A stretch of 63,018 bases of DNA, filler included, from Octopus bimaculoides (Eukaryota), in the NCBI RefSeq assembly GCF_001194135.2. It is 6 parts of 5 records of this genome, joined end to end, with 100 filler letters (N's around TTAATTAATTAA, not from the genome) between each part and the next. Parts side by side here need not be neighbours in the genome. Positions count along the whole stretch, not along the records: positions 40,864 to 56,326 come from NC_068982.1; 5 more parts are not named here. One strand, written 5' to 3'. The notes under the pieces were generated by a model. That model saw nothing but the letters and a program-made list of their open reading frames with translations, did not search any database and was not told the origin of the DNA. Position 1 is the first letter of the stretch, and every line of letters begins with the position of its first letter. Shown here piece by piece: positions 1-63,018 of this stretch. A program made the position numbers and the translations under genes.

Positions 1-300
1 AACCGCTTGCACTGATTGTCCCTGCATCTTGTTGACTGTCATGGGAAAGCAGAGTTTGATGGGAAATTGCATCTGTTTAAACTTGTAGGTCATACCGGAG
101 TGGGTAAGAGACATGGGAGTTATAAGTATGTCTTAGCCAGCGGCCGGTTCATTCAAGATTGTTGCTTACAGAACTCGGGAGCACAATTTTTTGATAATCA
201 TCCGCGTACCATTGCACATTATTGGAGCATCTAAATTCCTTAGTAGCATGATTGGCGCGCCAATTTTCAGATGCAGTTCGTGAACTGGTAGTTCTGCAGG
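1..300 (-). pseudogene. Helitron RepHel PIF1-like helicase, C-terminal fragment (2 in-frame stops)
   Basis: Manual minus-strand translation of 300->1: PAELPVHELHLKIGAPIMLLRNLDAPIMCNGTRMIIKKLCSRVL*ATILNEPAAG*DILITPMSLTHSGMTYKFKQMQFPIKLCFPMTVNKMQGQSVQAV. It contains the Helitron/PIF1 motifs LKxGAPIMLLRNL, CNGTR, QFPxxLxF(A/P)MT(I/V)NKxQGQS. Stops at 166-168 and 133-135. Not in the ORF track. Confidence 0.88.
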
Positions 301-639
301 TCTCCCCTTTTGTCAGATTTGTCATGGGCTGGCCGATCTATCTCAGATACATGGGAAGCTGGATTAAACTGTTCATCAACACAGGGGAACCGAAATAAAT
401 TTTTTCAATGTCCAAGGGAAGCCAAATCGCGAAAAAGGTTGAGAAATGCTGATCTATAACGATGGTTTTTATTCAGGCACATCGTAAAAGTAATTATAAT
501 GAATTGCTTAATATAAAGAAAAGTATGTTTTTTCAGGCAAATACAGTTAGAAAAAATATTTACCATTTCAAGTCATCACTAAAGACAAAGATCATCAATT
601 TTTGAATGAAGTAATAATTTTATTCTTTTATTCTAAGTT

Positions 640-1040
640 GTAAATTTTGCCCGAGAAATAAAGCAAATAATCACCAAATGCATTGTTAAAAATCTGCAAC
701 TCGATAGCAAATATCTCCAAATTGATTAGAAATGTATAAATTTAATAACAATGTTTTTGAGATTTCAGTTCGAATGACATGAGTGTTTTTGTTTAACTTT
801 TGACACGTAATACTTAAATAGTGGAGGAGATATGATGTTGCTGTGGGCTGGAAGTATGCAAGAAGTTCAAATTTTTTTTGACTAAAACACAACCGGGACC
901 CTAAGTAAGGCATGTGTAAAATTTGAATGAAATTGGTTGTGTAGTTCTGGAGGTTTAGGGATTCACACAGATACACATACACACAGACACACATACACAC
1001 AGACACACAGACATACATTCTCGATTTTATATATATATAT
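640..1040 (-). mobile_element. Probable Helitron 5'-terminal region with internal (TGTC/TG)n microsatellite
   Basis: Minus strand reads ATATATATATAAAATCGAGAATGTATGTCTGTGTG...AACTACACAACCAATTTCATTCAAATTTTACAC. This resembles the TATATAAAA + microsatellite + 'ACCGATTT..TGAAATTT' start typical of animal non-autonomous Helitrons, and it is co-oriented with the helicase remnant. The terminal TC is not visible. Confidence 0.45.
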
Positions 1041-1063
1041 GTGTGTGTGTGTGGGGGTGTGTT

Positions 1064-1413
1064 GTTGGCTTACGACGTCGAGGGTTCCAGTTGATCCGAT
1101 CAACGGAACAGCCTGCTCGTGAAATTAACGTGCAAGTGGCTGAGCACTCCACACACACGTGTACCCTTAACGTAGTTCTCGGGGATATTCAGCGTGACAC
1201 AGTGTGACAAGGCTGAACCTTTGAATTACAGGCACAACAGAAACAGGAAGTAAGAGTGAGAGAAAGTTGTGGTGAAAGAGTACAACCGGGTTTGCCACCA
1301 TCCCCTGCCGGAGCCTCGTAGAGCTTTAGGTGTTTTTGCTCAATAAACACTCACAACGCCCGGTCTGAGAATCGAAACCGCGATCCTATGACTACTGGGC
1401 CATTGCACCTCCA
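1064..1413 (-). mobile_element. tRNA-derived SINE, family S1, copy with deletion in tRNA head
   Basis: Closely matches 61403-61791 over ~330 bp; B box GGTTTCGATTCTC on minus strand; lacks ~20 nt of the head (CGCGAGTCCGCTGCCCTAAC) present in the other copy. Confidence 0.85.
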
Positions 1414-1974
1414 CATATATATGCACATTGCTGTCTCTTCTCGGTCTCTCGCATACACATCAATAAAAATTATGAATACGAAAGAAACATCAACACATGT
1501 CAATGAGCGTAAAAACGAAACCATACCAAAACAAAAGGACGATGGACTAGAACAGGTGGAATTGCTTCTTTTCAAAGCAGCGCTGTCAACGGCCACTGGT
1601 AGTAGTAAACACATTTGACATCTGCTGAACTTAAGGGGTGCGATGATCCTTTTGTCTCTATGGCTGACCTCTCCATCATCTGCCGAATCTATTTATATAC
1701 CTGTAGAATATGATCTATTCACCAATCTGATGCCCAACTACAATGGTAGTGGTGGTGATGGTGATAATGAAAAAAATAAAAATAAAAATAATATGCTGCA
1801 GCTGTTGATACTAAATTCTATTAATACTACAATAATACTACATCTACTACTATTAGAATAGCACAGGAATCTTAGGCCCAGCTACCACCCTCACCACTAC
1901 TCCACCCCTGCTACTGTTGCTGTTGCTGCAACCACTGCTTACTAATTTTCTTACTTTCCCATAGCACAGGAAAG

Positions 1975-2890
1975 GAGCAGTGATAGTTTACTTGATGAGA
2001 GACATATAGATGATCTAAAAGAAGACAATAAAACAAATGGTGACATGACAAATAAACAAAAGGCAATCTACGACAGAGTAAAGGTATGACTACAGGGGAA
2101 CGATAGCGACATTATTTGCAACTTTAAAAAGGTTGATCGATGGAAATTGAACCAAGAAATGAAAAATGTCAATGAAATTCTGAAATAGATCAAAACAAAC
2201 AACATCACAGAAACAAATAATTTGATCAAAGCAGCAAGTATTGTTGTAGCAGAAAACGGGGGTGTTGATGTCAACAAAAAGAAACATAATGGGAGTGGCA
2301 AAAGAAAAGATCCATGGTGGAAAAGAAGAATCCAGGAAGGGTTAGCCATGCTCTCGAAGGAAATCTCTGTCTTAGACCGAAAAGAGAATGGGGAGCTTAA
2401 AAGCGAACAAAAGTACAGGGCGCTGAAAAGGAAGTATAATAATAAAAGAAAGGGCCTGAAAGTAGTAATGGAAGAAGTGAAACAGCACCTCGTTGCAAAG
2501 AAAGCAGAGATGGTAAGATGCGACCAAAGAATGAAGGGTTACCACCAGAATAGGTTATTCAGAGTAGATTAGAAGAGATTCTATAAAGAAAGAAATGGTG
2601 AGTGTGCAGATGAAAAGTTGATACCAGATAACATTGAAAGTCAAAAGTTTTGTAGTGATACCTGGAGCAAAGACAAGGAGCACAAAAAGGATGCTGAATG
2701 GTTGCAAGAACTGAAACAAACAGTAGCCTGTCCAAAACAGGCAGAACTAGTCATTTCAGGTAGGGAAGTGAAGGAAATCAGCAAAAAAAATGAGCAACTG
2801 GAAGGCCCCGGGACCAGATGGTGTTCAAAAGATTTAGTGAACGTCATGCACGAATAGCTGCGCAACTCAACACCTTGTTAAATGCCATCC
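1975..2890 (+). pseudogene. Dong/R4-type non-LTR retrotransposon, pre-RT region of ORF (degenerate)
   Basis: ORFs 2222-2572 and 2618-2857 plus frameshift: DPWWKRRI, YHQNRLF, KFCSDTWSKDKEHKKDAEWL, MSNWKAPGPDGVQ, HE.AAQLNTLLN, typical N-terminal motifs of RLE-type R4-clade ORFs. Confidence 0.8.
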
Positions 2891-3004
2891 TGAGATGGCT
2901 TACATTAGAACATAGTTTCCTTTCATTGTTCTTGTGGATTCTTAATTCCTGGTTCGTGATGGTTTCAGATTTGATCTAATCTTCTCGGGAGCTTGCTGTC
3001 ACAC

Positions 3005-3086
<82 letters not shown>

Positions 3087-3087
<1 letters not shown>

Positions 3088-3622
3088 TTGAGTGAGAGAG
3101 CAGAGCATGACATCAAAGTGACAATGGGGTAAAATATACGAAACCCATTATACCCATCATGACTACCCATATGATAAGGGTACACTAGGCACGTGCATCA
3201 CAACCAATGTGTTCGACATGGTGATCTCATATGAAGATAAACAGTATATGACCTTGCAGGTGGGACCCACTTCGAATTTTCTTCAGATCGAGTAGCCCAT
3301 CCCACTCAAAGGGTCCCTGAATAAGGTTTGTTTAAGGATGTTGAGCAAAACACCCATGTTTCCAAATGTGAATTATTCAAACCCCAAAGAATTCCTCTCA
3401 ACACATGCTTATGATGCGTCCCCACTACTTCTGCTCAAGATCAGAGATGCACATATCATCAGCCACTAAGGGACATGCTCAAATGGTTAAGGTCAAACAA
3501 CTGACAAACAAATCTGTGGTATTGAGCAGAATATTTGCTCTAGCCCATCTTTATACTAAGACAAATAAATGTACGTGATAACACTTCCAATCAGTTAAGA
3601 TCAGAAGCCATAAAACCCACTG
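3087..3622. repeat. Unclassified dispersed repeat E, copy 1
   Basis: 3250-3611 aligns with 43727-44080 (e.g. GAGTAGCCCATCCC, TTTAAGGATGTTGAGCAAAACACCCA, TATCATCAGCCACTAAGGGACATGCT, CAAATCTGTGGTATTGAGCA); flanked by (TAG)n and (TTA)n. Confidence 0.75.
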
Positions 3623-3639
3623 TTTATTATTATTATTAT

Positions 3640-3753
3640 TGTTCAGTAGTTTTATTTTTATAACGTGCTTTCATTTCACTACCGAGCGCAGCTCTTTGTG
3701 CCTTGAGTATGTGCTGTGGTTTGCTGTGATGCTCTTATGGTTACTGTATTGAA
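3640..3753 (-). mobile_element. Possible 3' UTR of a Dong/R4-type LINE ending at (TAA)n
   Basis: Minus strand TTCAATACAGTAACCATAAGAGCATC...GTTATAAAAATAAAAACTACTGAAC followed by (AAT)n; co-oriented with the RT fragment at 4512-6118; assignment is from recollection of this repeat type. Confidence 0.35.
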
Positions 3754-3940
3754 AGCACGACGGGCAAAATGTTTAGCAACATTTTGTCCGTCTTTACGTT
3801 CTGAGTTCAAATTCCGCCGCGGTCGACCTTGCCTTTCATCCCTTGGGTGTCGATAAAAGTAAGTAACAGTTGAGTACTGGGGTCCATGTAATCGACTTAG
3901 CCCACCCCAAATTTCAGGCATTGTGCCTATAGTACGAAGG

Positions 3941-4002
<62 letters not shown>

Positions 4003-4016
4003 CATTATTATTATTA
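3754..4016 (+). mobile_element. tRNA-derived SINE family A, 5'-truncated, (ATT)n tail
   Basis: B box GAGTTCAAATTCC, core CCTTTCATCC..GTCGATAA, 3' end GCCTATAGTACGAAGG then ~75 bp (ATT)n; matches 33326-33540. Confidence 0.85.
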
Positions 4017-4018
4017 TC

Positions 4019-4423
4019 AGTTTATATAGAGGATTGGTAACTCAGCAGAAATGTAATAGATAGATAGATGAGTTCTTAACTTTTGTATACGATTGCCAAA
4101 TTCCATCACTAAGGTAAACATAGCTGACGTAATTCATCACTATGGCCAACTCAATGACAAAAAGCGCAACTCGAAAGTAACTTATTACATTTCTGCTGAG
4201 TTTCCAATCCTCTATATAAACTAAAAATGAATTAGACTAACATTTATTTTATTTTGAACTTGTTGAAGACACACGAGATGTCGAAATATTGTTCAAAGGA
4301 CCAATAAATAAGTTACTTTCGAGTTGCGCTTTTTGTCATTGAGTTGGCCGTAGTGATGGATTACGTCGGCTATGTTTACCTTAGTGATGGAATTTGACAA
4401 TCGTATACAAAAATTAGGAACTC

Positions 4424-4436
<13 letters not shown>
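4019..4436. repeat. Double foldback (Penelope pLTR-like) element
   Basis: 4057-4186 is the reverse complement of 4307-4436 (130 bp, 6 mismatches by eye); 4019-4058 is the reverse complement of 4183-4222 (40 bp, 1 mismatch). Confidence 0.9.
4253..4297 (+). ncRNA. Minimal type-I hammerhead-ribozyme-like motif (variant core UUGUUGA)
   Basis: TTTGAAC-TTGTTGA-A-GACA cacgaga TGTC-GAAA-T-ATT-GTTCAAA: 7-bp helix I, 4-bp helix II, palindromic ATAT helix III, AUU triplet, AATAAA just downstream. The core deviates from CUGANGA at C3 and A6. Confidence 0.55.
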
Positions 4437-4511
<75 letters not shown>

Positions 4512-4512
<1 letters not shown>

Positions 4513-6117
4513 GCCATACAGTTTCACCATTTTGTCCACAAATTCTGAACTTATCACTTTCTGATGTGTTGTCTATTCTGTATTTGATGTAATGCTTGCT
4601 TTTGAACAGCGCAGATTAGAGTCTCCATTTCCGGTTTTAAATCGCTATTAGTCATCCACAGCCATCTTTTTCTTTGTCTTATCTTCAACATCCATATGAA
4701 ATTAACCATGTATTCTTTTCTTTATCCACCTATTTTCAGTTTCATTCATTCTCAAGTGCTTATACAGTGCTTTATCTTCGCAATTTTCCATCCTACACAA
4801 GCTTGACCTTGTTACTTCCAATAATAGCAGTTCCATGGTATTTTTTACATACCATCCTATGTTGTTTTCTGCTCTAATGCTGTGCTCGCATCCAATAAGT
4901 CCTCTTCCCCCTCTTTTTATTGGTACATACAGTCTGTGTAACTTTTTGGATGGAGTATCCCATATCTAGTCAGAAACTTCCTTGTCTTTCTGTCTAAGCA
5001 GTTTAGTTCGTCTACTGTCCATAGGATTACCCCTGCTCCATATCTAAGGAGCGAAACCGCCCAGGTGTTGATAGCTTCAATCTTATTCCGTCCGTTTAAT
5101 TTCGACTTAAAGATCAGTCTCAGTCTGCGCAAGTGCTCCACCTTGAATTTTTCTGTCATTTCGTTCTCCATCAATTTATCCATTTCCAATATCCGCAAGT
5201 ACTTATAGCCTGTCTCTTCTATCTGCTTCATAACCTCCCCCGACGGTATCGCTAGCTTGTCCATACATTTGATTTTGCCTCTCTTCAAGACTAACTTACC
5301 ACATTTTTTCAGTCCGATATCCATTCAGCACTGAAAGTATGCATCGTATCAACGATGGAACCGTCTTGGGATTAATCTTTACCATAAAGTTTGAGGTCAT
5401 CCATGAATAAAAATGGCTGACCTTTTGTTCGCGGGTCTTGAATACATACCCAGCCTTTGCCTTCCTCAGAATCAGTGTTAGTGGTATCAAGCACAGTACA
5501 AAGATCAGTGGGGACAGGCAGTCCCCTTGGAAGATGCCTCTGCTGATTTCTATTATCCCTAAACAACTTCCATATGCCGTCAGGTCCGTCCTCCACTTCA
5601 CCATACTTTTTCCAAGCAATCGCTCAACATTCGATGCAGTACCAAATAGGTTCATACATTACATCATCCAGGAATGTGGGATCATATCGTACGCCTTAGG
5701 ATAATAGATCCATGGCTTAGTTTTCCTTCTCTTGCAGTCTCTAAGTACAGTTTTGTTTAACAAGAGTTGATCCTTGGTACCTCTGCACATACGCTTGCAA
5801 CTCTTTTGCTCATGTGGCAGGACTCCATTTTTTCCAGATGTCCGTACACTGACTCTGCGACTATTCCAGTCAATAATTTTCACATAAATGGCAAGCAGGA
5901 TACCGGCCTGTAATTGTCTACCGCACTACCTTTTTTCGATTTTTTTCAAGCACAGCACTGTCCTACCCATTGTCAACCACTCTGGTGTAACTTGATCAGC
6001 ATTTAACAGGGTGTTGAGCTGTGCGGCTATTCGTGCATGACATTCACCAGTTCTTTTTATCCAGTAGCTTTCGACTCTATCTGATACCGGGGCCTTCCAG
6101 TTGCTCATTTTTTGCAG

Positions 6118-6118
<1 letters not shown>
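4512..6118 (-). pseudogene. Dong/R4-type LINE reverse transcriptase to zinc-knuckle region (frameshifted)
   Basis: ORF pieces [87 protein letters not shown], and WMTNSDLKPEMETLICAVQ..FRICGQNGETVW; flanked on both sides by (TTA)n. Confidence 0.92.
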
Positions 6119-6187
<69 letters not shown>

Positions 6188-6287
6188 NNNNNNNNNNNNN
6201 NNNNNNNNNNNNNNNNNNNNNNNNNNNNNNNTTAATTAATTAANNNNNNNNNNNNNNNNNNNNNNNNNNNNNNNNNNNNNNNNNNNN
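6188..6287. other. Artificial assembly spacer 44N-TTAATTAATTAA-44N (also 15039-15138, 26604-26703, 40764-40863, 56327-56426)
   Basis: Identical 12-mer with stop codons in all six frames at 6232, 15083, 26648, 40808, 56371, each centred in a 100-bp N block. Confidence 0.95.
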
Positions 6288-6557
6288 GAGATCGTTGCCA
6301 GTGCCCCTGGACTGGCTCTTGTGCGGGTGGCACATAAAAGACACCATTTCGAGCGTGGCCGTTTTCGTGCGGGTGACACGTAAAAGCACCCACTACACTC
6401 TCTGAGTGGTTGGCGTTAGGAAGGGCATCCAGCTGTAGAAACTCTGCCAAATTAGATTGGAGCCTGGTGTAGCCATCCGGTTGCACCAGTCCTCAGTCAA
6501 ATCGTCCAACCCATGCTAGCATGGAAAGCGGACGTTAAACGATGATGATGATGATGA
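6288..6557 (+). mobile_element. Repeat family C (RTE-like 3' end, (GAT)n tail)
   Basis: GAGTGGTTGGCGTTAGGAAGGGCATCCAGCTGTAGAAACTCTGCC...CCATGCTAGCATGGAAAGCGGACGTTAAACGATGATGATG; matches 56601-56756. Confidence 0.75.
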
Positions 6558-6597
6558 TATATATATATATTTATATATTTACACACATACACATGCA

Positions 6598-6840
6598 ACT
6601 TTTACTTGTTTCAGCCATTCAACTGAACCCTTCCACCCCATCCAGGATTTACTTTTTAAGTCTGATACTTATTCTATTGGTCTCTTTTGCTGCTGTGGTG
6701 GGGTCAAACACAACACAAAGACACACATATACACATGCACACACATGATGGGCTTCTACCATATCCCCTCACAAAGCTTTGATTGATCCGGGAATATAGT
6801 AGACAAAACTTGCCCAAGGTTCAACACGGAAGCAGAACAT
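6598..6840 (-). mobile_element. Degenerate SINE family B copy
   Basis: TTTTACTTGTTTCAGCCATT, ATTCTATTGGTCTCTTTTGC, ATAGTAGA..ACTTGCCCAAGGT collinear with 9378-9768. Confidence 0.6.
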
Positions 6841-7190
6841 CAGACTACATTTTTTATATTTTAGAAAGTATCTTTGGATGTCTGTTTGAACAGCAGATTA
6901 CCTTTTCACAAAAAGCAAAAGAAAAATTCATCAAATGACTGTTTTGAATCTTGTTCCTTCTCTGTTTAATCCTAAACTCTAAAGCTTAACCTTGCCCTCA
7001 AATACTAATTCATAATCTCCCTGACCTTAATGTGTGACCTATTTTTTAAGAATCATAAGCTTCAATGCTTAAAACTGAATTCTGAAAAGAATTTTTAAGA
7101 AAAGCAATTTTAAAATAAAAATGTTATAGCCAGCTGTTTTCTCTCCAACAGAGGAGTAAGGACAGAATGGAAAGAGAAATCAAAATTTTG

Positions 7191-7227
<37 letters not shown>

Positions 7228-7473
7228 GGTTTGTAGATCATCATAATCACTGATACTTAAAGCCTAGAAATTCACACACACACACACACACGTGTGTGTG
7301 TGTGTTACAAGGGCTACTAACTCCAAAATTCACCAAGGCAGATCACAGTTTCTGTGGAATTGAAAACAGATGCTGCAGACACAATTTCATCATAATGCAA
7401 CTGTTGAGTTACTGTGACATTAATCCTCTGGGCTTTCACTCCAGTCAGCACAAGGTATTTCAGTACATGCATG

Positions 7474-7507
<34 letters not shown>

Positions 7508-9377
7508 ACAAAGGGAAGGGCAGGAGAACCAACTGTGGATCAGATGTCGTTACTTGACCCACGTCTGGGGCAAGTTACCACTCATGCTCAAGAACTCAAA
7601 ATATAAAGAACCAGAATGATAAAGTAGTTTCTTAGACACACTGTATTTACTCTGTGTCCGTGTGTGCAAACGTATGCATGTGAATAAGTATCGATTTATA
7701 TGCATACCTATATATGTGAACATCCTATGTATAAAAACGTGTGTATGCATATATATGTGCATCACTGTTCACACAGAGACATGTACAAGGCTTGTCGGTC
7801 AAATGACTGTTTAGAGCAACTGTTTCTGCACCTCCTTTCACCACTCCTCCTCAAATCTTGGAGTTTCTCTATTTACTTTAACATCATTCTCTACTCTCAC
7901 TTTGAAGCTTCAACTACCTCATACTAACATTCCTGCAGCCTTCCTGCAATACTCATGGCACATAGGTCTAGTCCAAAGGTAACAGATACATACATGCATA
8001 TACACTCACAACAAAAAATACTGACATGAAGAGTAGCCTCTCCTAGACCTGTGGTAGATGTATCACAGCTAACTTAGAAAGCTGAGTGTTTCTTGTTCAA
8101 GAACAGGAAATAGCTACTAAATACTTCATCAATAAGAAAGATAAGGACACTTCTAAGCATCCGCTTTGTGATACCAAATGAATGTTAATTGAACCAATGT
8201 AATAGATATCAGCCACATTTCTAGTAACTGTCCCAAAATGCCCATAAGTTACTTATGAGACAAAGCACTGTTGCTAAAACCATTTTTAGTAATATCTGCA
8301 AGATTTGTACTGAAGTTCATACCAAAAGTACACCAGAACCTAAATGTCTCCATTCATTTAAAAAAATAAGGAATACTGGTTGAACATTCCAATAAAAACA
8401 GCAACCAGGTGCAAACACAAAAGGGCTGATAGTATTCTGTTGGACAGGAAAAAGTTCAAGCACAATTGTAAAGGTGAGCTGTCAAATGCTAGTAAAAGTC
8501 TTATCTAAACTGAGTAAAGATTAACACCTAAAGAGCAATAACAAGAAACTTACAGAACTTATTATACCCAGGTAAGAGACATTTGTTTGTACTGGGTCTA
8601 TAAGACATGAATACAGATAGTATATTGGTCTGGGATCAGAGAGATGAGGAAGCACCTGTGAATCTCTGGCTTTCATGATGTATTGTATCTAATGACATAA
8701 AATACATGGACATACAGATGTAATCTAATTTTAGCAGAGTATATCCATGAAAAACTGTTTTTAATGCATTTAAATATGTAATATTTAAAGCAATCCAAGT
8801 CTAACTTGTCCTGGGGCAATTTTTCTTTAGCCATTTTTTAGGGAAAAAGGTGGAAAAAGGTGCATTATATATGCCAAATATAGTAATTGTTATACACACA
8901 CACACACACACATAAATAACATCATTTTAATGTCTACTTTTCCATATTTGCAGGGGTTGGATGACATTCCTTGTCACCAACTCTCAGCTATTTCCAAGCA
9001 AGATATCTTCCCAAGTTCTTCAAATACAAACAGATAAACTATTATTATTTAGATTTAATTTCAGTCTCACAAAAACAAAAATGTCTTCTAGCCATTAAGA
9101 GTTTCTCTGTCATTCATCATGGCTAAAATTTCTCTTAGTATTTCACTCTCTCTGTGTCTCCTTGGATATGTAATATATCTTCTCATAACTTTCGTCTACC
9201 AAATTTTCTTTGGTTTATCTGAGAACTTGTGCTAATGAATGACTGTGCATATTATATAAAATTAATTTGTCATAACTTGTATTATAAGGAAACCTCTTCT
9301 TGCCTTGGTTATGATTCTGTCTGCTTTCCAGTCATCATTAAAAAAGAATTTAACATTTCTATTTAACATATATCTCT

Positions 9378-9768
9378 CTTTTACTCTACTCTTTTACTTG
9401 TTTCAGTCATTTGACTGCGGCCATGCTGGAGCACTGCCTTTAGTCGAGCAAATCAACCCCAGGACTTATTCTTTGGAAGCCTAGTACTTATTCTATCGGT
9501 CTCTTTTGCCAAACCGCTAAGTTACGGGGACGTAAACACACCCACATCGGTTGTCAAGCGATGTTGGGGGGACAAACACAGACACACAAACACATACATA
9601 TATACGACGGGCTTCTTTCAGTTTCCGTCTACGAAATCCACTCACAAGGCTTTGGTCGGCTCGAGGCTATAGTAGAAGACACTTGCCCAAGGTGCCATGC
9701 AGTGGGACTGAACCCGGAACCATGTGGTTGGTAAGCAAGCTACTTACCACACAGCCACTCCTGCGCCT
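9378..9768 (-). mobile_element. tRNA-derived SINE family B, full length
   Basis: Minus-strand head AGGCGCAGGAGTGGCTGTGTGGTAAG..GGGTTCAGTCCC, CORE-like GCACCTTGGGCAAGTGTCTT, internal (TA/TG)n, tail GACTGAAACAAGTAAAAGAGTAGAG; at least 5 other copies in the window. Confidence 0.9.
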
Positions 9769-10222
9769 ATCTACTCATAAATTTTTATTCATTAACGACT
9801 ATTCATATTGTACATATTTAATTTCTGCCTTAAGAAAAACCATCTAGATTTCTTCAAGAATTTCTCTGCCTTCAACCTTTTAAATATCTCTATTAATCCA
9901 AAGATCCCAACAATACTTTCACCCTCCTCCTCCTCCTCTCTCTATACCCATTCTATTTAACATACATCTTCTCCAACATTTGTTTACTAAATTTCTACTT
10001 CTGTAGAAAATCCATCTGGAGTCAGTAAGTTGAACATGACATGCTTCTCTTCTCCATAAGCCTTTCATGATGCACTCCTTTGGAAAATACTGTCATCTCC
10101 TCAACCTCACACTGGAAATTCCATTAGAAACCCCTATCTCAATGTACAACTTACAACTGTTCCACACTTCTGTATAATCATAATATATATTATATGCTGA
10201 TGTATCAACTTCACTTACACAC

Positions 10223-10262
<40 letters not shown>

Positions 10263-10272
10263 NNNNNNNNNN

Positions 10273-10311
<39 letters not shown>

Positions 10312-10593
10312 ACAACATATTAAGGTCAATATTTGTATACATGTTGGTGCCAACAGCAGTCTGCTCTTCATAACACCATATACCTGGCAATTAGGACACC
10401 ACATACCATGTTCAATAATGATGATGATTGCTCATAGTAATTATGTTGAGGTGTGGGAGATCTACCAGAAAACAAAAACATCTATTTGTGAACACTTTTC
10501 AGTTGTAGCAAAGTGATTGCATAAGCTTTCTTTATTTCAAGTACAGAAGATAGCAAGCAGAGAAACCATCTTTCAATAAACCTTGTTTTCAAC

Positions 10594-10725
10594 TTCAGAG
10601 CAGCTACCATCAATGATGGCAGAATGAAAGGTAGGTCAGGAGAGATTACAGAGATGCTGGAACGGGAGAGTAAATATGTGTTGTGTGCAAGAGGATGAAC
10701 AAGAGCACCAGCCAGACCTTCTCCC
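10594..10725 (+). pseudogene. RTE-clade LINE apurinic endonuclease N-terminus fragment
   Basis: FRAATINDGRMKGRSGEITEMLER / RVNMCCVQE (frameshift) resembles the RTE start LRxGTxNVGTMxGKSxExxxMxxRRxVDIxCVQE. Confidence 0.55.
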
Positions 10726-11810
10726 AAGCATTAATCATCATCATCATCATCCTCATCCTTTTATGTAGTCTTTACAAGCTGACAAATGTTGGATAGAGCA
10801 TCATAATTCAAGTCAGTTCTTATTTAGAAATACTGCTCTTCTAGACAGGCCAGATTACCACATCTCACTTATACATTTCATTTTTGGTTTGATTTCTAGT
10901 CAGATTCCCTTCCTAACATCATACCACTTTTACTGGATGCATTTTTCTGAAAGACCACACTGTATGGTGTGTACTTGGTACATTTTATCATGGAACCAAC
11001 ACTAGAGGTTGTCATGTACTCAACGAGGCTAAAGGATCCCCTTAACCCCAGGTCTCCACTTACTCACCAACCACTTGATAGACAAATACCTTTAATGCAA
11101 AGTCTCAAGCGGAATCAGCAAGACACAGCTCAACAAAACTGCAACTTTGAATTACAGACAATCCCTAGAAAAGGCTTCTATACAGTTTCTGTCAACTCAA
11201 TTGTACTCACAAAGAATGGGTGGACCTGGAACTATAGAAAATTACGTCTGCTCCTCAGAGCAAGCTGGTTTGTACAACCTAAACTCACTTTCTTTTTTCA
11301 TTGTCTGTCTTATGTCCAGTAAAGGTCCACACTAATCATCATATTGAGTCTTTTTCTTTTCCCAAAGTGTCAGCCATCTGGAATTCCTTTTCTGCAGTCA
11401 AGTTTTAGCAACAATTTCAGGAAGGGTATTAACAGCATCTATCTCAACAGTCACAGAAGGCTTGCAAAGGTCCATTGGCTCAGATCATTGACACTAAACC
11501 AATACTTAAAAAAAAGCACCACATAAACAAAATATTTACATATCTACCAGATATATTCACTTATTACCAAACACCTCTCAAGTGCCTACATTTACAGACC
11601 TATATTACAGAATGAGAAAATGTCTCTTAGATTAGCCTGGATATGGATTCCTCAGATTGTCACCTAACTGATTTTATATCATTAAGCAAATTTTTTTATT
11701 GATTTCACTCACCCAAGGTTACAGTAGAAACACTTGCTGAAAGAGAGGCAAAACATGAACCCATATGATTCCAAAGTGAACTTTTAAACCAAATAGATAT
11801 ACCTGTAACA

Positions 11811-12000
11811 TTATCACCTTTTAACATCCATCTTTCATGCTGGTATAGATTAGATGTTTTGATAGGATCCAACAGATCCTAGGACAGCATTGTGCTCCAA
11901 TGTCAACAGGGTTTCTATGGCCAGACTTCCTTCATAATGCCAACCACTTTATAGAGTGTACTGAATACTTTTCCATGGAACTGGCACTAATGAGGTCTCC
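11811..12000 (-). mobile_element. Degenerate repeat family C copy
   Basis: TTTAACATCCATCTTTCATGCTGG..TTTCTATGGCCAGACTTCCTTCATAATGCCAACCACTTTATAGAGTG is a decayed reverse complement of 6400-6545. Confidence 0.55.
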
Positions 12001-12844
12001 ATGCAGCTCCCAAGACTAAAATTCCCTTTGACTGAGTGAAACTACATTATATAGAAAGGCAATCTTGTGTCAGAGGTAAATATTCTGGATAAGACGACAA
12101 ACAGTCTAAAAGACTGCTAAAAGATCTGATATCCATATCCATTTCCAACATCAAAGTGAGTTGAAACACATGGACATATCTGGAGCAAATCTAAATTTAG
12201 GATCTGTGAAATGGTACTCCAATACCTTAAACACTTATCTATTCCACATCTATAAGGCTTAAGAAATGGCTATCAACTGGATCTCAAAATCAACAAATTT
12301 TAATTCATTCACTTCTAATGGAAAGCACAGTCATTTCAGGCTTATTTGTGTTTAATACATATTAATGCATAAAGCACACGTTTTTTGGGTGGAGAGCAAT
12401 GGAATAACAGGAAAAAATCTCATTTATGATATACACTAACTTTTTTTTGGAGTGATTTTGAAGAAAGCAGCAAAATTTAAAATAAAACCAGCAATAATAG
12501 GAAATGCAAAAACTAACTTGCCTTTTCCTAAAGATCCCTGTACCCTCACCAACTTTTTAAATTTCATTTTATTTTTAAATGATCTTTGAAATTCTATCTT
12601 TTGAACATCGGATATACTGTGTTGAACATCACTAAATCATGTAATATATTGTTATCTTGTTTGACTTTTGTTGTATGACATCCTTATATCTCCAATTATA
12701 AATTTCTCTTCTGAAAACTTTCAAATAATTAATATTTTTCTTAATGAGTCCTTTTTTTTTTATGTCTTACTTTCAGCAATACAAGCTTAACAACATATTA
12801 ACACTTTAAATCCTATAATGCTTTCTCTACATCACATGACCAAC

Positions 12845-13091
12845 CAGACTATCTGGTATTGTTATACACTGCTGGTCACAATGTGCTTTGCATTGTTTTA
12901 GCCTTCAAACGATGTCGACCTGCTGGCTAGGAGAGCAGGTCAACATTATCCCCTGACCAAAAGGAGGACTGGAGCAACATGAAATGAAGCGTTTTGCTCA
13001 AGAATACAATGCACTTCCAGGTCTCGGAATCAAACTCTCCTTCTACTGATCATAAGTGCAGCAGCCTAACCACTAGGCCACGTGCCTTCAC
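12845..13091 (-). mobile_element. tRNA-derived SINE family D-related copy
   Basis: Minus-strand head GGCACGTGGCCTAGTGGTTAGG..GAGTTTGATTCC then TTGTATTCTTGAGCAAAACGCTTCATTTCATGTTGCTCCAGTC, homologous to 59545-59670 but with a different 3' part. Confidence 0.7.
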
Positions 13092-13220
13092 ATTTTCTCT
13101 ATATAAATCTCTAAACTCTGTTAGAGACTAGAGATTTTGAAGCAATCCAGTCAGTCCAGTATAAAACTCATAAAAATATAACTATTGTATGAATTTGGAT
13201 GAAATTTGCTGATATATGAT

Positions 13221-13581
13221 TTACTCTTTTACTGGTTTCAGTCATTTGACTGTGGCCATGCTGGAGCACCACCTTTAGTCGAGTAAATCGACCCCAGGAC
13301 TTATTTTTTGTAAGCTAGTACTTATTCTATCATTCTCTTTTGCCGAACCGCTAAGTTACGGGGACGTAAATACACCAGCATCGGCTGTCAAGCGATGTTG
13401 GGGGGACAAACAGACAAACATATATATATATATATATATACATACATATATACGACGGGCTTCTTTCAGTTTCCGTCTACCAAATCCACTCACAATGCGT
13501 TGGTCGGCCCGAGGCTATAGTAGAAGACACTTGCCCAAGGTGCCACGCAGTGGGACTGCACCTGGAACCATGTGGTTTGTA
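13221..13581 (-). mobile_element. SINE family B copy (head runs into gap)
   Basis: Collinear with 9378-9730; longer (TA)n at 13411-13452. Confidence 0.9.
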
Positions 13582-14510
13582 NNNNNNNNNNNNNNNNNNN
13601 NNNNNNNNNNNNNNNNNNNNNNNNNNNNNNNNNNNNNNNNNNNNNNNNNNNNNNNNNNNNNNNNNNNNNNNNNNNNNNNNNNNNNNNNNNNNNNNNNNNN
13701 NNNNNNNNNNNNNNNNNNNNNNNNNNNNNNNNNNNNNNNNNNNNNNNNNNNNNNNNNNNNNNNNNNNNNNNNNNNNNNNNNNNNNNNNNNNNNNNNNNNN
13801 NNNNNNNNNNNNNNNNNNNNNNNNNNNNNNNNNNNNNNNNNNNNNNNNNNNNNNNNNNNNNNNNNNNNNNNNNNNNNNNNNNNNNNNNNNNNNNNNNNNN
13901 NNNNNNNNNNNNNNNNNNNNNNNNNNNNNNNNNNNNNNNNNNNNNNNNNNNNNNNNNNNNNNNNNNNNNNNNNNNNNNNNNNNNNNNNNNNNNNNNNNNN
14001 NNNNNNNNNNNNNNNNNNNNNNNNNNNNNNNNNNNNNNNNNNNNNNNNNNNNNNNNNNNNNNNNNNNNNNNNNNNNNNNNNNNNNNNNNNNNNNNNNNNN
14101 NNNNNNNNNNNNNNNNNNNNNNNNNNNNNNNNNNNNNNNNNNNNNNNNNNNNNNNNNNNNNNNNNNNNNNNNNNNNNNNNNNNNNNNNNNNNNNNNNNNN
14201 NNNNNNNNNNNNNNNNNNNNNNNNNNNNNNNNNNNNNNNNNNNNNNNNNNNNNNNNNNNNNNNATTATCCAATATATCCTTCCTTTTCCAAGACAGTAGA
14301 ATGTGATTTATGAGATTCTGTTACTATTTCAAATGGATTCAGTAAACGCATAAAAGTTCCCACAATGTTTTAAACCTTCAACCACAATGACAGCTCATAT
14401 TTTGTTTCAGTCTTTAAACTATGGCCAAGCTGGGGCACCACCTTAAAGAATTTCAGTCAAACAACTCAACCTCCAAACCTTTTTTTAGTTGACTTTATAT
14501 TTGTTGTAAA

Positions 14511-14735
14511 TCATCATCACCATCATTTAATATCCATTGTCCATGCTGGCATGGATTAGATGGTTTGACATGAGCTGTTAAGCTGAGGGGCTGCACCAGA
14601 CTCATCTGATTTGGTACAGGTGCCAGTTACGTGACACCAGCATCAGCCACATTGCCTCCATGTGGCCCAATGCTCAAATGATGCTTTTTACATGCCACCA
14701 GGCGTGGGTGCCAATTATGTGACACCGGCATCGGT
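14511..14735 (-). mobile_element. Degenerate repeat family C copy
   Basis: CATCATCACCATCATTTAATATCCATTGTCCATGCTGGCATGGATTAGATGGTTTGAC is the reverse complement of the family C tail. Confidence 0.55.
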
Positions 14736-15138
14736 CATATTACCTCCGTGTATTTAAGATTCATCTTATTGTATGCAAACCAGCAAGGGAACTTCTACAT
14801 AGATTTTCAATCTGCTAGCAGGTAAATCCACTTCAAACTCTTATCTTTAAAATGGAGTGGCAGGGTACATGTAAATTCTTAGTTCAAGTGCAATGGGCCT
14901 ATTATAAAGACAGAGCAATAACACTGATCAAAGAATATAAAAAATTATTTTCATACATACCCAGACCAGTATGGAAAAACAGATTTAAACCAAACCAACA
15001 ACAACTGACTTAGATATCAATGGTAGACTATTACACTTNNNNNNNNNNNNNNNNNNNNNNNNNNNNNNNNNNNNNNNNNNNNTTAATTAATTAANNNNNN
15101 NNNNNNNNNNNNNNNNNNNNNNNNNNNNNNNNNNNNNN

Positions 15139-15170
<32 letters not shown>

Positions 15171-16200
15171 TGTTCATATATGTAACATAATTATACATAT
15201 GTATATATACATATGTATTCACATATATACATATATAAATATAAGTTCGTAAGTATATATAATATATATATGTGTAAACATATATATATATATATGTGTG
15301 TATATAATCATATGTGTGTGTGTATATAGAAAGAAAGGTAGATTCATACATACATACACGCACACACACACGCACATATACACACGTACACTCGCAAACA
15401 CACACACACATATATATATATATACATATGCAAACATAAATATATAAACATTATATACAGAAATAGTGATAGGGAGCGATAGAAATAGAAAAAGAGCGCA
15501 TGCGTGAGAGATAGATAGGTAGATAGAATGAGAGAGAGTAAGATATAGAGAGGGGGTGAGAGACGGAAAGCTAGAGAGTGAGTAATTGAAGTGGGTTTGA
15601 TACATAGACGAAAACTACATAACATATTGCAGTTATGATAGATGATAGTAACACAAACCGATTTTATGTTTTTTGATGATATACATCAAACCATTATAAT
15701 TTACTTTATTGCTTTTAACAGCATCAACGACATCAGAATGTAATTCGATATGTATTTTTTTTTTATTTTGTAAATGAGAATCAATATAATACGGCTGAAA
15801 TGAATAATTCCTGTTATTACACTTTAATATCTCAATGGAGTAACTTTTGTAGATAATAAAAATTACCGTTGGAATTCACAGTATTGATGCGTAAATCTAT
15901 GTGTTCCCTAGTAGTTTGGAATATATTTAGTTTCTTGGTTGAAACTTGCCCTTAAATTGTTTGTTTATTAACTGAATATACAGAATGTGAACCACTGATG
16001 GCTGGGACAGAAATTCAAAGAAAATATAACCTGAACAGTTGGTCTTTAGTATGAATATATTATCTATGTGTAGTATATAGTGATTATGAATTAGTCTTTT
16101 AATTCTCAGCCATTATAGTGTATTAATATTATAATAAATATCAGAATATATAGTTGTAAGGTAATTTTTACTGGATGAGAGATTTATTAAACATTAGAGA

Positions 16201-16510
16201 AGCGGCATGTTAGCAGAATCATTACGGGGCCGGGAAAATGCTTAGCGGCATTTCTTCCAATGTTCTGAGTCCAAATGCCACCTTGGTCGATTCTGGCTTT
16301 CATCATTTCAAGGTCGATAGAATAAGTACCAATTGCGTAATGGGGTCGATGTAATCGACTTTCTGTTCCCCAAAATTGCTGGCATTTCGCAAAATTATGA
16401 AACTATTATTATTATTATTTACCAAATTATGAAAACATTATTATTATTATTATTATTTGCCAAATTATGAATCCATTATTATTATTTTCCAAATTATAAA
16501 ACCATTATTA
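16201..16510 (+). mobile_element. SINE family A with four-fold reiterated 3' end
   Basis: Head TTAGCAGAATCATTA..AAATGCTTAGCGGCATTTC, core CTTTCATC..AGGTCGATAGAATAAGTACCA; tail unit CAAATTATGAAA(C/A)(C/T)ATTATTATT repeated at 16390, 16422, 16460, 16489. Confidence 0.8.
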
Positions 16511-16991
16511 ATCATTTTTTTAAGAATGATGCTTCTTTTTTTAGTTAAGTAAACGACTTATAATATTTGTGGGGTAAGGGGCTAATCATTTGTCTACCAG
16601 GGATAAAATTCACAATTGACAGCACTCATATTTGAAATCAGAACGTCAGCGACAGTAAAAAAAAGGATATATCGAAAGGGCTTAATGTAAGATTACAGGA
16701 TAATTTTGCCAATAATAGTATTAATGATTTTAGTTTTTAAAAATGTAAAGTGATAAATGCATAACCTAAACCGCATACAGAAAGCTGATGCAGACTGATT
16801 AAAAACCCATCATTCACTGTGGATTCATGGCTGAATGCAGAAACCAAGAGATATTCCTTTTTGCTCAGGACCGGACCCTACACACACAGCAATAGAGAGT
16901 GAGACTGACACACACACATATACATATGTACATACCTACATATACATATATATACATACATGCATGCTTATATATATNNNNNNNNNNNNNN

Positions 16992-17047
<56 letters not shown>

Positions 17048-18784
17048 TGTGTGTGTCTTTCGGGGATAGTGATATTAATAGGCTGGTGTTAGAACCCAAT
17101 ATACAAATGGTAGAAATAATGCGTTGGGCGAGTAAAGAGAATATCATGAAATTAAATAATCGACAAATTTCTCGAGTTTTGCTACTTTTGTATTTTCTAT
17201 TTCATACTTCCTGCCAGAAATATTAATACTCTCCGGTTAGACAGTGAGATTTTTGTCTTCATGCCATTTCTTTTATATAAATGGGAAAAAATCTGCTTTA
17301 AACGTCTATCAAATCTGTCATTCCTCCTTCAAAGTCCTAATGTTCTCTGCACAAAGGTGTGAAATCATGATATTTTTTAAGCAAGTCCCCTTTCTCCTTA
17401 TCGATTGTTTGTTAAGCCCACTGCTGTCTTTGCTTCTATTATTCTCTTTTTAACACTTACCATTGGAATTCTATGGACATTTGTTTTTCAAGTTTTTTTC
17501 TTCCGTAATGTTCCGCATTAAATAAATATAATTCTATTGTGCAAACTACTTTAAAATTTGTTTGCATGTACTTATCATCATCCCGACATTGGAAATTTCT
17601 CAAATATTCTACGTGGTTATCAAATTTTTATACGCCCTTATTCTTTCATATTAAATCGACCTCATGATACCACACACTCTCCCATTATCAATAATTTTCC
17701 TCTCTGCTTCATGATGAAGTCCGCCTGTGAAAAGCTCTTTAGAGAGTCTTACCAACGGATAGGAAAGAGATTCCCTGCATACATTCTGCTTCTAATCCTT
17801 TTGACTTTGTCCTATTAATAGAAGTACTACACGTGATATTTTATCTCGTACTCATCCAATTTATAAAATAGTTAATGTTGGGTGTTTAACGTTTCTCATG
17901 TTTGATTGATTTAACATTAAAGAAAACTGCATAGCTAGCTGCAGATGTATCGCATACCATAGCAAATAAGTACTGCCATAGGGTTTGGTATATAGAACTC
18001 TGTGTGTTGCATTTTTCTATATAATGAAAAGCTTTATGTATGCATCAATTCTTCCAAATGTATTTAAAATATTTCAATGAGATAAATATTCAGTGGAATA
18101 TCTCTCGTCACTGTATAATTACATATGTATGATACAAAAAAACTAGATATATTTTTTTATTGTTATGCATTTCTTTTACTATTCATTTTCATAACCGTCA
18201 TATAAGGTTATGTACATACCACTATCATTTGATTTCCTCTGTCAGTAAAATACGCAAAATCGTTTGTGCGTTTCAATATATCTCAGTACGTTTGTACTTT
18301 TCAGTAAGTGCATAAAGCTATTATTTATTCCCCACGAAAATAAAGGCAATATCTCAATGTGTTACTGCTGTTACTTCACCTTTCTTGCCAAGAGGGATGT
18401 GTCCTATTAATTCCACCGATCTTATCGTAATGATTTGAAGAAATTTCTTTTTCATTATGTCCAACGAGGTCTCGAGTGAGAATAAAGTAAAGTATAATTT
18501 CTCAAATTTTTTCGTGAATACAGTACTACATAATTACGTGACTCAGTATATGATAAATAGCGGCATGTTCTGAAAAACATTTGCCGTTTATGACCATTAT
18601 ATCGTACAATGATCTTCTTGATATTTGACTTCATTCATTAATTCATGCGTATTTCTTCAGTCCAACAGTGATAAATGAAAATTAAAACGAAAACGGACTA
18701 ATTCGAAATGATTAATCACACAGTCAAAACTAAATAATTCAGTTTTATTTCAATCAATCTTAGTCACAATATATGCTTGGTGCC

Positions 18785-18849
<65 letters not shown>

Positions 18850-19670
18850 GTGTCTCTCTCTCTATTTCTCTTTCTCTCTCTCTTTCCATATTTATATATA
18901 TACATATATATATGTAATTATGTGTATGCGTGCGTTGTGTGTCTTTATATATATCTAGATGAGTGTATATATGTTATAGATGCATATGTATATATGCATA
19001 TATACATATATGTGTACACGTACACACACACGCACACACATACTCACACACACACACAGATATATATGTACACACATTCATTGAATCGGATACACATATT
19101 CCAGTATAGAAATATACACACATAAATAGTTATGTGTGTGTTTGTTATTGCGAGTGAGAATACACCTTAATTCCTCAAGTCGATACATTCCATCTCTGCT
19201 TCATGCTAATTTAAAGTTGATCTGTTCATGTTATTATTCATTTCAGAAAGAAGTATTTGTGCCTATCAACATACAAGAAGTACTTATATATTATTGGTAT
19301 AGAAAGGAACTACCATTTAATCTGCCTAGTTTCAAACATCGATAACACAGACGTAGATCTGAATTGAAGCGAAATAATTGAAAACAACACGCCTGTCGTA
19401 ATATCAATCAGTCGATATAATTGGTGAATGAACTTTCTATAAAGCAGGTATCATCTCACATTTCTTATTGAAACATTCACTTCATAACAATTCAATTGCC
19501 ATCTCAACACTTATGCCAAATGTAGCGATCTACAATTTTGATGGAAGGAAGAATGATCCGTAAAGCTGCGAAATTGGAGTAATTCTTCGATTAATGGAAA
19601 ATAAACAGTATCAGGCGTGAAGTTAATATCATGCCATTCGAAGTTTGGGAAACGAAAACGAAAATTAGCT

Positions 19671-19727
<57 letters not shown>

Positions 19728-20515
19728 TTAAAAAATATATTTTAGTTTTCAACCATTTATGATGCAACTTATCTTGATACTTAAAGTGGCTATAGAGTAC
19801 TAATCATTGGTTCAAACTCTATCTGGTGTTATGTTCTCAACTGCAAGATTTAACTATGTCTGATATTGCTTTTAATATGTGTATTTATTTATAAATTTCA
19901 CTTAAATCGTACTTTACTTTCGCTATATAGTAGCATGTACCTAGTTTCGAATAACGTTTCGGGCATTTAACTTGGAGATGATTAAAGCACGCACTACATC
20001 CTATTTGTAAATTACTTCCATAATGTAGTAGAGTTGTAAGCAAAGGAAATTGAGCCCAGTATTTATATGTTTGATAGTACCCAATCTCATTACGCAGCAA
20101 TTAGTTGAAGCACCTGTTAAACAAAACATCGATATCAGCAAACCAGTGTTGTTTTCGCCAGAATTTCTATGAAATTTCTAGTACCTGTGTATTCTACGAC
20201 AGCACGTAAATAAGTAAACTGTATAAGTTATTCGCATAAAGGTGGCAAAATGATTAAGTTTGTCTACTGTAAAATGCACATTTACGAAAAGGAAAAAAAA
20301 AAAAAGAGTAGCTTATATTAAAGGATTAGACACAAATTGACATTCATTTTGTAGAGCTGTTTCTATTGACTAGAACTTTCGATTGATTTCTGTCTTAAAC
20401 AGCATATGATGAAAACACAAATTATTCAACAACTAATTGTTATGCTAATATACATACACTATGTATATCAGGTCTTATTATACATCAGTGTTATTTTCAC
20501 AGGCTACATTAATTA

Positions 20516-22432
20516 CACTGGTCAACAACAAAATCATTGTCTAAATTCCTCTAGCTGTCTTAAGACGATTCTCACGTGCTAAATTTAAATTTCACGTTAG
20601 TTTTGCTCAATCAGCTTCTTAAACTATGGCCACCTGTTATTTTTTACGTTTCTGTTTACATGTACGGGTATTTTTGCTTTCTATGATGCAAAATTCTTGT
20701 TTATGTCTTGAAATAAATCAACTCAGAAGAGTTTGCATGCGCATATTTATGACTAATTAGTACTTTTATTTTATAGGTGAATGAAATGGCTTCGACCAGA
20801 AGATCTTGCATATGTATGTCCAACGTATTCTGCTACATCTGCTGTGAATACACCTTTGTTCCTAACAGGAATCCAGTCGCAAGTTTCAGAAAGCGTGCTT
20901 ACCATGCCTAAGTTGGTATTAAACTTGGTGACCAGGATAAAGCTTGGGCGTCATACATGGTATGCAAAGCATGAACCGAGAATCTGCGTCAGTGGATCAA
21001 GGGCAAGAAGAGTTGTGTGAAGGTTGGAATTCCCATGGTTTGAGGGAGCCAAAAAACCATGGCACCAACTGCTATTTCTACGCTATTGATGTGACTAGGA
21101 TCAGCAGAAAGAACCGCCGCGGCCTCAAGTATCCTGATCGTCAATCAGCATATCATCTTGTAGCGCACAGTGATGAAATTCCAGTACCTGTCTTCGGACA
21201 ACTTCCTGGCACTAGTGGCGAAAATCCACCAGTGTTCAAGAAGTTGTTATTGAAGATGATGCTCTACATCCTTTTTCCAAAAAGAACTAAATGATCTAGT
21301 TCGCGATCTCGGATTGTTAAAGTCCTCTGCCGAACGTTTGTCATCCAGATTGAAGGAAAAAACTTCTTCTCTGACAATACTCGCATCACCTGCTACCACT
21401 ACAGGCATCATGAGTACCTCCACGGTTTCTCTGAACAGGACTTGGTATACTGTACAAATATTGCTCATTTTCTGCACGAGCTTGGCGTGCCACAGTACGA
21501 ACCCAAAGATGGGAGATTATTCATTGACAGCAGCAAGCAATCACTGAAATGTGTGATGTTGCACAACGGAAACCAGTTTGCCTCTGTACCCCTCGCTCAC
21601 TCGACTACACTGAAGGAGAAGTATGAAGCAGCGCATTATGTGCTTGAGCAAAATTCATTATGATCAGCATCAGTGCTTTATTTGTATCGATCTGAAGATG
21701 GTGAATTTTTTGTTGGGACAACAGTCTGGATTCACCAAATACCCATGCTTTCTTTGTATGTGGGACACTGCTCAGTATTACAAGAAAGACTTGCATTTGC
21801 GGGAGGACTTGGTGCTTCGCAGAGCTAAGAACCTCATTACCAACCCTCTTCCCACAACTAGGCATCAAACTCGGCTTTATCAAGCAGTTCACCAAAGCTC
21901 TGGACAAGGATGGTGGTTGCGTCACTTGGGACAAGCTTATCCAGGATTGGCCATCGAGGAGTTGAAAGCTGTCATCTTTGACGGTCCTCAAATCCGTCAG
22001 TTCATCAGAGTGACTCATTTTGAAAACTCAATGAACGAAGTGGAACTGGAATCGGGGAAGTTTTTTATTCTGGTCGTGAAGAACAACTATAACACAACAT
22101 TTAATTTACATGTACTTATATTTATCAGTGTCTACTACTCAATTTACAATAATCGAAGTTTGTAACATTTAATCAATAAATTGTGTTAGAAAACAATGTT
22201 TTTATCTCAAACGCCTATTTCGGATGAGAAACATTAACACAAATCAACTGATAATGTCTGATAAATGTAATCAATTTAGTCAGAATATCGGATTTTTAAA
22301 AAGTCAACTTATCATAGAAACGCGATTTGATCGAGAGAAACGGATGCCATTTTCAGATTCAGCTGCGCAAAGATTGTTCGAAACCTGTTGAAAAAACTAC
22401 AACTTACAAAACGTTCTTTTTGTTATCCAGCA
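20516..22432 (+). mobile_element. CMC/Chapaev3-like DNA transposon with both termini and 3-bp TTA TSD
   Basis: Left end CACTGGTCAACAACAAAA preceded by TTA (20513-15); right end TTTTTGTTATCCAGCA (degenerate inverted repeat) followed by TTA (22433-35); transposase remnant inside. Family name is from recall of the motifs. Confidence 0.7.
20786..22085 (+). pseudogene. Chapaev3-like transposase, multiple stops/frameshifts, C-terminally truncated
   Basis: MASTRRSC..FCYICCEYT..KLGDQDKAW..MVCK; (W)REPKNHGTNCYF; ELNDLVRDL..SAE.L.SRLKEK; RLFIDSSKQSLKCVMLHNGNQFASVPLAH; CIDLKMVNFLLGQQSGFTKYPCFLCMWD; IFDGPQIRQ..ILVVKN. Splice acceptor TTTTATAG at ~20776 just upstream. Confidence 0.88.
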
Positions 22433-23568
22433 TTATGCATATGTGTATATAAGTAAATCTCGTTGTATATACGAGAAAGAGTTATATGAGAAAGAGTTAT
22501 AGTGAAAAACATGAAAAACAAATGCTCAAATATTAAAATAAGGTTTAACATTGAATGTAATGCTTTACTTAGAATTTGAACGTAACTTCCAATCCAGAGA
22601 ATTAACAATTTTCTTTCAATGCAGAGGGACGCAAATGATATTTGTGCGCGGTTTTAAATACAGTTGAATATCAATTTCGATTCTAAATGTTATGTAAAAT
22701 ACTCGGAGAAATTGTTTTAATATACTTCAGATTTGTATAAGAACTTCTTCGGCATATTTCAGATGTACCAAAGTGATGAGGAAATGTATGAAATTTTGTT
22801 TTTGTTTCTTCTGCAATACTTAAATATGCTAAATTGCCATAATCAAATCTGTCACTCTCATTGAAACTTTTGCATGTTATTTGCAAGTACGTATTCTGTA
22901 GCTCACTTATTTTCTGTGTAGATATTTAGATAATTATCTGTTCACCGCAGTTGAAGTATGTATATTTTAAAACTAACAAAAGAAAATTAAAAAAAATACA
23001 AAATGATTGTGCAATAGTTCTCTCAGACACTATACTAGAAAATAAGTAATCTCTTATACATGAAGCAGTAATTCCAATGAAAGCAAGTACAAAATAATTA
23101 TCTGCAATTGCCTACATATTTGTCATTTCGTGCGTTTTCTCTGCATAAAATTACCGATACGTCCAAATTTTCGCTATACAAATGACTTTACTTCACTAAC
23201 TGGAAGCATATTTAAAGTTTCAAGTGATAAAATATCAAATTTTAAAACACATATAACAAAAGATGCTCCAAAATATCTGATGAATTTACATTCCATTCTT
23301 CATTAACAGAATAAAGGATTGCACCCTGGAAAAAGTTTAAATTTTCGACAACCTCTTTAATGGAAGTGTAGATACAGGTTAACTAAGTCGTTATAAGTAA
23401 TGCAGTTACTAGGTGCCAGGATGATATACACATACATCCCCACAAACATACACAGACACACCCACCCACACGTGATTCACCGTGTATGCATCCATCAACC
23501 GTTTTAGATAGGTATGCATAGTATACATATATATGTATGTATTCTATATATCTGTCTGTATGTATATG

Positions 23569-23605
<37 letters not shown>

Positions 23606-23619
23606 CTGTGTATGTGTGA

Positions 23620-23708
<89 letters not shown>

Positions 23709-24156
23709 TAACTAGATATATAGATATACATGTATACACACACACCCATACATATACAAAGTATGGGGGTTAGGTAACAGGTGATCTAATAGATTAGACA
23801 CACTACGTAAGCGCTGTAAGGGATTAGAGGGGTCCAAGGTTGTAACCGAAACTGCAGTTATGGAGCCATTGCAGATTTCCGATATAGCGAATATATAATT
23901 GTTAGGAAGGACAACAAAATCTAAGGCAAGGTAAACATATCCAGTCATATACATTATTATTGGAAAAATTCAAAGTCCTACAGCTATTTCTGGGATATCC
24001 CGGAGCATGGGACATTTTTCTCTGATGACGAAATATCCCATACTCTGGGATATCCCAGAAACTGCTGTACGACTCTGAATGCTTTTTGCAATAATAATAA
24101 TGCATATGGCTTGAGTTATTTGCCTTGTCTTAATGCGTGTTAGTCTCTTTAACAAG

Positions 24157-24198
<42 letters not shown>

Positions 24199-24811
24199 TA
24201 TATATATAGAGAGAGAGAAAAATAGATAAATTTACCAGCCGTTGTTGCTCCGTCACAGCTCAACGCAGGTTCTTCGGGGCTTAGGAAGATAAACATTGAC
24301 AATACCCTCGAACAAGCATCTTCCACGATATCCTTTCGTAATTTGTGACATCACCTACAGTTCGATAACATGTATATGTCTTTATGAATATGTATCGGCA
24401 AATTGCACTGGGGCATTATTTCAAAGATCGCATAATGCATCCAAGCGGAGCATTGAATTTATTGTTACAAGGAAAAACAGCCTTATTTCCATTGTATATC
24501 GTCAATTGGCTTTGTGTACATATCTACAAATCTAAACTAGATAGCTTACGGAACGAAAATCCTGTTAAATAGTGAAACAAATTACTCAGTTTCATAAGAA
24601 TATTTATGAATGTAAAGCATCGGAAGTTGTGTTTTAGATAGAATTCCAGAAATGTAAGCTATTAGAGCTGCAAAATGTAAATAAGCATATTATGTGCCCA
24701 ATATATATTTGCAAATGCTGCAGTGCACCTTTTCATTTGGAAGACAATGTCAAAAATGGAACCCAGCAATATATTGAACTATTGTAAATTCAATTTATAT
24801 TTATTCACGGG

Positions 24812-24934
<123 letters not shown>

Positions 24935-25084
24935 ACACACACACACACACACGCACACACACACATATATATATTTATATATATATATATTTAAGGTGAG
25001 AAAAAGTTACGTACGCTACTATATGTATATGCAAATCCAGAAAAGGAACAATAACGTAACAGCGGACAGTAAAGCGTCAGGACA

Positions 25085-26340
25085 CACAGACGATACGAAG
25101 ACGGACAAGAGAAAAGGACGGGTTATACGCAGCCTTGCCTCGTTAGTCAAGTTTACAGACCATTCTTACAGTTTAGGACTGTTACACATGAGACTATTCA
25201 AATCTGGCTGGCCCGGAAAAATCTAAGCTAAGAGCATTAAATCTTTGGAGAGAAAGCAAACGAATGCGTTCGATAATGAGGCCAAAATCGGAGAAAATAT
25301 TACACAATTACAAATACAAAGACAAGTGCATTTCGACTAATAAAGACGGATCAAGTTCATCTGGCATATGTAGATTGAAAGCCTTGAGGTAGGAACATAG
25401 GAGCTGAACATGAGATGAAACACGTAACCGGTATATAAGAAATGCATCGCGGCCGTCAGTCTAGCCAACAAGGGAAGATAAATTTTTAGCCGAACAACGG
25501 TCACGTGGAAGAACAGGAGGGAGGTAGAGGGCAGAGGCATTGAAGAATGGTAGAAAGAACAAGAAAGAGAAAACATCAAAGTGGCATAGAGAAAGTACAA
25601 GCTAGATAAACGAGGAGGCAAAGTAGGAGGATTGAAGAAAGAGAAGACCAAGAAATGCGAGAGAGGGGGAGCAAGAAAAAGAAAAGAAGATAGAAAGAAG
25701 AAACAGGGACTAAAAGAAGGGGTAAAAGAGTCGTACGGAATTTAGATGCTTACTTATTTACGAGGTGAGCAAAAATGTACATACGCCGCTATATGTTTAT
25801 AAATCGAATAAATTGAACAAGAACGCAGCAGAAGACAATAACACACCCGGACAGATAGACGATACAAACACGGACAAGAAAAAAAGAACGGGTCATTCGC
25901 ATCTTTCTCCCATCTGTCAAGTTTTCAGATAATCCTTACAGTTTCGGCCGGTTACATTTGAGACTATTCAAATCTGGCTGACCCGAAAAATCTAAGCTAA
26001 GGGCATTAAGATTTTTGGGAGAAAGCATGCGAATGTGTACGACAACAAAAACGGAGAAAATGTAACACAATTAGAATTACGAAGAGCAAGAAAACAAGAA
26101 CAGGTGTCTTTCGACCAATAAAGAAGAATGAAGTTGAGCTGGCGAGTTTAGAAAAAGAACTGTTGAGGCAGTAACATAGAAGATGAACATAACAGATGGA
26201 AGTCATGAGACAGCAATATAAGAGATACTTGGCGGCCAACAGTCGAACCAAGAAACATCATGCTTGACCAGTGTAACATTTTCTCCGTTTTATGTCTGTG
26301 TTGCCATAAATAGATTTTCAGGGCCAGACAGATTCAAAGA
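25085..26340. repeat. Diverged ~270-bp direct repeat pair plus a partial inverted copy (Penelope-pLTR-like arrangement)
   Basis: 25085-25350 ~ 25850-26120 (shared GAGACTATTCAAATCTGGCTG.CC.GAAAAATCTAAGCTAAG.GCATTAA, CGGAGAAAAT.T.ACACAATTA); 26272-26335 contains reverse complements GTGTAACATTTTCTCCGTTTT and TAGATTTTCAGGGCCAGACAGATT. Confidence 0.75.
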
Positions 26341-26504
26341 AACCAAAAGGAACATTTCTACGTATATGTATATATGTATATAATATAGGATAAATTCTTT
26401 ATAATAATTTATCAAGTACTGAGCGTGAAAAAACCTCATAATGAAAAAATAACGAAAAATTTCGTAATGAAAAAATTCATCGTTTCTTCATAGATATATT
26501 TAAT

Positions 26505-26563
26505 TATATATAAAGGGCATTAACTGTGAGGCGTTGATACACAGTTAATGCCCTTTATATATA
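26505..26563. repeat. Perfect hairpin, 24-bp arms, 11-nt loop
   Basis: TATATATAAAGGGCATTAACTGTG aggcgttgata CACAGTTAATGCCCTTTATATATA. Confidence 0.9.
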
Positions 26564-26703
26564 TGTATATATACGTACATATATATATATATATATATAT
26601 ATANNNNNNNNNNNNNNNNNNNNNNNNNNNNNNNNNNNNNNNNNNNNTTAATTAATTAANNNNNNNNNNNNNNNNNNNNNNNNNNNNNNNNNNNNNNNNN
26701 NNN

Positions 26704-26737
<34 letters not shown>

Positions 26738-26741
26738 CCGC

Positions 26742-27520
26742 GTTAGGTATGTTATTAAACATCCTGTATGTATGTGATGGCTGGTCAGTTTCAATACGAC
26801 ATTTTATTTTCATTTCGATTATTTTCATTTTGTTTCATTTCGATTAAAACAATATAACATTTCATTGAGATAATCTTTCTGTCACATTTTATATATGACT
26901 GTGTGTCTGTTTGTAAGTGCATGTGTGAAAGTGCATGAGTGTGTATATGTCTCATACTATGTGCGTCTTTCTGCATTAGGTACGTTATTAAACATACACA
27001 CTCATGTTTATTATTATTTCGTTTCATTTCGGGTAAAATAATATAACATTTCATAGCGATATTCTTTCTATTGTCAACAGGACATTTTATACCACAACGA
27101 CAATGACATCACATTTTGTATATGACTGTGTCTGGGAGTGTATGCGTGTAAGTGTATGAATGTGTATATATCTCATAGTGTGTGAGCGTCTTTCCACGTT
27201 AGGTACGTTATTAAACATACACACACATCTGCACATACATATACATATGTAACGACTGACATGCGTGAATGCATGTCTCTGTGTCGCTATCTTAGTGTAT
27301 GTATGTGAGTGTGCGTTACGAACATTTTAAACCAAGACGACGACCGCAACGTCACATTTTGTATATGAGTGTATATCTGTCTGTGAATGTATGAGTGTGT
27401 ATGCGTCTGTGACTGTTGTGTGTTTCCACGTTATGTACGTTATTAAATATACACATCTACACACACATATACATATGTGACGATTGACATGTCTGAATGT
27501 ATGTATGTGAGTGCTAGAGA
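26742..27520. repeat. Degenerate ~230-bp tandem repeat, ~4 units
   Basis: Marker (G/A)TTA(G/T)GTA(C/T)GTTATTAAA recurs at 26742, 26975, 27198, 27430; TCACATTTT(G/A)TATATGA recurs at the same period. Confidence 0.75.
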
Positions 27521-28806
27521 TGAAACATTTAAAAAAACAATGAGGTGGCAAGGTCCAAGGTATATATAAAAATGCACATTTACTGTTCCATTACCAGTTA
27601 ATAGCTATTGCAGCAGTTGCAAGGTTCTAAGGTATTTACAATTACATATTTACTCTTACATTAAGAAATTTATCCTATATATATATATATATATATATAT
27701 ATNNNNNNNNNNNNNNNNNNNNNNNNNNNNNNNNNNNNNNNNNNNNNNNNNNNNNNNNNNNNNNNNNNNNNNNNNNNNNNNNNNNNNNNNNNNNNNNNNN
27801 NNNNNNNNNNNNNNNNNNNNNNNNNNNNNNNNNNNNNNNNNNNNNNNNNNNNNNNNNNNNNNNNNNNNNNNNNNNNNNNNNNNNNNNNNNNNNNNNNNNN
27901 NNNNNNNNNNNNNNNNNNNNNNNNNNNNNNNNNNNNNNNNNNNNNNNNNNNNNNNNNNNNNNNNNNNNNNNNNNNNNNNNNNNNNNNNNNNNNNNNNNNN
28001 NNNNNNNNNNNNNNNNNNNNNNNNNNNNNNNNNNNNNNNNNNNNNNNNNNNNNNNNNNNNNNNNNNNNNNNNNNNNNNNNNNNNNNNNNNNNNNNNNNNN
28101 NNNNNNNNNNNNNNNNNNNNNNNNNNNNNNNNNNNNNNNNNNNNNNNNNNATAATTATTGTAGATTACCGTTAAATTGGCAGTTCCATACATGTGCTTCT
28201 ATTTCGTTCCTTTGCTTATATTTTGTTAATTTACACTGCATACAAAAATACAGGCATACTATATACATACCACACGGGAAGCCATTATGCCTTATCTTTT
28301 CATTACTACATATTCTCATGTGACTGCATAGGCTCACTTTATGTTTCTTATTCTACGGCCACACCAGCAATATAATGTCAAGCCTTCGCCTTCTGCAACA
28401 TTTCAACAGTTCACTTCCCCTTTGCCGTCTCCCATTACAGCCCATTTCCGGAATGTACCCATTTACGTACAACATCCCCATTACATCCCCCATTCATTTG
28501 ATTCAATCATACCATGGGTCGTGTTAGACGCAGCACTGACTGCCTCAAAGGCGAGTATATCCACTGACAGATTTTCGCTGGGTTCGAAAAATTACACACC
28601 ACCCACTCCAATTTTCTATGATAGGTTAGGGCTTGGAATCCTCCAAACGGACGTATTACATGTCGCTTAGTTGACTTTGATCATCATTTAATCCACAAAT
28701 GTATTGTCGTCAATGCTGCACTTTCCTGAATCACCTGTTTCAACATAACTGTAATATATATATATATATATATATATATCTGTGCGTGTGTGTGTGTGTG
28801 TGTGTG

Positions 28807-28846
<40 letters not shown>

Positions 28847-29915
28847 NNNNNNNNNNNNNNNNNNNNNNNNNNNNNNNNNNNNNNNNNNNNNNNNNNNNNN
28901 NNNNNNNNNNNNNNNNNNNNNNNNNNNNNNNNNNNNNNNNNNNNNNNNNNNNNNNNNNNNNNNNNNNNNNNNNNNNNNNNNNNNNNNNNNNNNNNNNNNN
29001 NNNNNNNNNNNNNNNNNNNNNNNNNNNNNNNNNNNNNNNNNNNNNNNNNNNNNNNNNNNNNNNNNNNNNNNNNNNNNNNNNNNNNNNNNNNNNNNNNNNN
29101 NNNNNNNNNNNNNNNNNNNNNNNNNNNNNNNNNNNNNNNNNNNNNNNNNNNNNNNNNNNNNNNNNNNNNNNNNNNNNNNNNNNNNNNNNNNNNNNNNNNN
29201 NNNNNNNNNNNNNNNNNNNNNNNNNNNNNNNNNNNNNNNNNNNNNNNNNNNNNNNNNNNNNNNNNNNNNNNNNNNNNNNNNNNNNNNNNNNNNNNNNNNN
29301 NNNNNNNNNNNNNNNNNNNNNNNNNNNNNNNNNNNNNNNNNNNNNNNNNNNNNNNNNNNNNNNNNNNNNNNNNNNNNNNNNNNNNNNNNNNNNNNNNNNN
29401 NNNNNNNNNNNNNNNNNNNNNNNNNNNNNNNNNNNNNNNNNAATGTCACGGTTTCACTTTCTCTTCTCTTTCAATTTCTGCTCTCTTCAAAGCATAAAGA
29501 ATTTTTTAAATTTTACGGAAATTGACGAGCACATTCGAAAACTGAGTTTTGACGTATGGGATATCAAAAGATTCAGTAAAATTTCTGCTAACAAATAAAC
29601 TTTATTTTCATTTACATATTTGCATTACAAAAATTTAACATTGTAATCTTTCTGTAATTCAACTATTCTAAACGACATTTTATACCACCACCACCACCAC
29701 CACCACGTCATATTTTCTATATGAGTGTGTACCTTAAAAGACATCCATTTCTATATATGCTATGGGGAAATACAGTCAATCACTTTCTCTCTCACATGCA
29801 CACGCCCATATGCATACACAAAAGATGTATGCATATGGATTTATGTACGTGTATTTATGTACGTGTATATGAAACATAATGTGTGTGCAAGAGAGAGAGA
29901 GAGAGAGAGAGAGGG

Positions 29916-29969
<54 letters not shown>

Positions 29970-29988
29970 NNNNNNNNNNGAGGGAGGG

Positions 29989-30034
<46 letters not shown>

Positions 30035-30071
30035 CCACTTACACATACATGACAGCACACAACTTCACTCA

Positions 30072-30102
<31 letters not shown>

Positions 30103-30420
30103 TACACACACACAAGTCCATTTCATATACACGTACATACATCTTTTATTTTCTCCTCTCTTTCACTTTCTGCTCTCGCTTCAAAGCATATGTTGCCTTT
30201 TCACTTTCTACTCTGTTTCAATTTCTGCTCTCTTCAAAGCTTAAAAAAATAAAAAGATTTTACGGAAATTAACGAACAATCATATGATCCCATATGATCG
30301 ACCATATGATCGAGTTGACAACTTTTCTGCTTCAAACGAAAGAATGCCATAAGATAACTTCTTTTGGCACATACACGCGCGCGCGAACACACATGCATAC
30401 ACACACATACACACACGTAC

Positions 30421-30458
<38 letters not shown>

Positions 30459-31344
30459 AAGATAAAATTTCTGAATGAATTATGTTATTTCTTGCTATGT
30501 GTACGCACAAAATTACAGCTCAAATCCAATTGAAATCACCTCTTTCTATTCTGTAATTTTTGTCCGTGATGAGTGTATTTAAAAATCTGATCTTCGATAT
30601 AAATCTAAAAGCAAGTTCTCCCCAAAATCCTGATCTTTATCTGTTGTTTCTAGTATGTCCGAGGTGACATTTTCACTCACACCCTGATTTTTTCATAAAT
30701 TTCTTCCGATTCCTGTTTTCAATACAGGAGATTAGGAATTCGCCCAAAAAACATGTTCTCAATATTCTAATTTTCTCCCTCCCCATCCCAATGTCTTCGT
30801 TTTTTAATTTTTGGGATTTTTTTTTCTGGGTAATCCACGGAGAAAAAAAAAGCAGAGAGTACGAATCTTCAAGAATTTTCTTTCTTTTTTCTTAAAGAAA
30901 CACTAAAATCTCCTTCCCAAACATCCACCAATCACCTCACCACTTTAAAAAAGCTACAAACTCCCAGTGTTTCACTTTTAGCCTTTTGGAAAGTGGGGAA
31001 GTGTCTTCAGAAATAATGTCGTTTACCTGTTGTTTCTAGCATGTCAGGTTTTCTGGTGGTGCTCTCATATTTTTTACGTCTGCTATTTCAGTACAATTCT
31101 ACGCATGCATGAAACAGACGAAAGTGAAACATAAGGTGTTTTTAGCATTTTGAAAGTGGGTAGATGACGGTGGGCGAGGTGTGGGAAGAGGCACTGATTG
31201 TTCCTTTAATAAAAATTCATCTTAAAAAAATATATATTTCCCAGATTCGTAATCTCTGTATTTTCTACAGGGATAAAAAAAATTCGTAAAAAGTTACAAA
31301 TTAAGAAATTGCGGTGGAGACGGGGATGGGGAGGAACTAAAATT

Positions 31345-31615
31345 TTGTACTTATCCTTTAAGCCTGATACTTATCCTATCGGTATCTTTTGCCGAACTGC
31401 TAGATTACGGGAACGTAAACACACCAACATTCGTTGTCAAGCGGTGATGGAGGAACAAACACAGGCACAAAGACACACACACACACATATATATATATGA
31501 CGGACTTCTTTCACTTTCCTTCTACCAAATCCACTCACAAGACTTTGGTCGACCCGAGGCTATAGTCGAAGACACTTGCCCAAGGTGCCACTCTGTGAGA
31601 CTGAACCCGGAACCA
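31345..31615 (-). mobile_element. SINE family B, partial and diverged
   Basis: Collinear with 9455-9720 (GTAAACACACC, AAATCCACTCACAAG, GAAGACACTTGCCCAAGGTGCCA, GACTGAACCCGGAACC). Confidence 0.85.
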
Positions 31616-32895
31616 GTACGGTACATACAACACACCATGTTTTGTATCTGTTCTTTTCAAACGGCGTGTTAACGGCAGTTTAATAGTTAAATACTGTATG
31701 GGGCGTGTGGTAAAGTCTCATTCCACTTGATGCTTACATACTGTACACTTTTTTGCTACTTTTCAATTTCTTCAATTTCTGTTCCAATTGATTTCATATT
31801 AGGTGTAATGATGTAGTTTTGTATGCTAATCATTGACATGAAATTCACTTTCGCCATAAATCAATAAAGAAAAAAGAGTTAATAGCTTTTAAAGTTTGCA
31901 AATTTGGGATAATTTTAACCAATCGTAAGCCACAGACACATTCATGCCTGTTTCCATAGTAACAAGCCAAGCTGTTACCAAGCTGCTTACTCGCACGGTC
32001 ATTTTTCTATAACGGTGGTTATGAGATGTGCTAAAATACCTAAACAGGCCTTAAATCACGCACCAAAGATTTTTCCTGTTTTGGTTTTTGCATAATAGTA
32101 TGAGTTCTTATGTGTAGAATACAAATTGACGAAAAGTTTCTGAAAATTCTAAAAAATAAAAAGGTTATTTGGGGTTATATGGCATGTGTAAAGCAGAATC
32201 CCGCCAATATTTCATTTGTTTACAGTTAACAACACATGCTGTCACGCACAAAATTATAGCTTTCAAATCTTGTTTTCTGACAGGGTAAAAATGATCAAAC
32301 CTTGAACCTGTGTAACTTTTTTTATTTTTAATTCTGGAAAAAGTTAAATATCTCTTGCGCTTCACTTGGAAAATTACATCAATACACCAAATTTTAAAAT
32401 TTTCACTAAACTTCCACAGGTGCAACCAAACAGAAAAGACTCTTTAACTATGCTATTCTAGAGACAAGATGACAGTAGAAAGTATGTGTGTTGGTTAATG
32501 AAGTATGAGTGAAGATGGTACATACACTCTTTTCTTTATAAATATATATATATATATATCGAAGTTCAAGGAGGGAGAGAAGACAGATTAGTTTATCATC
32601 CTCCCAGTCCAGCCAATATATATTCAAATTGGGAATACAATCAAATATATACATTTTTTTTTTTAATCCCAAGGTTGGGCGATTCAGTACATAAAATTAT
32701 ATCAGATAAAATAAGCCAAACTTGCTCAATATAATGAGCCCTTCCGTGTTATTNNNNNNNNNNNNNNNNNNNNNNNNNNNNNNNNNNNNNNNNNNNNNNN
32801 NNNNNNNNNNNNNNNNNNNNNNNNNNNNNNNNNNNNNNNNNNNNNNNNNNNNNNNNNNNNNNNNNNNNNNNNNNNNNNNNNNNNNNNNNNNNNNN

Positions 32896-32930
<35 letters not shown>

Positions 32931-33325
32931 TACTTGGAAAAGGATGCGTGGCGTTCAATCATATAATAATATAAATAATATATAAATATATATAGAAATT
33001 AAATAAATAACGAATTTTGACATGTACGAATATTTATTAGCCCCACTGTATATCTAGGCGATTATCCAGTTTCCTTCTACTGCTTGATCATATAACTACT
33101 GATGAATATTACATGGACTTTCGTGAAATGAAGAGGGCAGTATAGTTAGACCGCCTGGTTCAGAAATTTTTCTCTCGTTTCCCATTAGTTATATTCAGTG
33201 TTAGACATACACACATTTTATACTTTCCATATTCAAAATATTATATGACAATTTATAACATGCTATTTAAGAGAAGTCTGATTCCGGTTGAGACATATAT
33301 ATCTATTTTAATATACTATCTCCCC

Positions 33326-33540
33326 TAAAGCGGCGAACTGGCAGAAACGTTAGCACGCCGCGCGAAATGCTTAGCGGCATTTCGTCTGTCTTTACATTCT
33401 GAGTTCAAATTCCGTCGAGGACGACTTTGCCTTTCATCCTTTCGGGGTCGATAAATTAAGTACCCGTTGCGTACTGGGATCGATCTAATCGACTGGCTCC
33501 CTCCCCAAAAATTTCGGGCCTTGTTCCTAGAGTAGAAAAG
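33326..33540 (+). mobile_element. SINE family A, full length with 16-bp TSD
   Basis: A box TGGCAGAAACG, B box GAGTTCAAATTCC; flanked by AATATACTATCTCCCC (33310-25) and AATATATTATCTCCCC (33541-56). Confidence 0.92.
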
Positions 33541-33699
33541 AATATATTATCTCCCCGTTTTGACATAGGAAATGATTGCAATTAGAAGATGCATTAGTTG
33601 TCTGTTGAAATCTAATTCAAACTGACACAAACATAAAATGAAACTAGTTTATCTTTTCCGGGTTTTATTCACCATTTAACGAAACATGTATTGTACCTG

Positions 33700-33865
33700 C
33701 TACAAAATATCGACCTCAGTGCTCAAATGGTACTTATTTTACCGACCGCGAAAAGATGAAAAGTAATGTCAACCTCAGCGGAATTTGAACTCAGAACGTA
33801 GCGATGAACGAAATGTCACTTAGCATTTTGCCCGGCGTGCTAACGATTCTGCCTGCTCGCCTCCT
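33700..33865 (-). mobile_element. SINE family A, 3'-truncated
   Basis: GGAATTTGAACTCAGAACGT..TTAGCATTTTGCCCGGCGTGCTAACGATTCTGCC is the reverse complement of the family A head. Confidence 0.85.
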
Positions 33866-33881
33866 TACTCCGTTCTATAAT

Positions 33882-34268
33882 CTTTTCTGCTCTAGGCACA
33901 AGGCCCGAAATTCTGGGAGAGGGTGGTACTTAATTTATCGACCCCGAAAGGGATGAAAGGGAAAGTCGACCACAGCGTAATTTGAACTCAGAACGTAAAG
34001 ACAGACGAAATGCCGTTAAGCATTTTGCCCAGTGTGCTAACATTTCTTTTTTTTTTTATTGCCCACAAGAGGCTAAACATAGAGGGAACAAACAAGGACA
34101 GACAAAGGGATTAAATCGGTTACATCGACCCCAGTGCGTAACTAGTACTTAATTTATCAACCCCGAAAGGATGAAAGGCAAAGTCGACCTCGGTGGAATT
34201 TGAACTCAGAACGTAACGGCAGACGAAAAACCCGGCGTGCTAACGTTTCTGCCAGCTCGCCGCCTTCC
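33882..34268 (-). mobile_element. SINE family A dimer (two heads, two different 3' ends)
   Basis: 33882-34045 standard 3' end; 34046-34268 variant 3' end with A-rich tail; whole unit bounded by TACTC(C/T)GTTCTATAAT at 33866-81 and 34269-84. Confidence 0.8.
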
Positions 34269-35712
34269 TACTCTGTTCTATAATAACAGGTTATAGTTCA
34301 CACAATATATTTTTATGCAATGTCATTTTTATATATTTCCTTTGACCGCAGAATGTAAACTGAATGGTATTCTGATTGAGGCTAATTCATACAAACTATA
34401 TTTTATAGCTATGCTCTTCAAAAGACCGCTTGTTAGAATGAATGTGAGTTGGTGAGTTGTCTAGTGAAGGCTATTAAATGAGGATAGACACAGTCCATTA
34501 TATCTCTGCTATCAAAATTACTAGATGAGCGCAATCCGAATGCACATAAAATGGATGATTAAGTTTCTTTCATTCACTTACATACGCAGTATATATTTTA
34601 TATCTATTGCTATTCAAAAAACATTGAATGTCCGCAGCTGATACTTTCAAACTGTACATTTTATATCTACCTTCTCTTAAAGATGATGCAACAGCCGTAC
34701 GTCTAGTTGTGAAGTCTGTATCAGCTTCATATATACGCTCTGTACATTCATATATATATATTATTCATAAAATCGTACTGGTGTAGTTTTGTGGGTTGAG
34801 TTGTGGTATCGCATCCAGATTTACAATTATGTACTTTCTGTCTGTCTTATTTAATATATGGCTCTGCTACACTTAGAAAATAAGTCAAGTAGGCTTCTTT
34901 AATTTATGCTGATACATATACAAAGTGAAATGTATGTTATATATTTGTCGTATTAAAAAGACCAGATGACCGCAATAAAAATGTTTGTGAATTAACTTGT
35001 AAAGTCTTATTCATACCGTAGTCTGAAGCTTGATACATACCGCACATTTTATATCTATCTTCTTCAAAATACAGATGATCACATTTACAACATATGTTAT
35101 TCAAGTGGAGAATGCTATTTCGATGATATATGCACACCATACATTTTACATCTATCCTATGCAAAAGAGCTAATAACCACATTAAGAATGCACATGAGTT
35201 ATAGAGTGGCGTATGGTAAATACACAAAGTAAATTGAAGACGGGGCAAAACAGACCCCTATGGGAAAAGTTCGATATTTCTGTCAAAAATGGACACATCT
35301 TAATGTAAATTGTTATGTGCATAGAGAATAGCCATTCACATGTTTCTGTGTAGTATGATTAATTGGAAAAAAATCTTGCATAGATATGTGCAAACGAAGT
35401 TTTTATCAGATATGGTCCGTTTTGCCCCAGTGTTGGGGCAAAAGGGCTCACGTTGGACCGTTTTACCCCATAAGAATGTTTATTACATTTTGCCATATTC
35501 AAATACATACTCGTGTGTATTATACTGGAATACATCTTTTATTTATAAAACAACTGAAAGCGACATAAATGAAAGTAAACTATGATCATGAGAAATACTG
35601 TTTCATGCTCTCAGTTTGCAGACCCATCTCATCCCTGAAGGTTCATGGGTTTTTTTATTTTTATAAAGACACAGAAATAGTGCTCAATGTGACTGGTCAG
35701 CAAGGTAGCTGA

Positions 35713-37409
35713 TTAGGGAACACAAAGTTCACAAATGAATGTGACGTCATCAATTTCAACCCCAGCACACTTTTTATGTGCCCATTCTCTGCACAATTAG
35801 CATTCAATCCAATCTTCTGTCGTGGGTTCTTGATAAAGTTCGTCACAGAAAATGCAATGGAACTCCTTGTCTGTTGTTTTTGGTGTGCAGGCTGGTGTCT
35901 TCATCACACTTCCAGGGGTCTTGGGTTTGCGAGCATTTCTCCTTGCTGTTGGTTTAGTTGTTGGTTATTTTCATGGCTTTAGCTGAGAGAAAGTCTTTAA
36001 AGGGTGAACTGGTGAGGCACTCTGAAGTTTGAGCTCTTCCTTTTCTTGCTGTAGCCTGAGTTCGTGGAACAGGCGACAAGGAAACAACAAGGATTCTTTG
36101 TTGTGGTGAATTGTGTAGGACTACCTCTGTGTCTTCTTGACTTTTGCATCCATCTGCAATTTTGGCAGATGGACAGGGATGGTACAGGATCTACTTGTGG
36201 CTGTTCGTGTGATGGTGCTTGACTTCCTTAGGATCAGCAATTTCAATGACTTCTGCCGAAATGAAATTGACATCACCAAACATCCGGATTGTATGGCCAG
36301 ATCCCAGTGCAACGAGATCCACTGCAGGCATTCTCAACTGTTGCAGCTCGTATGAAGGCCTGCTCACAATAAAGGCAGTAACTTTGAAGTCATGTACCCG
36401 CTGACTTGGGTGATTGATGATCCACTTGTCAACTTCCAGGTGATAAAAAGTTTTGATGGGCACAAAAAAGGTTCTGTCTAAGGGCTGAAGCTTATGGCTG
36501 GTATCAGGTAGAATTGATACCCTGACTACGCCATGCTTGCGAGCAAGCTCAATTGCTTCCAAGTTAATGTGGCTGATGTGATTGCCCAAAAGGAGGAGTA
36601 CTTTTCTCTCAACAGATGGATGTGTATGTTGAATGAAATGGCGTAGCCACTTAGAAAATGTTTCCCGATCAATCCATCCATTTTCGCTTCCATAAGCAAC
36701 TGCACCTTCTGGTGCTCCATGAAGCAGTAGGTCGGCTATGCGCTTCCTCTTGAAAAATGCAGGCGTCACAGTTCGTCCTTTCTCAGCACTAACAATTAGT
36801 CCAATCTGCTTCGCTCCCTTCAGCGAGATGACTTTTGGAACTCTCTACATTGAGGACAGACCTGTTTCATCCACGTTGAAAATACGATCAATTGTGAAAT
36901 GGTTCTGCTGGTAAACTTCTTTTAGAACATCGAAAAATCTGCCAACCTGGACCCTTTTTGAATACCGCAGCACGACCAACACTCGTTGACTTAGCAGCGC
37001 GTAGGCTCAGTGTCGGGTGACGCTTTAAAAAACAAACCAGCCAGTCTGCCCCGGCTTCTCTTTTTTCTTTATTGAATTTATGGAGGACCTTGTTGGTCTC
37101 AGCAACCTCAAAAGTCAAGGAACGCCAACATCTTGAAGTGAGACCATAAAAAGTCTGTTGCAGGTAGACGCTGTGCTCTAGCAGTTCCTCATCGAAATTC
37201 TTTAGCGTTGGCTGAAAATGCCCTAAAGAAAGCTGGTCAGGAGAAAGCACTTTGCCTTCCAGGTGTCTCTTCAGGGTTGTCTTGGGGACTTCATGCTGCT
37301 TTGCTGCCTGGCGAAGAGGACTTCCTTTTCGGACAGATTGCATGGCTGCCTGTAGGTTATTTAGAGTCCAAGAGCCTCTTCCAGTTTTACGAATGTAATT
37401 TCTCACCAT
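35713..37409 (-). pseudogene. pogo-type transposase: psq-HTH, CENP-B/Tc5 HTH, DDE_1 core and C-terminal PHD finger (disrupted)
   Basis: MVRNYIRKT..W..LQAAMQSVRKG..LRQAAKQHEVPKTTLKRHL; AGADWL..FLKRHPTLSLR; RIFNVDETG (~36870); NGWIDRETFSKWL.HF; VLLLLGNH.SH (second catalytic D reads G); TSHKLQPLD; CIFCDELY..DWIEC*LCREWAHKKC..FICELC; acceptor TTTTCAG directly before the ATG at 37409. Confidence 0.92.
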
Positions 37410-37455
37410 CTGAAAATAATAAGCAAAATGGGATGAAGAAAGTGAGGTAAAACTC

Positions 37456-37753
37456 ATGCGCGTTCACACCCACACAAACACCGGCGCTCACACCCCTGCA
37501 CACACAGACACACACACTTGCACACACACACATGCATACACACATACAAAAACACACATGCACACACTCGCATTTGCATACGCATACACCCATACAAATA
37601 CACCCACATACACACACATGCACACGCACACATGCACACGCACACATGCACAAAACATGCGTAAAACATGCACAACGCACACATGCACTTACACATGCAC
37701 ACACATGCACACGCATGTGCATGCATACACAAACACATAAACACATACGCACG

Positions 37754-37789
<36 letters not shown>

Positions 37790-37805
37790 TAACATACACA
37801 CATAT
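37456..37805. repeat. Cryptic (CA)n-rich low-complexity tract inside the pogo 5' region
   Basis: Interrupted CACA/CATG/CGCA run; source of several spurious ORFs. Confidence 0.9.
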
Positions 37806-38600
37806 GGGGCAAAACGGGACAGTGGACCGTTTTGCTCTAACGCCCTTTAGTCTGTTTTGCCCCATTCAGGTTACAACAAAAAAAATGTCTGCTCTGCATC
37901 CAAACCTAAGGAAAAATAAAGGCTGTTGCAGCTTAAACATTGACATTTGAAATGTTTAAAAACATGATAGGCTATACTTACCTAAGGTGTTGGTATTCGT
38001 TTCATTAACATGATATATTTGAAAACAATACTTACATTGAAGACTTGAATTTCAGTATCTTTCTTCCTGTGTCGTGAAGACTGCCGTCAAAATGAAATCT
38101 TTTGGGGATGTGAGATCGAAGGGAAGTAACTTTGAATTAGAAAGTGTTCACGACGGTTAAGTCTCATTTAGATGTCTAAAATGGGGCTGGTCCGTTTTAC
38201 CCCAGTGGTCCATCTTGCCCCGGTTTTCCCCTAATGCATCTGTCTATTACATTAAAGTACCTCCGATAGATTCCTGTGGCGTAAAAAATGTTTCGTTGCG
38301 TTGTGGAAAAGTGATGGTAAAAGGGTGTGCGCCACAAAGAGAGAGAGAGAGAGAGAGATTCAAAAGAACGCTACAAGACGTACACACATATATACACATA
38401 CGAACATTANNNNNNNNNNAAAAGAACGCTACAAGACGTACACACATATATACACATACGAACATTATTGGAGCACACACACACACACACACAGATGATA
38501 ATTAGGTGTGTATGTGTAAATGTGAACATACTATTACCACTCGTATATATGTGTATGTGTGCACGTGCCAGTAGCGTTTGTTTGACACACAATCTCTCTT

Positions 38601-38654
<54 letters not shown>

Positions 38655-38847
38655 NNNNNNNNNNNNNNNNNNNNNNNNNNNNNNNNNNNNNNNNNNNNNN
38701 NNNNNNNNNNNNNNNNNNNNNNNNNNNNNNNNNNNNNNNNNNNNNNNNNNNNNNNNNNNNNNNNNNNNNNNNNNNNNNNNNNNNNNNNNNNNNNNNNNNN
38801 NNNNNNNNNNNNNNNNNNNNNNNNNNNNNNNNNNNNNNNNNNNNNNN

Positions 38848-38901
<54 letters not shown>

Positions 38902-39263
38902 TTCCAGCCGTCCAACCTTCAATGAAAGACAAACTCCTCCACAACTTCCGAATTCTATTTTCTGACCCTACTACCACTCCGATCTATCCCGCAATATCTC
39001 TCCTCACCATCAATAAAGATAAGAGCCTCGGCAGCCCCACACAACCAAAACCTTTTTAAGTGTACTCGACAACGATACAACACTTTCCCCAAAATGAACA
39101 AGACTACGACCATCACCGGCCCGAAGTCACGATATCATATTATCCAGAACTTCTGTTGCCCATGTTCCAGCAATACATTGTTTCATCTGCAAGCTTTGTG
39201 ACACTCTATACTGGGTAAACAGGCCGACGCCTTGCAGATCAATTTCGAGAACACATTCTAGGC
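38902..39263 (+). pseudogene. Penelope-like element: RT-EN linker and GIY-YIG endonuclease fragment
   Basis: Manual translation with frameshifts: KDKLLHNFRILFSDPTTTPIYP..KDKSL; KCTRQRYNTFPKMNKTTTITGPKSRYHIIQNFCCPCSSN; ICKLCDTLY; G*TGRRLADQFREHI, matching the PLE Cys-linker, ITGPK and YIGETGRRLxDRFREH motifs. Confidence 0.85.
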
Positions 39264-39576
39264 GCGATTGTCTTACGTTTTAAATAGTATTCACTTAAAC
39301 TGCGTATGTGTCACCGTACCATACAACTTACATTTCACTGCTAAAAAGTATTAAGCTAAAATGTTTTTAAGTAAGACATTTATACGTCTATTAAAGGATT
39401 CGCCCACTACTTTGAACAGATGTAACATTTTCTACAATTTATAAAACTATCGTTATTTTTGGCGCAACGGGAACACTAATATGTATATATTTATAGACAC
39501 ACATACATACACGCGCGCGCGCGTGCGTATTTAAAGATAGACAGAAGATGGCAGATACGACAGACTTCATTGATCG

Positions 39577-39679
39577 CTACAATTGCTTCGACCCATCTAG
39601 CATCGACCCTTCGTAGGTGGGGTACAATACAACTGGTTTAGGTGCATCCCTCGGTGTAGATGGGTCGAAACAATTGTAG
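39577..39679. repeat. Hairpin, 23-bp arms (1 mismatch), 57-nt loop
   Basis: CTACAATTGCTTCGACCCATCTA (39577-99) vs TAGATGGGTCGAAACAATTGTAG (39657-79). Confidence 0.85.
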
Positions 39680-39999
39680 TGGACTAAATGGACCAGGAGC
39701 ACCCACGAGGACGGAAATGTCACTGAAAAGGTCACAGATGTGTGTCAAAGATTTCCAAACAATGGACATGAGTTAAAATAAGAACAGTAATAAACGAGTG
39801 AAGAACGAAAATATAGTGCGTGTGATTATTTGGCAAAAAAGATGACTGTCCCGAAATACAACAATATCTGTTTCAACACACAGTTTCACATCAGGAGTCT
39901 TGCAACACAACTTCATAGACGTATATATATATTATGATTGACCGTTGACTGAACACTATTCAATTTTTTTTCTCCGTGTTTTTCTCCTTGTCTCCGTAT

Positions 40000-40036
40000 T
40001 CTTTCTGTTGAAGAGCGTAGCTCGAAACGTCAAAGA
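40000..40036 (+). ncRNA. Minimal type-I hammerhead-like motif (core CUGUUGA)
   Basis: TCTTT-CTGTTGA-A-GAGC gta GCTC-GAAA-C-GTC-AAAGA: 5-bp helix I, 4-bp helix II, palindromic ACGT helix III, GUC triplet; A6->U. Confidence 0.65.
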
Positions 40037-40320
40037 CTTTCCGTATTCCCGAGCGTCATACTAATATATACTTTTGTTATTTACACCACCTGTCCTCGTC
40101 TGTTGTTATTATTTGTATATTCTCCCATATATATNNNNNNNNNNNNNNNNNNNNNNNNNNNNNNNNNNNNNNNNNNNNNNNNNNNNNNNNNNNNNNNNNN
40201 NNNNNNNNNNATATATATATATATATATATATATAGGAGAATTCACGAAAAAACAACAGACGAAGACAGGTGGTGTAAACAAATGGATGTATTAGCATAA
40301 CGCTCGGGAATAAAGAAAAT

Positions 40321-40356
40321 CTTTAACGTTTCGAGCCTACGCTCTTCAACAGAAAG
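40321..40356 (-). ncRNA. Minimal type-I hammerhead-like motif (core CUGUUGA), sister copy
   Basis: CTTT-CTGTTGA-A-GAGC gtag GCTC-GAAA-C-GTT-AAAG; GUU triplet. Confidence 0.62.
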
Positions 40357-40884
40357 GAACACAGAAAGAAGCAAGGAGAGAAACAAGGAGAGAAAAATAT
40401 ATATATGTGTAGTGGTCAGCGATCTATCATGGCGAATGCCGGACAGAAGGATCACACAGGAGAGTTAAGAAGAAGGGGAGATAACAAAAAAGTAGTGATC
40501 CCAAAACGAAGGTGCGTGTGTGTGGGAGAATGCTGGTGATCTTAGCGTATGCATGTGTGTATGTAGGTGTGAAGGTGCGAAAATGTGGGGATGGGAATTG
40601 GTCAGTGCTGGTGTGTGCGTGGTGGTGTGTTGTGAAGTGATGTGTTGTGTGATGTGAAGGTGTTGGGAGGTGGGGAGGCGAAACTGGGTAAAGCATGGGT
40701 GGGGTGTGGGTTAAGCTGAGGGTGGGTAGAGGTAGGGGCATGTGGGTAGACAGAGGTTGGGATNNNNNNNNNNNNNNNNNNNNNNNNNNNNNNNNNNNNN
40801 NNNNNNNTTAATTAATTAANNNNNNNNNNNNNNNNNNNNNNNNNNNNNNNNNNNNNNNNNNNNAATCATGAATGGATGTTGTTT

Positions 40885-41222
40885 TCACAGCGATAATGCA
40901 CTTCTCAGTACATGAGTCGTTCCAGTTAGTACGATTTTTTGCACTTCCTGTAGGGATGGTAAGGCTGGTATCATTTTCAAATAGGTTTCAGTACCTTTTT
41001 TTAAACATTCCTAGAGATCCTACAACCACTGGTATGGTAGTCGCCTTGAGGTGCCACATGTTTTCAATTTCTATTAGCAAGTCTTTATATTTACCGATCT
41101 TGTCAGATTCTTTCGCCGCTATATTATGATCAGAGGGAATACTCATGTCAACTAATAAACACGTCTTCTTTGTCTGATCTTTTATTATAATATCCGGTTT
41201 ATTGGCTTTTATAGTCTTGTCG

Positions 41223-41226
<4 letters not shown>
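40885..41226 (-). pseudogene. Dong/R4-type LINE restriction-like endonuclease domain and C-terminus
   Basis: TDKTIKANKPDIIIKD..KTCLLVDMSIPSDHNIAAKESDKIGKYKDLLIEIENMWHLKATTIPVVVGSLG, then (frameshift) LQEVQKIVLTGTTHVLRSALSL*; 5' side abuts (TAA)n at 41225-41283. Confidence 0.9.
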
Positions 41227-41284
<58 letters not shown>

Positions 41285-42674
41285 AACCACATTACCATCA
41301 TTATAATTATCATTATTGTTATTAATATCATTACTATTAGTAATAGTACTAAATGCCATTTAATAGTTAAATAGAAAATACAGAATATCTGCCAGAGTTA
41401 AACTCGTGAATTCCGTCATATTTCTGTCTTTCATTCATTGATGTTGCTCAGCCATCTACTTAATCAATATATACGTATGCAGAACGATAATGTTTTTATG
41501 TGAGCAGCTAAAAGCAACATCTATACATTCCTCAAATTCCACGCTACTGATATAAATAAATAGGGGGGGAGACGTTAATGCCATCCTTCTATGTAGATGT
41601 AAAGCGCGGAATAGCCCAACATCTAAGAAATTTTCTATTCGGGCTGGTCGAGTGATAACAAGCAGAAACAATGTTACAGATAATGAAAGAAATTTCAGAA
41701 ATGATCTAATTATAAATCTCACAGAGGGACGTAAGTAGCAGTGTTACGATAACGCAGTTGTATACTGTCAACTTAATGCAACAATTCCTATTAGGGAATC
41801 ATACTGCTGGTATTTAACCCTAGGAAGCTGGACTGCCTCCTGTCGGCCTTGCCACATTTTCTGTGTCCTTATATTTGTGAGGGGGAGACGAGCATCCCCA
41901 CCCAGCCTAACCTGCATCCAGGGACATGTTTTGGAGTCATTGCTCGTCATCAACCTGAAGCAGTACGACCAGCTGGCTGAAGATGCCTGTCAACCTCTCA
42001 CCCCCATACCGAAATAAGATGGAGAAAGGATAAATTCAAAGGCTGTAAATCTTCTTCGAAGTCTGAAAGTCTAATGTACCTCAAGAGTTTAAATGAATCC
42101 CTAAGTCGTAGAGAGACCTGTCTGCCATGCATGGTCTGTCCATGTGGCTCAGAATCAAAAGTATTCTGTTTTCCAATGCAAAAGAAATCTATTGGGTTAG
42201 GTTTAGTTAGGTTAGCTCAACTCGATGACACATTAAATCTAATAGATGTAACGGTATGGGTTTACACTTTTAGCTTTCTGGGTTGTGACCGTACAAATTA
42301 TACACTTATTTGATATTAATTCGAATGAAGAAATCCATATTCAGTATTTCCACTTGAAGGTAGCTTAAAAGATTGATCTCATCACATGGCACACAGGTCA
42401 CATGGTGCCTATATCTTTGTGAACTAAGAAGACTGATTTAGTAGTAGGTCAATCAAAAATTGCTGTCCTATTTCCGCTTGTTTTGGCATATAACGTGCAT
42501 AGTGCACAAATAGCCACCTGCATTCCATATATACTGAAGCACAGCTAAAAGTATAAATATGAATATACATATATACATAGACATATATACGCACATATAT
42601 ATGCATCATACATATCTACGTGATGTATGTGTCCGTGTGTACACACACACACACACAAACACACACACGCACAC

Positions 42675-42708
<34 letters not shown>

Positions 42709-42717
42709 CTGTGTCAT

Positions 42718-42756
<39 letters not shown>

Positions 42757-43099
42757 GTCTATCTATCTATCTATCTACCTATCTATCTGTCTATCTATCT
42801 ATCTATCTATCTGTCTATCTATCTGAGGCGTGCATGTATAAATGCGTCCGTGTGGCTATTTGTGCGTTTGCATGTATGGCAAACAAATATTTGTATTCCT
42901 TTGTGACTAAAGAAAAAAAATGTAGTCTTAAAGATTGCGTGTCATCTGAAGGGTATTTTTAGTTTATTGCTGTCACGTATCCTTTTCATTCCATTTTCTT
43001 TCACGTCTCAGATGCAATGCCACAAGTTTTCGTCCTTTTAAAGTGCAGTTCACACAACGGTACAATAGAATATCACAACTCTCTACGTTAAAAGTGTTG

Positions 43100-43716
43100 C
43101 TTCTTGTTCTTGTTCTTGTTCTTGTTCTTGTTCTTCTTGTTCTTGTTCTTGTTCTTCTTCTTCTTCTTGTTCTTCTTCTTCTTCTTCTTCTTCTTCTTCT
43201 TCTTCTTCTTCTTCTTCTTCTTCTTCTTCTTCTTCTTCGTCTTCTTCTTCTTCTTCTTCTTCTTCTTCTTCTTCTTCTTCTTCTACTTCTTCTTTTTCTT
43301 CTTCTTCTTCTTCTTCATCTTCTGCCTCCCCCTTCTTCTTCTTCTTCCTCCTTCCTCCTTCTTCTTTTCCACCATCACTCCACNNNNNNNNNNNNNNNNN
43401 NNNNNNNNNNNNNNNNNNNNNNNNNNNNNNNNNNNNNNNNNNNNNNNNNNNNNNNNNNNNNNNNNNNNNNNNNNNNNNNNNNNNNNNNNNNNNNNNNNNN
43501 NNNNNNNNNNNNNNNNNNNNNNNNNNNNNNNNNNNNNNNNNNNNNNNNNNNNNNNNNNNNNNNNNNNNNNNNNNNNNNNNNNNNNNNNNNNNNNNNNNNN
43601 NNNNNNNNNNNNNNNNNNNNNNNNNNTTCTTCTTCTTCTTCTTCTTCTTCTTCTTCTTCTTCTTCTTCTTCTTCTTCTTCTTCTTCTTCTTCTTCTTCTT
43701 CTTCTTCTTCTTCTTC
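43100..43716. repeat. (TTC)n/(TTG)n trinucleotide expansion spanning a gap
   Basis: Directly visible; N gap 43384-43626. Confidence 0.95.
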
Positions 43717-43726
43717 CTTTTCTCAC

Positions 43727-44080
43727 AACCTCGCAAGTGGGAATTTCCTTCAGTACGAGTAGCCCATCCCGCTCAAAATGTCACTGAATAAAGGTCGTTT
43801 AAGGATGTTGAGCAAAACACCCACGTTTCCACAGGTGAATTACTAAAATCCCAAAGGATTCTTCTCAGGATAGGGCTACGGTGCTACCCAACCACTTCTG
43901 CTCGTGATCAGAGATGTACCTATCATCAGCCACTAAGGGACATGCTGAACTGGTTAAGGTGAATCAACTGACGTGCAAATCTGTGGTATTGAGCAAAATA
44001 TTTGACGTTGCCTATCGTTTATACCAAAACAAAACAATGTTGATGATAACACTTTCAATTAGATAAGACGAGAAGCCATG
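43727..44080. repeat. Unclassified dispersed repeat E, copy 2
   Basis: Aligns with 3250-3611. Confidence 0.75.
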
Positions 44081-44187
44081 GGAGACACTTCCTGGCATTG
44101 CATCAGGGTATTTATTAGTGTTGTTGTTGCTTTGAGGCGTAGTTATTGTTATTCTTTATTATTATTGTTGTTGCTTTGAGACCATAG

Positions 44188-44310
44188 TTAGCACGCGTGG
44201 CAAAATGCTTAGCCGTATTCCACCGTCTTTACGTTGTGAGTTCGAATTCCACTGGGGTCGACACGGCCCCATATCCTATCGGAGTTTATGAAATCAGTAC
44301 CAGTTGCACA
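44188..44310 (+). mobile_element. SINE family A, partial
   Basis: GTTAGCACGCGTGGCAAAATGCTTAGCCGTATT..GTGAGTTCGAATTCC. Confidence 0.65.
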
Positions 44311-44654
44311 AGAGTATATCAACAATTTTCCTGTTTAGTTTGATATTCTGACGCCTAATTTAGTAAGCGTCTTGACGCCAATGTTTCGCTGCGAAAGGAT
44401 GTTTAATGAGATCGAAATATATCCTTATATTTCGAAATAGCAAAAATATTACTAGCAAAGTTGTATTTTATTACTCGTATTCCAACGTTCATTACATTAA
44501 ATATACCAATAGTAAACGTACATCATGGGCTTGAATAATTTGATTTCTCATACGTGCAGTAAGTATTGAACTGCCTAAGGATATTCCTTATCGAGATCAA
44601 TATATCAGTCTTTACGTTCAAGGATAGAGAATGTTAAAATGGTGTGGGAGGAAG

Positions 44655-44787
44655 GTTTAGGGAAATTACCCGGTACTTTGTATGTATCTATCTTTCATTA
44701 CAAGTGTTTTCTTCCCAGTCACCATCCACACGGGGGCTGTACATTCTTGGACACATTCATTCAATTGAACTGCTAGTCTTTCATGCA
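44655..44787 (-). pseudogene. Short Dong/R4-type LINE fragment (start of RT)
   Basis: LHERLAVQLNECVQECTAPVWMVTGKKTLVMKDR, homologous to CHARIAAQLNTLL..PEWLTMGRTVLCLKK at 5926-6040. Confidence 0.65.
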
Positions 44788-45975
44788 AATCGTGGCTATA
44801 TTCGAGATTGTGATATAAGTAAACAAAAAGCTTATGCTATACCATACTGTCTATATCTGCTGTGACGATAAAGGCCAGTGAAACATCGGCAATTGTTTTA
44901 TGTAGTGCTTCGATAAAGAATATTATGAAGTTTTAGAGCCTAAATATTTTCCACGTTCTTCTTATTGTTATTTGAGTAAATTCTGTTGAAAATTGTTGTC
45001 ACCTGTCTTACTTTCAATATAGTTTCTTTGTTACATTCAATGAATCTATCTTAGCTAGTTGTTTGATTTCTTTTGTGACGTTTTACAACGTATAGAGGCG
45101 CAGAGTAAGTAAAAAAGAAATGAAGGTATGGTTAACTTAATAACAGTGAGATAAGTGCGTATACGAGGCTTGTGGTGAAGAAATGAATAAAAGAGAGCTA
45201 TATACGCACCATGAAAAAAAAGAATACTATATCTTTTAAAATTACTATTCAGCCCATCTTTCTGTATAAGTATCGAGAAATTTAATATAATCTGAACTAT
45301 AGTTATTGTATGTATGCTATATTTCCTTATATTATCCATGGCGGCCAAATGTATATTTCAAATATTACCTATCACACGACATGCTATAATATTTTTTTCT
45401 GGTTTCATACAGTCATTATATTAAAGTTGACATATGTTCATGCACTAACGCATGATATTTAGCAAAATTGTTTTTTATAGTTTTTAATATGAAGTTAGTA
45501 TCATTGCAATATTATTGTGACAGTCTACATTTAAACGCATAAATTATATTTTTCTCTATCTACCTCCTTATCTAAGAACATTAAAAACTGAAAACCCCTG
45601 CTTGATGACATAATGATGTTAGCCATTCCCTCAAGATTCAGGAATTACACATATTGTATTCAATATTACACATATTGTCAGAATCAGTAGAGTGCCGGAC
45701 AAAAGGATTGAAAGATATTAGTTATAGTGTTTTAAATTCTACCTGCAGCTCACACAGAAGTCGATTGCGTTTTTCATCCTTTTGCAGTCAAAAAATAAAT
45801 GAAATGAGCCAAGCACATGTATCAATTTACTTACATGTATACACCCATTTAATGTGAGTAGTTGGCTATGATAGCATCAATGATACATTGATCTGCATAT
45901 ATGTCATTCCACGAGCAAAATTGCGTTACGACCTTTTCTATTGTATATGATCTCTCATAAACGCAATTTCTGTGA

Positions 45976-46126
45976 TAACATGAACAGTAGTACCGTGTTT
46001 ACAGGGTGCATCATTCTCTACTCTGGTTTCAGAGGCAAATGCACCGTTTACACGGGTCCAGAGCTGAAAGCTGAAGAAAACAATACAACACATAACATTA
46101 GATGTATGAAACTCTCTTACTTTCTG
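45976..46126 (+). repeat. 151-bp segment duplicated at 47075-47225
   Basis: TAACATGAACAGTAG...CTCTTACTTTCTG, one mismatch (GAGG vs GAAG). Confidence 0.95.
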
Positions 46127-47037
46127 TCTAACTTCACAAGTGCTACAGCTGTTTGAAATACGAAGCGTTTTCCCTTGTACCCTGTACTATATGAAAATAC
46201 TCTTCTTAATGTGTTTCAGAATTAGAGAAGTAATTTTAGTTCACCTGCGTAAACATCATAAATAAAGAAATTGGAGTCTTTGTTACATTTGTCGCAATGT
46301 TTTCTAGTCTGCTGAATGACACAGTAAACAGACAGAATTAAGTGTATGCTGCCGAAGAATGGAGAACACCACAACGTGAAGATGTGAAATATCTACACTT
46401 AATTTAGGTTTTGCTCCAGGTCCTGCGCTTGAACGGATGGAGCCAGTAATGCAAATTGAGACTAAGTAAAGCAGAGGATTACATTTAAGAATGGGAAAAC
46501 GTTGTTAAGCAGATTTGCTTTGTAAATATTCGAGAACCATGAATAGAATGGCAATACGAACTTTTCCGCAACAGCCGAATATAATAAACATTTGTAGAAA
46601 TATGAGGATAAGAGGGATGTGTATTAGTCTATTAAATTAAACATTTTTGATAACAACAGCAGCAATAATGATAATACTAACAACAACAATAAGAATGATA
46701 ATAATAATACTAATTATAATAATAACAACAACAATAATAATAGTAATAAACAATGGAAAACATTATTATGAACTAAGTATTGCCCTACCGACAGCGTATT
46801 TAAAAAATAGCCTGTTTTAAAAATGTTTAAACTGAAAGAAAATAGATTTGTAAATACAGTTGTAATTCCAAGCGTTTGATTCATATAATATATATATAGA
46901 CACTCAAAGAGAGAAAAAGAATATACAGTAAATTTAAATGATAAGCTTTAAAATTATTATTAAACCTTGGGAGAGGCATTATGCCGGTAATAAACACACG
47001 CACTGGTTCAGTCCTTTATTAATTTATATAGTTTTTT

Positions 47038-47078
47038 GTTAAATTATTTCATTGCACTCTTGCAATCTCTTCAGTAAC
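47038..47078 (-). ncRNA. Minimal hammerhead-like motif (canonical CUGAAGA core), left-arm copy
   Basis: Exact reverse complement of 47241-47281. Confidence 0.62.
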
Positions 47079-47240
47079 ATGAACAGTAGTACCGTGTTTA
47101 CAGGGTGCATCATTCTCTACTCTGGTTTCAGAAGCAAATGCACCGTTTACACGGGTCCAGAGCTGAAAGCTGAAGAAAACAATACAACACATAACATTAG
47201 ATGTATGAAACTCTCTTACTTTCTGGAAGTGGAGAGACAA

Positions 47241-47281
47241 GTTACTGAAGAGATTGCAAGAGTGCAATGAAATAATTTAAC
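47241..47281 (+). ncRNA. Minimal hammerhead-like motif (canonical CUGAAGA core)
   Basis: GTTA-CTGAAGA-G-ATTGCA agag TGCAAT-GAAA-TA-ATT-TAAC: 4-bp helix I, 6-bp helix II, AUU triplet, AATAAA ~17 nt downstream. Confidence 0.65.
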
Positions 47282-47472
47282 AAAAAACTATATAAATTAA
47301 TAAAGGACTGAACCAGTGCGTGTGTTTATTACCGGCATAATGCCTCTCCCAAGGTTTAATTGTATTTCTTTCAACACACGTATCCACATCAAGAATCTTG
47401 CACACGAAATACACATACGAAATTTAAAATTATTGTTTCATGCATTATTTACATTATTTACATTTGACGGTA

Positions 47473-47516
47473 ACACAAAGTTTCGGCTGATATACCCTCC
47501 AGCCTTCATGAGGTGT
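47473..47516 (-). ncRNA. Hammerhead-like motif in element Q (core CUCAUGA, probably decayed CUGAUGA)
   Basis: ACAC-CTCATGA-A-GGCTG gagggtatat CAGCC-GAAA-C-TTT-GTGT: 4-bp helix I, 5-bp helix II; G5->C and a non-pairing helix III in this copy. Confidence 0.65.
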
Positions 47517-47589
47517 CTTGGGGAAATTTCAAACCTGGGTTCTCATTCCTAAGGTATTTTTCGATGTTGCTATTATTATTATTATTATT

Positions 47590-47657
47590 CAGGTCACTGC
47601 TTGGAATCGAACTCAGAATTTTGGGGTTAGTAGACCGCGCTCTTAACCACTACCCCA
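47590..47657 (-). promoter_or_regulatory. tRNA-like internal Pol III promoter (A and B boxes)
   Basis: A-box-like TGGGGTAGTGG (47657-47647), anticodon-like CTACTAA loop, B box GAGTTCGATTCC (47614-47603). Confidence 0.6.
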
Positions 47658-48093
47658 AGATGAGCGCAATTATTCGTCAAATGTAAATAATGTTAATAAT
47701 GTGCATAATTCCTCATCTCTTAAATATCGAATTTGTTTCATATTCTATATTATTAGAACCGAGCTTACAATATTGCTAGGAGTAAAACTGTTGGAGTAAA
47801 TGGAAATCTAGAAAGTTACCTCTCCAGTAACAAAAGTGGACAAATGAAAGATATCTTTCGTTTGGCTCAACTGAAGGATACTGTGACTTATGTAAAAGTC
47901 ACCGAGCAAAGATCAAATCCCCAAAAATGGGCACAACAAAAATGTGCATATGTCGTTTGTGAAGGGTGTGTTGTATGAAATAATGCTAGGTGTTAATATA
48001 CATGCATATATATATAATGTGTGTTCGAGTGTGTGTGTGTAAAACATACATACACACGCACAAACACACACACACACACACACACACATATAA

Positions 48094-48139
<46 letters not shown>

Positions 48140-49396
48140 CTATTATTACAGTCAACTATGTAATTGCTGTATTGTTGTGTTTGTCTAAGGTACATATTAT
48201 GCTTGAACATTCTGGAAATATTGTTTCTAACGTTATTGTCTAACAAAACAGGAAACTGGAAATTGTTTTTGTAATATTCATGAACCATTACACATGTTTC
48301 ATATTCTAATATGAATTACAAAATTTTACATGTTAGATAAACATGTAATATATTTCCTATTAAAAATTCTTCGGACATTATTATTGGATTCTCTGCCTGA
48401 ATACTTACATAGAGGAAATTTTTTACAAGTTTATCTAACAGTTAAAACTTCATAATTCCCATTAGCAAATGAAACATACGTAATGGTGAATAAATAATAA
48501 CAAAAACGTTTTTTTCTGTTTTTTGCATATATGCATACATACATAATACATACATACATACATATACATACAAATACATACATATATATATATATATATA
48601 TANNNNNNNNNNNNNNNNNNNNNNNNNNNNNNNNNNNNNNNNNNNNNNNNNNNNNNNNNNNNNNNNNNNNNNNNNNNNNNNNNNNNNNNNNNNNNNNNNN
48701 NNNNNNNNNNNNNNNNNNNNNNNNNNNNNNNNNNNNNNNNNNNNNNNNNNNNNNNNNNNNNNNNNNNNNNNNNNNNNNNNNNNNNNNNNNNNNNNNNNNN
48801 NNNNNNNNNNNNNNNNNNNNNNNNNNNNNNNNNNNNNNNNNNNNNNNNNNNNNNNNNNNNNNNNNNNNNNNNNNNNNNNNNNNNNNNNNNNNNNNNNNNN
48901 NNNNNNNNNNNNNNNNNNNNNNNNNNNNNNNNNNNNNNNNNNNNNNNNNNNNNNNNNNNNNNNNNNNNNNNNNNNNNNNNNNNNNNNNNNNNNNNNNNNN
49001 NNNNNNNNNNNNNNNNNNNNNNNNNNNNNNNNNNNNNNNNNNNNNNNNNNNNNNNNNNNNNNNNNNNNNNNNNNNNNNNNNNNNNNNNNNNNNNNNNNNN
49101 NNNNNNNNNNNNNNNNNNNNNNNNNNNNNNNNNNNNNNNNNNNNNNNNNNNNNNNNNNNNNNNNNNNNNNNNNNNNNNNNNNNNNNNNNNNNNNNNNNNN
49201 NNNNNNNNNNNNNNNNNNNNNNNNNNNNNNNNNNNNNNNNNNNNNNNNNNNNNNNNNNNNNNNNNNNNNNNNNNNNNNNNNNNNNNNNNNNNNNNNNNNN
49301 NNNNNNNNNNNNNNNNNNNNNNNNNNNNNNNNNNNNNNNNNNNNNNNNNNNNNNNNNNNNNNNNNNNNNNNNNNNNNNNNNNNNNNNNNNNNNNNN

Positions 49397-49645
49397 CAAA
49401 TCGCTGATAGATTAGAGAATGTGTCTGAATTGCCGAGTCCATATTTTTTCGTGAAATTATTATTATTTGTAGTATTTTCTTCGTCATCAGCAAATGGATG
49501 GTAGAGGCATTTTTATCTTATTGTAGTCTGTTAACATTTTTTTTTCAAGGTATTTTTGTGGTCATGTTTGTTCTCCCAGTTTTTAGAATTGAATTCTGTC
49601 GGGAAAAGATTCTATCAACTATTAAGAATGAAGATAATATCAAGG
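49397..49645 (+). repeat. 249-bp exact duplicate of 50229-50477 (both abut N gaps)
   Basis: Identical by eye; the first copy starts at a gap edge and the second ends at a gap edge. Confidence 0.9.
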
Positions 49646-50967
49646 AATTTCTTCAGGAATGTAGGAGAATGGAAATAAAAATAAAGAGCAAAAAATAAAT
49701 TTAACGAAAATGATAACATAAAGCGAAAATAGAAAAGTAAAGGAAAATCCTTATTTGTAAAAAGCTTGTGATGTGATAGGTATTTGTGTGTGTNNNNNNN
49801 NNNTACATTTATATGTACATACTGAAAAATTAGCGAATGCCACGCACATTGTATCCATAAATAGATACAACTGTAAATTTATGGTTCTCTCTCAGACTTC
49901 ATGTTTTAAATACAACTGAGAGCATTAATGAAACGTATAATTAAAGTCTTCTAATTTCGATGGTGACGCTCTAAGAGACCGAATCCGGAAACGCATAGCT
50001 CGAAATCGAAATTCTGAAAATCCCAACCGTTCTTTATTTCAAGTGATAGCAACAGTCTTGCCTCTTTAAAGCATTTAGTAATGGACCGACTCACACAAAC
50101 CTACATTAGTACTTTTGCATAAGTTGGACGTTTGTTGGAAATAAAATAAAATAATGAAACAAATAATAGCTGAGTTAAATCTTGCAACGGTGTGCATTAT
50201 AACCAATAGGATTTTAGATAAATAGGATCAAATCGCTGATAGATTAGAGAATGTGTCTGAATTGCCGAGTCCATATTTTTTCGTGAAATTATTATTATTT
50301 GTAGTATTTTCTTCGTCATCAGCAAATGGATGGTAGAGGCATTTTTATCTTATTGTAGTCTGTTAACATTTTTTTTTCAAGGTATTTTTGTGGTCATGTT
50401 TGTTCTCCCAGTTTTTAGAATTGAATTCTGTCGGGAAAAGATTCTATCAACTATTAAGAATGAAGATAATATCAAGGNNNNNNNNNNNNNNNNNNNNNNN
50501 NNNNNNNNNNNNNNNNNNNNNNNNNNNNNNNNNNNNNNNNNNNNNNNNNNNNNNNNNNNNNNNNNNNNNNNNNNNNNNNNNNNNNNNNNNNNNNNNNNNN
50601 NNNNNNNNNNNNNNNNNNNNNNNNNNNNNNNNNNNNNNNNNNNNNNNNNNNNNNNNNNNNNNNNNNNNNNNNNNNNNNNNNNNNNNNNNNNNNNNNNNNN
50701 NNNNNNNNNNNNNNNNNNNNNNNNNNNNNNNNNNNNNNNNNNNNNNNNNNNNNNNNNNNNNNNNNNNNNNNNNNNNNNNNNNNNNNNNNNNNNNNNNNNN
50801 NNNNNNNNNNNNNNNNNNNNNNNNNNNNNNNNNNNNNNNNNNNNNNNNNNNNNNNNNNNNNNNNNNNNNNNNNNNNNNNNNNNNNNNNGAATATGTGTGT
50901 ATATATACACGCAAACAAACTCGTACACACACTCGCACACAAACACACGCACACATATGTATATGTA

Positions 50968-51000
<33 letters not shown>

Positions 51001-51656
51001 CCATATATATATATATATATACAGATCTGTCTTTCTTACTGTCTGTCTGTCTGTCTGTATGTCTGTCTGTCTGTCTCTCTCTCTCTCTATATATATATAT
51101 ATGGAATGTATTATTATTCCTTTATCTTTCTTCAGAATCATTCATTGCTTTCTTACTGTATAGTTCGATTCCTTCAAGGTAGACAAATCAACGATACGAG
51201 ATGAAGAAAATAAGTACAAAAGAAAATTATACTAACACACTGTAAATTATCAATAATATATTGGAGTTTATAATGCCGAAACTAGACGAAACTACTTCTG
51301 TTTATATTTTTTTACATTTATTAACTCTTTTTTTATGTTATTTGTTTATACTTAACGTTCGCCTAATATTTTCCTTTCCTTTTTTTGAAAGTGACACATA
51401 GTTCCCGTGAAAGACTCTGGCAGATAGCAGGAAGGAAATGTTCAGACAAAGATTATAACTCAGAGCTCCGAATCTCATTGACTAATCAATCACAAAAACA
51501 AACAGACCTTCATACAGATACATATACAAGCGCATAAACACCGCCAGAGTAGGTAGACACACATCGAAGTATACATAAACAAACACCTATAAAATCGTGT
51601 CTATACATACAGGATATATGTGTATATATATACGCATAGATCTACGTACTAATATA

Positions 51657-51705
<49 letters not shown>

Positions 51706-52040
51706 TCTCTTATATAATATATAATATATATATATATTCATACGTATATATGTATATCCACGTATGCGTATGTGTGAGTGTGTGTGCGTATATATGTGTA
51801 TAAAACAACTTGCTGTATGTCAGTATTTTCTTGAGCTAAAGAATAAAGTGCGAAATTATTTTTTCCGAGTAAGAATACTTTTAAGATGGCTTCCAAATAT
51901 CACTGACAGCTTCTTGCATATGAATACATAATAGAATACATGGTATAAATTTATGTGCATATTTTATGTAAATACTGTACAAAGTCTATATCAACTGACG
52001 CACAGACTCACTCTGAGGCATATGTGTTCATGATCATACA

Positions 52041-52073
<33 letters not shown>

Positions 52074-52730
52074 GCATGCTTACATACCTACATACATATG
52101 TAAACCTGTATGTATGTATGTATGTATGTATGTATCTATCTATCTATCTATCTATCTACTATACTCACATGCGTGTATATACGTCTGTGTGCGTGTAAAC
52201 CTAAAGCCAGATATTTGTGTATGTAAATTTAAAGGTAGTTCTTAGCTCTGTAACACTGCAGTTACGGCCCGACTCTTCGCAGGACGAAATCTCTAGATAT
52301 ACCAGAGTTTGTAAATCTCATTCAGGGAAGGAATTTTAGAAAGAAAAATATGTCTGAAGACTTAAACAGCAAAGAAGAGGCAGCACCAGAGAGAAACTAG
52401 TCATTACCGCCAAGAGATGCAGAGTTGGTAATTTCAACGTAAATGAATGTAAGTGTTCGATTATTTACGCAACAGAAGCAAACAAAAGTATGTTAGCGCA
52501 AATGAAATTTAAACAAGATTTTTGACGGAATAAGGTATGATGGGGTTTTATCAGCAGTAGTATTAGTGTACAATTATAGAAGCAGAAGGAATAGGAAAGC
52601 TGTTGATGGAAGGGAAATAGATGTAGGGATGGGACAATAAACAAAGGGAAGCATTTGAAGGGAGGGTGCACAAAATAAATAGAAAAGATTTCGGAAGTTT
52701 AGTGTTCACAATGAAAGATAGAATATAACA

Positions 52731-52957
52731 TTCTTTTATTTGTTTCAGTCATTTGACTGCGGTCATACTGGAGCACCGGCTTTAGTCGAACAAATCGAGC
52801 CCAGGACTTATTCTTTGTAAGCCCAGTACTTATTCTATCGGTCTCTCTTTTGCGGAACTGGTAAGGTATGGGGACGTAAACCCACCAGCATCGGTTGTCT
52901 AGTGCTGGTCGGGTGACAGACACAGAAACACACACACACACACACACTCTCTCTGTC

Positions 52958-52998
<41 letters not shown>

Positions 52999-53196
52999 GA
53001 CACACACGCACTTACACACATATATATATATATAAGACAGGCTTCGTTCAGTTTCCGTCTACCATATCTACTTACAAGGCTGTAGTCAACCCGAGGCAAT
53101 AGTAGAAGACACTTGCTGAAGGTGTCACGCAATGGGACTGAACCCGGAACCATGTGATTAGTAAGCAAGCTACTTACCATACAGCCACTCCTACTC
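52731..53196 (-). mobile_element. SINE family B, full length, expanded internal microsatellite
   Basis: Collinear with 9378-9768; (CA)(CT)(CA)(TA) tract 52920-53035. Confidence 0.88.
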
Positions 53197-53269
53197 CCAT
53201 ATAGACATTTTCTGTCACAACCTTCAGATTTACTGGTATTCACGTGTTCATCAGGTATGCAGTAGGTAT

Positions 53270-53445
53270 CTCCTTGGTTTTGCATAGCGATGGAAAATCC
53301 CTCTAGGCTGGATGTAATGTATGTTTCAGAGATCCAGGAGAGCATACACTTTCTGCTAATTTTGTTGTCATCCTCCTGCATACGGATTATGTACCCCTGT
53401 ATTGTTATTTGCTGGTATGACGAGTACTTTTCCTTCCAGCAAGCG
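53270..53445 (-). pseudogene. RLE-type LINE post-RT fragment (degenerate)
   Basis: WKEK..GYIIRMQEDDNKISRKCMLSWISETYITSSLEGFSIAMQNQ resembles the W...EG...AxQxQ block preceding the CCHC knuckle. Confidence 0.45.
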
Positions 53446-53875
53446 ATTCAATCCAATACATCGCAAAACAAGTAAAACTACTTGCATATCCTGTAGCTGC
53501 TTGCCCAAAGGGTCACACCTAAATATTAACACCTTCTTAGAAAGTTCTATGCACGTGAATAAATTCTAAAATGATTTAATCCTAAATTTGATCAATATAA
53601 ATTTCTGAAAAACACCCACCTTAAAACATAGGTACCACTCCAGTAAAACCGACACACCAAAAGAAGAATTAACTCAACAGAGACTACATAAAGCCAATAT
53701 CAATTTCAATGAATCGCAGTCCGAATCTGACTTCACTGGCCAAATCTTCCAAGACAGTGTCAATAATATTTTTGATTAAAAATAGCAAATGTGCACACCA
53801 CTAAAGTATAGATTAATGTAAAATTGTCTTTATCAAAATTGAACAAAATACAAAAACAAACACACACATTTACAG

Positions 53876-53928
<53 letters not shown>

Positions 53929-56259
53929 AATATACATAAATATATGCATATATACACGCGTATACATACATATGTATGTGCGTGTTTTTGTATATACGTA
54001 TGTATATATCAATGTATGTGTATTTCCCGTGTCTAGCAGACGCATATTGCTGTCTTGTTCTGATTCTGAATTATAAACCATCCACATCTGACCACCTCTG
54101 CTGCAGCCTAAACAACGCCGGCAGTCTTTCTTTATGCATAAACTCATAAATTATCCATGATATTGGCACCATATCACTTCAATCATTTTATTTTTTTATT
54201 GCAATTACACTGAAAACAAAAAGAAAAAATATTTACAGAAATGAATAACATTTTGTGCCACAGCATTTATTGCATTCATTAGTTAAGACCCTGGACAAAA
54301 TATCATCTTCTAAAAGATGGTTATTTACATCGGTCAGCTGAAAGACAATAATAAATCAAATATTAGAATTTATTGTAGAAAACATGATAAAAAATCTTTG
54401 CTATATCAGTTTTAATGATGGCACTCATAGACAAGACCAAATCTTACCATAATCAGGTTTAACAGGGCACAAAATGAGATATTAGAGTAGAAAAATTAAT
54501 AAATTGACGACGTATTACGGAAAATTCTTGAAAATGTTGATAATCTACAGAGAAGATGCCAAAATTCATCCGTGATAAGGTAATCTGCCTGATTTTCAGC
54601 TAGCACAGCAGACCAAATAATTCCGATTGTAGAAAACATAACCTGTGATGAAAGAAATAAGAACAACTTCAATGTTAAATATTTTCACGGAAATGAAATA
54701 AGGTGATTATGCTAGTATCCATTAATACAAGGCTTAACTTCTTGAATTCTAATATTCTGTATGGCTTTATGGAGATAAAATAATAGATTGTGCGACGAAT
54801 GTTTCGTTAGGAAACATTTCATATTTTCTATAAATAATAATACCAATGAAATGAATAAAGCCTGAAATACTATATATTTGAGAGATGTTCAAGCCAGACC
54901 CCAACAGCCTCTTCCTCAATGGTTTCAGGTTAGGATTAGTGTGAATATTATAGGCGCGGCACTTTTCTCAAGATTAAACAACAAAGAACATGTATTCCAC
55001 ATATACCCAAGGGATTATCACTTGATAGAGAATGACCAGCACGACGTTCTTGACAACAAAGAGATTATTCACTGAAAGTCCATTACACATAGCTACAATT
55101 AAAATATACACAGCATTGTAATTTCCGCTTGCAGAAGTAGGAACAGCTCTAAACCTGCAAATAAGAATAGTTTGGATTAGTACGTCTGGTAAACAAGTCA
55201 GAATAATTTGTCTTCCCACTCATTTTCCGTATAACCAGAAATGCATTACAGAAGACATGTTCACTTATGTAGATGTTACCTTAGTTTTACTATTATCTCT
55301 TCAGCCTATATTTGTTGTATTTTCCTGTAGTAGTATTAACAGGAAATTAAAGTATATTATAATAGAACTATTTCTGAGAAGCAATACTCACTCTCCAAGA
55401 GACATTAACTAGTTATTGAAAGTGAAGCTTAATATTTTACATATTAACCCTTATCTAATGTATGCATCTTCCCTACGCCCATCAATACTTACGTTAACTA
55501 ATATAAGATTCTTGGCATCTTATATTAGATATATACATCATTGATTTGATACAATGGTTTAAGAAAGTCTCCTCAAATAAATGATTTTACCATATGCCTG
55601 GAATTCAATTATCGATTGTGAAAGCCCTAATATATCGAATCCAATTCATTACGGTTGTAGCAAATCTATAAATCCACTTTTATTCTTGTAAAACCGTGAA
55701 TATTTCCCAAAATGCAATTTCCCAACTGTCAACAGAACTCTGAACATCAGATCCAAGATTGATGTCGACTTATCTCTAAACATGTTTATGTCATTATGTT
55801 CGTTGAAAGAGAAGGTTAATAGATTTTGTTACAGCAACTACGACCAAACGCAAGACATACTTTAATCACATTTTAAGTGAATTTACGTTGACTTGTAGCC
55901 AAAATATTGCGCTAAGTAATCGGCAGTGAATAACACGAGAGAAACGTTATATCAACCAAATTAATACTTTAACACATTATCCTATTACTTCTTACCAATT
56001 ACTGTCAAAGCTTGTGGCCAAATTCCAATATTCGAACTGACCTCAATACGTATAAACGCAAAACATGAAAAAAAAAATATGAGTAAAACAATTGAGAGAA
56101 TTTATGCACTTCTATGGTTATAACTGTCTATGTGTTTTAAGCTTATTATTCTCCAAGAATTTGTAGTGTTGATAGGTTATGTGGCTGGTATACATACATA
56201 CATAGTACATATATACATATATGCATACATACATGCATACATACATACATATCTATATA

Positions 56260-56326
<67 letters not shown>

Positions 56327-56600
56327 NNNNNNNNNNNNNNNNNNNNNNNNNNNNNNNNNNNNNNNNNNNNTTAATTAATTAANNNNNNNNNNNNNNNNNN
56401 NNNNNNNNNNNNNNNNNNNNNNNNNNTATATATATATATGTGTATATATATATATTTGTGTCCGATATGGTATCTGTAGTCGGGGTAAGGGAGCCTCTTA
56501 TGTTTCTGTCAATCCAGAGTATGCTAGTGCTCGTGAAGGTAAGTTGTAGTCTTTTCGTTTTTCAGTTATTTGAGGACTTTAATTAAAATTCATTGCTTAT

Positions 56601-56754
56601 TAACACTCTCGGAGTGGTTAGCGTTAGGAAGTGCATCCAGCTGTAGAAACTCTGCCAAATCAGATTGGAGCCTGGTGTCGACTCCTGGTGCCATCCTAAG
56701 TCAAATCGTCCAACCCATGGTAGCATGGAAAGCGGACATTAAACGACGATGATG

Positions 56755-56756
<2 letters not shown>
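56601..56756 (+). mobile_element. Repeat family C, 3' part with (GAT)n tail
   Basis: Aligns with 6395-6557. Confidence 0.8.
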
Positions 56757-56787
<31 letters not shown>

Positions 56788-56811
56788 GATTTGGTTATCA
56801 GCCAATCAAAT

Positions 56812-57015
56812 TTTTGCATAAGGCCAATAATTTTTGTGCGAGAAGGTAATCTGATTGCATTGACCCCTGTGCTCAATTGATACTTATTTTATCGACCCTA
56901 AAAGGATGAAAGGCAAAGTCAACCTTGACAAAATTTGAACTCAGAATATAAAGATGGACAAAATGCTGCTAAGCATTTTTCCCAGCATGCTAACGATTTT
57001 GCCAGCTTGCTACTT
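56812..57015 (-). mobile_element. SINE family A
   Basis: GGATGAAAGGCAAAGTCAACC..AATTTGAACTCAGAAT..TAAGCATTTT..GCTAACGATTTTGCCAGC. Confidence 0.8.
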
Positions 57016-57066
57016 CGTGATTCTTATTAATATTAATTAACATTATTATACGAGAAGAAATTATTG

Positions 57067-57460
57067 TTACTCTTTTACTCTCTTTTACTCTTTTACTTGT
57101 TTCAGTCATTTGACTGCGGCCATGCTGGAGCATCACCTTTAGTCGAGCAAATCGACCCCAGGACTTATTCTTTGTAAGCCTAGTACTTATTCTATCGGTC
57201 TCTTTTGCCGGCATCGGTTGTTAAGCGTTGGTGGGGGGACAAACACAGACACACATATATNNNNNNNNNNNNNNNNNNNNNNNNNNNNNNNNNATACGAC
57301 GGGCTTCTTTCAGTTTCCGTCTACCAAATCCACTCACAAGGCTTTGGTTGGCCCTAGGCTATAGTAGAAGACACTTGCCGAATGTGCCACGCAGAGGGAC
57401 TGAACCCAGAACCATGTGGTTGGTAAGCAAGCTACTTACCACACAGCCACTCCTACGCCT
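57067..57460 (-). mobile_element. SINE family B (microsatellite region in a gap)
   Basis: Collinear with 9378-9768 with an internal ~35-bp deletion. Confidence 0.88.
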
Positions 57461-58144
57461 TGTTTTTAATATTTTGATGAAAACTCTCAGTTTATTTTGC
57501 TGGGTCTAATGAAAAGAGTCAGCTGTCCACAGCCACCAGACAAAGGTGACACTTGTTTACTGGTCATGCTTCAAGAATCCTAGAACTAATAATGATTTTT
57601 GTAGGCATTCTATCTTTAGGTTTGTACCAACCCTTTTGAGCATTGTTGGTAGTTGAGCACTGATATGTCTAAGCATGCCTTTTACTACTGGTATCACATC
57701 CACTTTCTTCATTGTCCATTCCCTGTGTATTTCCCTCTTCAATTCATGATGGTTGTCCATTTTTTCCCTCTTCTTTCTCTTGTTATCACCAGGACATGTT
57801 ATGTTGCTTATCAAGCATATATTATCTTTTCTGTTCACCACAATAAATGTCAGATTTCTGGTGTCTGTCTGAATCATTGCATCCCACAGGATTTTGCAAA
57901 CTTTATTCTCAGTAACTCCCTCAGGAATTTGGTCATACCATGCCTTTGATCTTTCTAGGTCATGATTTCCACAGAGCTCCTAATGTATCACTCTTGCCCC
58001 ATTGTCACGTTACCTTTTGTATTTGTGTTGTGCCAATTTCAGACATTCACTAACAATGTGCCATTCTATTTCGCCCCTTTCACCACACATTCTGCGTTTG
58101 TTGTTCTCAGTTATGTTATCAATTTTGCACTACACATAGTTTGT

Positions 58145-58692
58145 CATTGGTTGTTGTTGTTCTTCTTGGTTTGGCATAGATCTCCAGGTAGAGAAGAACT
58201 GGGAAGTGGTCATGGTCAGGATGGCCAAGCTCACCCAAAAATGAGCTGAAAAGAAGCTGTCTCTGAAAGGCTGGGCAGAAGTGCAAATACATACATCACC
58301 TTGGTAGTGTACTACCACCTGACTGTTGTACATTGTCCCAAGAAATCACTGACCAGATTGGTGAGCTTGTTTTTTCAATTCTTATGGATGAGTCAGATTC
58401 TGCTTTCACCACCCACTCCATAGAGGTCTTGGTAAGCAATCCTTGATGATGTGCCATGCGTTGAGCTGGCACACCTGCAGAAATATCTAAATCATTGTGA
58501 TGGGGTGAATGATAGTAACAGAAACAAGGGTGAACTGGTGTGGACATTTTTCATGTGCCACGTCTTTCCGTAGCTCATCTTATTGATAGAGCTGTAGTAA
58601 TGGGTCAAACGTAGACCAAGATTGGACGTTTGGCATCAAAAATATTGTCAGGCACTCACTGCATTGTACCACACACATATTTTCTCAAGTTA
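58145..58692 (-). mobile_element. 548-bp insertion in the LINE, (CAA)n tail, possibly an RTE 3' fragment
   Basis: Splits ALKTN|NYVxCKID; ends ..CTATGCCAAACCAAGAAGAACAACAACAAC; flanked by ACAAA on both sides; weak RTE-like peptide GLLTKTSMEWVVK..SWDNVQQ. Confidence 0.5.
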
Positions 58693-59544
58693 TTTGTTTT
58701 TAAGGCTTGATGTTGAGCTGCTTTAATAAGACTTCCTGTTTCTCTTTTCAGTTGTCCTTTTTCAACCAAGCCCAAGATTTTGTTCCACCTACATCTCCAG
58801 TGGCTTTCCAAAACTGACCATGCAAAGGATTCTCATCAGTCTGCTTGAATTTCATTTTTGTCCTTTTCCCCTGTTCCAACCTAGATCACCTGTTCTTTAT
58901 TCACTGCCTTTGGTAATTTTTCTCTTCTGTTCTGCAAATAATCTAGTAAGTTGCACACTTTCTTCCACACCAATTAAACCTTTTCCACCCTGGTCTCTCT
59001 TCAAGTACAGCTGGTTAACATCAGCTTTCGGATGTTGGGCTCCATACATAGTCAATAACTTTCTGCTTTTACTGTCAAGTTTCTGTATTTTCGTTTTTGT
59101 CCAGCCAACACTTCCAGCATGTCTGATAACTGGCACTACTCTTGGATTTATTACTTTAATAACATGTTTTGAATTCAACCTTGACTGGAATATTTTCCTC
59201 ACTCTCCTTGTACACTCCCTACTTTCTAATTTGTTTCATCTTTCCATGTTCTATTTTATTTGCTTCCAGTATCTCCAAATTCTTAAACCACTGCCCTGTC
59301 TGAACTGCATTCAATGTTTGTCCATTTGGCATTTCAAATTCCCTGGCTTCCTTCTAATCTCCCTTTCATTATGCAAACAGCACACTTTTCAATCTTGAAT
59401 TCTATTCCTACGAGTATATCATTCAAGAAAATACAAACAGTATGTATAAGACTTTCAAGCTGTTTCTAATTTTTCACATAAATGTTTATATCATCCATAA
59501 AAAAAAGAGATGATTTATTCTGATTATACCTTTTCCCCCATAAA

Positions 59545-60047
59545 GGCGCATGGCTCAGTGGTTAGAATGTCAAGCTTACGATCGCGAGGTTGTGAGTTCA
59601 AATCCTGGACTGGGCTGCGCGTTGTGTTCTTGAGCAAGACACTTTATTTCCCGTTGCTCTAGTCAACTCAGCTGTAGAAATGAATTGCAACGTCACACGT
59701 GCCAAGCTGTATCGGCCCCTTTGTATTTCCCTTGGATAACATCAGTGGCATGGAGAGGGGAGGCTGGTATGCATGGGTGACCACTGGTCTTCCATAAACA
59801 ACCTTGCCCGGACTTGTGCCGCAGAGGGGGAACTTTCTAGGTGCAATCCCATGGTCATTCATGACTGAAGGGTGCCTTTACCCTTTACCCTATATACATA
59901 TAATGGTGTGGAGAGGGGTGGCTGGTATGCATGGGCGACTGCTGGTCTTCCATAATCGACCTTGCCCGGACTTGTGCCTGGGAGGGTAACTTTCTAAGTG
60001 CAATCCCATGGTCAGTCATGACCGAAGGGGGTCTCACCCTTTCACCA
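59545..60047 (+). mobile_element. tRNA-derived SINE family D with duplicated 3' part, inserted in the LINE RT
   Basis: A box TGGCTCAGTGG, B box GAGTTCAAATCC, CORE/Meta-like GTTGTGTTCTTGAGCAAGACACTTT; ~125-bp 3' module at 59752-59875 repeated at 59910-60035. Confidence 0.85.
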
Positions 60048-60278
60048 TCTCATATGCTATTTTAACTTTCTGTAATATCATACTGAGCAGTATTATGGTC
60101 AGTACAAATAGTAACAGAGATAAGCTATCACCTTGAAGTATACCATGTCTAATGTTCCCAAGTTTTTGTTTTCCTCCATTTTTGTGTCCCAATGTTTCTT
60201 ATTTTCATTGACCAACTTCTCCAAACTTTCTGTCACTCCAAACATGCTTTTTGTTTTACTTATCCAACTGTGCAGTGC

Positions 60279-60470
60279 CATTAGTTCACTGGACAAAAAG
60301 CTTAGCAACATTTCATTCGTCTTCACATTCTGAGCTCAAAATCCACTGACATTGACTTTGCCTGTCATCCTATTGGGATTGATAAAATAAGTACCAATCA
60401 AGTACTGGCCTTGATGAAATCACAAGCTACCAACCCATAAAATTTCAGGCTTTGTGCCAAAAGTAGAAAG
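60279..60470 (+). mobile_element. SINE family A, old CpG-decayed copy
   Basis: GCTTAGCAACATTTC..TTCTGAGCTCAAAATCC..GACTTTGCCTGTCATCC..TTGATAAAATAAGTACCA..AAATTTCAGGCTTTGTGCC. Confidence 0.7.
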
Positions 60471-60497
60471 CTTTATTGTTGCTGTTGCTGTTGTTAT

Positions 60498-60523
60498 CAC
60501 CACCACCACCACCACCACCACCT

Positions 60524-60597
<74 letters not shown>

Positions 60598-60625
60598 GTA
60601 ACTACTGCTGCTGCTGCAGCTGCTG

Positions 60626-60665
<40 letters not shown>

Positions 60666-60935
60666 CACCACCNNNNNNNNNNNNNNNNNNNNNNNNNNNN
60701 NNNNNNNNNNNNNNNNNNNNNNNNNNNNNNNNNNNNNNNNNNNNNNNNNNNNNNNNNNNNNNNNNNNNNNNNNNNNNNNNNNNNNNNNNNNNNNNNNNNN
60801 NNNNNNNNNNNNNNNNNNNNNNNNNNNNNNNNNNNNNNNNNNNNNNNNNNNNNNNNNNNNCACCACCTCCACCACCACCACCACCACCACCACTACCACC
60901 ACCACCACCATTTCTACTACAATTACAACCATCAT

Positions 60936-60997
<62 letters not shown>

Positions 60998-61008
60998 TTA
61001 CTACTACT
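60498..61008. repeat. (CAC)n/(TAC)n trinucleotide tract spanning a gap
   Basis: Directly visible; gap 60673-60860. Confidence 0.95.
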
Positions 61009-61159
61009 GTCATTATGTTGCCATTGCTTTCTTTTATACGAGCTGTTCCAATTCTCACCCAGAGATCTCAAGTAACAACAAGTCGGACGATTTATAATGG
61101 CTGTTGTTTATGATTAGCAATAATATTTTGTAGGAGAAGAAAAAACACATTCTGAGAAC

Positions 61160-62260
61160 TAAGGTTGGCAATGTTTTTTCTTAGGATGTGGGAAGTACCC
61201 ACGAGAACAATTTTTTGCAGTTCCTGATATTTGGCCATAGTGTTTAACAGCACCTTTTGGTATTATTTCCCAAAGCTCTGGTGATCACAGGTTTAATTGT
61301 TATTCTTGGATGTGACATTTTTGAAACCTCTATTTCAAAGTCTGCTGGGATTGGTATATTTATGAGTGAATATATTTCGTCAGCAGCTTGATCACTTTGA
61401 ATGTTGTTGTTGTTGGCACTCTGTCGCTTACGATGTCGAGGGTTCCAGTTGATCCGATCAACGGAACAGCCTGCTCGTGAAATTAACGTGCAAGTGGCTG
61501 AGCACTCCACAGACACGTGTACCCTTAACGTAGTTCTCGGAGATATTCAGCGTGACACAGTGTGACAAGGCTGACTCTTTGAATTACAGGCACAACAGAA
61601 ACAGGAAGTAAGAGTGAGAGAAAGTTGTGGTGAAAGAGTACAGCAGGGTTTGCCACCATCCCCTGCCAGAGCCTCATGGAGCTTTAGGTGTTTTCACTCA
61701 ATAAACACTCATAAAACCCAGTCTGGGAATCGAAACCGTGATCCTATGACCGCGAGTCCGCTGCCCTAACCACTGGGCCATTGCACCTCCATGATCACTT
61801 TGAATACCACAGTCCCAAAGAACAGGGATATCTTTATTTTCTACTACTCTGGCCAGCTTATGTTCCCATCAATTCTTCTCATATGGGAGTCCAGACTTAC
61901 TGCATATAATCCAAGTCTATCAAGGCAATTAGAACATTCATTTGAGGCTAATGTATAACAGCCAATGATGAGGTGGTCAATTGTTTCTCAGGTAATAGCA
62001 TAAAAGCAGCAGACAGGATCAGACCATTTTTAAGAATGCTAGCTTGGTTTGTAGACACTGATCCTGAACCGCTTTAATGAAACCCTCTGTTTATGATTCA
62101 AATCCAGACTTACTGCCAACCACTAATGGATCATATTTATAACAACATCAGGATCGTTGGGCCTTGGAGGATATTTACTATGTAATGCCTTACATTTCCA
62201 GCTGTTCTGCAGTTCTGTGATTCTATTTGATTTAGCTTGGGCTTTTTCATCTAATTGTCC
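61160..62260 (-). pseudogene. Second Dong/R4-type LINE subfamily, post-RT to C-terminus, interrupted by SINE S1
   Basis: WKCKALHSKYP..TEGFIKAVQDQCL..ETIDHLIIGCYTLA..WEHK.ARVVENKDI.VLWD..IQSD | DFEIEVSKM..PVITRALG..QELQKIVLVGTSHILRK. Confidence 0.8.
61403..61791 (-). mobile_element. tRNA-derived SINE family S1, full length, perfect 14-bp TSD, (CAA)n tail
   Basis: Head TGGAGGTGCAATGGCCCAGTGGTTAGGG..GGTTTCGATTCCC; TSD TGATCACTTTGAAT at 61389-61402 and 61792-61805. Confidence 0.95.
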
Positions 62261-62301
62261 CTCAGTCGAGGTGATCTCTAATTACTAATTAATTAATTAG
62301 T

Positions 62302-62520
62302 GGTAAGCTGGCAGAATCATTAGCACACTGGATGAAATGCTTAGCAGTGTTTCACCCATCTTAATGTTCTGAATTCAAATTCCACCAAGGTGGCTTTACC
62401 TTTTATTCTTTCAAGGTTGATGAATTAAGTACCAGTAAAACACTGGGGATGATGTAATAAACTAGTCCCCTCCCCAAAATTTCAGGCTTTGTGACTATAG
62501 TAGAAAGGATTATTATATTT
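62302..62520 (+). mobile_element. SINE family A, CpG-decayed
   Basis: AAGCTGGCAGAATCATTAGCACACTGG..GAATTCAAATTCC..ACTATAGTAGAAAGGATTATTA. Confidence 0.85.
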
Positions 62521-62544
62521 ATTATTATTGTTACTGTTGTTGTT

Positions 62545-62765
62545 AAGGTGGCAAGTGGGCAGAATCATTAGCACACCAGGCAAAATTCTTAGCAGCATTT
62601 CGTCTGTCTTTATGTCCTGGGTTCAAATTCCACTGAGGTCAACTTTGCCTTTTACCCTTTTGGGGTTGATAAATTAAGTGCCAGTGAAATACTGGGGTTG
62701 ATGTAATCCACCAGCCCTCTTCCCCTGAATTTCAGGCTTTGTGCCTATAGTAGAAAGGATTACTA

Positions 62766-62815
<50 letters not shown>
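62545..62815 (+). mobile_element. SINE family A, head-to-tail with the previous copy, (ATT)n tail
   Basis: GGCAGAATCATTAGCACACCAGGC..GGGTTCAAATTCC..GCCTATAGTAGAAAGGATTAC(TAT)n. Confidence 0.85.
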
Positions 62816-63018
62816 GCGGATGGACGTGTCTCCCGAAGCTCTGTAAGTTGTTGCCGTTTTTACCCGGAAATCTTTTGAAATCTGTTTTAATTTTTATATA
62901 TTGTTGTAGCCAAGCCGACTAGGTTCTTGCGGAGCTATTCGGTTAGGCGAGATTTCCCTTATTTAGGGGTGAATTCTTCGTTTGAAAAACTTCCATTTTC
63001 ACATTTCACACGTATCAT

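What the first reader, a model, noticed from the sequence alone, without database searches (positions are those of the whole stretch)
45976..47360. Perfect 120-bp inverted repeat whose spacer is a captured 151-bp copy of DNA ~1.1 kb upstream
Seen: 46959-47078 and 47241-47360 are exact reverse complements. The spacer consists of 47075-47225, a 1-mismatch copy of unique-looking 45976-46126, plus 15 nt. The junction shares a 4-nt microhomology (TAAC) between the arm end and the captured segment. Inference: a recent insertion made by serial template switching (element, then neighbouring host DNA, then fold-back on the element), i.e. a snapshot of PLE-type integration that duplicates local genomic sequence.
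Basis: partly seen in the sequence, partly recalled or inferred. Interest (0 to 1): 0.7.

Follow-up and report, generated by a model that had tools for sequence, protein, structure and literature searches.

The report
Head-to-head Penelope-like element insertion
A young 464-bp insertion made of two mirror-image end fragments of a Penelope-like retroelement, each with a small hammerhead-ribozyme motif, that trapped a copy of DNA from 1.1 kb upstream: a known kind of insertion, but an unusually clean record of how it forms.

Summary
46959-47078 and 47241-47360 are perfect reverse complements. 47075-47225 copies 45976-46126 with one mismatch, they share TAAC, and a 15-nt filler follows.

- A 12-bp direct repeat, TTTAAAATTATT (46947-46958 and 47423-47434), brackets a 464-bp unit. 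About 4 in 10,000 positions give this by chance. The right arm therefore carries a 62-nt one-sided extension.
- Each arm starts, at its inner end, with a hammerhead-ribozyme-like core of the minimal type published for Penelope-like element (PLE) terminal repeats. It gave 0 full hits in 30 Mb of simulated sequence. Rfam models do not detect it.
- The target is AT-rich and the top-strand junction follows ATT.

Inverted terminal fragments, a tail at one end, a short target-site duplication (TSD) and host DNA between the repeats are the published PLE insertion signature. They also fit the 2024 in vitro result that a PLE enzyme primes from both nicked strands at two internal RNA sites.

The PLE reading is supported. 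The fold-back step and the proposed boundary (47730) are not.

No reverse transcriptase gene, other family copy, read or empty site could be found, and the assembly has a proven local error 2 kb away. This is a new member of a known kind, of moderate interest.

The parts
45976..46126 (+). Source segment P: the apparently single-copy local DNA that was copied into the insertion. It contains an internal hairpin.
   Evidence: 151 nt, one mismatch to 47075-47225. No other copy in the piece. Hairpin in the fold. It lies outside the duplication-bounded unit, so it is taken as the donor.
46947..46958 (+). Left copy of the 12-bp target-site duplication TTTAAAATTATT. Its 3' end (..ATT) is the inferred top-strand nick and primer.
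   Evidence: Exact 12-mer abutting the left arm and recurring at 47423-47434. Only 4 of 9,979 positions in the piece show a recurrence of 12 nt or more.
46959..47078 (-). Left arm: 120-nt fragment of the element's terminal repeat, element sense on the minus strand. The outer end is inferred reverse-transcription start site 1. It has no tail.
   Evidence: Exact reverse complement of 47241-47360.
47038..47078 (-). Minimal hammerhead-like motif of the left arm (mirror of 47241-47281).
   Evidence: Pattern scan hit on the minus strand.
47075..47078 (+). TAAC microhomology at the arm-to-copy junction. It is also the complement of helix I (GUUA) of the hammerhead motif.
   Evidence: Shared by arm end and 45976-45979. 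8 of 13 further upstream bases match, p about 0.03.
47079..47225 (+). P': copy of 45980-46126, same orientation, one G-to-A difference at 47133.
   Evidence: (D17).
47226..47240 (+). 15-nt filler GAAGTGGAGAGACAA with no detectable template.
   Evidence: No 9-mer match and no significant local alignment in the piece.
47241..47360 (+). Right arm: the same 120-nt terminal-repeat fragment, element sense on the plus strand.
47241..47281 (+). Minimal hammerhead-like motif. Helix I GUUA (47241-44) pairs with UAAC (47278-81). Core CUGAAGA (47245-51). Unpaired G (47252). Helix II AUUGCA/UGCAAU (47253-58 / 47263-68) with loop AGAG. GAAA (47269-72). Minimal helix III. Predicted cleavage between 47277 and 47278.
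   Evidence: The only two hits in the piece are the two arms. 30 Mb of Markov simulation gave 3 core hits and 0 full hits. The architecture matches the published PLE minimal hammerhead. Rfam is negative.
47361..47422 (+). 62-nt A+C-rich extension present only on the right arm. Interpreted as the PLE 'tail', the stretch between two reverse-transcription start sites.
   Evidence: It lies between the arm and the right duplication copy. A+C is 64.5%, in the top 5% of windows. No template elsewhere in the contig. Tail concept.
47340..47422 (+). ATG followed by an open frame that runs through the arm end and tail (MPLPRFNCISFNTRIHIKNLAHEIHIR..). Possibly the start of the element's reading frame. Weak evidence.
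   Evidence: Translation. By analogy to PLEs whose terminal repeat plus tail holds the first 12-22 codons. No database relative.
47423..47434 (+). Right copy of the 12-bp target-site duplication TTTAAAATTATT.

Best explanation
The feature is a young, heavily 5'-truncated, head-to-head insertion of a Penelope-like retroelement (PLE), or of a non-autonomous element moved by PLE enzymes. It occupies 46959-47422.

Inferred sequence of events:
1. The element's endonuclease nicked both strands of an AT-rich target (..GC|TTTAAAATTATT|GT..) 12 bp apart.
2. Both 3' ends primed reverse transcription of element RNA. The top-strand end started at an internal RNA site (now 46959, equivalent to 47360). The bottom-strand end started 62 nt further downstream (now 47422). 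That leaves a 'tail' on one side only.
3. Both cDNAs ran through the hammerhead motif and stopped at the same RNA position, 4 nt upstream of the ribozyme core. [quoted passage not shown]
4. The top-strand cDNA, ending ..CAGTAAC, re-annealed by TAAC to the chromosome 1.1 kb behind it and copied 147 nt (45980-46126).
5. It then acquired 15 nt of unknown origin and was joined to the other cDNA.
6. Gap filling gave the 12-bp target-site duplication.

Shown directly by the sequence: the repeat geometry, the duplication, the ribozyme-like motif, the microhomology and the one-sided extension.

Inferred: the enzyme, the RNA template, the order of the steps, and that the assembly is right.
For: 1. The repeat geometry is exact.
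2. The 12-bp direct repeat abuts the left arm and lies 62 nt beyond the right arm. The empirical chance is about 4 in 10,000. Both copies are intact and the arms are identical, so the event is recent.
3. Each arm holds CUGAAGA, an unpaired G, a 6-bp helix II, GAAA, a minimal helix III and a 4-bp helix I.
   - Simulated sequence gives about 1e-7 core hits per nt and no full hits in 30 Mb.
   - A long helix II, a 4-5 bp helix I, an unpaired nucleotide after A9 and a minimal helix III are the published PLE minimal-hammerhead features.
   - The same paper reports pairs of such motifs 100-700 bp apart on opposite strands (PMC4209133).
4. Published PLE insertions have inverted terminal repeats, a tail at one end, 8-10 bp duplications and AT-rich targets. 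Unrelated non-coding sequences caught between solo repeats are also reported (PMC8557442; PMC3846280).
5. In vitro, a PLE protein nicks and extends both strands and prefers ATT. It starts reverse transcription at two internal RNA sites not homologous to the target, and the tail is the stretch between them. It mostly uses uncleaved RNA (PMC11167929). Here:
   - the top-strand junction follows ..ATTATT with no primer/template homology;
   - the arms read through the predicted ribozyme cleavage site;
   - start site 1 lies 108 nt from the start of helix II, against 111-118 nt in the anole element.
6. The tail is A+C-rich.
Against: - No reverse transcriptase or GIY-YIG coding sequence lies in or near the unit, and none could be tied to the arm.
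- No second copy of the arm was found in the piece or in any searchable collection, so family status is unproven.
- Rfam hammerhead models give no hit even at E of 10 or less on 105 nt.
- The motif has A-U where the conserved G10.1-C11.1 pair should be. Its helix III is not a clean palindrome.
- I wrote the scan pattern after seeing the sequence.
- The extension is 62 nt, against the usual 30-40.
- The assembly is a gapped scaffold with a proven local error 2 kb away (a 249-bp exact duplicate abutting two N gaps). PLE repeats are known to mis-assemble.
- With arms of 120 nt, short reads cannot fix the orientation of the spacer.
Confidence: 0.6

Rival explanations
1. Same element, but one cDNA made the whole structure by self-priming. 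A single cDNA copied the element and jumped to the neighbouring DNA. It then folded back on itself and copied its own first 120 nt.
For: Self-priming has been proposed for PLE inverted repeats (PMC3846280). It explains without further assumption why both arms end at the same inner nucleotide.
Against: A fold-back copy of the first cDNA should run on through the 62-nt tail into the primer. Instead the left arm stops exactly where the tail would begin and is joined there to the duplication. Two start sites with priming from both strands are demonstrated in vitro.
Confidence: 0.12
2. Assembly artefact, whole or partial. The insertion of an element fragment may be real, but the inverted duplicate, the spacer or both were created by the assembler or gap closer, or by merging two haplotypes. 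The single mismatch would then be a heterozygous site.
For: The piece is a scaffold with four N gaps. A 249-bp exact duplicate (49397-49645 and 50229-50477) abuts two of them, which is a local assembly error. PLE tandem and inverted structures are known to trouble short-read assemblies. One mismatch in 151 nt is compatible with heterozygosity.
Against: - The region lies inside a 4,976-bp gap-free contig.
- The junctions share only 0-4 nt, too little for a graph mis-join, so they must exist in reads.
- An artefact would not produce a duplication, a one-sided tail and co-terminal arms that fit a known biochemical mechanism.
Confidence: 0.15
3. The 151-nt segment is not captured host DNA. It is the element's own sequence upstream of the ribozyme, so the left cDNA was simply longer. 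On this reading 45976-46126 is a separate fragment of the same young family.
For: In element sense the upstream copy ends at ..GTTA, the same nucleotide at which the right arm begins. 8 of 13 bases beyond also match.
Against: - That fragment would have lost the element's 3' end, which is unusual for a retroelement copy.
- Its flank shows no significant similarity to the arm.
- 99.3% identity between two independent fragments 1.1 kb apart would be a coincidence.
Confidence: 0.08
4. DNA-level repair or replication error without any mobile element. Examples are microhomology-mediated template switching (FoSTeS/MMBIR) or polymerase-theta end joining, giving an inverted duplication with a templated insertion from nearby DNA.
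For: There is a backward jump of 1.1 kb at 4-nt microhomology, an untemplated filler and an inverted duplication. All are typical of such events (established knowledge, not tested here).
Against: It does not explain the hammerhead-like motif at the inner end of both arms. It also does not explain the 12-bp duplication with a 62-nt unique sequence inside it, or why the arm has no parental copy outside the unit.
Confidence: 0.04
5. A foldback-type or miniature DNA transposon with 120-bp terminal inverted repeats.
For: The terminal inverted repeats are perfect. A TA dinucleotide could be read at both outer ends.
Against: - The TA sits inside the palindromic arm ends and so carries no information.
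- No direct repeat flanks the arms themselves: the longest prefix recurrence is 4 nt.
- The significant duplication includes a 62-nt non-inverted extension.
- The interior is a copy of local DNA.
Confidence: 0.02

Closest known systems
Endonuclease-positive Penelope-like element insertions with inverted pseudo-LTRs and a one-sided tail (Arkhipova et al. 2013, PMC3846280; Craig et al. 2021, PMC8557442)
   Same: Inverted terminal-repeat fragments bound the insert. An extension sits at one end only. The duplication is short (8-10 bp published, 12 bp here). The target is AT-rich. Unrelated non-coding sequence sits between solo repeats. The copy is heavily 5'-truncated.
   Different: This copy has no coding region. 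The arms are only 120 nt. The extension is 62 nt rather than 30-40. The captured DNA comes from 1.1 kb away on the same strand, with a microhomology junction. That last detail does not appear in the passages of these papers that I read.
Minimal hammerhead ribozymes of PLE terminal repeats (Cervera and de la Pena 2014, PMC4209133)
   Same: CUGANGA and GAAA boxes. A long helix II (6 bp). A short helix I (4 bp). An unpaired nucleotide between A9 and helix II. A minimal helix III. Pairs of motifs on opposite strands 100-700 bp apart.
   Different: A-U replaces the highly conserved G10.1-C11.1 pair. The helix III region (AUAAU) is not a perfect palindrome. Activity is untested. Rfam covariance models do not score it.
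In vitro mechanism of the anole Poseidon element (Frangieh et al. 2024, PMC11167929)
   Same: Both target strands are used as primers. The nick follows ATT. Reverse transcription starts at two internal RNA sites with no homology to the target. The tail equals the stretch between the two sites. The template is not ribozyme-cleaved. The start site is about 110 nt downstream of helix II.
   Different: That is a biochemical system with a defined element. Here everything is read from one genomic scar. The spacing of the two sites is 62 nt. The jump to chromosomal DNA is not part of that study.
LINE-1 twin priming (5' inversion)
   Same: The second nicked strand primes on the element RNA and yields an inverted segment inside one target-site duplication.
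   Different: In twin priming the inverted and direct segments come from different parts of the RNA. Here both arms copy the same 120 nt and end at the same nucleotide, and the element carries a hammerhead motif rather than a poly(A) tail. This comparison rests on general knowledge and was not tested here.
Animal non-LTR retrozymes (hammerhead-bearing tandem repeats, bioRxiv 10.64898/2026.07.22.740005; PMC7229834)
   Same: A small non-coding unit of about 180 nt carries a type I hammerhead and derives from PLE terminal sequence.
   Different: Retrozymes are defined by head-to-tail tandem units with at least two complete ribozymes. Here the two motifs are head-to-head, not tandem.

Membership tests
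Penelope-like elements (endonuclease-positive) | Single reading frame with telomerase-like reverse transcriptase and GIY-YIG endonuclease | tested here: not met
   The unit and its surroundings hold no long reading frame, and Pfam gave no hit on the local frames. A 5'-truncated copy is not expected to carry the gene. A master copy could not be sought: no collection held the arm, and the possible N-terminal frame has no relative. Membership of the family therefore remains inferred from non-coding features.
Penelope-like elements (endonuclease-positive) | Hammerhead ribozyme motif in the terminal repeat | tested here: inconclusive
   At motif level the test is passed: both conserved boxes and helices I and II are present, in the published minimal architecture. 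The two arms are the only hits in the piece, and 30 Mb of simulation gave 0 full hits. Against this, the G10.1-C11.1 pair is replaced by A-U, the Rfam models are silent, and self-cleavage is untested.
Penelope-like elements (endonuclease-positive) | Inverted 5'-truncated copy next to the direct copy, forming inverted repeats at the ends of the insert | tested here: met
   The 120-nt arms are exact reverse complements.
Penelope-like elements (endonuclease-positive) | Optional extension (tail) at one end of the insert only | tested here: met
   62 nt (47361-47422) lie between the right arm and the duplication. Nothing comparable lies on the left. The published range is 30-40 nt.
Penelope-like elements (endonuclease-positive) | Short target-site duplication in an AT-rich target | tested here: met
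   TTTAAAATTATT occurs twice. The empirical chance is about 4e-4.
Penelope-like elements (endonuclease-positive) | Dispersed multi-copy family in the host genome | not testable with these tools
   The host genome is in none of the searchable DNA collections. The 15-kb piece has no other copy.
Non-LTR retrozymes | Head-to-tail tandem units, at least two with complete hammerheads | tested here: not met
   The two motifs are on opposite strands, head-to-head, and no tandem unit is present.
Foldback / miniature inverted-repeat DNA transposons | Target-site duplication immediately outside both terminal inverted repeats | tested here: not met
   The longest repeat of the sequence right of the right arm found left of the left arm is 4 nt. 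The significant duplication sits 62 nt beyond the right arm.

The most novel reading that the evidence does not exclude
The locus is a natural record that a PLE cDNA, on reaching the 5' end of its RNA template, can jump by a few bases of homology onto the chromosome it is attached to and copy it. PLE integration itself would then create local segmental duplications. The same record would confirm in vivo that both nicked strands prime at two distinct RNA sites, which so far has been shown directly only in vitro. If such locally templated spacers are common in head-to-head pairs of this family, this would be a previously uncounted route by which these elements capture and duplicate host sequence.
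Probability: 0.3. Interest if true: 0.55.

Novelty: new member of a known kind. Interest (0 to 1): 0.4.

Why it matters
PLE integration is the least understood retrotransposition pathway. The first biochemical model dates from 2024 and stops at cDNA initiation.

A young, undecayed insertion that preserves both priming junctions, both cDNA ends, the one-sided tail, the duplication and the joint between the two cDNAs shows what happens after initiation. It shows where the cDNAs stop. It shows that the template was not ribozyme-cleaved. It shows that the gap between the cDNAs can be bridged by copying nearby chromosomal DNA.

One locus proves little on its own, but it defines a search pattern: two minimal hammerheads head-to-head, a tail on one side, and a spacer that matches DNA within a few kb. 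Applied genome-wide, that pattern would test the model.

For annotation, such perfect hairpins should not be called microRNA precursors or foldback transposons.

Tried and rejected
**Independent copies of the junctions.**
- Exact look-ups of the two reading frames that span them found nothing on record.
- A homology search with the junction frame found no candidate.

**Arm, captured segment and ribozyme core as DNA patterns.** Viral, metagenome and bacterial/archaeal collections gave zero matches. The host genome is not in them.

**Species or repeat library through the LINE-like fragment at 40988-41359.**
- The only relatives are 56-69% identical proteins in ENA contigs.
- The one locus fetched (L001) shares no nucleotide similarity with the piece.

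**Rfam.** Scans of 15 kb, 1.9 kb and 105 nt gave only microsatellite-driven microRNA noise and a generic long-hairpin hit (MIR447). No hammerhead was reported.

**ARAGORN.** No tRNA.

**Coding signal.**
- Pfam on ten local frames gave nothing.
- The possible element N-terminus (ATG at 47340) was too short on its own. Extended to 70 aa it had no relative.

**Origin of the filler and tail.**
- No template exists anywhere in the contig.
- I compared the filler from memory with common sequencing adapters and found only a 7-mer in common with the Nextera end, which I judged to be chance.

**RNA folding of arm plus tail.** Not more stable than shuffles. An 11-bp GU/AC stem around start site 1 is only suggestive.

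**Rejected coincidence.** The 832-bp distance between segment P and the arm equals the 832-bp spacing of the gap-flanking duplicate. I rejected a link because the latter depends on an arbitrary 10-N gap.

Full report
**Observation**

The piece (40864-56326) is AT-rich (about 33% G+C), packed with microsatellites and interrupted by four N gaps. It is therefore eukaryotic DNA from a scaffolded assembly. The finding lies inside a gap-free contig of 4,976 bp (43627-48602).

- 46959-47078 and 47241-47360 are exact reverse complements. The match ends abruptly at all four ends.
- 47075-47225 equals 45976-46126 except for one base (46034 G, 47133 A).
- TAAC is shared at the junction.
- The remaining 15 nt, GAAGTGGAGAGACAA, match nothing else in the piece.
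- Neither the arm nor the 151-nt segment has another copy in the piece.

**New feature 1: a target-site duplication**

Comparing the outer flanks showed that the 12 nt immediately left of the left arm, TTTAAAATTATT (46947-46958), recur exactly at 47423-47434. That is 62 nt to the right of the right arm. I slid the same test along the whole piece. A recurrence of 12 nt or more occurred at 4 of 9,979 positions, this one included.

Nothing comparable flanks the arms directly; the best recurrence there is 4 nt. The inserted unit is therefore 46959-47422 (464 bp), composed as follows:

| Part | Length |
|---|---|
| Arm | 120 nt |
| Copy of upstream DNA beyond TAAC | 147 nt |
| Filler | 15 nt |
| Arm | 120 nt |
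| Extension, on one side only | 62 nt |

The extension has no template elsewhere in the contig. It is A+C-rich at 64.5%, in the top 5% of windows. The predicted empty site is ..GATAAGC-TTTAAAATTATT-GTTTCATGC...

**New feature 2: a hammerhead-like motif in each arm**

Read from its inner end, the arm begins GUUA CUGAAGA G AUUGCA AGAG UGCAAU GAAA UAAUU UAAC. These are the two conserved hammerhead boxes. They are separated by a perfect 6-bp hairpin (helix II) and flanked by a 4-bp helix I (GUUA/UAAC). Helix III is minimal, and the predicted cleavage site lies between 47277 and 47278.

- A scan for box, hairpin and box hit only the two arms in the piece.
- In 30 Mb of first-order Markov sequence of the same composition it found 3 core hits and no hit with helix I.
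- I wrote the pattern after seeing the sequence, so these numbers overstate the significance. The margin is nevertheless several orders of magnitude.

Rfam's hammerhead models report nothing, even on 105 nt at E of 10 or less. This is as expected. Cervera and de la Pena needed a special descriptor for the minimal hammerheads of Penelope-like elements (PLEs).

[quoted passage not shown] The present motif fits this point by point.

There are two deviations:
- A-U stands where the conserved G10.1-C11.1 pair should be.
- The helix III region is not cleanly palindromic.

**Comparison with published PLE insertions**

Several features are described as typical of PLE insertions (PMC8557442):
- heavy 5' truncation;
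- an inverted truncated copy that forms inverted repeats around the unit;
- a 30-40 bp tail at one end;
- a preference for simple AT-rich targets.

In the rotifer Adineta vaga, inserts bounded by inverted pseudo-LTRs have 8-10 bp duplications and a 31-bp tail on one repeat. Unrelated non-coding sequences caught between solo repeats are also reported there (PMC3846280).

The 2024 in vitro study of an anole element gives the mechanism (PMC11167929):
- The protein nicks and extends both DNA strands and prefers ATT.
- Reverse transcription starts at two internal RNA sites that are not homologous to the target.
- The tail is the stretch between those two sites.
- Uncleaved RNA is the main template.

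**How the locus maps onto that mechanism (inference)**

- The top-strand primer ends ..ATTATT at 46958. It shows no homology to the RNA at the first copied base. Its cDNA is the left arm, started at site 1.
- The bottom-strand primer ends at 47423. Its cDNA covers the tail and the right arm, started at site 2, 62 nt downstream.
- Site 1 lies 108 nt from the start of helix II, against 111-118 nt in the anole element.
- Both cDNAs read through the predicted cleavage site, so the RNA was not ribozyme-cleaved.
- Both stop at the same nucleotide, 4 nt upstream of the ribozyme core. [quoted passage not shown]
- At that end the top-strand cDNA (..CAGTAAC) re-paired through TAAC with the chromosome 1.1 kb behind it and copied 147 nt. 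A further 8 of 13 bases also match (p about 0.03).
- It then gained 15 nt of unknown origin and was joined to the other cDNA.

The perfect arms, the intact duplication and one difference in 151 nt all indicate a recent event.

**Fold-back versus double priming**

However, it predicts that the left arm would continue into the tail, and it does not. Double priming at two start sites explains the asymmetry and has experimental support. I therefore prefer it, without excluding self-priming, which has been proposed for PLEs.

**Other rivals**

- *DNA-level template switching.* This would account for the microhomology, filler and inversion. It would not account for the ribozyme motif, the duplication with a unique 62-nt stretch inside it, or the absence of a parental arm outside the unit.
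- *DNA transposon with 120-bp terminal repeats.* There is no duplication next to the arms.
- *The 151-nt segment as element sequence rather than host DNA.*
  - In its favour, in element sense the upstream copy ends at the same GTTA at which the right arm begins.
  - Against it, that fragment would have lost the element's 3' end.
  - Its flank is also not similar to the arm.

**Is it an artefact?**

The assembly is demonstrably imperfect here. A 249-bp exact duplicate (49397-49645 and 50229-50477) abuts two N gaps. This is the mark of two small contigs whose overlap was not merged. PLE repeats are also known to confuse short-read assemblers.

Against an artefact:
- The junctions share at most 4 nt, so they must be present in reads.
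- The whole unit has a coherent biological architecture.

With 120-nt perfect arms, short reads cannot fix the spacer orientation, but flipping it leaves the model unchanged. I put the chance of a substantial artefact at about 15%.

**What could not be tested**

- No collection available here holds this genome or any copy of the arm.
- The unit encodes nothing recognisable.
- Family membership therefore rests on non-coding hallmarks alone: five met or largely met, the coding hallmark absent from this truncated copy, and copy number untestable.

**Verdict**

This is a new member of a known kind. Its interest is moderate. It is a clean natural counterpart to the 2024 in vitro model, and it defines a genome-wide search that could show how PLE cDNAs are completed and how often they duplicate local host DNA.

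Noticed in passing
window 49397-49645 and 50229-50477: Two exactly identical 249-bp stretches. The first begins right after the N gap 48603-49396 and the second ends right before the N gap 50478-50888. It looks like two small contigs whose overlap was not merged or that were placed in the wrong order, i.e. a local scaffolding error.
   Followed up: partly
window 47441-47706: A separate element 8 bp right of the insertion. 27-31 nt inverted repeats (47443-47469 / 47675-47701, 96%) enclose, on the minus strand, a tRNA-like head with box A/B-like sequences (..GGGGTAGTGGTTAAGAGCGCGG..GAGTTCGATTCCAAG..). An (AAT)6 run and about 110 nt of body follow. It looks like a tRNA-derived SINE, but ARAGORN and Rfam do not call a tRNA.
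   Followed up: partly
window 40988-41222, minus strand: Reading-frame fragment ..KPDIIIKDQTKKTCLLVDMSIPSDHNIAAKE..KYKDLLIEIENMW..IPVVVGSLG. From memory it resembles the restriction-enzyme-like endonuclease tail of some invertebrate non-LTR retrotransposons. An (AAT)n run precedes it. It has no Pfam hit. Its only relatives are unnamed proteins, 56-69% identical, on long ENA contigs.
   Followed up: partly
window 42526-42830, 43055-43760, 48040-48600, 50890-51100, 51610-52160, 52910-53000, 53860-54020, 56180-56326: Exceptional density and variety of microsatellites: (CA)n, (TA)n, (TATC)n, (TGTC)n, (CT)n, (ATAC)n and long trinucleotide runs. They produce dozens of spurious microRNA hits in Rfam at relaxed thresholds.
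   Followed up: no
window 45993-46055: The captured source segment contains its own imperfect hairpin (CCGTGTTTACAGGGTGCAT .. ATGCACCGTTTACACGG). The single base that differs between source and copy lies in its loop. Whether the hairpin favoured the template switch is unknown.
   Followed up: no
window 47316-47326 and 47373-47383: An 11-bp GU/AC stem (GUGCGUGUGUU / AACACACGUAU) would enclose the inferred first reverse-transcription start site (47360/47361). It recalls the AC-rich stem-loop at the start sites of the anole element. The fold is not more stable than shuffled sequence.
   Followed up: partly
window 46640-46750: An (AAT)/(AAC)-type trinucleotide tract lies about 200 bp left of the insertion site. 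Published PLEs show a bias for AT-rich simple sequence and microsatellites.
   Followed up: no
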